From Octopus vulgaris (Eukaryota), in contig OX597832.1 of the NCBI GenBank assembly GCA_951406725.2, positions 13,578,001-13,642,000 on the forward strand: 64,000 bases of DNA, in the 5' to 3' direction. The translations under genes and the position numbers were made by a program. The notes under the pieces are model-generated. The model saw only the letters and a list, made by a program, of their open reading frames with translations. It made no database searches and was not told the origin of the DNA. Positions 1 to 64,000 of the stretch are shown here, piece by piece. Numbering within the stretch: position 1 is the first letter of the stretch; each line of letters starts with the position of its first letter.

Positions 1-165
1 GAAAACGTGTTGACAGGAAAACGTATAGATACACATTATATATATATGCAATCATGTTTATAAATAGTAACTCAATGTTTGCATATATTCTCATTATGTG
101 AAGTAGATTTATCAACGTAAATTAGAAATCAGGTTTAACACGCATATGCACACGAACACACACAT

Positions 166-214
<49 letters not shown>

Positions 215-219
215 TTATG

Positions 220-269
<50 letters not shown>

Positions 270-1175
270 CATACGACTAGAAAGGTATGTATATTTAAGT
301 GTGTACACACACACACACACACAGACACACACATATATATATATGCTTACATACATACATACTATTATATATGCGTGTATGTACCATGTATGCACTTGTG
401 CATGAGCATGTGTATCGGTAAGTAAATATATATATATTTATATCGTAAACGCAGACATCACAGATTTGCAAGTAGCCACATCTACATGCATACATGCATA
501 AACCTACACACACACACACGCATGCACACACATCACACGCATCCGCACACCCATACTCTTACGCCAACACATATATATTAAATGTATAGCGTAATTTGCT
601 CGTAAATGTAAATTTCGTACGATATAAGAGAATTCACAGTCAGAAATAATGATTGAGAATTTCACGGTAAGCAACATATATACTTCCAGTTATATGAATA
701 GTGAACATTCCCGAGAGCTGAAATACATGTTTATCTGATTAAATTGTTGTATTGTTGGCTTTAAATGCTCCCATAAATTTTGATTACTTGACAATGAATC
801 TATATTATGTGATAGAACTTCCAGCTGCTGCATGGGTTAGAACTGCCATTAACCGAGAAGATATTGTGTTTACTCATACATATGAAGTGATAAATACTCG
901 AATTTCTTCGATAGTGCTTTTTACAAATCATGCTTTCATTGAAATTTACTGTTTCACTGATTATCACATTCCGATGTGTTGATAAGCTAAACATATTTAT
1001 TTCTCTCTTTACGCCATATACATATGCATTACAAAAGTACTGAAATAAGTATTGTTTAATATAACATTTCGGAGAATGATTGAAGTGGTGTAAAGCAATA
1101 GGAAAGCCGAGATAACACTTGTCGAAGATCCGGTTTTAATTCCAGCACTCAGCAAATAATTCTGGGTTCAATATA

Positions 1176-1409
1176 TATTTCTTTATTGCACACAAGGGGC
1201 TAAACATAGAGGGGACAAACAAGGACAGACAAAGGGATTAAGTCGATTACATCGACCCCCTGTGCGAAACAGGTACTTTATTTATCGACCGCGAAATGAT
1301 GAAAGGCAAAGTCGACCTCGGCGGAATTTGAACTCAGAACGTAACGACAGACGAAATACCGCTAAGCATTTCGCCCGGCGTGCTAACGATTCTGTCAGCT
1401 CGCCGCCTT
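1176..1409 (-). mobile_element. tRNA-derived SINE, family B (Meta-domain-like core)
   Basis: Minus strand reads GGCGGCGAGCTGACAGAATCGTTAGC...GAGTTCAAATTCC (B box), then GTCGACTTTGCCTTTCATC core. Many copies in window. Near-identical flanks CTGG(G/T)TTCAATATA at 1162-1175 and 1414-1427 (TSD). Confidence 0.85.
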
Positions 1410-1681
1410 TATCCTGGTTTCAATATAGCAAAATGACTATCGCCGAACTGAATGTATCCGTTGTCTGGTCTCCCAAATATGTGTATACCATGATAGATAA
1501 TGTATACATTAATATATATTTCTTTTTACTCGAAATACCGAGTTTGTGCTCAAATCTTACGCCACATGATGTCGCCAGTAATATATTATAAAACAATGAT
1601 AGACTGCATAAAGGACTTGATCATAACGCATTAGTGGTGAATTGATATTTTGGACACTAACTACAAATGATGATACGTTAA

Positions 1682-1814
1682 TTACATTATTTGTATGTGG
1701 CGGACATATGTCCTCATCTTTATTTGTTGCTAACAAGATGAGGACAAATATCCGTCAAATGTAAATGATATAAATTATTTATCTAATCCCGCATCTCTTT
1801 TAAATATCTAACTG
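1682..1814. mobile_element. Fold-back (inverted-tail) copy of the HHR-tail element, family H
   Basis: Arms 1682-1720 and 1735-1773 are inverted repeats. Same sequence family as 55228-55428 and the tail at 6081-6145. Degenerate TSD TACAAAT(G/A)ATGAT at 1662 and 1815. Confidence 0.7.
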
Positions 1815-2783
1815 TACAAATAATGATGTATAAGAGAGGAAATAAGACGACTTGTTTTAGGTGTTCGAACACTAGCAATTTCACACGGTTGATGGGACAT
1901 TGAAACTTTTTCTTTTTTGGCGGCAGTACCTTTTTGGTGCTGGACGTAAATATACCCAAGTTCGGAGGAATATACACCTGCTGATAGAGAGTAATAGAGA
2001 AAGGAATAGATCGACATTACAATTTATTAATTGAAAATGATTGTCAAAAACACTTTCTCTCTCCCCTTACGCATACGTGATAAACAAAATATGGTCCCTC
2101 ATACAAACCGAGAGAGAAAAAGAGAGGGGATAGCAGAGAGACAAAGAGACGGTGCTGAGAGTGGGAGAGAGCAACATTAGAATTCCTGTCCTAGATAAGC
2201 ATGCGTCAAGACAGCTACACCAATACGGCTGCGCCAAATTGCCTCATATCATAAGAACGACTTGGAAGAATTTACCGTTCTATTTATGTATGTCAATGGG
2301 AAAATATTTCTACGAGCGGTTTTTCAAGTCTGTTGGTCAATTAAAATGACATTGGCCTGAAATTGGACAGCTGATCTAAAAGCTGGTGCGTTGTAGATTT
2401 ACTAAAGCTTACTGTGTGATGCGCTTTCTCGTGATGCAGAGTTAATTGGTCACTGAGATTATGGAAATGTCACTCATACTGCATTTTAAAACTTCTGATC
2501 AACCATACCATATAGTTCAATAAGATTATACCTACTGGAGGCACTAGTAGAAATATCTCACACGAATAAACCGTGCTTAATTGCAATTATACACCTGTCA
2601 ATTTCACGATGAAAAAACTTATTTCGAATAGACTGGAATTAATGATTGTAGAATGAGATATATGTGCATTGTAACCGCATGTGTGTGTTAAGGTATGGGC
2701 ATTCGGTGTAATTTCTTCATGCAATAAATATCCATGGAAAATATTTACACAGACGAAACACGTACATGATTTGTATGGAAGCA

Positions 2784-2949
2784 TAGGCGCAGCAGTGGCT
2801 ATGTGTAAGTAGTTTGCTTACCAAACACATGGTCCCGGGTTCCGTTCTACTGCGTGGCATCTTCGTCAAGTGTTTTCTACTATAGCCTTGGGCCTACCGA
2901 AGCCATGTGAGTGGATTTGGTAAGGTAGACGGAAACTGGAAGACGACCG

Positions 2950-2991
<42 letters not shown>

Positions 2992-3208
2992 GTTTGTGTG
3001 TGTGTGTTTCTGTGTCTGTTTTTCCCCCCAGCATGGCTTGACAACCAATGCTGGTGTGTTTACGTCCCCGTAACCTATCGGTTCTGCAAAAGAGACCGAT
3101 ATAATAAGTACTAGGCTTACAAATAAATAAGATCTGGAGTCGATTTTCTCGACTATAAAGGCGGTGCTCCAGCATGGTCGCAGGCACATGACTGAAACAT
3201 GTAAGATA
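2784..3208 (+). mobile_element. tRNA-derived SINE, family A, with internal (TA)n/(TG)n
   Basis: Colinear with 21386-21806 and 35204-35476 (GTGGCT..GTAAGTAG..GGGTTC head; GGCGGTGCTCCAGCATGG..GACTGAAAC tail). Confidence 0.85.
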
Positions 3209-5424
3209 AATGATTAGTTAAAGCATGATGTGTAAGCGATTATACTATGGTTCTCATTTCTTTGAATATAAAACCATTCACTGTAATCATATACATCAAA
3301 GAATGAGCATTAAAATTCTAATAGTGGTATTCTATTTATCATCGTGGCGGTATGACTGACTGTCATATTTACGACTCTCTTGTTGCTTTATCAGAGAATT
3401 TTGCTCTTGTGATCGAATATTTACACATTTCTTTCTAGTTATGATATCAGAGGAACATGAAAGAAATCTGAATGAAAAAGAATATGAATAATAAGAATAC
3501 TATTACGAAATTTATAAATGGTATTCTATTAAAATTATGATATGTATACTACAACTTCATCACGTTCATGGCGCATTTTTTTGTTTTAATTCAGCATTAG
3601 TTTACAGAGGACCGATAACTATGACCAAGTTGGAACCTATTTCAAGGAAAGCTTCTGAAGTTTCTCATCTCTAAATTCAAATGGGTATTTCACTCCCGAA
3701 AGTTTACAAGAATATTTTTTTTATTGAAACGGGGATCCTTACTAGTTTTACTGAACCCGAGGAAAGAAACTACATTTTACAAGATATGTATTCTCACCAG
3801 TAATATACACTTTTTCACTCTATTGAATAAACGTCCGTATATGAAGAACCATTCGAATATGCAAATTTAAAATGACTTATTATGATTTCTTTTACACTGA
3901 GAGAAGGATACTGATTTACACTATGTATATAGTGTATTGAATGTCGCCATTATAGGTGTTTATTTTATTGATCTGTAATAATGAAATTCATATTTGATCG
4001 AAACAAATATAGCGTATGATTTCCAAAAAAATTTGATCGAATTGCAATTTTGTGGGAAATAAAAGTGACATATTGAATCTTAAATCGTGTTTGATATATT
4101 GTGAAGACGTTCTCTAATGCAGCAATGCTCAGATATTCGACAAAAACAAAAAATGGCGCACATATTACCGTTGTAAAAGTTATCGGAATTGAAAATGCAA
4201 ATTCTCTTGACAAATCATATCAAACTATTTAAGACATGTTTCATAAAAATCCTCATTGTTGACATTGGAGATGTTTAGAATAAGGTTAATATTTATTTTG
4301 CCGACATTTTGAAGAAGGAACATGCCAAAAATGAAGTTTGTAATCGAAAAAAGTGAGGGTAGAAACGTAACGGATGCCAATTCCAGTTTCACTCCATCGA
4401 TTATTTATTTTTAAAATCATTACACTGAGCTTTTAAAGAGATGAAACGTTTAGATAATTAAACATTTATGTTTGAATATTTTCATCAATTATGAATTCGG
4501 TATTGATAATATATTTCTAGTCAATCAAATGTGCACGATATATGATATAAACAGAGTTTTGTATCAAAGATAACGAAATTAAAATTGAAAGGGGAATAAA
4601 CTATATTAATTGAAAACCTCTCGTAGGTATGTAATTATCTAACTGAAAAGTAACATATATGGCATCGAGCAAAATTTGCTTTCGAAATTAATTTATTTAG
4701 AAGACATATAATGACGTTTGGAAAATATACATATAAAATCCTTTGCATATATGTATATTGCTCTAACATTATATGAAACAAGTTTAGCCGTTGGAATAAA
4801 TTCCGGATCACCGTCAATTTTTATTTTGTTTTGTCGAAAACATTATAGGTATAGTTGATATAATCAAAGGAGGAAGCGAAAAGGCAAAGGTATGAAAATA
4901 GATATACAATTTAATATCATTTCAATAAGTCAATGACACCGAAGAGAAAGCAGGCCTCAAATTAGAGTTCACTATGCTATTTCCAGCGGTTGAATCTCAA
5001 TCCAAATTTTACCTAGCGTGTACGATAAGAAATACAAAAAAAAAAAAAGGCTGTGTGTCATAAATTTCTTTCCGTTCACCTTTTCCCTGAAGAAGGAATC
5101 TTTCCGTAAAGTTAGATGTTCCAATTTCCACAGTAAGTTCACGGCATTCCTATTTTTCGTTTTAGTAAATAGCATGTGCATTGTTCGACGCAGACCAACA
5201 GCAATCTTATAGAGCTTTTCTTTGACCGTATATCTGATAGAATAATCCTGCATTCTCTGAAGCGAGATGGTGTTCGGTGCCTGTTACACATGTCTATTCG
5301 AGAAATGTTAGTATATGACTACGCAACAAACATCTCGGCAGCACCAACAGCAACGGCAACAATAACAAAAAACACCCAAACGAGAAAAGCTTTACATATT
5401 GTACGTAGAGCAAATAATATTCAG

Positions 5425-5632
5425 TGGTGAGCTGGAAGAGTCGTTAACACCGCTTAGTAAAATGCTTAGCAGCATTTCGTCTGTTTCTACGTTCTAATAT
5501 CAGATTCTGCCGTCGTAGGCATTCTCTTGAATTCTATTAGGGGTTGTTAAAAAAAGTACCAGTTGAGCACTGGGGTCGATGTAATCCACTTACTCCTTAC
5601 TCCAGAATTAATGGCCTTGTTCCAAAATTTGG
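5425..5632 (+). mobile_element. Degenerate SINE family B
   Basis: GGTGAGCTGG..GTTAACAC..AAATGCTTAGC..AAGTACCAGTTGAGCACTGGGGTCGATGTAATC matches family B. Confidence 0.65.
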
Positions 5633-5729
5633 AACTAATGCAATTATCATATGATACGCTTGTTTCTAGATTTATCTCCTTTGAACCTACAAATGAAAGA
5701 CGAAGTATTTCACTCCAATATACATATTC

Positions 5730-6078
5730 TTTTACTCTCTTACTTGTTTCTGTTATTTAAATGTGGCCATGCTGGAGCACTGCCTTTCGTCGAGCAAATT
5801 AACCTCAGGACTTATTCTTTGTAAGCCTAGTACTAATTCTATCGGTTTCTTTTGCAGAACCGCTAAGTTACGGGGACGTAAACTCATCAGCATCGGTTGT
5901 CAAGCGATGTTGGGTAACAATCACAGACACACAGACACACACACACATATACATATATATATATATATATATACGACGGGCTTCTAAGATACATGCCCAA
6001 GGTGCCACGCAGTGGGACTGAACCCGGAACAATATAGTTTGTAAGCAAGTAACTTACCACACAGCAACTCCTACGCCT
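5730..6078 (-). mobile_element. SINE family A (internally deleted)
   Basis: Reverse complement of family A head (6000-6078) and tail (5730-5935). Confidence 0.8.
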
Positions 6079-6080
6079 AT

Positions 6081-6178
6081 TTTGTTATCATCTTATTTGT
6101 TGTTAACACCAGCTGGTATCTAGGGGAAATTTTGTACCTGGGTTCTCATTCCAAAGGTACTTTTCCATGTTGTTGTTA

Positions 6179-6257
<79 letters not shown>

Positions 6258-6405
6258 CATTATTATTATTATTATTATTATCATTATTATTATTATTATT
6301 ATTATTATTAATATTATTGTCATTATTATTCAGGTTACTGCCTGGAATTGAACTCGGACTCTTGGGGTTAGTAGCCCGCACTCTTAACCACTATGCCATA
6401 TACCC
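6081..6405 (-). mobile_element. tRNA-headed SINE-like element with (AAT)n linker and family H tail
   Basis: Minus strand: A box TGGCATAGTGG, B box GAGTTCAATTCC (head ~6405-6334), then (AAT)n, then AAATTTCCCCTAGATACC...GTGTTAACAACAAATAAGATGATAACAAA, which aligns to 55311-55394 on both sides of the HHR. Confidence 0.75.
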
Positions 6406-7322
6406 ATACTTCCTTTATGATTATTTCACTCTACTATGGGGATTTTTAATATTTATCTAAAGAAACCAAAATTCGTCAGTGTTTCACATAAGACATATTC
6501 TGATATTTTTGAAAGAGTGCGTCTGCAGGTAGATTGTTACACACAGTATAGACTACCTGTGCCACATTAGGGCTTAATTAAATAAAGTAATTAGTAGTGA
6601 TATTCGGTCAGCATAAAATGAATACACACATCTTCCAAGCAAGCTATCAAATTGAGTTTTAACCAGGTACATTTGAACCTGGAAAAAATGTGTATATTAT
6701 TTTATTAATTTAAATTGCCTGTAGCAATGTTACACTAATTGGAAATACAATTTTACTTCTAAGAAGTATGTGTATGATTGTCTTCTGCTAATATTTCCAA
6801 ATTGAAAATATACTATGAAACTATTAATGTTGATAAAGAAACGTAATGTAATAATTCTCCATTTTTGTTCCAACAAGCAAATAAGGTTAGAGAGCAAGAA
6901 ATAATCGATATAATGTTGAGAGTTATGTAATATCAAATATTAAGTTCCTCTCTGTTTCTCATGCTTCTCCTCCTGCATTATGCTTTTCTCTTATATCTAT
7001 GTGCATGCAAAAAAGCAAGGAAAAAAACGGGGAACCTTATTTATTTAACATTTTGCTTTCCATGTTTCAACCCTTTTCCTACACAGCGAACCGTCTCCAT
7101 AGATATCTCCACCCTGTTTCCCTTTCTGTTTACAAATGTATTTGATTTTACCCTCTATCTATTTCTAGAATCTCAGCTGGAATAGAACTAATTACGTCTT
7201 TGAAATATTTTAAATCAGATATATGTATATGTATGTATGATAATTATATATACATACATACATTCATACAGATACATATACATATTTATAGATGCATACA
7301 TATATATATATATATATGTATA

Positions 7323-7365
<43 letters not shown>

Positions 7366-7398
7366 GCATACACATATATAAGAGGTATCGAGGTAATA

Positions 7399-7447
<49 letters not shown>

Positions 7448-8536
7448 CTATGTGTGTGTGTATATATACATACATATGTAAATACACACATGCACACATA
7501 CACACACACACGCACATATATATACTTATTTAAATATATATGTGCGTTTAGGTATATATCTATATCTATCTAACCATCCATCTATATCTGTATCTATTCT
7601 ATATCTATGCGTATGTGTGAATGCGTGGAGCTTTTGATAAGGATTTCAAAAAATCTATGTAATATCCCATAATTGACAACTGAGTGTGTGTGAATACATA
7701 TTTAAGGCATCGGTCTATAATATGCAAAATGTATGTAATATTTGTGGCATTGAGAAAAACGATGCATGGTAAAAGTGACGAATATGTGCATAGAATAAAG
7801 TCATTAGACGCTGCAAATTTATGTTTCTGATGTCAAGCAAATGGACCTTCGTTCACAGAGAGTATAGTGCAATGTTATCAAATATAACAAATATTATTTG
7901 CGACAAAATTGTTGTTGTTATTTATGTTATGGTGCTAAACTCCCATCGCGTTGACCATATCCAAATAAAAGCAAGTACTGATATTTTTGGACATAAATTT
8001 CGATGCAGTACATCTCAGATCACGTTGCCTGAACTATCGCAACAAGGAGTTTGTTGAATGACTCATCAATCCGTGAATCGTATTAGAGCGACGCTTTATC
8101 GTAATGAACAACGAAATAAAAAAAAATATTGAGGAAGCGAAAATTATCCCTATTGGGAGGTGTAATCAGAATTTAAAACAAAAAACAATAAACGACGAAT
8201 ATACTTTAAATTAATTTATAACAGTTTCATTCTATTGTGACAAACCTGCATTTTCACAATTTATATACGAATGATATCGAAGACATCGGAGTAGGCTACT
8301 TGGAATGATTCCACGAAGATGAGAAAACGCTTTAGTTAAAAAATGTATTTCGAGATGAAATGTCGTAATCAAGATGTGTAAGCTCCTCGTGACAAGTAAT
8401 GTATAAGAACATATGGTAATCCGGTCAATACAGTGGTATATATATATACATATGTACATACATATATATATACATACATGTATAGGTATGTATGTGTATA
8501 TACACACACACACACCAGTATATATATATATATATA

Positions 8537-8745
8537 AAGTTAATCCCAACGAGAAAACGCAAAAAAACACAACAACGCGAGGACGTGGAACAAATATAGT
8601 ATTATTGGACGCTCAGGAAAGAAGGGAAGAAATAGGATTTAACGTTTCGAGCGGAGCTCTTCGTCGGAAACATAGGAGAAAGAAAGATCCCGAGAAGGGA
8701 AGACAGAGGAAAAAAAATCGCTAACGGTACACACGAGGTCATAGC
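8537..8745 (-). mobile_element. Short PLE pseudo-LTR-like module with minimal hammerhead-like motif (8637-8671)
   Basis: Minus: GTTT-CCGACGA-A-GAGC(TCC)GCTC-GAAA-CGTT-AAAT. The 3' end runs into (TA)n at 8519-8536. Confidence 0.55.
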
Positions 8746-9560
8746 TCCAGGATGGTTATAGTCTAATGACTGAAACATGTGATATATATATATATATATA
8801 TTGCGTATATACATTATTTTACAAATAGTGTGTTAAAACAGATTTTCTTATAAAACGTGGTGGTCATTTCTTGCGCTGGCAAAATATACCCGCGCACTAC
8901 ATATCTGTTCTACATTTCAGGCTTATTCTTGTTCTTATTTGATGCCTTTTCTCCAGAACTCTTTCGTCATGCATCCAGCGACCTCTTCAGCAACTCTCCA
9001 TCCCATGTGTTCCCTGTTCTGTTTATCCCATTCTGTTTTTCTGTGGTCTGTATCCTAATATGCTCATCCGTTTGAGCCTGTATCTCTGTGTGAGTGTGCG
9101 TGCGTTTACTATGTATGTTTTGTGTGCGTATAGGTTTGCTTACAATACTCTTTGTATGTGTTCCCGATATTTATTTTTTTCAAAATTTATTTACTTTCCT
9201 ATCTATTTCACCCATTTTGCCTTAGATATGTGTATGTTGTGTTTTTGTATATATTATACTCTTTCTATCAAATACAAACGGTATAGCAAGCAAACCTATA
9301 TATACACTCAGAACACATAGAAACGCATACACTCACACGCACACACACACACACACACACACGCACACACTCATACACACGCACATACGCGTTCGCACAT
9401 ACTCAGAGTAAAACGCATGCGTAGATAAGGATAAATACCATAGAAAGACAGAATGGATTAAGCAGAAAAGGAAGAGTCACGTATGTTGGGGTGAGGAGGT
9501 CACTGCTTTAACTTTTACAGTGTGTTTCTTTTTCGGATAAATGATTCACTGATCCACTAA

Positions 9561-9599
<39 letters not shown>

Positions 9600-9600
<1 letters not shown>

Positions 9601-11650
9601 TATGCAGTTCTAAGTGACATAGGATGCTACAAAACCTATTAATACCCATGTTAGTAAATGATACCGTCTACGAAAAAAGTTGAAAACTAGAAACCACAAA
9701 ATACAATGAAAGGTCTTGTGTGCTTGATTCCTGTACTTGGAAAAATCTGACAAACAAAGAAATAGATTATATCACAAATTTCAAATGTACTCTTAGTCTT
9801 TTCTAAAGAAAAAATAAATAAACGCGCCCTTTTTAAAAACTTAGCCAGGTTCATGGGCCCGGTTTCCCGGTTTCTATGGCGTATGTGTTACCTAGCTGCA
9901 CGGGACGCCAGTCCATCGCAGCGTTACTCATTTTTGCCAGCCGAGTGGACTGGAGCAACGTGAAATGAAGTGTTTGATCAAGAACACAACGGGTCGCCCG
10001 TTCCAGGAATCGAAACCACAATCTTACGATTATGATGCTGACACCCTAAACACTAAGCCTCACGCCTCCACAGTCTTTTCTAAGGCTTACCTAAAATACT
10101 AAAGAGTCAGTTAATTAATGAAGCCCGCAAATAACCACCAGTTATACACATACACATCAGTTAAAGTTAATCCTTTTAATTGCTGGCCCAACGTGTGAAA
10201 CTCACTGACGAAGCAAATTTCTAGATATACCACATAAATCCCATTTGAAATATATCAAAAGGTTCATTAGAGACGATCTAGAGATGCTAAACCACCCACG
10301 AAAAACAATTATTGAAGAAATAATCATGGTTTCCTTCGATGTTGTCAATCTATACAGCAACATCCCACAATAGATGGAATCTAATTCTGGCTGGATAATT
10401 ATCACGAAGAATTTCCGGAGCGCATGAACGGGGACTTTATTGATGTAACTTTAAAATTTATCTTCTAGGGCAATTACTTTCTATTTCATGACACCCACTG
10501 CCAACAAAAATATTGAAATGTGATGGGAACAAATGCAACCTCAGTTCTTGCAAGCCTAATAATGAGATATTTAGAATTAACCAGTTATAGAGTATCACAA
10601 CAAAACGTGAATACCCATTCTACCATTATATAAGAAAAAGGTATTTGGATGACTGCATTATCATTTGTAATGACACCTTGTGAAATGTTTTGAATTTAAA
10701 TCAGTACAAAATAGTATAAATCCAAATATTCAACTTACAGTGAAGTAGATCAAAGAGTAACTCCCATTCCTTGATATTTTGATAAAAAAAGTCAACGATC
10801 AAATTCAAACCGATATCTGTTGTAAACCAACGGAGTCGAAGCAATATCTTCTGTTTAGTTCATGTCACCCGAAACAAATCAAAATAAATATTATTTTTAA
10901 TTTAGCGAAAATGATTTGCACAACAGCGTCTGATGCAAATACTCGGGGCCTCCGACTTAAGGACCGCTGAGGTACATTCATTGAACCACACAATCCACTC
11001 TCACTTATAGATGACGTGATTAAACGTGCTTAGAAGATAGATATCTAAATACGCAATGGAACGAAAAGACATTCTACACCCAAACCTATAATTACTGCCT
11101 TATATACCGACAGAAACCTCTAGAATACATGAGGTAGACAACACCATTACTCAAAATCTGCCAAAGCTCACTAGGGATCCAATGCTGACGAAAATTCTAC
11201 AAACACACAAATTTAGCAAAATTTAAAAACAACCCAAATCACTAAAAAAAAATACTGATAAAATCGAAGGTATACGCTACAACAACGAAAGCAATAATTG
11301 AAAAATGCGACGCGCAAGTTGCGGAACTTTCCCCAATCCACTGGAAGGTACCGAATTCCACTTCAAGCAAGATTCACAATTAAGACCTATTGCACCTGTG
11401 CATCCGAAAATTTAATTTGTGTGATAAATTTTCAGGATGTGGTGACAATTATATAGACCAAACAAGGATGTCATTTCGAGAACTACACAGCATAAGGAAC
11501 AGTCCTTGGACCTCGGATGACACTTTAGCGCTACGGAATATCTAGCAAGCATAAATTCAAATACAAATCACAAAATAACAGCTTTGTAGGAAACTAAGAT
11601 TTGTTGGCGTCAGTAAAAACAAATAAGTACATTTTGAAAATAAGCTTTAG
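9600..11650 (+). pseudogene. Degenerate Penelope-like retroelement (RT + GIY-YIG), related to 35771-37741
   Basis: Broken frames give LTNKEIDYITNFKC, GLPKILKSQLINEA, MVSFDVVNLYSNIP, YLLFSSCHPKQIKINIIFNLAKMICT, a Cys-rich linker ~11303-11340 and TCASENLICVI..GCGDNYI. Many stops and frameshifts. Confidence 0.85.
9807..10071 (-). mobile_element. tRNA-derived SINE, family C, inserted in the PLE
   Basis: Minus: GTGGAGGCGTGAGGCTTAGTGTTTAGGG...GGTTTCGATTCC...GCGATGGACTGGCGTCCCGT. Perfect 12-bp TSD AGTCTTTTCTAA at 9795-9806 and 10072-10083. Confidence 0.9.
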
Positions 11651-11940
11651 AAATTTTCCTCTCTGGCAAAGGTATTTACAAGAAAATCTCATTAGTCACA
11701 TCTCATCATCTCATAGCGACTGTTACAACTGTCTGTCCAACTCGCTCTCTCTGTCGCTGTCTAAGCCCCCCCTCTTTCTCTTTCTTTATCTATTTATCTG
11801 TCTATCTCACACAGATACACACATTTATCCGTCTATCTCATACAGTTGAACATATTTATCTGTCTATCTCACTCAAAAAAAAAAACACACACGCACACAC
11901 ACACACACACACATATGTATCTATGTATGAATGTACGTAA

Positions 11941-11980
<40 letters not shown>

Positions 11981-12944
11981 GTATTCATATATATATATAT
12001 TTCTGTGTTTGTTTGATTATGCGTGTGTGAACTAAGGTAGCATATATCTGTCAATGTACAAACGCTCACTTATACAGATATGTATATATGTATGTGTATT
12101 TATATGAAATGGGCACATTGTCTACGAAACACAGAAAATTGGCAACGTTCTTGCGATATTTGTCAGAAAAATAATTATTAGATTTGAACATAGGATTTAT
12201 CGAAGATTAAATTTTGCCTGCATGGAAGAATGTTCCTAGTTTGATTTTAATGCAGATTTGTTTAATCTGTTAATATTCTTGTACTTATCATATAATCTTT
12301 TTTTATTATTATTATTTTGATTCTGTTCTCACTTTATATTTCATATATATTATTTATAAACTTCATACACATTTTGCCAAACGATTACGGATGTGCAAAC
12401 GCAGTATAATAAGTGCACATACGATTAATTCACCAGAGTGTACTCGTTTAATATAGAGATCGATACATTTTATTAGTAAGCACTTGGTGACTTAAGAGTT
12501 CGATTCTTTTATGCATAATCTCATCGGTTTATGTAATAGATGTAGTACGAAAAATAGCGGTTGTTTAAGAGAGATATATCGTAGTGCGTATAGAAGATTA
12601 ATACAAGTTACTACCACTTGAAATATATTTCTTCTTGAACAATAAACAGTTAGATAAATTTGAATGTCTTATCTGAGTGACATGAATAGCACGGCTGGAA
12701 AATTCAAACAGTTTGATTAGCATACTTCTTTCACTGTTAACATTCAATGTTAGATACACATTCTTCTTTCACTGTTGCCAACATACACAAGCTTGGAACT
12801 GTTTTGGACTAAGAAATTTGAAGTTTGTGTATTGTTAGTAACTAGCTACTATTTCTGTAATAATGAAAATATGTGCGGAAATTACTTTCCTTTCGTTAGT
12901 TCAAATCATATGCACTGTCATGTGTTACAATAATAATTTCAAAG

Positions 12945-13127
12945 ATTTGTACAAAGCCAGCAATTTTCGGGGATAGTAAATCGAGTAGATCTACCCTAGT
13001 ATATATTCTATCAACAACCGAAAGGGGATAAAGCTGAAGTTGACTTCGGTGGAATTAGAACTCAGAATGTAAACACGAAATGCCGTTCAGCATATAGCCA
13101 GGCATGCTAACAACTCTACCAGCTCGA
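12945..13127 (-). mobile_element. Degenerate SINE family B
   Basis: CGAAAGGG..AAGTTGACTTCGGTGGAATTAGAACTCAGAA..GCTAAC..CCAGCTCG matches the family B reverse strand. Confidence 0.65.
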
Positions 13128-13362
13128 CTGTACAATGACAATACTAATGTTTCATTCAAAGACTGATAATAATGTAGATCTAACCAAAAGTTCGAAATCT
13201 ACTGAAACATGTTTACAGTCGAAGGGCACATTTGGTTATTACAATTATTGGGTTAATGCGGACAATTTATAGGACAATGTACTACTGTGACAAGGATTTC
13301 CAATACACTAATCTACTAGTACATTTGTCTATTTTCCATGGAAAGGAAAGTAGATAATCATG

Positions 13363-13414
<52 letters not shown>

Positions 13415-13729
13415 TTTTTGCTTATACACCTATATGGTTGAAATTTACAGAAAAAACAAATGATGAAGACAGGCGTATGAAAAACAAGCAGCTGTATTAG
13501 CTTCATGCTTTGAAAATTCTTGAACCAGAGACGTTATTTTGCATAGCAGTATACTAATTTACTACATCTGAACTATTCTGGGATTACGGTAACTCCGTCA
13601 AAAAATGTCAAACAAGGTCAAGTACCTATCAACAGAAATTGTTTAACGCAGCAACAAATATTACATTTCCCTAGAAGGAAATAATATAGATATTATTTAA
13701 GAAGTACACACACATTATTTAAGAAACAC

Positions 13730-13786
<57 letters not shown>

Positions 13787-16090
13787 TATATAGATAGATA
13801 TATAGATATATAGATATATATGCTTGTGTGTGTGTATATGTAAACTCATGCTAATATAAGCACACACCTATATTGGGCGGCAGAGAGATAGAATGAGAAT
13901 GAGAGAGCTATAGATGCATTTATATATTCATATATATATACACTTATATATAGATAAGCACACTCATACAAAGATCTAGGAGTCCGGTGGCCCCTTATCA
14001 CGAAACAGAATCTTAGAGGTATTGTTGTGATATTCAGTGTGTTACGGGTACGTTTAGACTTAATTGAACCGCTTCACATTCTTCTGAGATATTACACACT
14101 CACACACATTCGTATGTGTGCGTGTGTCTATAATTAGGCATTATCTCTAGATATGCGTGTGTGTGTGTGTGTGTGTGTGACGTCCTACGGAGGTCAATCT
14201 GTCAATTGCATTAGTATAAGCCTCGATGACATTTTTATAGATTTTTTACCTACTTAATACAATTATAAATAAAATTTGTTGCTTGTATGTATAATATATA
14301 GCACAAGGTTTGTTTAAGTATTAACCAGAAGCAGGAGATCAAATATTCTTAATCCTCGCATCATCATAAAATTACAATTTACATTATGCGAATCCAAAGA
14401 TATCTGCAAATATACTCTGTCTACAAGAAAGAGCTGCCGTAACTTCACCATATATTATTGTACAACAGTTAAGAAGGGAAGCGCACATTAAAAATTGTCG
14501 TCTCCGATAAAGAAGAAGAAGAAATGTTTACAACCGTGAAGCTTTTAAGAAAATTCTTCTTGATCGAACTATCCTGGCAGTAGCCTTAGCAACAATCAAA
14601 TTATATTACAGCGTGTGTTTTTTTATGTATTTATTCCATTACACTGTAAGAAAATCCATTAATATCACTCTTTTGAAAACCATCGAGGTTATTTGACGGA
14701 AAGGAAAAATTCGGTTCAGACTTGTGAACGCCACTAAATATAACAATGTTGTCGCTAGTATTGCTTAAACATGTTACGAATAGAATCTCCCCAATAACAA
14801 CAGGAAACTTTCCTCAGTCAGTTTTCAACATAAATTACACCCAATAAATCCCAGTTAACAAAACCTAGACTAATAGAGTATATAGTAGACAATGGCTGTT
14901 GTAATCGTGCAGAGAGACAAAATTCGAAACAGGGTGTTTGCGAACAAACGTATTAACTCCTAGAATCTTCAACTTTTGAAATAATACTGTAGAACCAAGT
15001 GCATCAACGTTTCATACAAGTAAATGTAATGACCACAAATGTGATTATAGTTTTAGTAGTTGAGTATTCAACAGATACTTTTGGCGTTAGGGTTAAGCTT
15101 CAGGTTTGATTATTGTGAATACGTGTATATAATTGTGTCATCGAGACTTGCATCAAATCTGAAATTGCATATTAGCCTTATACTGAAATTCCATCAGCGT
15201 TCTTAAATCATCTCGAGTCTTGAGAATAGGGAATAAGGAAACTAATTGTAATCCAAGTAGCGTGCTCGAAATTGAAACGAGTTTATTGAGAAGCATCAGC
15301 GGCACAATTCCCAGGTGTAATATAAATGGTATAATACATAACCTTAATATATAATATTAAAAGAAGAATGATATAACACCGGGGTATTGATAAAAACGAA
15401 AATTATACCTGCATTCACTGAGCAGTTCGAAAACGCATTTTTACATGACTACTGACAATTTTGAGAGCTGTCAATAAGAAACATCCCTCGTTTACCGACG
15501 GCCCAGTTTCATCCAGATATGAAGATGGATTCTACAATCAGGTTAACTTCCGTTATTGACACTGAGCAACTGCTAATGTTATATTTGATGAGCAGCATGG
15601 AATAAACTGCGAAATTTAGATTCCATTACATAATTTATCATGTGGAAAATAATTGGTATTTTTAGGGCATTGTTTGAGTGGTTTAGAGTTATACCTTGCA
15701 TGCAAATCATTATCTGATTATCATTGAGCAAAGGCGTGTAAATTAACACAAGAAGTGTATTTCTAGCTCCTTCAATATTCCACTAGGTTGTATTTGCGAG
15801 GTCGATAATATTTGCCTCTGGGTAGTTCATCCACTCAGATGAGAAATTTTATAAATTAATTAGTGCATACAGAATTTAGTACATCGGTATGTGAGTGAAT
15901 TAAATTTCAGCATCGGCAAAAAGAGGGAATTTTACATGTAAAAATAGATTTAATACTTTACATTAATGTGTGGAGTATCATGGAAGGCTATGTATGGATT
16001 CAATAACATATCTTACATAATTAACATGGAACGCATACGAACGTACACACATGTAACGTTGTATTTATGCATATATGTGTGAGTGTGTGC

Positions 16091-16141
<51 letters not shown>

Positions 16142-17465
16142 TATATTTATACATATCTATATTTCTAACTCTTTTCTTTCTTCCTTTCTATTTCTCTCTA
16201 TATATATATTTATGTATGTTGTATGTCTGTGTATTTCTCAGTGTATATATAAGTATGTATATACACACACACACACACACATATATATATGATACACACA
16301 TATATATGTGTAAACATGAACACACTGGTTCTATTTTCATAAGTGATATGTTTATCCAAAATGTAAGATGACCATCACTATACTGGATTGAATAAAGTTC
16401 AAGATACTCCACGTAAGTAATTAAAATAAATATAAGGTATATTCTTTGTCTCTTCCTTTTTCTTACATGATTTTAAATTTAAAACTTCTAGTTCTGCCAA
16501 ACATTATCTAGGAATGCATATCTCCTTTATATTAACTAGCCACCGAGATACAACGATTTTTGAAACAAAGAAGTGGAATATATTCTGATATACTGAGATG
16601 CGCAATAGTAATAAAGAATGTATTCCAAAGATTTTTGTGTAAATGAATATATCTGTCAGATAAATATTTATAGCTGGAAGCATACATTGTTTCTTAAATC
16701 ATATATAGCTTATTATGAAAGTGAGGGAAGAGGGATAACATCTAAAGCATGTATCAATATACAAATATTTACATGATATGGTTAATATCATTCAAGTTAT
16801 TGAGGCAATCATGATTGAATTGTTAGTGAATATTCAATTATCTATATGCACATATTCACTGGGCGTAATTTCTATAATCACAATGAGTTGCAGTGGTAAC
16901 TACCATAGAAACAGACTGACAAGGTCTTAACCTCCATATCATACATGATCTGTAGCATAAATAGGAATATAATTGAATACGAGCATGATTACGGCTTTAC
17001 CAAGTTCTTTTATAGACCAATGATCGCTCTACTTTGATAGCGATAAGGAGAAAATTGATAAATGTTTCCCTGGCTATGACATCACTTTATCTGATGTTAC
17101 ATTCTTTGATTACGTAGTACATGCTCTGTATAAATAGTTGAAATAAGGCAATTTGCAATAGCATGTTTTGATTTTACACATAAGTAAATTTACCGATGTG
17201 GATTCGCAACTCATAAATGTATCTAGCTAGACATCATTAAAAATGTTCTCGGTTTACAATGCCATCTGTCAACAGGATACATGAAGGGCAGTTCAGTCAC
17301 TTCGTTATCGTATTATTTTCTTTCAATTTTTTTTTTTCTTATTCGAACTGACACAAAAGAAAGCAAAAATTAAGTGGAATTATTTTATGAATTAAAAATG
17401 TGTTTCACAATAGTTATGTATCCAAAAGCACAAATGCACGTATATTCACCAACATAGGTACACTC

Positions 17466-17503
<38 letters not shown>

Positions 17504-17612
17504 TCCCCTAATAATGATAGTTTTGCGCCATGCCTACCCCCCAAAAAGTCCCCCACCACCACCCATTTAAACCTGCCTAAATGTATAAATGCCAAAACAA
17601 CTCTTGTCTACT

Positions 17613-17663
17613 AGCTTCCCGATGATTTCTTTTGAATGAAACAGTTCTAGTCCTGTAGAAGCT
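17613..17663 (+). ncRNA. Type I hammerhead-ribozyme-like motif with all three helices
   Basis: AGCTTC-CCGATGA-TTTC(TTTT)GAAT-GAAA-CAG(TTCTAGTC)CTG-TA-GAAGCT: 6-bp stem I, stem III and GUA site. Deviations are U4C and a U.U at the base of stem II. Confidence 0.65.
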
Positions 17664-17679
17664 CCTTCTATATAATAAT

Positions 17680-17719
<40 letters not shown>

Positions 17720-17755
17720 TATATATATATATGTGTGTGTGTGTGTACGTATGTT

Positions 17756-17842
<87 letters not shown>

Positions 17843-17847
<5 letters not shown>

Positions 17848-18392
17848 TCATAATTAAGGGCAAACGAAAAGATTTCTAATGCCAGATATGCCGAAAAATT
17901 GGACATATTTTCCATTAACCATATAACTTTTTCACAATATGCACGCTACTCGAAAAAAGGTCGACAGAAATTTCTAAAACATTCCATTATTACCATATCG
18001 GACCGATTTCAGGGTTAGCTTGTAACAGCCCTTCCTTCGTCAGTGATACATGTGGCAAAAGAAATAAATGAGATACTTACTCATACCCATGGAAGAAGCG
18101 AACACTAAGTCATGAGCACAAATAAGTACCCCAAATACATCCAAAATAGAAATACTCCAGCCCATTCGAGACACGTGCGATTAGAACTAATGCTCCCACA
18201 GAGTGAAAGAGTCCGGAAGTGAACGCTTAAATTTATATCTAATGAAGGATAAAATTATTTTCGAAAAACATATTCTTTTCTAAAAACACCTTATCAATGG
18301 CCAGCATATCAAAACATACCTTTAAAGGTTAAATCTATAAACAATTCATAATTAAGGGCAAACGAAAAAATTTCTAATGCCAGATATGCCGA
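17843..18392 (-). mobile_element. Non-coding ~498-bp unit with ~52-bp terminal direct repeat and hammerhead-like motif (retrozyme / non-autonomous PLE-like)
   Basis: ACAATTCATAATTAAGGGCAAACGAAAA(G/A)ATTTCTAATGCCAGATATGCCGA at 17843 and 18341. Minus 18048-17996: TATCA-CTGACGA-AGG...CCT-GAAA-TCG-GTC-CGATA. Flanked by TA runs. Confidence 0.65.
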
Positions 18393-18682
18393 TATATACA
18401 TATATTTATGAGTGAGTGCTAAAATGCTCCTGGCTGTAACGATATAGCGAAAGAACAGGAGGCCCAACCTTCCGAATTCTTTTACAGGGTATTGACAAAC
18501 TGAAGGATTGTGGAATGCGATTGTGATGTACCGAAGTTAATATTACTTTATTTGAAAGACTTGCGAGTTGGTGGCAAGTACTGCATCCGGACAAAGAAAA
18601 TCTAACCTCTAAAAATCTTGTCTGTCCCGTGGATGTATTGAACATTAATGATAATTTTGGTATTAATGGTGATGAAGATGAC

Positions 18683-18719
<37 letters not shown>

Positions 18720-19699
18720 GTTACAATATTTACGATGGGAATAGGAATGACATGAATCTACAACAGAAGGTCAGATGTATACGAAGTTATATATATCCCT
18801 TTTTCGTTACCACATAATATACTTTGTAATGGATGGAAATTTAATTGGTGCAAGGCCTCGATTTCTGTCCAAGAACCACATTTCCATGACAATACAACGA
18901 ATCCATTCTAGAATATTACTACAGGCCTAAACGTTTTTCTCGGTTTTATATTTTCTTCTTAAATTAATATTTATCTATTAATCCATAATGAATTCTTAAC
19001 GTAAAAATATTAAAAATACATCTGTTAAATTATATCGAGAGTAACATACTGAGGCTAGCTTCCACTCACCAACATAAAAGTACACGACACTATATATCTG
19101 TATCAATCTATGTATATATATATATATATGTATGTATAACACTCTATGCTCACACTCCTATATCTACATGTATCTATATTAATCAGTACACACATTATAT
19201 ATACACGAACTCTATATGCGTATACACAACTACAGCTATATCTCTAACTATACAACACAATTTCTTGATTTATTAAAATTGTATCTGAATCAAGAGGATC
19301 TATCCTAATTACCAAAATGGCAAGCACGACATATCCTCTTGCGAAGGGGAAATAATTTCCACAATCATGTATTCTAGAAAACTAACATAATATTAAGAAA
19401 ATGGTATAAACATATTTCTTATAGATGAAAGGGGATTCGTTGACGTATGTTTCGAGATTAGTAACCATCATCAGTAGCCAAGGGTCTTTACTGTACATGG
19501 AACTGAGGGCAAGCATATATGTTCTCGGTAATTTACATGATTTAGACAGAGGTGAGCAGAGTCCTTGGTTCATATACTGGTTATGTCTGTTTTAAAATCA
19601 CTGAAACTGAACCCTAAGGACCTTTCGTATAATTTTGCTTATCAGCTACTAGGTTCGGATTAAATGTTCATAGACTCATCAAGATACTCTCATGAAATG

Positions 19700-20440
19700 T
19701 GACCACTATAAGGTTAATTTTTTTCAACTTTCAACATAGCGCAGTTACTAAATCTCATTGGTGAAGAATCTTTTACCCTGTTGGTCAAAGCAGTCACTAA
19801 CAGCAGACACGACATCATCATTGCAAATATGGTTATCAGTCAAGTGCTTTTTCAAGTTGGGGTATATATGATAGTCAGATTTTACAAAATCGGAAGAACA
19901 TATACACACAAAATCTATCCATGCAACATAAGCTCTTGATTTACTGAGATTGCTTCTGACTCGAAAGGATCTATCACAATTACCAAAATGGCATTCACGA
20001 CACCTCCTGTTGAGAAGGGGTATCAGTCTTGTTCGCTTTTGATGAGGTGCAAGAGATGTGGCTTACTCCGAGCAGAAGTCTTTATCATGCCAAACTCATT
20101 GAGCAAAGTATTTACAACTCTCTCACAGGATATTCTAATAGCATTGACTATTTTATATTTAGTCAATCGCCTGCTATCCATCACCATGTGGTGAAGAAGA
20201 TCAATTATTTTTTCCCCATGATAGCAGTTGCAAGACGTCCAGACATTTGGTCGCCTTCAAGACAAACCCTTCCGCTCTGAATTTCAGCTGCCAATTTTCA
20301 AACTGTTGATAAACCTGAAGCGTCATACCCTAATGTAGCGACTATCTCAGCAGAAATTGCCTTAGAGACTAAAACATTTTTCCTGTCACTACTTGGTAAT
20401 CACAGCACGATGCCAAATTTTTGTGCATTTACATTTTCTC
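19700..20440 (-). mobile_element. Internally deleted mariner transposase remnant
   Basis: Minus gives N-terminal ISAEIVATLGYDASGLSTV...SGRLATA...HHMVMDSRRLT...ERVVNTLLNEFGMIKTSAR (20030-20400) and C-terminal PNLKKHLTDNHICNDDVVSAVSDCFDQQGKRFFTNEI (19750-19865). Confidence 0.8.
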
Positions 20441-21385
20441 CTATTTACATTTGAAGTTTTCTTTCAAGAAACAGTTAATACTGAAACAAAAATAAGCAGT
20501 TATTTATAAGAAGAGTTGAAATTAATGCTCGCAAGACTTCACCGCTCTTGCATTATTCATTCATCGTCAGCCTACGAACGTATCTCACCCTTGTATCGAT
20601 CTGATTATAAAATTGACTTTTAACTCTGACTATATTGCTTCTTCGATATTATTATCATTATTTCTACAGAATTCTACTGACATTTTTCTTTATAAAGTCC
20701 AGAGGGAAAACGAATTTAACTCCTGGGTTTTGTTTTCTAACTTTCGATAAATCCAGCCTACATGTTTGGACTATTGGATACTTCACAGAGTTCCTGAAAA
20801 TACTAAATTTTATCACATATTAAACCTGCACACTTCTACATTTAGTACTTCAACTATGATGTTACAAACAACAGGGGCTTTCTGGATTTTATTCCTTTAC
20901 TCCTTTTGTTTTATTGTTGCTTTGCTATCTTACCTCGAAATTCTGCACCATGCATCTTGTGTGGGAGAGGGGAAGAGGCTGTTTAAAATACTCTTTCCTG
21001 TATCAAAATACAACGGATGTATTCATACATACGTATGAATCGCGTTCTTTTCTGTCGTAGCATTACATGTATTTCTAATCTTCCACATCTTTTCTCCTAT
21101 TCATCTGAAAATATTTTGTCTTATTGTTCTTGAAGTCAGTGTCTAATTTTTCTATCTGGTTTTGTGGGTTCTTTTTATATTCGTATTTTCACTGCTGTTA
21201 TGACCGCTTTGTTCGGGATTTTGTATCGATCAGGTTGTTTCCAATAACCGTTCCGTCTCTATCCTTAATATCTCAATTCCTTATAGTAGACCTGACACAT
21301 TCTCTCAAGCATTCAAGCTGACGATCCCTTCATTTTTTTTGGCTTTGATGACTTATACATTTTTGCCTTTTTCATATCACGAGCT

Positions 21386-21553
21386 GCAGGAGTGGCTGTG
21401 TGGTAAGTAGCTTGCTAACCAACCACATGGTTCCGGGTTCAGTCCCACTGCTTAGCATCTCGGGCAAGTGACTTCTGCTATAGCCCCGGGCCGACCAATG
21501 CCTTGTGAGTGGATTTGGTAGACGGAAACTGAAAGAAGCCTGTCGTATATATG

Positions 21554-21588
<35 letters not shown>

Positions 21589-21806
21589 TTGTGTGTCTGT
21601 GTTTGTCCCCCTAGCATTGCTTGACAACCGATGCTGGTGTGTTTACGTCCCCGTCACTTAGCGGTTCGGCAAAAGAGACCGATAGAATAAGTACTGGGCT
21701 TACAAAGAATAAGTTCCGGGGTCGATTTGCTCAACTAAAGGCGGTGCTCCAGCATGGCCGCAGTCAAATGACTGAAACAAGTAAAAGAGAGTAAAAGAGA
21801 GTAAAG
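21386..21806 (+). mobile_element. SINE family A, near full length
   Basis: tRNA-like head, internal (TA)n(TG)n, 3' (GTAAAAGAGA)n tail. Confidence 0.9.
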
Positions 21807-21943
21807 TAGGCACGGAAACAAATTTTATATATATTTCATATTTTCAAGGCTGAATATTATATTTACATTGGCAACTTATTTACGTCCTTCTGCTCATTTA
21901 CTGCGATTACACATTTCAATTGACACTGCATGGCTGTCGCGTA

Positions 21944-22130
21944 ACTATAAGGTTTATTGCTCACCTTTCAACATAGCACATCTTGCAGTCGATGAAGTTC
22001 CGTGTTGCAGTGACTAAATCTCATTGTTGAAGAAGCTTTGATCCTGCTAGCCAAAACAGTCACCAACTGCATATATGACATAATCACTGCAAATCGGATT
22101 CTCAGTCAAGTGCTTTTTCATGTTAGAGCA
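21944..22130 (-). mobile_element. Mariner transposase C-terminal fragment (second copy)
   Basis: Aligns to 19705-19860. Minus reads SNMKKHLTENPICSDYVIYAVGDCFG*QDQSFFNNEI. Confidence 0.7.
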
Positions 22131-22287
22131 TATATGATCCCTAACTGGCACATCTCGCTCATTTTCATTCCCACACTTCGTCTAATGATATCTTTATATA
22201 TAAAAGTCAAGTTGTGTGACTGTCTCCAACGATTTAGATTCCTAACTACTCCCACATTTTGCGGTGCAGTTTAACCAAAACTGGGTA

Positions 22288-22584
22288 TCTTATAGTCGTG
22301 AGATCGAGCCTTTCTGGGTATTAGCGCGCGTCTACAATGAGTCTACGATTTTAAAAATAATTTACCATCATTTTTTTCCATTTTAATGCATTTTTTCACT
22401 ATTATATAAGGGAAGTGACTCTCTAAAAATGTCTACGATGAGTCAACGATTTAAAAAAAAAAATACCATCATTTTTTTTTCATTTTTAATGCATTGTTTT
22501 GCTATATTTTGGCTATAACTCTCTAAAAATGATTATATAGTTATTTCCCTTACAAACCCGAGCAACGCCGGGCGATACTGCTAG
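22288..22584 (+). mobile_element. Non-autonomous Helitron
   Basis: Starts A|TC, ends CCCG-AGCAACGC-CGGG hairpin then CTAG|T. Internal ~100-bp tandem duplication (22329-22530). Confidence 0.7.
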
Positions 22585-24503
22585 TTCGATATAAATGAAT
22601 AAAATATTTATTCCCGATTTTGAATTATATTTATGTACCATTGTTATTCAGATGAACAATGTGCTAGTATGTAGAAGTTTGTCATTTCATTGACCAATGT
22701 TTCTCTCTGATAGTGTTCAATGTACTTCAATTCCCTGTAAATATAGAGTTCATTAGAGTATTCTTCATAGGCACTCGTGATATTGTTTCCATCAACTTCA
22801 GATATTCTTAGTATCCTCTATTTCAAAAATAATCAGCATTGAGGGCTTTTGGTAAGGTTTTATCCGAAGGATATTAAGTAGCTACAAAATTATACTTGGG
22901 CACTTGCTAAAGGCTTATAGGAATGGGTTAAATAAGGAGACTTACTCAGTACTGATGTTCAGCAAGCTGGTGTTCGTTTTGTATTACTGATATTGAAGTT
23001 TCCGACTGGCTCCTCCAGCTCTTAGCAAAATTTCGACTGCCATTTTAAAAAATAAAATGTACCCCTATGTAACTCAAACTACATTTCAGCTTTTGCAGTT
23101 TTGGTGCGAAAAGTAGAGAAATTAATCGATGGTTATATTCCTCAAATATCACGTCCTGACCAGCATCTGTAGTTTACACATTGTGTTTGCGTTGTAATCA
23201 ATGTCTTTTTGCAGCTGCATACTATAACTTGCTTCTAGTTTAGAATTACAAAACTCTCTATCACAACATATAATGTAAGCTTTGAGTTACAGTGTAGAGG
23301 AGAATAGATCTATGGTTGTGTGTTTACAGACACCACTTCCCCTGGAGGTAAGTTTCATTATGATAATCAAATCTTGGTGGTAGAGTCCAAAATCAGTGCA
23401 TGATAATAGATAATTTGGAAAGCATTGGCTGAGGTTAATTTTGTCATTTTAAAATAATGAATTCGGTATTTTAAAATGACAGCAAAAAGTATTGAGAAGT
23501 ATTATGTTAGTTCTGTATAAAGGAGAGAAGAAATACAAAAACAAATATGAAAACATCTTGTAAAAGCAAGATGCTTTAGTAATAGGAACACAGTCACTCT
23601 CTCAAATATAGACGGACATACATACACATATATTCATAAACAAAAAGTGTATTTAATGCATGTTGTAGAATATATTTATCGCTAAGAAGTTATTGATTCA
23701 CGCCGTCTCTAAATGATTTTCACTCATTGTGAACCTTTCGCGACATTCTATTGTTATATATGACATAATCAGATTATTCCATTTCAGTTATCATATAATA
23801 TATGTCTCCTCACATCAAAGATAACCTTGTGCCTCAATCATATTTCGTGTTGAAAATATGGATTATTTATTATTATATCATTTCCATACAGACTGCACAC
23901 ATTTGTTTCATCTCCTACTTCAAAAATGAAGGCAGTAATCAATTTGAATATCTCAACAGACCGAATCTATAGAATTGAATGTTTGAATAATTAGCCGACT
24001 GCTTTGAATTTTCAAAGCTTATCATATACATTGCATTCTCTCCCTACTAACAAATCCATTACTGTTCGCATTGCTAGAAATAGTAGACTGATCTCCCTCA
24101 AGTCATATGTTATTATCCATCTGACGGCAAGATAAATAATGTGACAATTATTCTAATTATATAATCTATGAAGAAAGATATTCAAGGCAGTAAAATAGTC
24201 ACGGCTAGGAGATCTCTGTATGAATGTCCCCATAGCGTTAAGGAGAAAAAATTATTGTTCAATGTCGCTACACATTATGTCAAATATAATCTCTAGCTCA
24301 ATCAATACAGGAAAGATAATGATATTCTGATAAAGATTCGTTTGTAAGACTAGCTAGAAGTAATATTTGCTTTATAATCGGAAATAATTTATATGATAAA
24401 GTAAGAGAAATGATCCTCTAGCAAATGGACACCGATGTTTCCATAGTATATTTAAATAAGACTGACTGCTATTTTCAGAAATAGGAATATACCGTATATG
24501 AAT

Positions 24504-24548
<45 letters not shown>

Positions 24549-24789
24549 TGTGGATTGAGGCATCGCAAATTGTTTTAAAATTTTCATGAATTACACAATT
24601 TCCTCAATGAAGCCTTCGTACGGAAATATATTATTTATGTAATCGATCTACTTATTTTACTATTTTTCAAATTATTCGTATTGTTACACTTTCATAAATT
24701 CACTACTATATGCTTCTGCCTATCTTAATTTCATTTTATCATTACCTGAATAGATATTGAAAGCATCAAGGAAGACAATGGCAGAATAT

Positions 24790-25235
24790 ACAGGGTGGAC
24801 CAAAAAATTAATGAGAACAATGCGGTAATTCAAATCACGAACAGGATTTAGTTTATTCACTTTCTTTGACGCTGTCACACATTGATAAGTTTTGAAGGAA
24901 TACCATAATTTCCGTGGCACAAAATGATGCGGTGCCAGGTTCTCTGTGATAATTTTTTGATACTGTATTTTGTTGATTGTTACAAAGGAACTCCGAACGG
25001 TGTCTTTCAACTGATGGCTTTTCTGACATCGTTCATGAGAAACTCTCTCCTTGGTAATACCCCACCGAGCGTTATTGCAAGAAGTGAGGTCTGGACTGCT
25101 GGGAGGTCATTTGACAGGTGCTAGAAGTTGTTGTGATCCTTGGCCTATCCATCTATCCCGAAAAACTTTAAAGTATTCTCGGACAGTGAGAGTATAGTGG
25201 GGTGGGGCACCATCTTGTTGAAACCAACAATTACT
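24790..25235 (-). mobile_element. Tc1/mariner-superfamily transposase 3' fragment with one TIR
   Basis: Minus reads WFQQDGAPPHYTLTVREYFKVFRDRWIGQG...*PPSSPDLTSC..WG. TA-CAGGGTGGACCAAAA TIR-like end at ~24789. Confidence 0.8.
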
Positions 25236-25284
25236 CAGGTCAACATTTAACCTCTGGATCTGCGGAACAAACTTCATTTATCAA

Positions 25285-25620
25285 TTACTTGTTTCAGTCA
25301 TTGGACTGCGTCCATCGTACGACAGTACATTCAAAGGTTTTCGCCGAACAAGACTCCACGAGAACGAAAATAAACTGGTACTGGTTACGTAACCTTCATA
25401 CAGGATAGACACAAATACAAACATACACTGATACATACACATACGTACGTACGTATGTATGTGTGTATGTGTCTGTATGTTTGAATATACGATGGACTTC
25501 TTTCAATTTCAATCTACTAAGTCCACTCGCACGGCTCTGTGTTTTCTATAGTAGAAAACACTTTCCTAATCTGAACCGAAGACAATATTCTTGGGAAGCA
25601 AACTTATTACGATTATAGAA
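25285..25620 (-). mobile_element. Old degenerate SINE family A
   Basis: TACTTGTTTCAGTCATT tail and CTTCTTTCAATTTC..CTACTAAGTCCACTC core in reverse. Confidence 0.5.
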
Positions 25621-26768
25621 TGTATTTTTCTTTATTATTACTTTTTATTCAAATCACATGTCTGTAATTAAAAAATCACCATATTAATGCCATATTTTAC
25701 CTTCTAAAGTATGCACTAAAGTATGCACTATTAATTTTTGCACCAATCCTTTTCGATCTCCCTAAATGTCATTTAAATTGAAACGTCTTGTTCATTGTGT
25801 ATCTTTTGGCACATTTACAAATTTCTGCTTCCTCTTCGGTTAATAAGGTTTTCGTTTCCTCAATATATTTCTCGTTCTTTTGTCTCTCTTTTTATTCCTC
25901 CTCTTCTTACCCTTTCTTTTATCTTTCGACTGCTATACATTCCTTATTCTTGTTTTCTGTCTTTTGTCGCTCGTTTCTACTTTCTACTAAAACTACACAA
26001 TTATTGGTGCCAAAATCACTCGTGCAAATTTTGTTGGTCTAGGCCACTGGCTAATCTTTCCTGCAAAAAGGATTGAAACCAGTGTAAAACTCCTTGACTA
26101 CAACATGTTCTTCACTAGTATTGAAGACTTTTCAAATTTGTACAGTTTCTCATCTGGAGAGCAATGGAAACTTATTCATTTATTTATACATTTATATTGT
26201 ATTTGTAGACTATAATTTGTTACTATGTATATTTCTCGTCTTCTACATTGTTATCTGATGCAATCTTTGTATTTCCACGGAATTATAGGTAAATCAATGC
26301 ATTTTTTCTTGTCCACACACTGTACCAAAATGTATAGCGTGTTCAAAGCATTCTTTACAGCATCAGAAAGTTTTCTTTTAAAATCTTCCGAATATACTTA
26401 GAACAACTAGATAGCACACATCCACACACAATCACACAGAGAAAAGAATACGCGCACGTCCACACGCACGCGCACATTCAGAAATGCTTAGAAATAGTTC
26501 ATCAGAGATTTAACAGGATTTGTTCTAAGGTATTCTTCAATAACACAATTACCTATATTTATCTGAAGAGCGAAATAACGAAACCTTGTTGTATGAAAGA
26601 AACACAACTAATGCAAAGTAATACACAACTATACACTGAATACGAGGATAACTGTACAAGGGTACGATATGTAGCAAAATGGTGTATACGGTAAAATATA
26701 TAAATAAATGCACAGACTCACACGTAGATACAGGCTTATACATGTATATGAATACATATGCTTATATA

Positions 26769-27095
26769 TCTATATATATAAACGAGAACCCCCCCCCCCG
26801 TTCAATGGATGGTGCTGTGATGACAAACATGTACACCAAATTCTCTCAAAAAAACTTGTCCAACCGTCCCATAGACTTCCCCTTTGACAAACACTGATTT
26901 AACATAAATTTGAGACTCCAGTAAAAGAAGAAATAAAGAGAGACAGTTTTTCTGTTCCAAAGAAAACATGGTTTCCACGGCTTTATCGGTCGCAATCTTA
27001 CGTGGAATCGAGTTTTTGAAATTGTTTCAAGACTTGTACACGCCCTGATACCGTCGGTATCCACATACCAAATTTGAGCGCAATCGGATGGAGGA
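26769..27095 (+). mobile_element. Possible Helitron-like 5' fragment
   Basis: A|TCTATATATATAAA start and internal CATACCAAATTTGAGCGCAATCGG motif. No 3' CTAG end is visible. Confidence 0.35.
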
Positions 27096-27443
27096 TTAAA
27101 TAAGTACCAGTTATGACCTGGTGTCGATATTATCCACTTAATCCGTTTGCCTGTCCTTGATTGTCCTCTCTGTGTCTTGTGGGTAATAAAGAAATTGGTA
27201 TTTCGTCTGCTATTACGTTCTGAGTTCAAATTCCGCCGAGGTCGACTTTGACTTTCATCGTTTCGGGGTCGAAAAATTAATTTTCAGTTACGCACTGGGG
27301 TCGATGTAATCGACTTAATCCCCTTGTCTGTCCCTGTTCGTCCCCTCTATGTTTAGCCCCTTGTTGGCAATAAAGAAATAAGAAACGTTAGCACGCCGGG
27401 TAAATGCTTAACGTTATTTCGTCTGTCTTTACATTCTGAGTTC
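27096..27443 (+). mobile_element. SINE family B partial trimer
   Basis: Tail-to-internal junctions AAAGAAATT|GGTATTTCGTC (~27196) and AAAGAAATAAGAAA|CGTTAGCACG (~27386). Confidence 0.8.
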
Positions 27444-28559
27444 ACACACACACACAGACAGAACGGATTTTCTATAATATATATATATACATACTTACAT
27501 ACATACATACATACAAACACATGCGTGTACGTGTCTGTGAGTCTGCTTGTATTTGATAGTTGAATGTCTGTTTGAACCACAGTCTTCTGGAGGCTGCAAA
27601 GAATACATTCAGCACGTTATACGTTTTCTTACAGAGTATGGAGGAGAAAAATGTTTACAGCATGCTCTGTAGACTCTGTGTGTGTGTTTGCATGCATATG
27701 CGTTCGTGCGCACGTGTGTTTTGAGTGTCGTTTTTCCTTGCTGTCGTGTCCATCATTTGCGTCAAGTTTAGATATGATATTAGTTCCCACAGCGTACTTA
27801 ACTAAAATAGCTTCCTTTATTTTCAGGTTTCCAATATTTCTCCCAGTAGCTTCAATGGAAACTTCGATGTTTTGTGAGTAGCATTTCCGTCAGTAGTTTT
27901 TGACGGAAGAAGCATTACGATAGAGGTGTTCTTTAACCCTTATCTGAACTTATATGGTAATATATCTAATGGCACAATCATTCTTTTGCATTTATGGCTG
28001 TAGAGTTGGAAATGTCTGTTTCAATGAGATAGCTTTTATTTATTATTTTTTTATTTCTTGAAATTCTTTCCTTGAAATACTACCGATATTGTCTTCATAG
28101 CAACTTCTGTTAAACGTCTTTGTTTATTTCGATGAACGTTCCAGCGTGTCACCATGGATGGAAATTCTGCCACAAGCATATGTATACTTACTTGTAAAAC
28201 TCCTAGTACTCTAACATGCGTGTGTATATGTGTGGGAGTATATCTGATTACAAATAACTCCACAAATGCTGCAAAAAAAGGTTGATAAATTCTTCGCTTC
28301 GTTAGCCGGATATTTAAGTAACATTTGTTAGTCGGGTGAAAATAGTGTCATATGTGAACGGGGGTTGGAAAATATCATTAGCACAGGAGTGTATAAGCAA
28401 AGAAATTACTGATACGCACAAATGCCGGGACATCCCGGTATTATATTACCAACTGCCGGCAATATCCCGTTTCTCTTTTTCTTCCTCTTTTTTACATCTT
28501 ACCTGAGAAAGGGTGGGTTTCCTCCGTGACCGGGAGATCCGCCTTCCCTCCCTCATCCT

Positions 28560-29288
28560 TAGGATCCTTCGGTGAGCACCCATTGTTGCTCACCTTCTTG
28601 CTCTAACGGTCCTTCTTTGAAGAGTTCTACGCCTCCTCGACCGCATACCTTCTCTCTTCTACAGAGGTCTCAACCATCTGCTCCAGGACATTTCTTTGGT
28701 CCTGGGGCCAGTTCTTTTTTGTATGGCCAGGTTCCAGACGGTGGTGACACTTGGGGGCGACCTTCAAGAATCAGCGGGTACCTGCTCCCAGCCATTGTTA
28801 GAAAGTCTGGAAGACTAACTACTTTACTGATTGGGTCCAAAGAATCAAAATAATTTTTGATCCGACCCAATCAGGCATTGATAATAATTTCGCATTAAGG
28901 TGCTTGGCGTCGCTGCCAACCAAACCCCGTTGGATAGAGTCCTTTAGCCAGCCTGGTTTTAAATTCGGTGTTAACCCGCATACCCAAACCCGCGTCTGTT
29001 TCTTCCCACAATAATTATATTATCCTCCATGGGCTGGCTCACAAAAATGCGAGCCTCCTCAGGGGTATCAGATAGCAATCAAACCGTTGCATATCTGACA
29101 CCCCGTCCAATAAATTTTACATTTGGTAGATAGTCCTTTAAATCTTTTTCTATTACCTCTTTGCTGAGCACAGCGATGACGTCGGGAATCTTCGAATATG
29201 TTCTCAATACCACCGCCTTCTCCTCTTGCTGTTTAATCCATTATTTTGGTGAGATAATCTCCTACTCCAAGACATTCTTTTTCGCCAT
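28560..29288 (-). pseudogene. Degenerate LINE ORF1 (Tx1/L1-like, gag-type zinc knuckle remnant)
   Basis: Minus from ATG 29288: MAKKNVLE..KAVVLRTYSK..LKDYLPNVKFIGRGVRYATV...LPDFLTMAGSRYPLILEGRP, then CHHRLEPGHTKKNWP (eroded CX2CX4HX4C). Confidence 0.55.
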
Positions 29289-30105
29289 GCATTTTTTTAA
29301 AAAAGGTCTCTTAATAGTTCAGCAAATCATATGAAATTAAAAATAAAATTTTAAAAAAAGTTAGAAAGACGACAAGAGAAAAAACAAAGACAGAAAAGAA
29401 AAACAGAAATGAAAAAAAGAAACAGTTCAGCACAACGACAGTTCTTTGCACTGCGATAGTTCAAATCACTGCAACAGATTCTTCAAAAATTAAATTCCGG
29501 CCAACCGGTACTCCTGGACCTTGTATTTTCAAAAAAAGGTACTCCAGTTAAATCGGGAACACAGTAGCAGGAACAAAAATTAATTTACCATTAAATGGTA
29601 AATACACAACGTGGAAAATTTTGTTTTACTACCGCAGCAAGAAGAATCTAAATGTTTATGGCGTTAGAGGTTCCGCCCACCAAACTAATAACATTTAAAA
29701 GTGAACAATGACATTCTTTGTCGCCATGCTGTATTTTTTTAATAAAATTATCTTAATACTTCAACAAAAATTTCAACGGAAATTATAAAAAGTAAAGAAT
29801 TAAAAACAAAATCCGAAAAAAATGTATCAGTTAGAAAAAAGTCAAAACAAAATACATAAATACAGAAAAGATAAAAAGAAATGAGAAAAAAACAGTTCAG
29901 AAGACGACAGTTCTTTACACTGTGATAGTTCAAATCACAGCAATAGCTTTTTCATAAAATTAAATTCCGGCCAAACGGTACTCCAGTTGAGTTAGGAACA
30001 CAGCAGCAGGAACAAAGAATAATTTACCATTAAATGATGATTACACAACGAAGAAAACTTTTTTCACGGAAGCAAAATAATTCCACAGTTTATGACAGCA
30101 GGGTA
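29271..30105. repeat. Diverged tandem duplication, period ~439 bp, covering the LINE 5' UTR and start codon
   Basis: GACATTCTTT(T/G)TCGCCATGC at 29271 and 29710. Shared blocks AAACAGTTCAG..GACAGTTCTTT..GATAGTTCAAATCAC and AAATTAAATTCCGGCCAA.CGGTACTCC. Confidence 0.85.
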
Positions 30106-30898
30106 TCTGTGAACAATTTTGCCTTACAACGTTTCGGGGTCCCAAAATTCCGGGCGTTGTGCCTAGAGTAGAAAAGATTATATTTCATTTCAATAACAAT
30201 AGAGAACATGAACATTTACTGTCTATCAGAGACTATAATGAGTTTGAAAATCCAAGCATATACATTAAGCTTACAATGATATTAGCATTTTACTTTACAG
30301 TAAGTAATATTTAAACACATACTTAATAATTGTAATATTACTTATTACTTAATATTAATTAATAACACTAATGCTGAGTATTGACATCCACTAAGTAACC
30401 AATTAATATAATGTGTCTTCAATTAAAAATGTTTGGAAGATATGAATTGAAATTTAAGTACAATTAATATGGTTTAGTATAACTGTACTTACAAACCTAC
30501 CATAGTAGAATCATAAATAACATACTATATTACGTTACATTATGCAATAGTTAACGATCAGTTTAATGATGATTGTAATAATAAATGTGTATTGACCACT
30601 ATTAATTAGCTGTATAACATTATACACTTTAATGAAATCAATTTTGATTAGGTAATACACCAAATAAATCCACATAATAGTCATAAATGTATACAGTAAA
30701 CCCACATCTGAATGTTAAGTACAAAATCTCAACATACATCTAAATATATGAATTCATGATCCTATAAATTAATAACTAGTATAAATATAATCATTAAAAT
30801 AATTGCTTTGATAATCTTTCAATAATATACATATACGCTTAAGATATAATGAAATACTTTTACCACGAAATATATAAATATACGCACGCAAAAGCAAT

Positions 30899-30953
<55 letters not shown>

Positions 30954-31188
30954 GTATAGATGGTATATACGCATACAGAAACACACACGTGTATAAGCAT
31001 AGGAACATGAGTAAACAAAATTATTAAATATACCTTTGTAGCTAAATATAGATTATATATATTTAATTAATCTCTCACCATAATAAATGCATAACTTAGG
31101 ACTAAAAGATATACACACATTTGTAAATATATATATATGTCCTCACACATACAAAAGTTCCGAAACAAAAGCATTAATAAACGTTTAA

Positions 31189-31255
<67 letters not shown>

Positions 31256-31431
31256 TGTGTATATTTAGGGATAACCACTAGGTGGATAACAAATATGCAA
31301 GAAGATCACATACGATCTAACTACAAAGAAATTCAGCAAAAACCAGAACATAAGCGGGTAAGACAGATGAAAATATATAAAAATCAAGAATTGATTGTAG
31401 ATCGGTCTCTTCTATTACCGATAATTACTTA

Positions 31432-31464
31432 CGTAATGTTTTCGTCCGTAGACTTGTCAGTACG
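31432..31464 (-). ncRNA. Degenerate minimal hammerhead-like motif in a short module (about 31262-31530) between TA repeats
   Basis: Minus: CGTA-CTGACAA-GTC(TACG)GAC-GAAA-ACAT-TACG. G8A without compensation, probably inactive. Confidence 0.45.
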
Positions 31465-31529
31465 ATTGTTCCAATTCAATACAATTTGTAAAACTAAACA
31501 CTAGTTGTCTTACTAAAATTAGACGTGTA

Positions 31530-31820
<291 letters not shown>

Positions 31821-31821
31821 C

Positions 31822-31933
<112 letters not shown>

Positions 31934-32538
31934 TGCGTGTGTGTGTGTACTTGTATAAACATAGGTATACATTTTGTTTCACTTTTACTTTATTTCATTC
32001 CAGGAACAGAAATTTTATTTTTATTTTCATTTTCGTTAACTCTTACTTTCTCTTATTCATTAAGTTATTCATATTTTATTCAATCCATATTAATATCACT
32101 GTTATTAAATTGAACTAAATGGAAACAAAATTACGCATGCGTAGACACACACTAACACACACCTATATATACGTGCATTGTAAACATGTTGATATACAAT
32201 GTATATTCCGAAAGTATCCTAATGCATTAATTATTGTCCTGATGATTTTCCTTATAAGGTATTTAAAATGCGAAAGCATATTTTTAGATGTCCTTTGTAA
32301 ATGTTTTTTTCTTATTTGAGAAATCAAACAATTGTTGATTGACATGTTGATTAATTAATATATCATTTTGTATTCATTAGAGCCCTCTGGTTCTAACTCG
32401 ATAAAAATGCCTGAGATCTTACGATATTCTATATAATATATTCACTGGAGGATTTTCTCTTCAAAATTCAATATATTAAACCAGTGTAACTTGGATAAAT
32501 ATCGCTATAAAAAGTTTGAATATCCTCATTGTGACTAA

Positions 32539-33350
<812 letters not shown>

Positions 33351-34254
33351 GTGTGCGCGCGTATGTGTAAAAGTATATGCGATATATTCTGGCACGCATT
33401 TTTGCATATCCATGTTTGGTTATAATCGTTTAGATACGTACTTTCTATTTTATGAAATGCAATAATGTGTAATAGAGAGAAAATAAGAATAAGAAAAGGC
33501 AGAGAAATACCGATCAACTTAACAATATACTATAAAATAAAAGGCGCGTTATTTGCCGAAATAGACTTCCTAGAAGAGAAGCGTGATAATAACTTTTGAA
33601 TGGATTCAGTTGCGTGCAGAATGAACAATCTATAATCAATGAGTCTACGGTAGGCAACCGGGGCACATAAGAATGTATTGACGGGTAAAATGAACAAAAG
33701 GGAATCATTGTCGAATACTATGATAGATTTGGCAGCTCCAGGTAGTATTGGTGTTATTAATATTTTCGGTGTTAAAGGGGTGACAATAGATTTTAATGGA
33801 AGGCCGATATCGAGAATTTGAAACCTTTACAAGTATTGTTAATACATACGAACGAGGCAGCTCATTCAGCCTGCCGTTTGCGTAAAAGAAAGCTCTATTC
33901 TCTCCTTTTAAGTAATTCATAAATATTACAGATTCACATTGACACGCACTTGGCGGAAATATCAGAGTGATATAAGAGCCAAGGTGGTGATTGAAATAAC
34001 TTCGTTCTAATCTACAAGGAAACTATTCTAACCGATACCGTAGGGACTATACACGAATAAGTCGATTGATGAGAGGATTCCAATAGAGAATGTTTCTAAC
34101 AACTACGCATTGTAAAACAAACTATTCAACTTTTCGTGCTAATGGGATTTTGCATCATCTTCAGTTGACATCTAATATATTATAAGGACGGAACATATCA
34201 AAGCATGTTACAATGAAATCTCCTTCCACCGGTTTGTCACTAACGCTTTCTAAA

Positions 34255-34730
<476 letters not shown>

Positions 34731-35091
34731 TATATATTCCCATGATTATACTTATATGCTTGTACGAAACCATATACACTACATACAAACGTGATAGGTT
34801 TTATATCAGTCTATATATATGCAATGAGAGAGAGAAACCTGAGAGAAATATTCCAGCCGAAGAATAAATTTATACCTGCACTTATAAATATTGGAGGGCG
34901 GAGGTTTTCTCCTGGTTCAGCAATTATCTTGTAAAAGGAATCATTCATATAAAGGAATGAGAGATATAAGATAATAAATATACCGTGAAGTGAATTAGCA
35001 CTGTGGTGTAATATTGTAAGTTAGTAGAGTGTATCCACAATTGTTGAAATATGAAGACAGAGCGCAGAATTTGATAGAAATACATACATAT

Positions 35092-35174
<83 letters not shown>

Positions 35175-35203
35175 CGTGTGTGTGTATTTATATATATATA
35201 TAT

Positions 35204-35475
35204 AGGCGTAGAAGTGGCACTGTGGTAAGTAGCTTGCTTAAGAACCACATGGTTCCGAGTTCAGTCCCACTGCGTGGCACCTTGGTCAATAGTCTTCTGC
35301 TATAACCTCGGGCTAACCAATGCCTTGTAAATGGATTTCGTAGACAGAAACTGAAAGAAGCCTGTCGTATATATACTAGGCTTACAAAGAATAAATCCTG
35401 GGGTCGATTTGCTCGACTAAAGGGGGTGCTCCAGCATGGCCACAGTCAAATTACTGAAACAAGTAAAAGAGTAAA

Positions 35476-35476
<1 letters not shown>
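35204..35476 (+). mobile_element. SINE family A (internal deletion)
   Basis: Head and tail match 21386-21806; the middle segment is missing. Confidence 0.85.
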
Positions 35477-35542
<66 letters not shown>

Positions 35543-35589
35543 TGAGAAAGTTGGTTTGTGAAAGCACGTGGTTGATTATATAGAAAATA

Positions 35590-35770
35590 TAGTGAAGATA
35601 GATTTTTCATAATTTTTTGTGGGGTGTAGTTGGTAATTTTTTCATAATGTTGGTTGTCATCAAGCAAGGAAATTACAAGATTTCTATAGTATGATGTATC
35701 CATTATTACAACTGCATTTCCCTTGTCTGCTTCCTTAATGGTTATATCTTCATCATTTTGAAGTTCTATC
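35590..35770 (-). mobile_element. Inverted 5' segment of the Penelope-like element
   Basis: ORF 35446..35775(-) encodes ELQNDEDITIKEADKGNAVVIMD (PLE DKG motif)...TNYTPQKIMKNLSSL, the region just upstream of and overlapping the plus-strand part. Confidence 0.9.
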
Positions 35771-37738
35771 ACCAACTACACCCCACGAAAAAATTATGAA
35801 AAATATATCTTCACTAATTAAAACTCATGAAAAGGAACTAACAACCAAAGAGATTGACTTTCTAACAAACTTTAAATGCAAACCTAGCCTCTTCTATGGT
35901 CTGCCAAAAATTCATAAAAGCCAAATTATAAATGAAACCATTAAAAAATCACCAAAGACATACATACACACACCTAACCCGGGGGACCTAAAATTACGAC
36001 CCATTGTAGCTGGCCCAACCTGTGAAACACAGACTAAGTCTATTTATGGACATCCTCCTGAAACCCTTCCTTAAACATATCGATAGCCATATCAGATATG
36101 ACTTAGACATGTTAAACCACCTTCCAAAAAAAGCCAAGGAAGAAACAATCATGGTTTCATTTGATGTAGTTAACTTATATACCAGTATACCTCATAATTA
36201 TGGACTAGATGCAATACAGTTCTGGCTGGACCAATTTCCGGAAGAAATACCAAAAAGGGTCAGTAAAGAATTCATTACTAAATCAATTGAATTCATCCTA
36301 CATAATAACCACTTCATGTTTGACAATACATTTTACCGTCAAAAATCCGGAATTGCTATGGGTACAAGGGCAGCACCAGTCATTGCGAACCTAACAATGG
36401 GCTACCTGGAAATAATCATTTACCAGGAATCTTTATCAATCTTTGGAAAACCCCTCTCTCAATACATAAAAGAGAATTGGAAACGATTCCTGGACGATTG
36501 TTTTATACTCTGGAATGAAAACACAGATAAACTCCAAAAATTTAAAAACCTAGTGAACAGCATAAACCCAAATATACAGTTCACAATGGAATACAACAAA
36601 AAGGAACTCCCATTCTTGGATATGCTAATTAAAAATATTAACCTTTAAATAGAAACAGACATTTTTTACAAAGCCACAGACGCCAAACAATATCTTCTTT
36701 TTGATTCATGCCACCCAAGACACACTAAAACAAACATCCCCTTCAACCTTGCAAGAAGGATATGCACAATAGTGTCAGAACAAAATACCAGGAACTTTAG
36801 ACTGCAAGAACTGAAAAACACCCTAATTGACAGACATTACTCAGCTCAACTCATAGAGGATGGGATCAGACGTGCAACAGATATCAACATAGAAACTTTA
36901 AGAAAAGTTCAACACAACAACACACCTTCCCCGAAAATACTACTTTACATATCCACATACAACCCCAGAAACAAAGAAGCCTTCACCATCATTACCCAGA
37001 ATTTACCAATACTTCATAAGGACCCCAAATTAACGGAAATTCTAAACCTACACCAAATCATTAAAAGCTACAAACAACCTAAATCACCGAAAAAGATTCT
37101 CACAAAGGCAAAAAAGATTCTCACAAAGACAGAAATTCAAGATCAAATCTAAGTTTACTTGTGCCTCTGAAAACATAATTTATGTCATAAAATGCTCGGG
37201 CTGCCACCAAGACTACGTGGGATCCACGGGACTATCACTCAGACGTAGATGCACACTGCATCGACAACAGATTGCATTCCTAGAATACAGAATGATACCC
37301 TTTAGTGAGCACATTGAGAAATGCGCAAAGCAACTACTACCACAATTTTTAATATTTCCATTTTACTAATGTGCTATCGGAACACCAACACAAATTAGAC
37401 TATACAAGGAAACATTCTTCATTGAAAAGTACAAGCCCAGACTTAACCATCATACTTATACAGAGAAATTCACTCCAAAGGAAAGATAAAAAAATTTAAG
37501 CGATTATCTCCCTTACACCGGAAGAAATCACTTATTACCTCCCCTTATTTGGAACTCTTCTCAACGTAAACATAACGATGTAAGAAATTTGAAAAGCTGA
37601 ACGCGAAACCGGTCATTTCTTCTAAACTATGTCATTGTATGAAAAAAATTGATAACATTCTTCAGACATAATGACTCAAATATATATTTTTTAACCTTTT
37701 AAAACAAGCCTTCTGTAGTTTTTTCACTTTCTACTATT

Positions 37739-37741
<3 letters not shown>
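35771..37741 (+). pseudogene. Penelope-like retroelement (probably Neptune-type): RT, GIY-YIG endonuclease and 3' pseudo-LTR
   Basis: FYGLPKIHK, LRPIVAG, SFDVVNLYTSIP, GIAMGTRAAPVIANL, RFLDD, then TCASENIIYVIKCSGCHQDYVGSTG (37157-37230) and EKYKPRLN. Frameshifts ~35787, ~36030, ~37130; stops at 36646 and ~37367. Ends in (TA)n at 37742. Confidence 0.95.
37582..37621 (+). ncRNA. Minimal hammerhead ribozyme in PLE 3' region, U3-A8 variant
   Basis: AAGAAAT-TTGAAAA-GC(TGAAC)GC-GAAA-CCG-GTC-ATTTCTT: perfect 7-bp stem I, palindromic ACCGGT stem III, GUC site. Confidence 0.75.
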
Positions 37742-37804
<63 letters not shown>

Positions 37805-37849
37805 CATACACACACATATATATAGGGAGAGTTAACGAAAAAATATATT

Positions 37850-37976
37850 TGAAGGCGCGTGTTTAGTGGTTAGGGCATTCGACTCACGATTGTAAGGTAG
37901 TAAGAACAATTACGGTAACGCGTTGTGCCCTTGAGTAAGACACTCTATTTCCCGTTGTTCCAGTCCTCTAAGCTGA
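37850..37976 (+). mobile_element. SINE family C 5' part
   Basis: GGCGCGTGTTTAGTGGTTAGGG..CACGATTGTAAGG..TTGAGTAAGACACTCTATTTCCCGTTGTTCCAGTCC. Confidence 0.65.
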
Positions 37977-38104
37977 GTCCCTCACCGTCGTTGGAGTGAA
38001 CCTTTACACGCATATGCGCGCACACACACACTCACACGCAAGCAGACACACACAAACACACACACACAAACACACACCACACACAAACATACATACATAT
38101 ATAT

Positions 38105-38148
<44 letters not shown>

Positions 38149-38152
<4 letters not shown>

Positions 38153-38339
38153 CTTTACTACCCACAAGGGGCTACGAGCAGAGGGGACAAATAAGGACAG
38201 ACAAGCTGATTACGTCGACCCCAGTGCGTAACTGTTACTTAATTTATCGACCCCGAAAGGATGAAAAGCAAAGTCGACCTCGGCGGAATTTTAACTCAGA
38301 ACGTAACGGCAGACGAATTACAGCTACGCATTTCGCCCA
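38149..38339 (-). mobile_element. SINE family B (5'-truncated)
   Basis: Colinear with units of the 44374-45755 array. Confidence 0.85.
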
Positions 38340-39239
38340 TGTGTGTGTATTTGTGTATTTGTGTGTAAATGGACCAAAAACGCAATAGAGAGCATTCAAA
38401 CGTTCGGGCAGATAGACGACACAAGGCGGACAAGAGAAAGAACAATTAGAAGGACAGGCTTTCTTTTTTGAGTCAAGAAAAAATATCTAGGCTAAGAGCT
38501 GTAGACCTATTTGTAAGAAACCTAGCGAATGTGTACGGCAACAAAGACAAAAAGAAAACATGGTAAAGAATTAAGAATACAAACAACAAGAAATAACAAC
38601 AGGCGTCTTTCGACTGAGAACAATTGAAATTAATCCGGCGAGTATGGAGTGAAAGCCTAAAGGCAGGAACATGTGAGATGGACACAAGACGTGTTGACAG
38701 TCGGCAGTCAGGCCGAGGAAGAAAGATCATGGCTGGCTGGACATCGGTCATGTGGAAAGAGGAGAAAAAGTTAGGGAGCAGTGGGATAGAAGGATTAGAA
38801 AAATATCAGAGACAAAGGGAAAGGTGCAGGGGTAATAAACGAGTGGGAAATAGCGGGAATTGAAGAAAGAGGGCAAAGCAATTTGAGAGAGCGGGAGTGA
38901 AAGAACGGAAGAAAAATGAGAGGAGGAATAAAAGATAGAGTAAGTGTCGTTCTAAATTTAGACACATACCTACTGTAAGGTGAGCACAAGGGTGTACGTG
39001 ACCCGCTATACTTACACACATACACACGCACACACAAGGAACAAAAATGCAATAAAGGACATGCTTGTAGGTACATGTGTTTTGAGAAGCTTGCTTCTCA
39101 ATGACATAGCCCTGCGTTCAATCGAGGTACGTGACAAATTGGACAACCGTATTTTTGTAGAGTGCCGGGCCGACCAAAGATTTCTGAGTTGATTTGCAAG
39201 ACAGGACATGAAAGAATATATATGAATACGCACACACAT

Positions 39240-39305
<66 letters not shown>

Positions 39306-39311
39306 ACACAT

Positions 39312-39423
39312 AATCTCCAGGGATACAGGCTTCCAGCAACAGGACCTCCGTAATGTTATGATGGACCGTGAAGTCTGGCGTAGCATGGTAAATTCCATTG
39401 TCTCGACCACGGTCGAACAATGA

Positions 39424-39427
<4 letters not shown>
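39312..39427 (+). mobile_element. RTE-like LINE extreme 3' end
   Basis: Encodes SRDTGFQQQDLRNVMMDREVWRSMVNSIVSTTVEQ* (DR..WR C-terminal motif), then a (TGA)n tail. Confidence 0.6.
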
Positions 39428-39495
<68 letters not shown>

Positions 39496-39518
39496 ATACG
39501 TTTCTGTTTGTTCATATG

Positions 39519-39580
39519 TTTGATGTACTGTTGTTTCTATAACCGACAGACGACCGAATCCATTACATCATCAGTATAAA
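39519..39580 (-). ncRNA. Candidate hammerhead-like motif
   Basis: Minus: TTTATA-CTGATGA-TGTAA...TTATA-GAAA-C(AACA)G-TA-CATCAAA. Intact core, weak stem I. The 3' side runs into (TA)n ending at 39490. Confidence 0.35.
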
Positions 39581-39736
39581 GGTCTATCCCTCATTTATTG
39601 CTGAAGATTATATCGTGAAACATTCTATTATCACACTTTGCAATGAAATTTATAACGTTATAGGCATGACACGCTTTGAGAAAGCGTATAAATTTAGTAG
39701 ATACAACTAATTACTTTGCGTATATATTTTTTGTTT

Positions 39737-42411
39737 ATTTAAACAAAAACTAATGATTCATTGTAAACATTGCCTCTAAATGCGACATAATGTAATGGAA
39801 GTCATAAATTGAGTACGTAAATACCAATATATATATATAGGATTGTTTCTCTATATTGTCCATCGCCGTGACCGTTGTGGTCGTTATTCATATTAATATT
39901 CCTAGGTACTAAATTTTATCAGTTATTATCATTATTATCATTATACATAGCAGGATGTTTAACAGCATTGCTTCTGACTCTAGATGTGAGTTGTAATGCA
40001 AATGCGGTCAAATTTTGACTTTCATCTTTTCAGGATAGATAAAATATGCCCCAGTCATTTACTTCTTTCAATGCAATTTGTTAGTCCTTTCCCTAACATT
40101 TCAGGCCATGTGCCTAGTGTTAAAAGAAGAACCAGAACTTACGGTTTATCCCTCCCAGCAGCGTTATCATAATCCTCATGCACTTAACATTTTTTAATAA
40201 TTTTCCTACAAAGTTTGACCAAGCCCCTCAGCGCGTACATTTAGAATAAAATTATACGTTTCAATATATGATAATAATTTGCTGATACAATATTTTAGAC
40301 ATGGGGTTAGAATTTTCATGCATTTTTACTCGCACATTGACACACACGCACACATACACGATTGTTGCCGCAAATATATCCCACGAAATAGTAATATTCT
40401 AATTCTTTTCTTATTTTGGAGCAATTTTGAGGAGTGGAGAAATCGATTACATTCACCCTTATACACAGCTGGTTCCTATTTTAGTTGTTGCTGTTTGCTC
40501 CTTCTGAAGCCATGCCTGGCTCATAAGGGCCGGTTTCCCGGTTTCTTGGCGTATAGGTTCCCCACCAGGACGGGACGCCGGTCCATCGCCGGTGAGCTGC
40601 AAGATACAGGAGGAAAGAGTGAGGGAAAGAGTTAGCAGAAGTTCGCTATTACCTTCTGCCGAGCCGCGTGGAGCTTAGGTGTTTCGCTCATAAACACACA
40701 CATCATCCGGTCTGAGATTCGAACCCGCGATCCCCCCACTGCGAGTCCGCTGCTCTAACCACTAGGCCATGTGCCTCCACAGGATGTTTCCTATCTTAAC
40801 AATCCCGAAAGGATTTATGGCAAAACTGAACTTGGAGTATTACGAAGGTAAAGATGGACGAAATACGATCAATGACTTTCTCCGGCGTGCTAACAGACAT
40901 ACCATTTCTACATATTGAAATATGCATTTAACGTCTTCAGGAGGACATCTCTTTATGATGCACCTTGACTATATTATTGATACATGGAAGTGAACAGTTC
41001 AATCCAAAGTAACAAATTTTCAATGAACACAAGGCACTTTTGATTTCAAGACAAACTTTCATGTAATCAATCTTTTTATCCAACGATGATTGAAGTTTGC
41101 ATTGTAATTACATTTATATATTTATATGTAATATGATATAATATAACATAATTAGCCAGTCAGTAATGGAATATACTAACATGTTGACATTAGACTATAT
41201 GAAATACCTCTATTACAATCGCTTGTAATTAATGTCTTAAATTTCAAAAGAAAACCAAAATATTGACTAGTGTATCTGAAAATGAACTAGAAATTACTTT
41301 GCACTCAATGAGAGCCATTACGAGATTAAACCAAGAATTATGCATTGCCGGAGAAACAATCAAGTTATCAAATTTGCCACTTGATATTAATGTTTTTTCT
41401 CGTGAATTTATAGGGGTCACTCATTTGTTTGCATTGATTATTAAGAAATCTGCAAAAAAATATTAATAGAAAGGAAATAAGCTCTTATTGCGATTATGAT
41501 CTCATTTGTAAAAAAAAAATATTTTTAGAGGAAACAATATAGTATGAAAATACATTTCTATTTGAAACTCTATAATAGGTTATCTATAAAACTTTATGCT
41601 AATCTTAAAATCACAAACTTTTATGCAATATTAAACGCGAAAATTTCCCTATACTACATCCTCCCTGAGAAGAATAAAATAAGTAAACAGGAAAACGAAG
41701 CAGCTAACTGCTATTAAAAAATATCGGAAATGTAGTTAAAATTTACTCTGCCGATTAAGAAGTCTTTCACGACAGTTAAATGTACTACAATGACTACCTA
41801 AACAAACCATTTAGAATATGAATGTATACGATATCTTCCAAAACACTAATCAATAAGTATAATATGAGACACAGTAAGTATAGAATTAGAATTAGCTAGT
41901 AGGTGCTTTCCTTAAAATGATTTTAGAAATAAAACTTCTGACGCCCAGCAACTTTTACGGAAATAATCTATAACAAAAAATACAATATTTCTTCTGAAAA
42001 CCCATTTAAAATATTACATTTTTATATTTGGTTTTCAAGATTCATTGTGTGAATTCGTATGTTGAAGCAAATTACGTTGCGTCTGAGGGGTGTCATATTG
42101 TCTTCAGGCCTATTATCTAAGGTATTCACCGGTTCGATTTCCACGCATTTATTATTTATATTTTTCAACCTTGTCAGAGGACGTTAAGAGTTGAAAATCA
42201 TGCTCTCCTTTGTTTTAAATTTTTCTCCTTCCCGCCTGGTACCTAGGACTATTAATATGATAAACGACCACAACGGTCACGGCGATGGACAATATAGAGA
42301 AACAATTCTATATATATATATTGGTGTTTATGTACACAATTTATGACTTCCATTACTTTACGTCGCATTTAGAGGCAATGTTTACAATGAATCATTAGTT
42401 TTTGTTTAAAT
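39737..42411. repeat. ~173-bp inverted repeat pair (39737-39909 / 42239-42411)
   Basis: TTGTCCATCGCCGTGACCGTTGTGGTCGTT and its flanks recur reverse-complemented 2.3 kb away with few mismatches. Confidence 0.9.
40495..40781 (-). mobile_element. SINE family C nested in an old family B copy (about 40420-40895)
   Basis: Minus head GTGGAGGCACATGGCCTAGTGGTTAGAGC..GGGTTCGAATC; tail shared with 9807-10071. Host B sequence resumes at ~40790. Confidence 0.8.
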
Positions 42412-42412
42412 T

Positions 42413-43640
42413 CTGTTCATTCTTAACGGTCAAAGATTGTATACGGTGGTCACACACAACGAGGGATTTCTTTGTAAACACTTCCTTGACCTTCGGCCTG
42501 ACCCCCAGCCTGATACCTCCACACTTCTTCGTCTGGCCGAACTTGCCTATCCCTCAACTGGTTCCCGTGGCGGGGGAATTTTATCAATAGGTCAGGTAAT
42601 TGGCCATGGTAAAATTAATGGGCCCCAAATATGCGAACCTCTTCGTTGGCCACGCTGAGGCCCAAATATTCTCATTTTCACTGGTTTCTCTCCCGAGCTA
42701 TACAGTCGTTATATCGATGACTATATAGTCGCGACCTCACACTCCCGTGAACAACATGACTCCTTCTCACGTTTGTAAAATTCTTCCATCTTACACTCGA
42801 TTTTTTCTGTTCTATCTCTAACGCTCCCGTCGAATTTTCCGACATTTCTGTCCGTATACACCACTCTGCCGTTACTATCTCTCACTATCTCACTACAAAC
42901 ACACTGACACACACTCTTACCTCACATTCTCCACCTAGTACCCTACCCACACCGAACTCTTCACCCCCTACAAACAATTCGTCCGTCTACGCAGGGTCTG
43001 CAGTGACAACCATGACATTGAGGCTGAGTCTCAACTCATGGCTCACCATTTCATCCTACATGGATATCTCTTCACCAATATCCACACTGGCCTTGCTGCG
43101 CACGATCTATAGACTGTGGTTCGGCTTTTTCTGTTGGTACCCTCCCTACCCTTAACAGTCTGGCATTTACAGTCACCTACCACCCCTACACTATACCAAT
43201 CAAACGCACACAATTCTCTAACCCTTCCGGGACACCAGTATGACCCCTCCACCTCACACATCTTCCCTAAACCTACCAATTCCCTCCCTCAACCGAACCC
43301 ATAACTTGTTTGATCTCTTGGTCCAAAGTTTCTTCCCTATCCTCACCTTCCAGCCTGCCTCCTTCCCTTGCTACCGCCCACGCTGACGTACCTGCCCCAA
43401 CATCTCTAAAACCACCGTCTTCACAGTCACCCACCACCTTCACTATCACGTCACCAACTCCTTTACCTGTATCTTTAGCAATGTTATTTACTGCAGCTCC
43501 TGATCTGTCTGTCCTTCGCTGTACATTGGTCAAACTGGATGCCGTTTGGTTGCTCACCTCCTCTCGCTTGGGCTCAACATACCTCCTCTCTTCATCCTAC
43601 ACGGATTCCCACACTCCTCCCCTATTGAAATAACCCCTAC
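42413..43640 (+). pseudogene. Second-family Penelope-like element, 5'-truncated and degenerate
   Basis: LYTVVTHNEG, DTSTLLRLAEL, MGPKYANLFVGHAEAQIF, ELYSRYIDD (RT) and SNVIYCSS*SVCPSLYIGQTGCRL (GIY-YIG, ~43478-43548). Confidence 0.85.
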
Positions 43641-44373
43641 TACTACACATTTGCATAACGCCTACCTCGGTACACTCACCACACCCGCACAATTACATAC
43701 CAATACACACTATTCAGTTCATCACTCATTTCACACACCATTACACACAAACGTACCACATCTTTCCACACATCCCCACTCCATACAGACTAGCATCGAC
43801 CACTTTCCACCAGACACACCACACACCATTATCTACAAGTCCACAAGCAATCTTCAATAGCGTCACCACAAATACCAATACGTAGAGCAGCCACACACAC
43901 TGTTTCACGGCCGTTTTCGCTTGTTTCGAAACGAAAGAACATAAGGATAAGCGTTTCCTTCAAACATTCATTTCTTATCTCAAACAATACTCTGACTGAA
44001 GATAGTCAATCCAAAAGTAGATTCAGTTTACCAATAAATGATCGCAATGAACAACTCTGAGTCCAGGAAAATGGAGCTATTCAGTTAAAACGTATAGCTG
44101 TGTGTAAGTGTGGACGCGCGCACATGTGTGTTTATAAGACAAGGTTCAAATAATGAGTATTACATATACCTATATTGTAGTAAACTCGAATTTATATACA
44201 TGTGTGGCTCCAAATTGCTGCAAGTAACACACTGCTTTTGGTACTCGCTCCCATACAAAGTAAAACGACAGTATTCTCGAAAGTGAGAAACGATGGATCT
44301 ATTTTAAACAAAACACCTAACTAAATGTATCTTACACGTTCGAAGGACAATGGGGATAACAAAATATATTATT

Positions 44374-45755
44374 TTCTATTCTTGGCACAAGGTCCAACAT
44401 TTTTGTAGAGGAGGCCTGTCGATTAGATCAATCCCAGTACGCGTCTGATACTTAATCTATCGACCACGAAAGAATGAAAGGCAAAGTCAATCTCGGCGGA
44501 ATTTGAACTCAGAACGCAAAGACAGACGAAATACCTGTTTCTTTATTACCCACAAGGGGCTAAACATAGAGGGGACAAACAAAGACAGACAAATGAATTA
44601 AGTCGATTACATCGACCCCAATGTGTAACTGGTACTTAATTTATCGACCCTGAAAGGATTAAAGACAAAGTCAACCTCGGCGGAATTTGAACTCAGAACA
44701 TAGCGGCAGACGAAATACCGCTAAGCCATTCGCCCGGCGTGCTAACGTGTCTTATTTCTTTATTGCCCACAAGAGGCTAAACACAGAGGGGGAAAACATG
44801 GACAGGCAAAGTAAATAAGTCGATTACATCGCCCCCAGTGCCTAACTGGTACTTAATTTATCGACTCCGAAAGGATGAAAGGCAAAGTCGACCTCGGCGG
44901 AATTTGAACTCAGAATGTAGCGGCAGATGAAATACCTGTTTCTTTACTACCTACAGTGATCTAAACACAGAGGACACTAACAAGGACAGAAAAATGGATT
45001 AAGTCGATAATATCGACCCCAGTGCGTAACTGGTACTTAATTTATCGACCCCGAAAGGATGAAAGGCAAAGTCGACCTCGGCGGAATTTGAACTCAGAAC
45101 GCAAAGACAGACGAAATACCTGTTTCTTTATTATCCACAAGGGGCTAAACATAGAGGGGACAAACAAGGACAGACAAATGAATTAAGTCGATTACATCGA
45201 CCCCAATGTGTAACTGATACTTAATTTATCGACCCCGAAAGGATGGAAGACAAAGTCAACCTCGGCGGGATTTGAACTCAGAACATAGCGGCAGACGAAA
45301 TACCGCTAAGCCATTCGCCCGGCGTGCTAACGTGTCTTATTTCTTTATTGCCCACAAGAGGCTAAACACAGAGGGGGAAAACATGGACAGGCAAAGTAAA
45401 TAAGTCGATTACATCGCCCCCAGTCCCTAACTGGTACTTAATTTATCGACTCCGAAAAGGATGAAAGGCACAGTCGACCTCGGCGGAATTTGAACACAGA
45501 ATGTAGCGGCAGATGAAATACCTATTTCTTTACTACCCACAAGGATCTAAACACAGAGGACACTAACAAGGACAGACAGTTGGATTAAGTCGATAATATC
45601 GACCCCAGTGCGTAACTGGTACTTAATTTATCGACCCCGAAAGGATGAAAGGCAAAGTCCTCCTCGGCGGAATTTGAACTCGGAACGTAACGGCAGACGA
45701 AATACCGCTAAGAATTTCGCCCGGCGTGCTAACGTCTCTGCCAGCTCACCGCCTT
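44374..45755 (-). repeat. Head-to-tail concatemer of seven SINE family B units with a duplicated trimer
   Basis: Units start ~44374, 44536, 44749, 44937, 45121, 45333, 45523. Diagnostic variants recur at a 585-bp period. Only the last unit has the full tRNA head. Confidence 0.92.
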
Positions 45756-45913
45756 GATAAAGCAAGATATCAAATATAATATCTCACCAAAGAACAAGAG
45801 ATGCAAGGATATGCAGAAACAATTGTAATGACTTTTTAAAATAAAGACTGCATTTCAATCCATTTTATAGCATACATATATAAATACATACATACACATA
45901 CATATACATATAT

Positions 45914-46079
45914 TTATACGATATAGTGCATATTTATACACATAAGGAATCCACTTAGTGTGGGATTCAACACATTAGAGAGAACATCTAGCTTCTATAA
46001 CCTAGATGTTCTCTCTAATGTGTTGAATCTCACATTAAGTGGATTCCTCATGTGTATAAATATGCACTATATCGTATAA
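45914..46079. repeat. Hairpin, 78-bp arms, 10-nt loop
   Basis: 45914-45991 is the reverse complement of 46002-46079 with 3 mismatches by hand count. Confidence 0.95.
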
Positions 46080-46198
46080 CTAATATACAGTCTTCTTGAC
46101 TAATTTTTTTGCACGTTAGACCACTGGAAATGTAAATTTTGATTGAATATTTTAAATTTAATTAAATTCCATTTCCCTTTGATATGATTATACATATA

Positions 46199-46249
<51 letters not shown>

Positions 46250-46274
46250 ACACACTAACACTCATATTTATATA

Positions 46275-46692
46275 TAAAATGCTTGTTTCCTGATCACATG
46301 GTTCGATTTTCATTTCAACTGCGTAGCAGCTTGGGCATCTCTCTTCTGTTGTAGCCATGGGCCGACTCTAGCCAAACGAGTGGATTTGTTACACGGAAGC
46401 AAAAACTATCCAGTTGTATATATTTCTGTGTGCGTCAGCGTGCGTGTGCGTCGGTGTGTGTATTTATCTATTTATATTTGTGTTTGTCCCACCACCTCTA
46501 TGGCTTGACAACCGATGCTGGTGTGTTTCGTTCCCCGTAACTTAGCGGTTAGGCAAAGAAATTACTACAACTAGGTTTGCAAAAAATATAAGTATTGGGT
46601 TCAATTTGTTCGACTAAACAACCCCTTAAGGTGGTGCTCCAGCATGTCTACAATCAAGAGACAGAAACAAGTAAACGAATATAGGAATAAAA
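46275..46692 (+). mobile_element. Diverged SINE family A
   Basis: CACATGGTTC..TTGGGCA..GGCCGAC..TGGCTTGACAACCGATGCTGGTGTG..GGTGCTCCAGCATG. Confidence 0.75.
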
Positions 46693-46741
46693 GAATACAC
46701 ACATGCACACACACACATAGACGCACATACACACACTCACA

Positions 46742-46773
<32 letters not shown>

Positions 46774-46809
46774 CGTATATATACATGTACATATGTATGT
46801 ATACATGTA

Positions 46810-46930
<121 letters not shown>

Positions 46931-47588
46931 CATGTATACATAGTTGTATACATAACTGATATCTTTTTCATACTTGGATACTATACTTCTCTATACTACT
47001 CATTTTTTAAACCCAAAAGTACTGTATATACATTCTTGTAATATATGTAGTAAATATTAAAACACTTTGCTAGCGGTAGATCAAGGCGTTTAATAAATAA
47101 AATATCACACGGATACTTTTATAATTTGACAAATTTTTAATGTAAATCTCACTCGCACAGCAAACATACCAGTATTTAATTTATTTCTTCATCGATTCCC
47201 ATTTAATGATGTATTCTACTAAAATAAAGGCATGAAATCAATATAAAATTCATTAATACTGTGTCTTATGCTATTCTTCCCTCTGAACCTGTAACGTTTA
47301 GAATTTTATATCCTGAAAGTAAATGTGTCCATTTTCTTTTCAAAGTGGAAAACTTAACAGCTATTTCCCGTATATGATTACACACACACACACACAGATA
47401 CGCACACACACATACACATACATGCACTCACACACTCACACTTACGCACACACACAAACATACACACACAAACAGACATACACACACATATATGTACATA
47501 CTTGCACGTATTCTTACACACATACATATATATATATCTATACATAGGTATATATGTATAAGTATTTCTATATGTACGTGCGTATATA

Positions 47589-47664
<76 letters not shown>

Positions 47665-48120
47665 TTTATATATTTATATTTATATATATATAAGCTTGCA
47701 TATACTCAGCTATATATGTATATATATATATGTATATTTATTAGAATATACACATATTTATGTATATATGTACACAACATGCACATGCACACACACACAC
47801 ACATAGACACACATACACTCACGTACATATAGATAAAGAGACACAAATGTACGCTTACACATCTACATACATATATATGTATATGCTATAGATTTTTAAA
47901 CCAGGAGAATAGTCCTATTTATTGAAACACATAAAATAATCAGATCATTTGACATTGCATATAAAATCTTTGGTGTTATATATATTATAGAATTTCTCTC
48001 TTTGAAATCTATTTAACAGGATTCCTACTTCGTTGGAGAACATAAAATTTACGAAATAGGATTTTTAGGGAACATGTCAACCGATCTACTGGAACAAATA
48101 CAACAACGCTTCAATGCCAC

Positions 48121-48121
48121 T

Positions 48122-48181
<60 letters not shown>

Positions 48182-48230
48182 CACTGCCTGCTGCGCACTG
48201 TTGTTGCCACATACACAGATGAATCATAAA

Positions 48231-48269
<39 letters not shown>

Positions 48270-48291
48270 TAATAATAATGATAATAATAAC

Positions 48292-48362
<71 letters not shown>

Positions 48363-48445
48363 TTATCATGATGGCGACATTGACGACGACAACAACGATG
48401 ACGTCGATGATGGTGATAACGATGATGGTGATGATGATGATGATG

Positions 48446-48511
<66 letters not shown>

Positions 48512-48630
48512 GAACAACAATAATAATAACAATAATAATAATAATGATTATCATGATAAAGACAATGACGACGACGGCGATGATGATGATGACGACGGTG
48601 ATAATAATAATAATAATAAAAATAATAATA
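48121..48630. repeat. Compound trinucleotide microsatellite (TAC)n/(TGC)n/(AAT)n/(GAT)n
   Basis: Direct inspection. AATAATGATTATCATGAT junction occurs twice (~48355, ~48541). Confidence 0.95.
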
Positions 48631-49253
48631 CAGGAATATATCGTTTTTAGTTTTCTGACGAAGTGTTTGTGGAGTTTTTATTGTGAAGTAATGCATTTCC
48701 AATCGGGAAGGATTCGATTAAACATTAAACACATTTTAAAAGTTAGTTATTAATATACCGGATGTAGAGCGAGTGCGCATGCATTTCTTAATTTAAATAT
48801 CAAAATTGGCACGAGGATATGCCTGCATACCTATCTAAAAGCAAAAACAGAAAACTATATCTAGTTACGGACCATTAGTGGCCTGTTTTACGCCGTGAGA
48901 TCTGAAGACAGCGGAGTAGTTTGTGATCTCTTTAAACATAGGCAAATACATAGTTTCAATTTAACAGGTAGTAAAATTTGATGGCTCTCCAAATCTTTCA
49001 TTGATATTAGGGAATGTGTTTATCATTATACAGTCGGAGGATTAATTGTAGCAAACCAATTTATTTGCAGTCGCTCACAGACAGGTGAAAATAAATGAGG
49101 TTCAAAGCTAGTAGGGCGAATTTGAAAGGCATGTGGGTTTTATGTAAGTTGAAACGAGTAGTGTAGAGGTGTTGGTATGAGAAGTTAAGTGCAAAAGCGA
49201 TTGCGGTTGAAGTAGTAGAGACAGCGAAAAAGGATAAGGTATATATCATGTAA

Positions 49254-49485
49254 AGGCGGCGAGCTGGCAGAAACATTAGCACGCCTGGCGAAATGCGTGG
49301 CCGTATTTCGCCTGCCGTTATGTTCTGAGTTTAAATTCCGCCGAGGGCTTTATCTTTCATCCTTTCGGGGTTGATAAATTATGTATCAGTTACGCACTGG
49401 GGTCGATATAATCGACTTAATCCGTTTGCCTGTCCTTGTTTGTCCCTTCTGTGTTTAGCCCCTTGTGGGTAGTAAAGAAATAGGT
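49254..49485 (+). mobile_element. SINE family B, full length
   Basis: AGGCGGCGAGCTGGCAGAAAC head to GTAGTAAAGAAATAGG tail. Confidence 0.9.
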
Positions 49486-49583
49486 ATATATCATGTTTCT
49501 AGAGATAGTCAGTTTCTATGTAGTGTACATAGATGCAGTGTAGTAGAAGCTAAGTATATGTTGTTAGTGTATGTGTGTGTACG

Positions 49584-49649
<66 letters not shown>

Positions 49650-49983
49650 ATTATCTACTGTTTTAACGTTAACAATATATAGTATTTACATAGATTCTCC
49701 TATTGAGAGTTTTTACACGCAATGTCCTTTGTTTTCACTGAGCTGACACACGATCTAAGAGGTTGTATCGGCTGCTATTTTTAGGAAATTGAAGGACACA
49801 CTATTTTTGGCTCTCATGTTGTACGAAAGGCAATGAACTGCATAAATTTAGTTGGGGTGTTGATTGTTTTATTAAGAATGTATTTTTCTATTTTGAGTAT
49901 GTCTTCGTGTAATTTATGCTAAATCTGTTCCTATTTACTTCATGGAGGTTATTTCGCCAACTTCGGGTTGAATTTAAAGCATA

Positions 49984-50321
49984 CCTATTTCTTTACAACC
50001 CACAAGGGGTTAAACACAGAGAGGACAAACAAAGACAGACGGACGGATTAAGTCGATTATATCGACCCCAGTGCGTAACTGGTACTTATTTAATCGACCC
50101 CGAAAGGATGAACGGCAAAGTCGAACTCGGTGGAATCTGAACTCAAAACGTAGCGGCAGACGTAATACCGATTTCTATTTTTTTACTACCCACAAGGGGC
50201 TAAACACAGAGAGGACAAACAAGGACAGACGAACGGATTAAGTCATTTATATCGTAGCTGCAGACGAAATACCGCTAGGCATTTCGCCCGGCGCGCTAAC
50301 GATTCTGCCAGTCGCTGCCTT
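49984..50321 (-). mobile_element. SINE family B dimer
   Basis: Two tails (49984, ~50175) and one head (50321). Junction at the AATACC site. Confidence 0.85.
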
Positions 50322-51729
50322 GCTGAATTTAAGGTATACCTTTATAGAATTAGGGTGATTCTGGTTTGTTGTTTCTAGTTGTCTGTGCTATACCTCAGGC
50401 ATGGAAGATTCATTTGTGGTGCGAAAATGGTGTGACAGTTGTAGTTACTTCGATGAAAATTAATTGTGGGAATACAATATTAATATAGATAAGAGTGCAA
50501 TCAGACTAATAGCCGCCAATCTCAGAAAGCAATGTGAATCAACCAACAAGAAATAGGTAATCTACAGTGCTTACTTGCTCTAATGTACATGCTATGCTAA
50601 TGAGAATGTATTATCATGAATGAGAAGTATAATCTAAGTGATTTGTTTCGAAATTCTGTGGTTCCACAGAGGCCTGTTATATTTGAAGTGGAAAGGCTAT
50701 ACTAGATAAACTTGCTCTGAATATAGCAACCTACAAATATCAGCTACAAGTGGGAATTGGAATAACTCAACACACCACTGGGCACTCATCTGCTTTACTG
50801 TATTTGCTAATGCAAATAGAACCCCTAAGTTGTGGTATCTATTTATTGCTACGCAGTCGAGTGGGCTGTTGACTCGTTCATCCGCATATCTCGCGTTGTG
50901 TTTATAAGAAAACAAACCGAATTGAATATCAGCAACGTTAAAATTGCTAAGATTTGAATCATAATCGTGTCACGAATGTCAGTTGCATATGGCTACTTAA
51001 AATGCAAATCAGTCATATCGTGTATTCACTACATTATTAACGGTTATTTAAAGACGGGCTTCATAGTTTGAAATTTATTCAATAAAATGCCATTTATCGC
51101 CTTATGAATTCCAAATCATAAACTTTTATTTCCGTAAGAAGTTCGAAAGGATTTCTCAGCTGCAGAAGATCATAACACAATGCTTGAGGGAAATGATTCT
51201 TATTCTTATCAATAAATGGTCAATTTATTCAATATGATATTAACATGGTGTCCAATGATGCTAGGTTTATGGAAATTCAGGATACCTACAATCGTAATGT
51301 CATAAATGGGGTTATCTAACAGAAGCGTTTCAGGCGATGTACACTTCATCTCAAAGGGAATAATTTACAATTCAAGAGGACATTTCCTTTAACATACATC
51401 CGAAAATATGAACGAATCCTCACTTGTAAAGTTATTATTTTTGTTATTGTCGTTCTTATTTCGTTTCAGTTTATCCTCGATCAAATAAAACTGATTTATA
51501 TATCCACATATGTAACATCATGTTAGTATAATCAGGATTCGTTTCATCGTATCTTCTTCGCCCACTTGTTCCTAGAATACAAGAATAACAGAAAAGTAGG
51601 AGGTAAAAAGTATGGTAATGTTGTTGTGCTCTTCATTCAAGAGGACTTCAAGTGTAATCGAAGCACCTCACTGCCAAATATATTCCTGAACACCAAAGTT
51701 AAGTACTCTCGCAAATTCTATTTCTCTAT

Positions 51730-52260
51730 GTTGTAGGTCTAGATTTAGTCGGATACTATCTACTGTCGCCATTTTAGTAATTTTTACCTTACTTTCAATA
51801 AACCCAAATGAGGACAGCAGCTTCCAATCCACCCACACTTTCTTTTTCAAGTAAAACTTGAAAAATCGATTAGAGCTCAACCAAAGAGGATGTCGATGTC
51901 CTCGTGCACTAGGCAACGTCTTTCTCCACCTCCAGCAGGCAGGAAAATTCTTCATTACCTGCTCGATTAAGGAAGGGCAGCAGGACCGTCGTAATTATGG
52001 ACTCCGTTGATAGACGGATCAATCCTAGAATGCATGTCACCGACATAACTCCACAAGTAGTAAAGATCCATCTTGGATATATATTTACCGCATATATTTC
52101 CCATCTGCCTTGAGATTATCTTCTTTATGTAGCTTCACTGGATCGCTTCTGATCCTAGTAGCGAACAGTAGTTTATGCGACTAATTATACGTCTTCCAGA
52201 AGACCATTATGATTTCTTGTCTACTGTTCTGATAGCTCTAAGGAACCCTCCGCCCAGCCG
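51730..52260 (-). pseudogene. Degenerate Tx1/L1-like LINE ORF2 C-terminus
   Basis: Minus reads HAF*D*S (eroded HxFWDC zinc finger, ~52035) and FFKFYLKKKVWVDWKLLS near the end. Confidence 0.45.
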
Positions 52261-54309
52261 CCAATATTTTATTACCAGCTTAGTAATTGACATCTGAAAA
52301 ATGCATTACTCATGTCAATGCTCAGATCACGTGTTGATTTTCATTCAGGGCCTGCAATCCTTCTTGGGCCAGCCAGAATAAAAAAATTGACGCGTAAAAA
52401 AGGGACGTTTAAATGTTTTGAATCCGAGATATGCGATATAAGACTGAATTTATTACCCGCCTGATTCGGAAATATATACGGAGATTATATACATATTGAA
52501 TATAAAATCTGCAAAAATCTGTACTCTCCCACATCTGTATAAAAGTCCGCACACACTGGCATTCTCTGAAATACAGAAAGATTTTGATGTGACATCATGC
52601 AATGAAACAGATATTGCAGCATGTAGGGAGCATATAATTTTGTTAATAATCACAAGTACTTGTTGTAGCTCACTTCAGATTTATTGTTAAATAATCAATT
52701 AATGAATTTATAAATTATTGATTAGGCTATCATGAATGGTCGGTCACACTACTCTGGCATTTTCAATGATTTCAATGGTACCCTATTGTGCAATTGATGA
52801 TGAATTTGTTGCGTGTTAAGTGCCATCTAAGTCATTGATTTTCAAATTGAACAAATATTACAACTTCCTCCCAAAATATTTGCGAAAATGTGGGGCCCTG
52901 CTTCTCTATTAATAACACAGAAAGCAGCATTCGCTTCCATATAATTCTATCATCACCATGATATACATATGCATAAAAATTTATTTGCTCAGCTAAACCC
53001 TTCAAGGCAGTTCTGCAGTATGAATTCAATCCAGTGACTGGATTGTAATAGCTACATGATAAGAGTTAGAAAGATATACATCTTTCTGTGTATATACATG
53101 TAGAAGAGAAATTATATATTTTTATCTACAGTTTTGATGGCGTCATCATAAAGCTCTGTTGCCTTGATGCATATATGTTTGTTTAGTTTTTCTCGATATG
53201 GGCATTTGTTTTTTTGCGCGTATGCGTTGACCTGTGTTTAGCGGAATTTGAATTCTTTCGTTTTTGTTCGTTCATATTTTATTGAAGATGGTGTTTTCGC
53301 GTGTACTGGCAAACCGCTCATTTTTGTTTCTTCAGGAAGTGCATGTTTTACAAATCTGAATACAAATCTTAGCTTTATCTCGTTGAGGTGAATGATAACG
53401 GAGATTACTGGGGTGACTTTATCGTAAACTAACACAGTTATTATTCTATTTTTCTTCTGTACGACATTTTGTCTCAAGGGTATTCATACAGATTTTTCTC
53501 GCTCCCATCTGTGTTAATATCCTGAGAATATTTTCCATGACAGTCCATGCTGCTTGGTCATTGTAGAACATCCTAATACACCTACAAAAAATTTTTTAAA
53601 AGTTCATGCTTCTATATAAAACATCTAGATAAAGCTTCCATATTAGTCACAGCTTTTTGGCCTAAATTTTATCACAGTCATGATATAAAACTCAAATTGT
53701 ATTTGAATTTCATTTTTCTATCATTACCAGCTCCCTACTGGGTCAAGTAGCGAAGAATTGCATATCCTGGAATATGTTGTGTTATTGCAAATTTGTGCCA
53801 TGTTTTTTTTTTTTTTGGTACTATACGAGGAATATGCCACTTCATTCATGCATTTATTTCGAAACTCAAATTCGATAAGATAGTTCGATGCTATTGGTTG
53901 TGTACGGAGATTGCGGGCATAAACGCATTGCTGCTACAATTGATGGACATGTACTAGATACGTTCCACAAAATCTTAACTAGTTCCATATCTTATTTCAT
54001 TCAGACACTGGACGACGAAACCAACTGCAGTACTTTTATTTTTAAGTCCGTATGTCTCCCACTGTTGCCTGCAGAATCGTATAAGTTACGGGAACATAAA
54101 GAAACAAAAACCAGATGTGACGCATTGTGTTGACACACACGCACACTCACGCACACATTTTCACACATACTCACACACATACTTGCACACATACATCCAT
54201 AGAGAAACCTTTTTCTCAAACATACCATCAACTTAATTCACTCACAAGGCATTAGTTGGCCAGGTGCTAATGGGCTATAGCAGGAGGTACTTGCACAATG
54301 TACCATGTA

Positions 54310-55556
54310 TCAGGGCAACCCATAAGTTCTGTCAGAATTTTGAATAAGGTCGGGATAATAAAGTGGATGAGGAATTTTTTCCCAACCAAGCCCTTCGACC
54401 TTCTGTGATGTGATCTTTGCAGTGTGGGGTCGCGTATTTTCCTGATGAAACATCATGCCTTTTCGACTCACTAAAGCGGGCTTCTGTTCTTCAAAGCTTG
54501 GTTCAAACTTCCTAATTGCTGACAGTAGACTTGAGCATTGATCGCTGTTTTAGGTGGTAATAATTCAAAATGAATCACTCCTTTGCAATCCCGTCAAATA
54601 GGGAGAAGAAACTTTTTTCCTATGAAGTTCCCTTCTCGGTTGCTTTTTCCCTTTTACCAAGCAACTCTTTATTACCTTTAACATTTCAATAGAAGATCAG
54701 TTTTTCATCACCAGTCACAAGTTTTAAAAAATGGTTTAAATGAGTTCGCGAAAATGGAGAGAAGAACAGATGTCAACTCGGGATTTGCGGTTACTTTCGG
54801 ACAATTCATGAGGCACCCAGCTTCGAAGTTTAGGAACGTTTCCAAGTTGTTGAAGATGACGATGAACAGTTGTATGGATTGAACTAAGCTTTCTTGCCAA
54901 TTCTTCAACTGATAATGCAGGATTTTCTTCAAGTAATGCCTCAAGGAGCTTCTCCTCAAACTCAACACGGCATCCTGTTCGATCTTAAACTTCAAGGCTG
55001 AAATCTCCATTTCTTAATTTTGCAAAACATCTCCTGCAAGTTCTTTCATTCAAGCATTCTTTCTCATTAACTGGATGTATGATTCGAGTTGCTTCGGCAG
55101 CAGAGTTTCCTTTTTTGGTACTCTTAAAGCATTATGTGTCTGAAATAGACTTTGGATACTTCCATGTTGGAAAATGTTTTAATCAACGAAATTTTAATTC
55201 TATTGTTCTGTAAAATAATATGTAATTTCAGTTCTATATTTAAGAGATAAGGAATTATGTACATTATTTACATTATTTACTTACGACGGATATTTGTCCT
55301 CGGCTTGTTTCGAAATTTCTCCAAGACACCTGACGTAGGCAGGATGGTATATCAGCCGAAACGTTGTGTTAAGAACAAACAAGATGAGGACAAATATCCG
55401 TCGAATGTAAATAATATAAATAATGTAAAATATGTAATTAGTTTAAATGTACACAAATGCTTAAAAATAATTTTTTATTCCATTAGACATTCTAAAATCC
55501 TATTTCTTTCAATTTTTAAAAAGGTAAAATCGGACAGAATTTATGGGGTGACCTGA
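54310..55556 (-). mobile_element. Mariner element with both TIRs and a dead transposase
   Basis: TIRs TCAGGGCAACCCATAAGTTCTGTC and GACAGAATTTATGGGGTGACCTGA, TA on the left. Minus encodes GNSAAEATR, WVPHELS, VTGDEK and FHQENTRPHTA. Confidence 0.9.
55228..55428. mobile_element. Family H fold-back element containing a minimal hammerhead-like motif (55325-55370, +), inserted in the mariner
   Basis: Arms ~55258-55310 and 55377-55427 are inverted. GACAC-CTGACGT-A-GGC...GCC-GAAA-CGTT-GTGTT. 11-bp TSD AATATGTAATT at 55217-55227 and 55429-55439. Confidence 0.8.
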
Positions 55557-55569
55557 CAGAGACGGAAAT

Positions 55570-55782
55570 TGGAGATACATGGCATAGTGGTTAAGGAGTT
55601 GGACTCATGACTAAGCTTGTGGTTTCGATTCCTGGACTGGGCGAGGCGTTTACTCAGCTGATTAAAATGTGTAATCCTGCAACGGACCGGCGTATCCTCT
55701 ATGATGGGAATTTATACGTCATGGAAACAGGGAAACGTAACCTTATGAGTAGGCAGGACTTGAGAAAGTAATCTTTACCTTT
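55570..55782 (+). mobile_element. Diverged SINE family C
   Basis: TGGCATAGTGGTTAAGG..GGTTTCGATTCCTGG..GCAACGGACCGGCGT..GAAACAGGGAAAC. Confidence 0.65.
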
Positions 55783-57674
55783 TACAGAGACCGAAATTTT
55801 GCGTTTGCAAACCGACCTTGTTGTTGACACACCAATAGCTGCGCTTAGGTGTTTATTTTTAATATCTGTTGACAAAGCAGCGCTCCGACAGATTAGTTGC
55901 TAAGTGACGATGGATTTCTTAATAAATGAGTGGCGAATATGTTTGTCAAGAATTTGCTTCTATCCCTTTCGGTTACTATGACTTGTAGTTTGTTTGAAGT
56001 GTTCAAAGGAATAAATTCATGCAGAGGTGAGTGGATTTGTAATCTGCTATATGATGTCCAGAGTACCATCTCTGATTTCAAGATAACTACTTAAGTGGTT
56101 CTTTTGATCCGTAGATTTTTCATCAACATATCATGAACAGATTACCGCATTTATGGCACTACCACTAGGAATCTGTATGTTATTCCGCAAGGGCGTTTAA
56201 AGCTTCTTACGTCTCCACGAATACGAATTCGGATGTACACGCACATCTTCTGATGAAAGACTATGGTAACTTAGAATCTGTTCTCATGTGATTTACATGC
56301 TGCCCTTCATTATTTGATGTTTTTCCTCACTGATAAGTACTGCATACACACAAAAATGTTACAACTATCGCAGTTTCTGAGGAAACACTTCTCTCTCTCT
56401 CTCTTTCTCCCTCTCCCTCTTTCTTTCTCTCTCTCACTTACTCCCTCTGTTGCTCTAGTTTCCTCTAACTGCACACATAATCTCTATTCGATTCAAATGT
56501 ATTCACAGTGCCTTTACATCTTCACATTCTTCCATCCCAGTCGGCTCTGCTTCGGCGTTTCTGACTTATGAGCTTCTACATGTCTCCCTGTCTACGAGCG
56601 TGTCTACTTCTCTCTTTCATTTAGCATTATACCGTGCTACTCCTGGTAATTGTAAAATTTCAGTTTTACCCATCCCTTTTGCACACTGTTAAATATATAT
56701 CTAAATTTCGTTAGGTGTTTTATGCGTTTCACACTTTAGAGCAAATTTTCATTTAATTCTGTGGTGTCGACTCAACACCACAACTCGATCGCACTATTGA
56801 TTAAGCCACAACAAATTACCTTCAACCTGTCTCAACAGTTAAAGAATAAACTTGAAGAATGCTGACGTTGAATATTCCCCTATGAATTTCAAGTGCAAAA
56901 TTAATTTCTACTCTCTTACACTACCAGATATATAAATACACACAGACATACGCGCAAGCACACACCAGGACAAACACACATCTCTACATACGTGCATATA
57001 TACTATGGAGAAAACGAACAGTGTTAAAAGAATTTCTCTTGACAATCTTATATTCTCGGGTACTGATCTACTCGGCGCATTTTGGGTAAATGTTTCCCGA
57101 TATAACCTCGGACAGAATTATAACTTGGAACTGAAATTCCTATAGAGAAACAATAGAGAACCCCACTATATATATCTTTGTATTAACAATACCCGATAAA
57201 TTGTTCTCTGAGCATAGGTTTATTTACTTACACGACCGGTGATAAGTTATGTCTTCACAATTTGCTCCCGGAGAATCAGAAGAATGTGCAGTGGAATCTA
57301 GATAGTGACAGCGGGAAATTTAAAAGTCCTCACACAATAATGGCTTACAAAAATATTTGCTGGTTCTGAAATGGTCAGTCCTAATACTACAAGTTATTGT
57401 GCCGTTAGATCTGTACTCATGTAACTAAATCAAGTAAAAAAATTGTGTGTGTGATTATATATATACGCAAATACATAGCTAGTTTTATAGACATTAATAA
57501 ATAGGTACATATAGCTATCTAGTTATGTGTGATTGTATATACCATGCATATATATATATATATATATATATATTAATCAATATAGGGTGGCAAGGAAAAT
57601 TTTGTAGAATTTTTTTGCCACCAGCGGCCCAGTGGGAAAAAATTAAATAGTCATAGACCATTTTTAAGTTCAAC

Positions 57675-57780
57675 ATTAACAATTAAGGAACGGCCATAAT
57701 AGGCCATTCACCCACTAGAAGCTTTGGCTGTTATTTCTAGTGGGTGAATGGCCTATTATGGCCGTTCCTTAATTGTTAAT
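57675..57780. repeat. Perfect hairpin, 46-bp arms, 14-nt loop, abutting (TA)n
   Basis: 57675-57720 is the exact reverse complement of 57735-57780. Confidence 0.97.
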
Positions 57781-57854
57781 ATATATATATATATATATAT
57801 ATAAATATGTATACATGTATGTGTGTGTATATATATATATGTATATATATATGT

Positions 57855-57895
<41 letters not shown>

Positions 57896-57898
57896 ATA

Positions 57899-57937
<39 letters not shown>

Positions 57938-57946
57938 AAATATATG

Positions 57947-57989
<43 letters not shown>

Positions 57990-58702
57990 TTACGGAGACA
58001 TATAGTTTTGCTTATGTCTATGTGACTGTATGACTCTGTATACGTTTGTGGGTGGGTGTTTAGTGTAAATTCTATAGAAGAAAACTGAGTTTAGATTAGT
58101 TTTTATGATTAATTTGCCGATTTTCTTCGCTTAGAATATACCCATTAATTTCTGTGCATTAACATTTACGCTTGATTGTATCTTTCAATTAAATATACAC
58201 ACTGTGTTTCATTTAGCCGCCAGCAATCTTAAAGCGATACGAAAAAACCTAAACAAAAGTGAATCGATTTGATTTGAAAGGCTGGTAACTGACGTAAAGT
58301 AGAAATAAATCTGAAATATGATCTCACAGTGTGTGTTAACGATTGATTTGTGTGACCTTTGATCAAATGTTACTTAAGCTCAAAATATTTGCAAACAAGA
58401 TATAAAAATATATTGATACGGAACTAAACAACATTTATGTATGTTTTCAATGGAATTGCTTTTATGTAAAACAATGTAGATTATAATTCATTAGATAAAT
58501 ATTACCAATTTTCCATGACTATAAGCTTCGTACTAAATTGCGCAATGTGCAGATGGATATGATTCGAGTCAAAAAGATACTCACGACTAGTGAGTTTACT
58601 AAAATGACCGATATCAGCAGTAGTACGTTGTCAGATGAAGAGGATATCCAGGCATATGCGCTAATATATACTTACATATGCAAATATACACATGCATAGT
58701 CA

Positions 58703-58877
58703 AAGATATGGCTTTGTGGTAAGAAGTTTACTTCCAAACAACATTGTTAGAGGTTCAGTCCCACTGCGTTGCACCTTTGATGTGTATCTACTAATATAGC
58801 TTCGGGCTAACCAAAGCCTTACGAGTAGATTTGATTGACGGAAACTAAAAGAAGCCCGTTGTATGTTTGTATATATA

Positions 58878-58932
<55 letters not shown>

Positions 58933-59070
58933 GGGGGTGTACCTGCGTGTGTGTCTAAACAACTACATATGTGTTTTTGTGGCTGTTTGACCCTTGTCAG
59001 CCATCACCGCGTGACAGCTAGTGCAGTTATGTTTAAGTCCCCGTTAACCAGCGGTTTGGTAAAACAGCCT
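58703..59070 (+). mobile_element. Diverged SINE family A
   Basis: ATGGCTTTGTGGTAAGAAG..GGTTCAGTCCCACTGCG..GACGGAAACTAAAAGAAGCCCG, internal (TA)n. Confidence 0.75.
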
Positions 59071-59150
59071 GATGGAAGAATAAAATGAATAAATTAATAG
59101 TCATACATACATACATATAGATAGAAAGATAGATAAATAGATAGACACAC

Positions 59151-59195
<45 letters not shown>

Positions 59196-59281
59196 TAAAT
59201 AAGCATATATACATTTATGTGTGTGTGTGTGTGCATGTATGATTGAGTTTCTGGATACAAACGATCGTATGTGTGTGCCAT

Positions 59282-59459
59282 GATAGATCACTAGCCACTA
59301 AACCTTTCTCTTTCTGTTTATGTTTGTTTTCTTTTTGTCGAAAAGCGTAGGCTCGAAACGTAGAAGTCTTTCTTACTTCTCTAGCGTTAAACTAATACAT
59401 CTGTTTGTTGTTTACACACCCGTCTTCGTCTGTTTCTTATTTTTATGCTTTGTAAATTC

Positions 59460-59463
<4 letters not shown>
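59282..59463 (+). mobile_element. Short PLE pseudo-LTR-like module with eroded hammerhead-like motif (59331-59366)
   Basis: CTTT-TTGTCGA-AA-AGC(GTAG)GCT-C-GAAA-CGTA-GAAG. Ends in (TA)n at 59464. A related tail lies in reverse at ~13430-13510. Confidence 0.45.
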
Positions 59464-59524
<61 letters not shown>

Positions 59525-60171
59525 AAATATATATTTATATATTTGTAAATATGTATACACTGATATACATATATAATTAAGCATGTATGCATGCGTATAT
59601 GCGCTTTTTGAAACGTATATGGTTATGTTTCTGTTCATGTTAGGGATGAAAGCTAATATTCACATTACATACTTCAGACGTAGACGATTCCAATCGCGAT
59701 GAAATATGCACGCCCGGGATAATATAATCCGAAATTATGTTTGTAGTACTTGACTAATAATATATTATTATTCATTTCATATCACCGTTCAAATTCATTT
59801 ACACATGACATGAAACAAATCAGTCATCAAGGCCCTCTATATAGCAACTTGGCGTGCTTCAAATAACAATGAAAATCTCTAGATTAAAACGCGAAATATT
59901 GTATGTTGATACTGTATTTTATAAATATATTACATAGGAAATGAAATTAGAAATATACACAGGGTATAAGCTTCATGTAAACTTTAGAGTGGAGAAGAGG
60001 ATCAATTTAAAAGGATTTAAAATGAATTATTGCATACACAGTATAGTTTTTAAAGTAGACGCAGATCAAATTCATTTGATCATAGCTTTTCTCAGACTGG
60101 GTCCATGATCAGTGAATGTATGAATGCAATTGTTCAATGTGTGCGTGTATGTATAAATATACGTTGTTTTT

Positions 60172-60380
60172 AATCTTGGCACAAGGTCTTCAAAATTAAG
60201 GGACAAGGGGCTAGTCGATTACATCGACCACAGTGCATAACTGGTACTTATTTCGTCGACCCCGAAAGGATGAAAGGCGAAGTCGACCTCGGCAGAATTT
60301 GAGCTCAGAACGTAGCGGCAGACGAAATAGCTCTAAGCATTTATCCCGGCCTGCTAACAAATCTGCTAGCTCGCCGCCTT
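60172..60380 (-). mobile_element. SINE family B
   Basis: Core GTCGACCCCGAAAGGATGAAAGGCGAAGTCGACCTCGG and head end GCTCGCCGCCTT. Confidence 0.85.
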
Positions 60381-60495
60381 AATATAAATAAATATATATC
60401 AATATCAGTATACATGCGTGTTTACTATCTGTCTGCCATTCTATCTATTTATCTATCTATCCATCTCTCTCTCACTCTCTCCCTCTATATATATA

Positions 60496-60982
60496 TATGT
60501 AAGTACGTCTATCTATACCTCACAAATTATGCGCATCTGTGTCTTTGTCTATATCTGATTCTATAATTTTAGTACGCATGCACGCGCGTCTCTGTGTATG
60601 TCTGCGTAAATATACTTTAATATCAGTCTCGCAATACGTAGCGTTTATAAGATTGATAAAGATATGACAATGCTATACGTTAATCTAAGTCAGATTTATT
60701 TATATACGCATCTACCAATCATAAACATGGATGAAAAATATTCACCAAGAAGCAGTATGAGCTCAACATAGAATTTCTAATGTGATAATCCGTATCAGAC
60801 TCCAGTTTATGAAATCTAAATATATCATGTGCTACGTCAGCAATTTTCAATTGCGGGAAGGGAGTTAAAATAATGCATATAAAATTCTTTAGCGTCAGCA
60901 AGTTGTTATATCATCGATACGATATCATTTAATTCCTAGAGGTCGAGAGGAAAGTGATATGGTGGATAAGCGCATATATACA

Positions 60983-61030
<48 letters not shown>

Positions 61031-61530
61031 TGTATATATGCGCTTATCCACCATATCACTTTCCTCTCGACCTCTAGGAATTAAATGATATCGTATCGTT
61101 GATATAACAACTTGCTGACGTTAAAGAATTTTATATGAATGATTTTAACTCCCTTCCGCAATTGAAAATTGCTGACGTAGCACATGATACATTTAGATTT
61201 CATAAACTGGAGTCTGATACGAATTACCACATTAGAAATTCTACATAGAGATCATACTGTTTCTTGGTAACTATTTATCTTCCATGTTTATGATTGGTAG
61301 ATGTGTATATAAATAAATCTGTCTTAGTTTAACGTATAGCATTGTCATATCTTTATCAATCTTATAAACGCTACGTATTGCAAAACAGATGTAAATGTAT
61401 ACTTACACAGACAGACACAGAGGCGCGCGTGCATGTGTACTAAAATATACACGGAAAACGTAGACTCAGATATATAGAAAGACACAGATGCACATACGTA
61501 GTGAAGTATAGACAGACGTACGTACACATA
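60496..61530. repeat. ~1-kb palindrome centred on (AT)21
   Basis: Perfect palindrome 60915-61098 (71-bp arms + 42-nt AT centre at 60986-61027). Arms continue ~500 bp each with rising divergence. Confidence 0.97.
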
Positions 61531-61800
61531 GTGAATTTGAAAAAAGAAAAGTGTTTAAAATGCATACGAAGACAATGTAGTGATTTCCACTAATATAATA
61601 AAGTTCATACCTGGCTCATTCATCAAAAGGTGTGAAATGTCTCTTATGATTTATAGATGTTTAAAAGAGTAAAAGACTGTCTTGAGGTAAAACCTACATA
61701 TGTATATGTGTGAGTATTCGTGTTGATTGTGCGTGTGTGTGTGCGCATGCATATATATATGCATGCAGATGTATATGTCTGTATTTTTGCGTGTATAGGC

Positions 61801-61833
<33 letters not shown>

Positions 61834-63177
61834 CGTGTATGTATATGTGTGCGTATGTGTGTAGGCATATGTATACATGTGTGTGTGTGTTATATGTGCG
61901 TGTGCGCTCACATGTATGTATGCATACATATGGTAAAAAAGAAGAGAAATTGGACTGTTTAAAAGAATGTATGTTACTCTCTTTGGTTTGTCTGGCATTA
62001 TTATTTCAATGAAAAAGATCAAACTCTAAGACTCCATTTCGTAAGTTTGCTATATATGACATTATTGCATCAGAGGTTACCGAACTTCAGTCTTCAGGAA
62101 TATCAAACAACTTTGATTAACATAACTTCTTATAAAAATGTTAGCGATGTTCCATGTGTCCAATTAAAAATTTCCCGTTCCACAGATCATTGCTATCGTT
62201 ACTCTGTTTACAAATATTTACTTGTCAAAATATATTTCATATAAGTGTAAGGTTTCCGCTATTGTTACATATCATAGCTCATTATATAAATAAAACTGTG
62301 AAATAACACACACAACTGTCACTTGTTATTTGGTGTAAATAGAAATATATAAATGTAGAAACGAATATGCTTAATCTGCAGAAGAAATTGAAGTAATCTC
62401 ACGTTGCAAACATGTGAAAATCTCCAAGATTAATATTTGAACGGTTTGCAAATATTTAACATGCGGAGATACAAGAGTCACTGAGGACGCTTTAGTTTTT
62501 CTTCAGTAGTCACGTTGAAGACAAAAGGAAGATGAACACTCGAAGAGAAGAGACGGATTAGATGTACGCGTTATCAATATTAAAAGCCATGTACAGACTA
62601 ATTCAAAAATAGTTTAATAATTACGGAATGAAATACAGTTTTGGAGAAGAAATAAAAGCTGTCCAGTAAGATGTAAATATAGTAATCAAGTATTAACAGG
62701 AAACTACAAGATGACAATTACAGAAGTGATGAACGAATAAATAGTTGTACTAACTAAACAAATACGCCAAACTTCAATAAAGCGGAATGCAGCAAAGAAG
62801 TGGAAAGACAGTTTAAGTAGTTATATAGAACCGTGCACTGAAAATGATTTTCAGATAGAGAAATTCAAGGCAATGTGTTAAAAAAATATAACGGAAAATC
62901 AGATAAAAAATATTAGGTGGCAATGAAGAAAAAATTATGCAAATAAGCAATGAATGAATTAACAAACATATTTTTGTGTCTTCAGAAAGAGAATAGTACT
63001 TGATTCAAGATTCCAATGACCTGAGTTGAGAGTAGAAATTCTGTGTAAATAAAAACTATGGTGCACTCTATATATGTATATATATAGATATATATCAGTA
63101 TATATATAGGCATATATATATATATATATATATATATAGGCATATATATATAGATATATAGAGAGATATATATATAA

Positions 63178-63225
<48 letters not shown>

Positions 63226-63228
63226 ATG

Positions 63229-63261
<33 letters not shown>

Positions 63262-63352
63262 ATATACTGAAAATTAATGATGAAATAGATATCAGATCTT
63301 ATCAGGTAGTTTTTTCCGGTTACGGTAAAAATTAATCAATTTATAAATTGTC

Positions 63353-63657
63353 ATATAAATATATAGTAAGGGCAAACAAGTACGTATACAAGTGCCTTAC
63401 ATGCTAGAAGAAGATGCCAAAGTAAAAAAGCTACCTAAATTATCAACATGAAATAACACGCGCTGTACTCGTGCAAATAAACGAAACAGAATCATAAAAC
63501 GAACCATTTCATGAATCTGATTCGTTTACTTGCACGAGTACGGCGCGTGTTATTTTATAATGATATGTTAGGTACGTAGTCTTTTGATATTGGCGTCTTC
63601 TTATAGCATGTAGGCGACTTGTATACGTACTCGCTTACCCTTGATATATATTTATAT
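63353..63657. repeat. Diverged hairpin, ~145-bp arms
   Basis: AAATAACACGCGCTGTACTCGTGCAAATAAACGAA pairs with TTCGTTTACTTGCACGAGTACGGCGCGTGTTATTT; AGTACGTATACAAGT pairs with ACTTGTATACGTACT. Both ends are TA-rich. Confidence 0.9.
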
Positions 63658-63666
63658 ATATATATA

Positions 63667-63966
63667 TGGACGTGCAATGGTTAGGGCAGTGGTCTGGCGG
63701 TCGTAAGATCGCAGTTTCAATTCCCAGAGAGAGCGTTTTGATTGTTTATTGAGCGAAAACATCTAAAGCTCCACATACCTCTGTCAGGGGTGGTTGCGAT
63801 CCCTGCTGTACTCTTTTACCATAACTTTCTCTCACTCTTGACTCTTTCTTCTGTAGACCTGCTCGCTTAGCCAGCTGAGTGGCGTTATTGGAAGGCTAAA
63901 ACAATGCGAAGCGCATTGTGACCAGCGATGTGTAGCAACATCTTACGGCCTAGTCGGTCAAGTAAT

Positions 63967-63973
<7 letters not shown>
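63667..63973 (+). mobile_element. tRNA-derived SINE (family C-like head, different tail) between TA repeats
   Basis: TGGTTAGGGCAGTGG..GTTTCAATTCCC head; TGTTTATTGAGCGAAAACATCTAAAGCTCCAC matches 40665-40700 reversed. Confidence 0.6.

Positions 63974-64000
<27 letters not shown>

Follow-up and report, generated by a model that had tools for sequence, protein, structure and literature searches.

Towards the end of the window, by which we mean the whole 64 000-nucleotide stretch of Octopus vulgaris DNA that was analysed, AT-rich and microsatellite-rich animal DNA with transposon remains encloses a palindrome of about 1 kb. Its parts, together with two features at its left side, are listed here by position; no strand is assigned to any of them.

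60202..60383, no strand: dispersed repeat in the left flank, outside the palindrome, which we take to be SINE-like, with more than 10 further copies in the window
60486..60498, no strand: short TA run, (TA)6T, at the left arm's outer edge
60496..60985, no strand: left arm, non-coding, whose sole other copy within the window is the right arm
60669..60689, no strand: putative donor, in the left arm, of the copied tract (mirror of 61343 and 61323)
60786..61226, no strand: inner, probably younger stratum, approximately 220 bp per side, defined by contig comparison and by the divergence step
60915..61098, no strand: perfect palindrome of 184 bp, including the TA run
60986..61027, no strand: (AT)21, the spacerless centre of the window allele
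61028..61530, no strand: right arm, longer than the left by 12 nt, near 61447–61460
61323..61343, no strand: putative tract in the right arm copied from left to right (smallest extent; it could lie anywhere within 61305–61381)

The palindrome turns after position 61006, with a perfect core of 92 + 92 bp, and the description given in an earlier note made from the sequence alone (a spacerless 1 kb palindrome around (AT)21 with 184 bp perfect at the centre) is confirmed in the window sequence. The arms end at approximately 60494/60496 on the left and 61526/61530 on the right, and the flanking DNA past both limits is unrelated. Arm-to-arm identity is approximately 89–90% by BLAST and 92% in ungapped columns. 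The arms have an ordinary composition (33% GC, 67% AT), and no copy of them was found elsewhere in the 64 kb window besides the opposite arm, which supports the description of them as ordinary, non-repetitive host DNA. The arm reading frames are filled with stops, and protein-coding genes were not found in the arms, the three frames scanned against Pfam yielding no match; a short open frame is disrupted differently in each arm and matches no family. A search of the entire window with Rfam at gathering thresholds returned no matches, and neither a hammerhead-type motif (pattern search) nor reverse-transcriptase remains (Pfam) were found in the arms. Across 209 of the 219 stop-to-stop frames of at least 55 aa in the window, Pfam recognized only a reverse transcriptase (36010–36645) and a helix-turn-helix domain (54739–54984). 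The strand is predicted to fold into one long hairpin of −464 kcal/mol as DNA, as expected of any such palindrome. The locus is a real inverted duplication of approximately 490 bp of single-copy, non-coding DNA.

The two arms differ by 40 substitutions in 489 ungapped columns outside the TA run, with 19 transitions and 21 transversions. Five of the differences are of CpG type, and in all five the CG is retained on the left arm and lost on the right. Four indel events separate the arms: one, of 1 nt, lies 149 positions from the centre and the other three at 440 or more, so that the indels reported previously at the edges are mostly, though not exclusively, found there. Such a spectrum, with transitions and CpG-type changes but few indels, suggests divergence of biological origin. 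CpG observed/expected is approximately 1.4 in the arms and 0.9 in the window as a whole. Divergence rises with distance from the centre (permutation p = 4.4 × 10−4), and the identity gradient noticed earlier is significant. A step fits the data as well as a smooth slope: the best single change point falls 215 bp from the centre, with 5 differences in 194 columns inside it and 35 in 295 outside (permutation p = 0.003), and there is no further trend in the outer arm part beyond it (p = 0.44). AIC values of 266.0 for a two-step model, 267.3 for a step, 269.9 for a logistic slope and 278.9 for uniform divergence do not clearly separate step from slope, while the uniform model is beaten. Given the low inner rate of 5/194, the perfect core has no separate significance (p = 0.16).

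To place the locus in a comparative setting, we turned to short-read contigs from other sequencing runs. Among the 24 rows listed, 14 runs from seven studies and under four organism labels contained part of the region. The comparison covers runs X1 (organism A), X4 (B), X7 (C) and X8 (D), and thus not X2, X3, X5, X6 or the small-share runs X9–X14. The reference for placement was the right arm plus its flank at 80% likeness, so contigs from both arms map there and are given below in right-arm coordinates. None of the contigs spans the whole stretch, run X1 was covered to approximately 80%, and all counts refer to the displayed rows, beyond which lie 33 variant rows, 14 pieces and 12 loose ends. 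Left-type contigs are present in X1, X4, X7 and X8 and are continuous with the window's left flank in X4 and X7, while two X1 records (5 and 6) show no differences from the window over 61352–61589 and extend into the right flank. X4 and X7 are alike in having a single inner contig (61040–61226) that branches at 61227, 221 bp from the centre. The branches, over 61197–61383, are one left-type and one right-type contig with comparable depths (48.9/56.9 in X4 and 7.4/9.4 in X7) that meet in a shared node at 61360–61390 of approximately double depth (100 and 16), and the left-type outer contig is again at single depth (53.7 and 4.8). Equal-depth arm contigs with a double-depth shared node are the mark of two paralogous arms rather than two alleles. 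At an identity of at least 80%, only these two arm types were seen in X1, X4 and X7, the remaining listed matches being pieces of 35–40 nt. Organism D contributed only a left-type outer arm (61337–61530) at low depth, which is not readable as a single-arm ancestor; likewise, the right outer arm and right flank have no contig cover in B, C and D, which we do not take as absence. A metagenome match to a 20-mer of the arm was discarded as chance, since the contig has 48% GC and no further likeness.

Both arm types are thus found in A, B and C, with the left type joined to the left flank. The arms are real paralogues that predate the A/B/C splits, the outer arms being older than those splits, and the suggestion of an old fold-back duplication holds good in the sense of an old local inverted duplication. 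The whole feature could in principle be a chimeric read or a mis-join of two haplotypes, as no listed piece spans the stretch. For the arms this is refuted by their presence under three organism labels, by the joining of the left type to the left flank (X4, X7) and of the right type to the right flank (X1), by the unrelated flanks and by the biological look of the arm differences; we regard it as next to impossible overall, and the doubt about a chimeric read expressed in the earlier note is borne out.

The comparison also revealed two strata. Of the arm differences in the window, counted where displayed contigs allow, none of the six in the inner part also differs between the arms of B and C, while eight of the 12 in the outer part do (Fisher p = 0.013). 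The B/C branch point at 61227 coincides with the window's own change point, and the divergence step is common to three organism labels. The outer differences are thus for the most part older than the splits and the inner ones younger. On the simplest reading, the inner 220 bp or so was likely re-copied from one arm around or after the time of the common ancestor. Divergence is 12% between the outer arms and approximately 5% between orthologous arms over 61197–61383. Since lone differences may be merged during contig assembly, finding only one inner contig in B and C is no proof of identical arms; divergence between their inner arms may lie below the between-species level, although single differences may be masked in the contigs. 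The depth of the inner contig (36.7 in X4, 5.97 in X7) is below that of even one arm, which would need under-sequencing of the fold-back as its explanation. Under-representation of a palindrome centre in short reads is described for PATRR8 in the accessible part of that report (PMC4255720).

Evidence for copying between the arms comes from a short segment of the right arm. At 61323 and 61338, the window arms both carry C and A, respectively, where the arms of B and C both carry G and C. Four further changes, at 61331, at 61333, at a 2-nt insertion after 61341 and at 61343, distinguish the right arm from the left in B and C, whereas the two window arms are identical there. Seven of the nine differences between the right arms of B/C and the window fall within 22 nt (p = 1.8 × 10−4), and the chance of two parallel changes is roughly 6 × 10−5 to 1 × 10−2. 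Run X1 holds two right-arm versions, one window-like and one (record 4) that shares the B/C state in each of the six changes, and the two extend in the direction of the right flank. No reciprocal product of the 61323–61343 tract is present in the window, which indicates copying and not a flip. All six changes would follow from two left-arm mutations and a single subsequent left-to-right copy spanning 61323–61343 or more. Against a clean single event, differences between the window arms persist at 61322 and, within the putative tract, at 61328, and these would call for patchy repair or a mutation at a later date. The window-type states present in X1 argue against a polishing error at the tract unless X1 was the sample used for the assembly; several other arm sites distinguish X1 from the window, and it probably comes from a different individual. 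The states shared at 61382, a CpG site, and at 61282 are weak candidates for further copying events. Arm-to-arm copying is supported by these observations. It had been proposed to continue near the centre; the clearest tract lies 317–337 bp out, so copying is not restricted to the centre.

The centre itself is where the runs and the window disagree. The TA-centred junction was not found in X1, X4, X7 or X8, and 61018–61039 is uncovered by the contigs of all four. X4 and X7 match the window from 61040 outward, so that 61040–61052 is real, and share a junction at 61040. Inward of it, the X7 contig has 45 letters unlike the window, and the X4 record, 230 long with 188 matched, has 42 unmatched letters. 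In X1 the junction is at 61053, preceded by 19 non-window letters (the contig spans 61053–61098 at a depth of approximately 25, as estimated from depth bins). This 19-letter extension ends in a self-complementary 8-mer, a candidate alternative spacerless centre where the contig stops early. The window contains no above-chance match to motifs taken from the loose inward ends of X7 and X1. The centre thus seems to differ among lineages, with the full centres lying outside contig cover, and a TA run could still sit further inside the centres of X1, X4 and X7. What A, B and C all retain is the short TA stretch at the left arm's outer edge, which opens the left flank in X4 and X7. Polymorphic palindrome centres are known in people, as the accessible parts of reports on human X palindromes (PMC8327919) and PATRRs (PMC4255720) describe. 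In the octopus, the TA-centred junction may be a recent rebuild in the window haplotype, an ancestral state hidden behind insertions, or an assembly turn-around.

Two rival readings concern this centre, and we consider both unlikely, to much the same degree. In one, the arms are real while the spacerless (AT)21 centre is a product of assembly or polishing, through a turn-round in the TA run, a collapsed spacer or homogenized inner arms. The lack of any contig over 61018–61039 in four runs, three of which diverge inward, favours this, as does the departure of X1 from the window at 61053 after exact agreement over 61352–61589. Yet the window sequence is reproduced in X4 and X7 from 61040 outward, TA-rich contigs may have been filtered out, X1, with its several other arm-site differences, is likely another individual, and the human palindromes just cited have polymorphic centres. 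The window is also free of N and includes resolved TA runs as long as approximately 48 units, as would be typical of a long-read assembly. The other reading, put forward in the earlier note, is that a cruciform at the central (AT)n gave rise to the duplication by folding back, making the TA centre ancestral. (AT)21 stands exactly in the middle of the perfect core in the window, and in the accessible text of the respective reports AT/TA repeats form cruciforms (PMC12972899) and short inverted repeats can seed palindromes via fold-back (PMC7999016). Against this stand the B/C junction at 61040 with at least 42–45 other letters inward, the X1 junction at 61053, the fact that only one of the 44 TA runs of at least 10 units in the window has long non-microsatellite arms (43 have none) and the lack of a TA centre in all five other aligned fold-backs of the window. 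With X1, X4 and X7 continuing inward in sequence unlike the window centre, the proposed TA-cruciform origin is unsupported.

Other readings would give the palindrome an identity of its own. It could be a palindromic transposon of the MITE or fold-back type, or a retroelement's 5′ end in inverted orientation; the window offers counterparts to both, namely short fold-back elements and the retroelement at 35590–37366, whose 5′ part is inverted. TA is found at both outer ends, as a target duplication would be; the dinucleotide is, however, its own complement, and on the left it forms part of a TA run. The ends of transposons are usually most alike at the outside. The gradient of the palindrome runs the opposite way, with identity highest inside; there is no copy elsewhere in the window, no match to Pfam (three arm frames), Rfam or a hammerhead pattern, and X1, X4 and X7 offer no third arm type at 80% identity or above. 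We consider a transposon very unlikely. On this evidence the arms are no young MITE family, the search at 80% identity or above leaving room for older ones. About as improbable is a hairpin-RNA locus with pairing under selection, as a source of siRNA or a substrate for editing. It would suit the single long predicted hairpin, and the octopus is rich in potential near-perfect dsRNA and in hyper-editing, according to the accessible part of one study (PMC5625713). DNA copying explains the mirrored changes without selection, though; the centre differs between runs, and no host-gene domain appeared in the 209 of 219 open frames scanned.

The best explanation, to which we assign a probability of roughly 0.72, is an inverted duplication shared by three organism labels, whose arms are likely being overwritten one from the other in patches, whose inner 220 bp was likely re-copied later than the outer arms and whose centre has likely been replaced more than once. 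A local inverted duplication would have come first, followed by upkeep through repeated one-way copying. During replication or gap repair, a new strand would fold back or switch strand, one arm would serve as the template for the other, and return would occur through the homology of the arms. Long events starting from the hairpin tip would yield a renewed centre and the inner stratum, and short events would yield patches such as 61323–61343. We favour polymerase template switching over recombinational gene conversion only slightly (approx. 60 : 40), both having an identical outcome in the sequence. The copying and the strata rest on the data, while the enzymes involved and the succession of events at the centre are our reconstruction. 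Neutral turnover is the default, and no function is implied. Homogenization of inverted-repeat arms by template switching is documented in the accessible text of several reports (PMC5453318, PMC8604942, PMC8794818); the tracts given there are mostly tens of bases, compared with a stratum of 220 bp here, which counts against this explanation.

The locus belongs to a known class, that of inverted repeats homogenized by template switching or gene conversion. The published systems are compared here as the accessible portions of the reports describe them. Quasi-palindrome correction by short-range template switching (the Ripley and four-point models; PMC5453318, PMC8604942, PMC8794818) likewise involves an imperfect inverted repeat with little or no spacer, a property that the window allele shares, and clustered changes that match one arm to the other through mirrored substitutions, as at 61323–61343. 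The examples given have arms or tracts of approximately 7–60 bp, whereas the octopus arms are 490 bp, the stratum 220 bp and the tract some 320 bp from the tip. Sex-chromosome palindromes (PMC8327919; 10.1101/800185) also show non-reciprocal arm copying, conservation across species and, as seems to be the case here, an unstable, polymorphic centre, but they exceed 10 kb, are >99% identical and bear genes, compared with 1 kb, approximately 92% and no gene found. PATRR8 (PMC4255720) is similarly sub-kilobase and near-spacerless; its alleles differ at the centre and its centre is under-represented in short reads, as may also hold for the octopus locus. It differs in being 97–99% AT with arm identity of 93–100%, while the octopus arms are ordinary DNA of 67% AT. 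Palindromic MITEs and fold-back elements, such as a frog Harbinger repeat (PMC5625713), likewise fold on themselves beside TA, whereas the palindrome has no dispersed family at 80% identity or above and is most alike inside. Our literature search, which covered few subscription papers, brought up neither a description of this locus nor one of stratified, TA-centred palindromes in cephalopods.

Long palindromes with almost no spacer are commonly regarded as short-lived. The octopus palindrome is older than several organism splits, and it carries age strata, a copied tract in one of the two X1 versions and probably different centres. Its importance is modest for a lone non-coding locus with no demonstrated function, although it offers a compact natural record of arm homogenization on a scale between short template switches and the giant palindromes of sex chromosomes. 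If such loci were common in the lineage, the lengths and direction of copied tracts could be measured genome-wide and their share of dsRNA tested.

With microsatellites masked, the window contains 10 candidates for closely spaced inverted repeats, the focal palindrome included, and five of the others were aligned, of which one is the inverted 5′ end of the reverse-transcriptase element and one has a second partial copy at 1674–1781. Among the four fold-backs unlinked to a retroelement or dispersed repeat (again with the focal one), three have an outer end within 3 nt of a TA run, against a background of approximately 9% per element. The post hoc p-value is 0.003, becoming 0.012 when counted as 3/6 and 0.054 as 3/10 candidates. 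One could imagine that the lineage makes and renews fold-back palindromes from ordinary DNA genome-wide, that TA at the outer edge acts as a stop or return point, that copying at the tip leaves strata and that the products supply dsRNA for editing. We rate this as a long shot; the proximity of TA to outer edges and the step at approximately 220 bp common to three organism labels are leads only. If true, much of the near-perfect dsRNA underlying the very high A-to-I editing reported in the octopus would stem from self-renewing palindromes and not from inverted transposon pairs alone, in an animal with unusually many potential near-perfect dsRNA loci and much hyper-editing in the accessible account (PMC5625713).

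Several other repeats in the window deserve description. A fold-back of 305 bp at 63353–63657 has arms approximately 80% alike, a tiny loop and its right end against a TA run, and is present in a single copy within the window. Another, of 172 bp (45911–46082), has arms of approximately 81 bp with four mismatches, a short loop and its left end against a TACA-type microsatellite, while a third, of 106 bp (57675–57780), has perfect 46-bp arms, a 14-nt spacer and its right end against a TA run. The fold-back at 55260–55427, with 50-bp arms, contains by eye a core that we take to be hammerhead-like; it has no Rfam match, and a second partial copy lies near 1674–1781. An inverted pair of 173 bp (39737–39909 and 42239–42411), 94.8% alike and 2.3 kb apart with no coding match between, is possibly a non-autonomous transposon or an inverted duplication.

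The reverse transcriptase noted above (RVT_1, E = 2.5 × 10−8) belongs to a broken retroelement at 35590–37366, presumably of the Penelope family, with a GIY-YIG-like motif recognized by eye at approximately 37046–37366. Its 5′ part, from 35590 to approximately 35770, is inverted and approximately 47 bp is duplicated, in a manner resembling twin priming. The helix-turn-helix frame at 54739–54984 lies on the minus strand (Pfam HTH, best E = 1.2 × 10−5) and reads as a transposase fragment, presumably of mariner type. Approximately six same-strand copies of a SINE-like repeat are spaced some 180–220 bp apart at 44362–45759, and three further, weak candidates for closely spaced inverted repeats lie at 23442–23481, 25415–25486 and 9088–9338.
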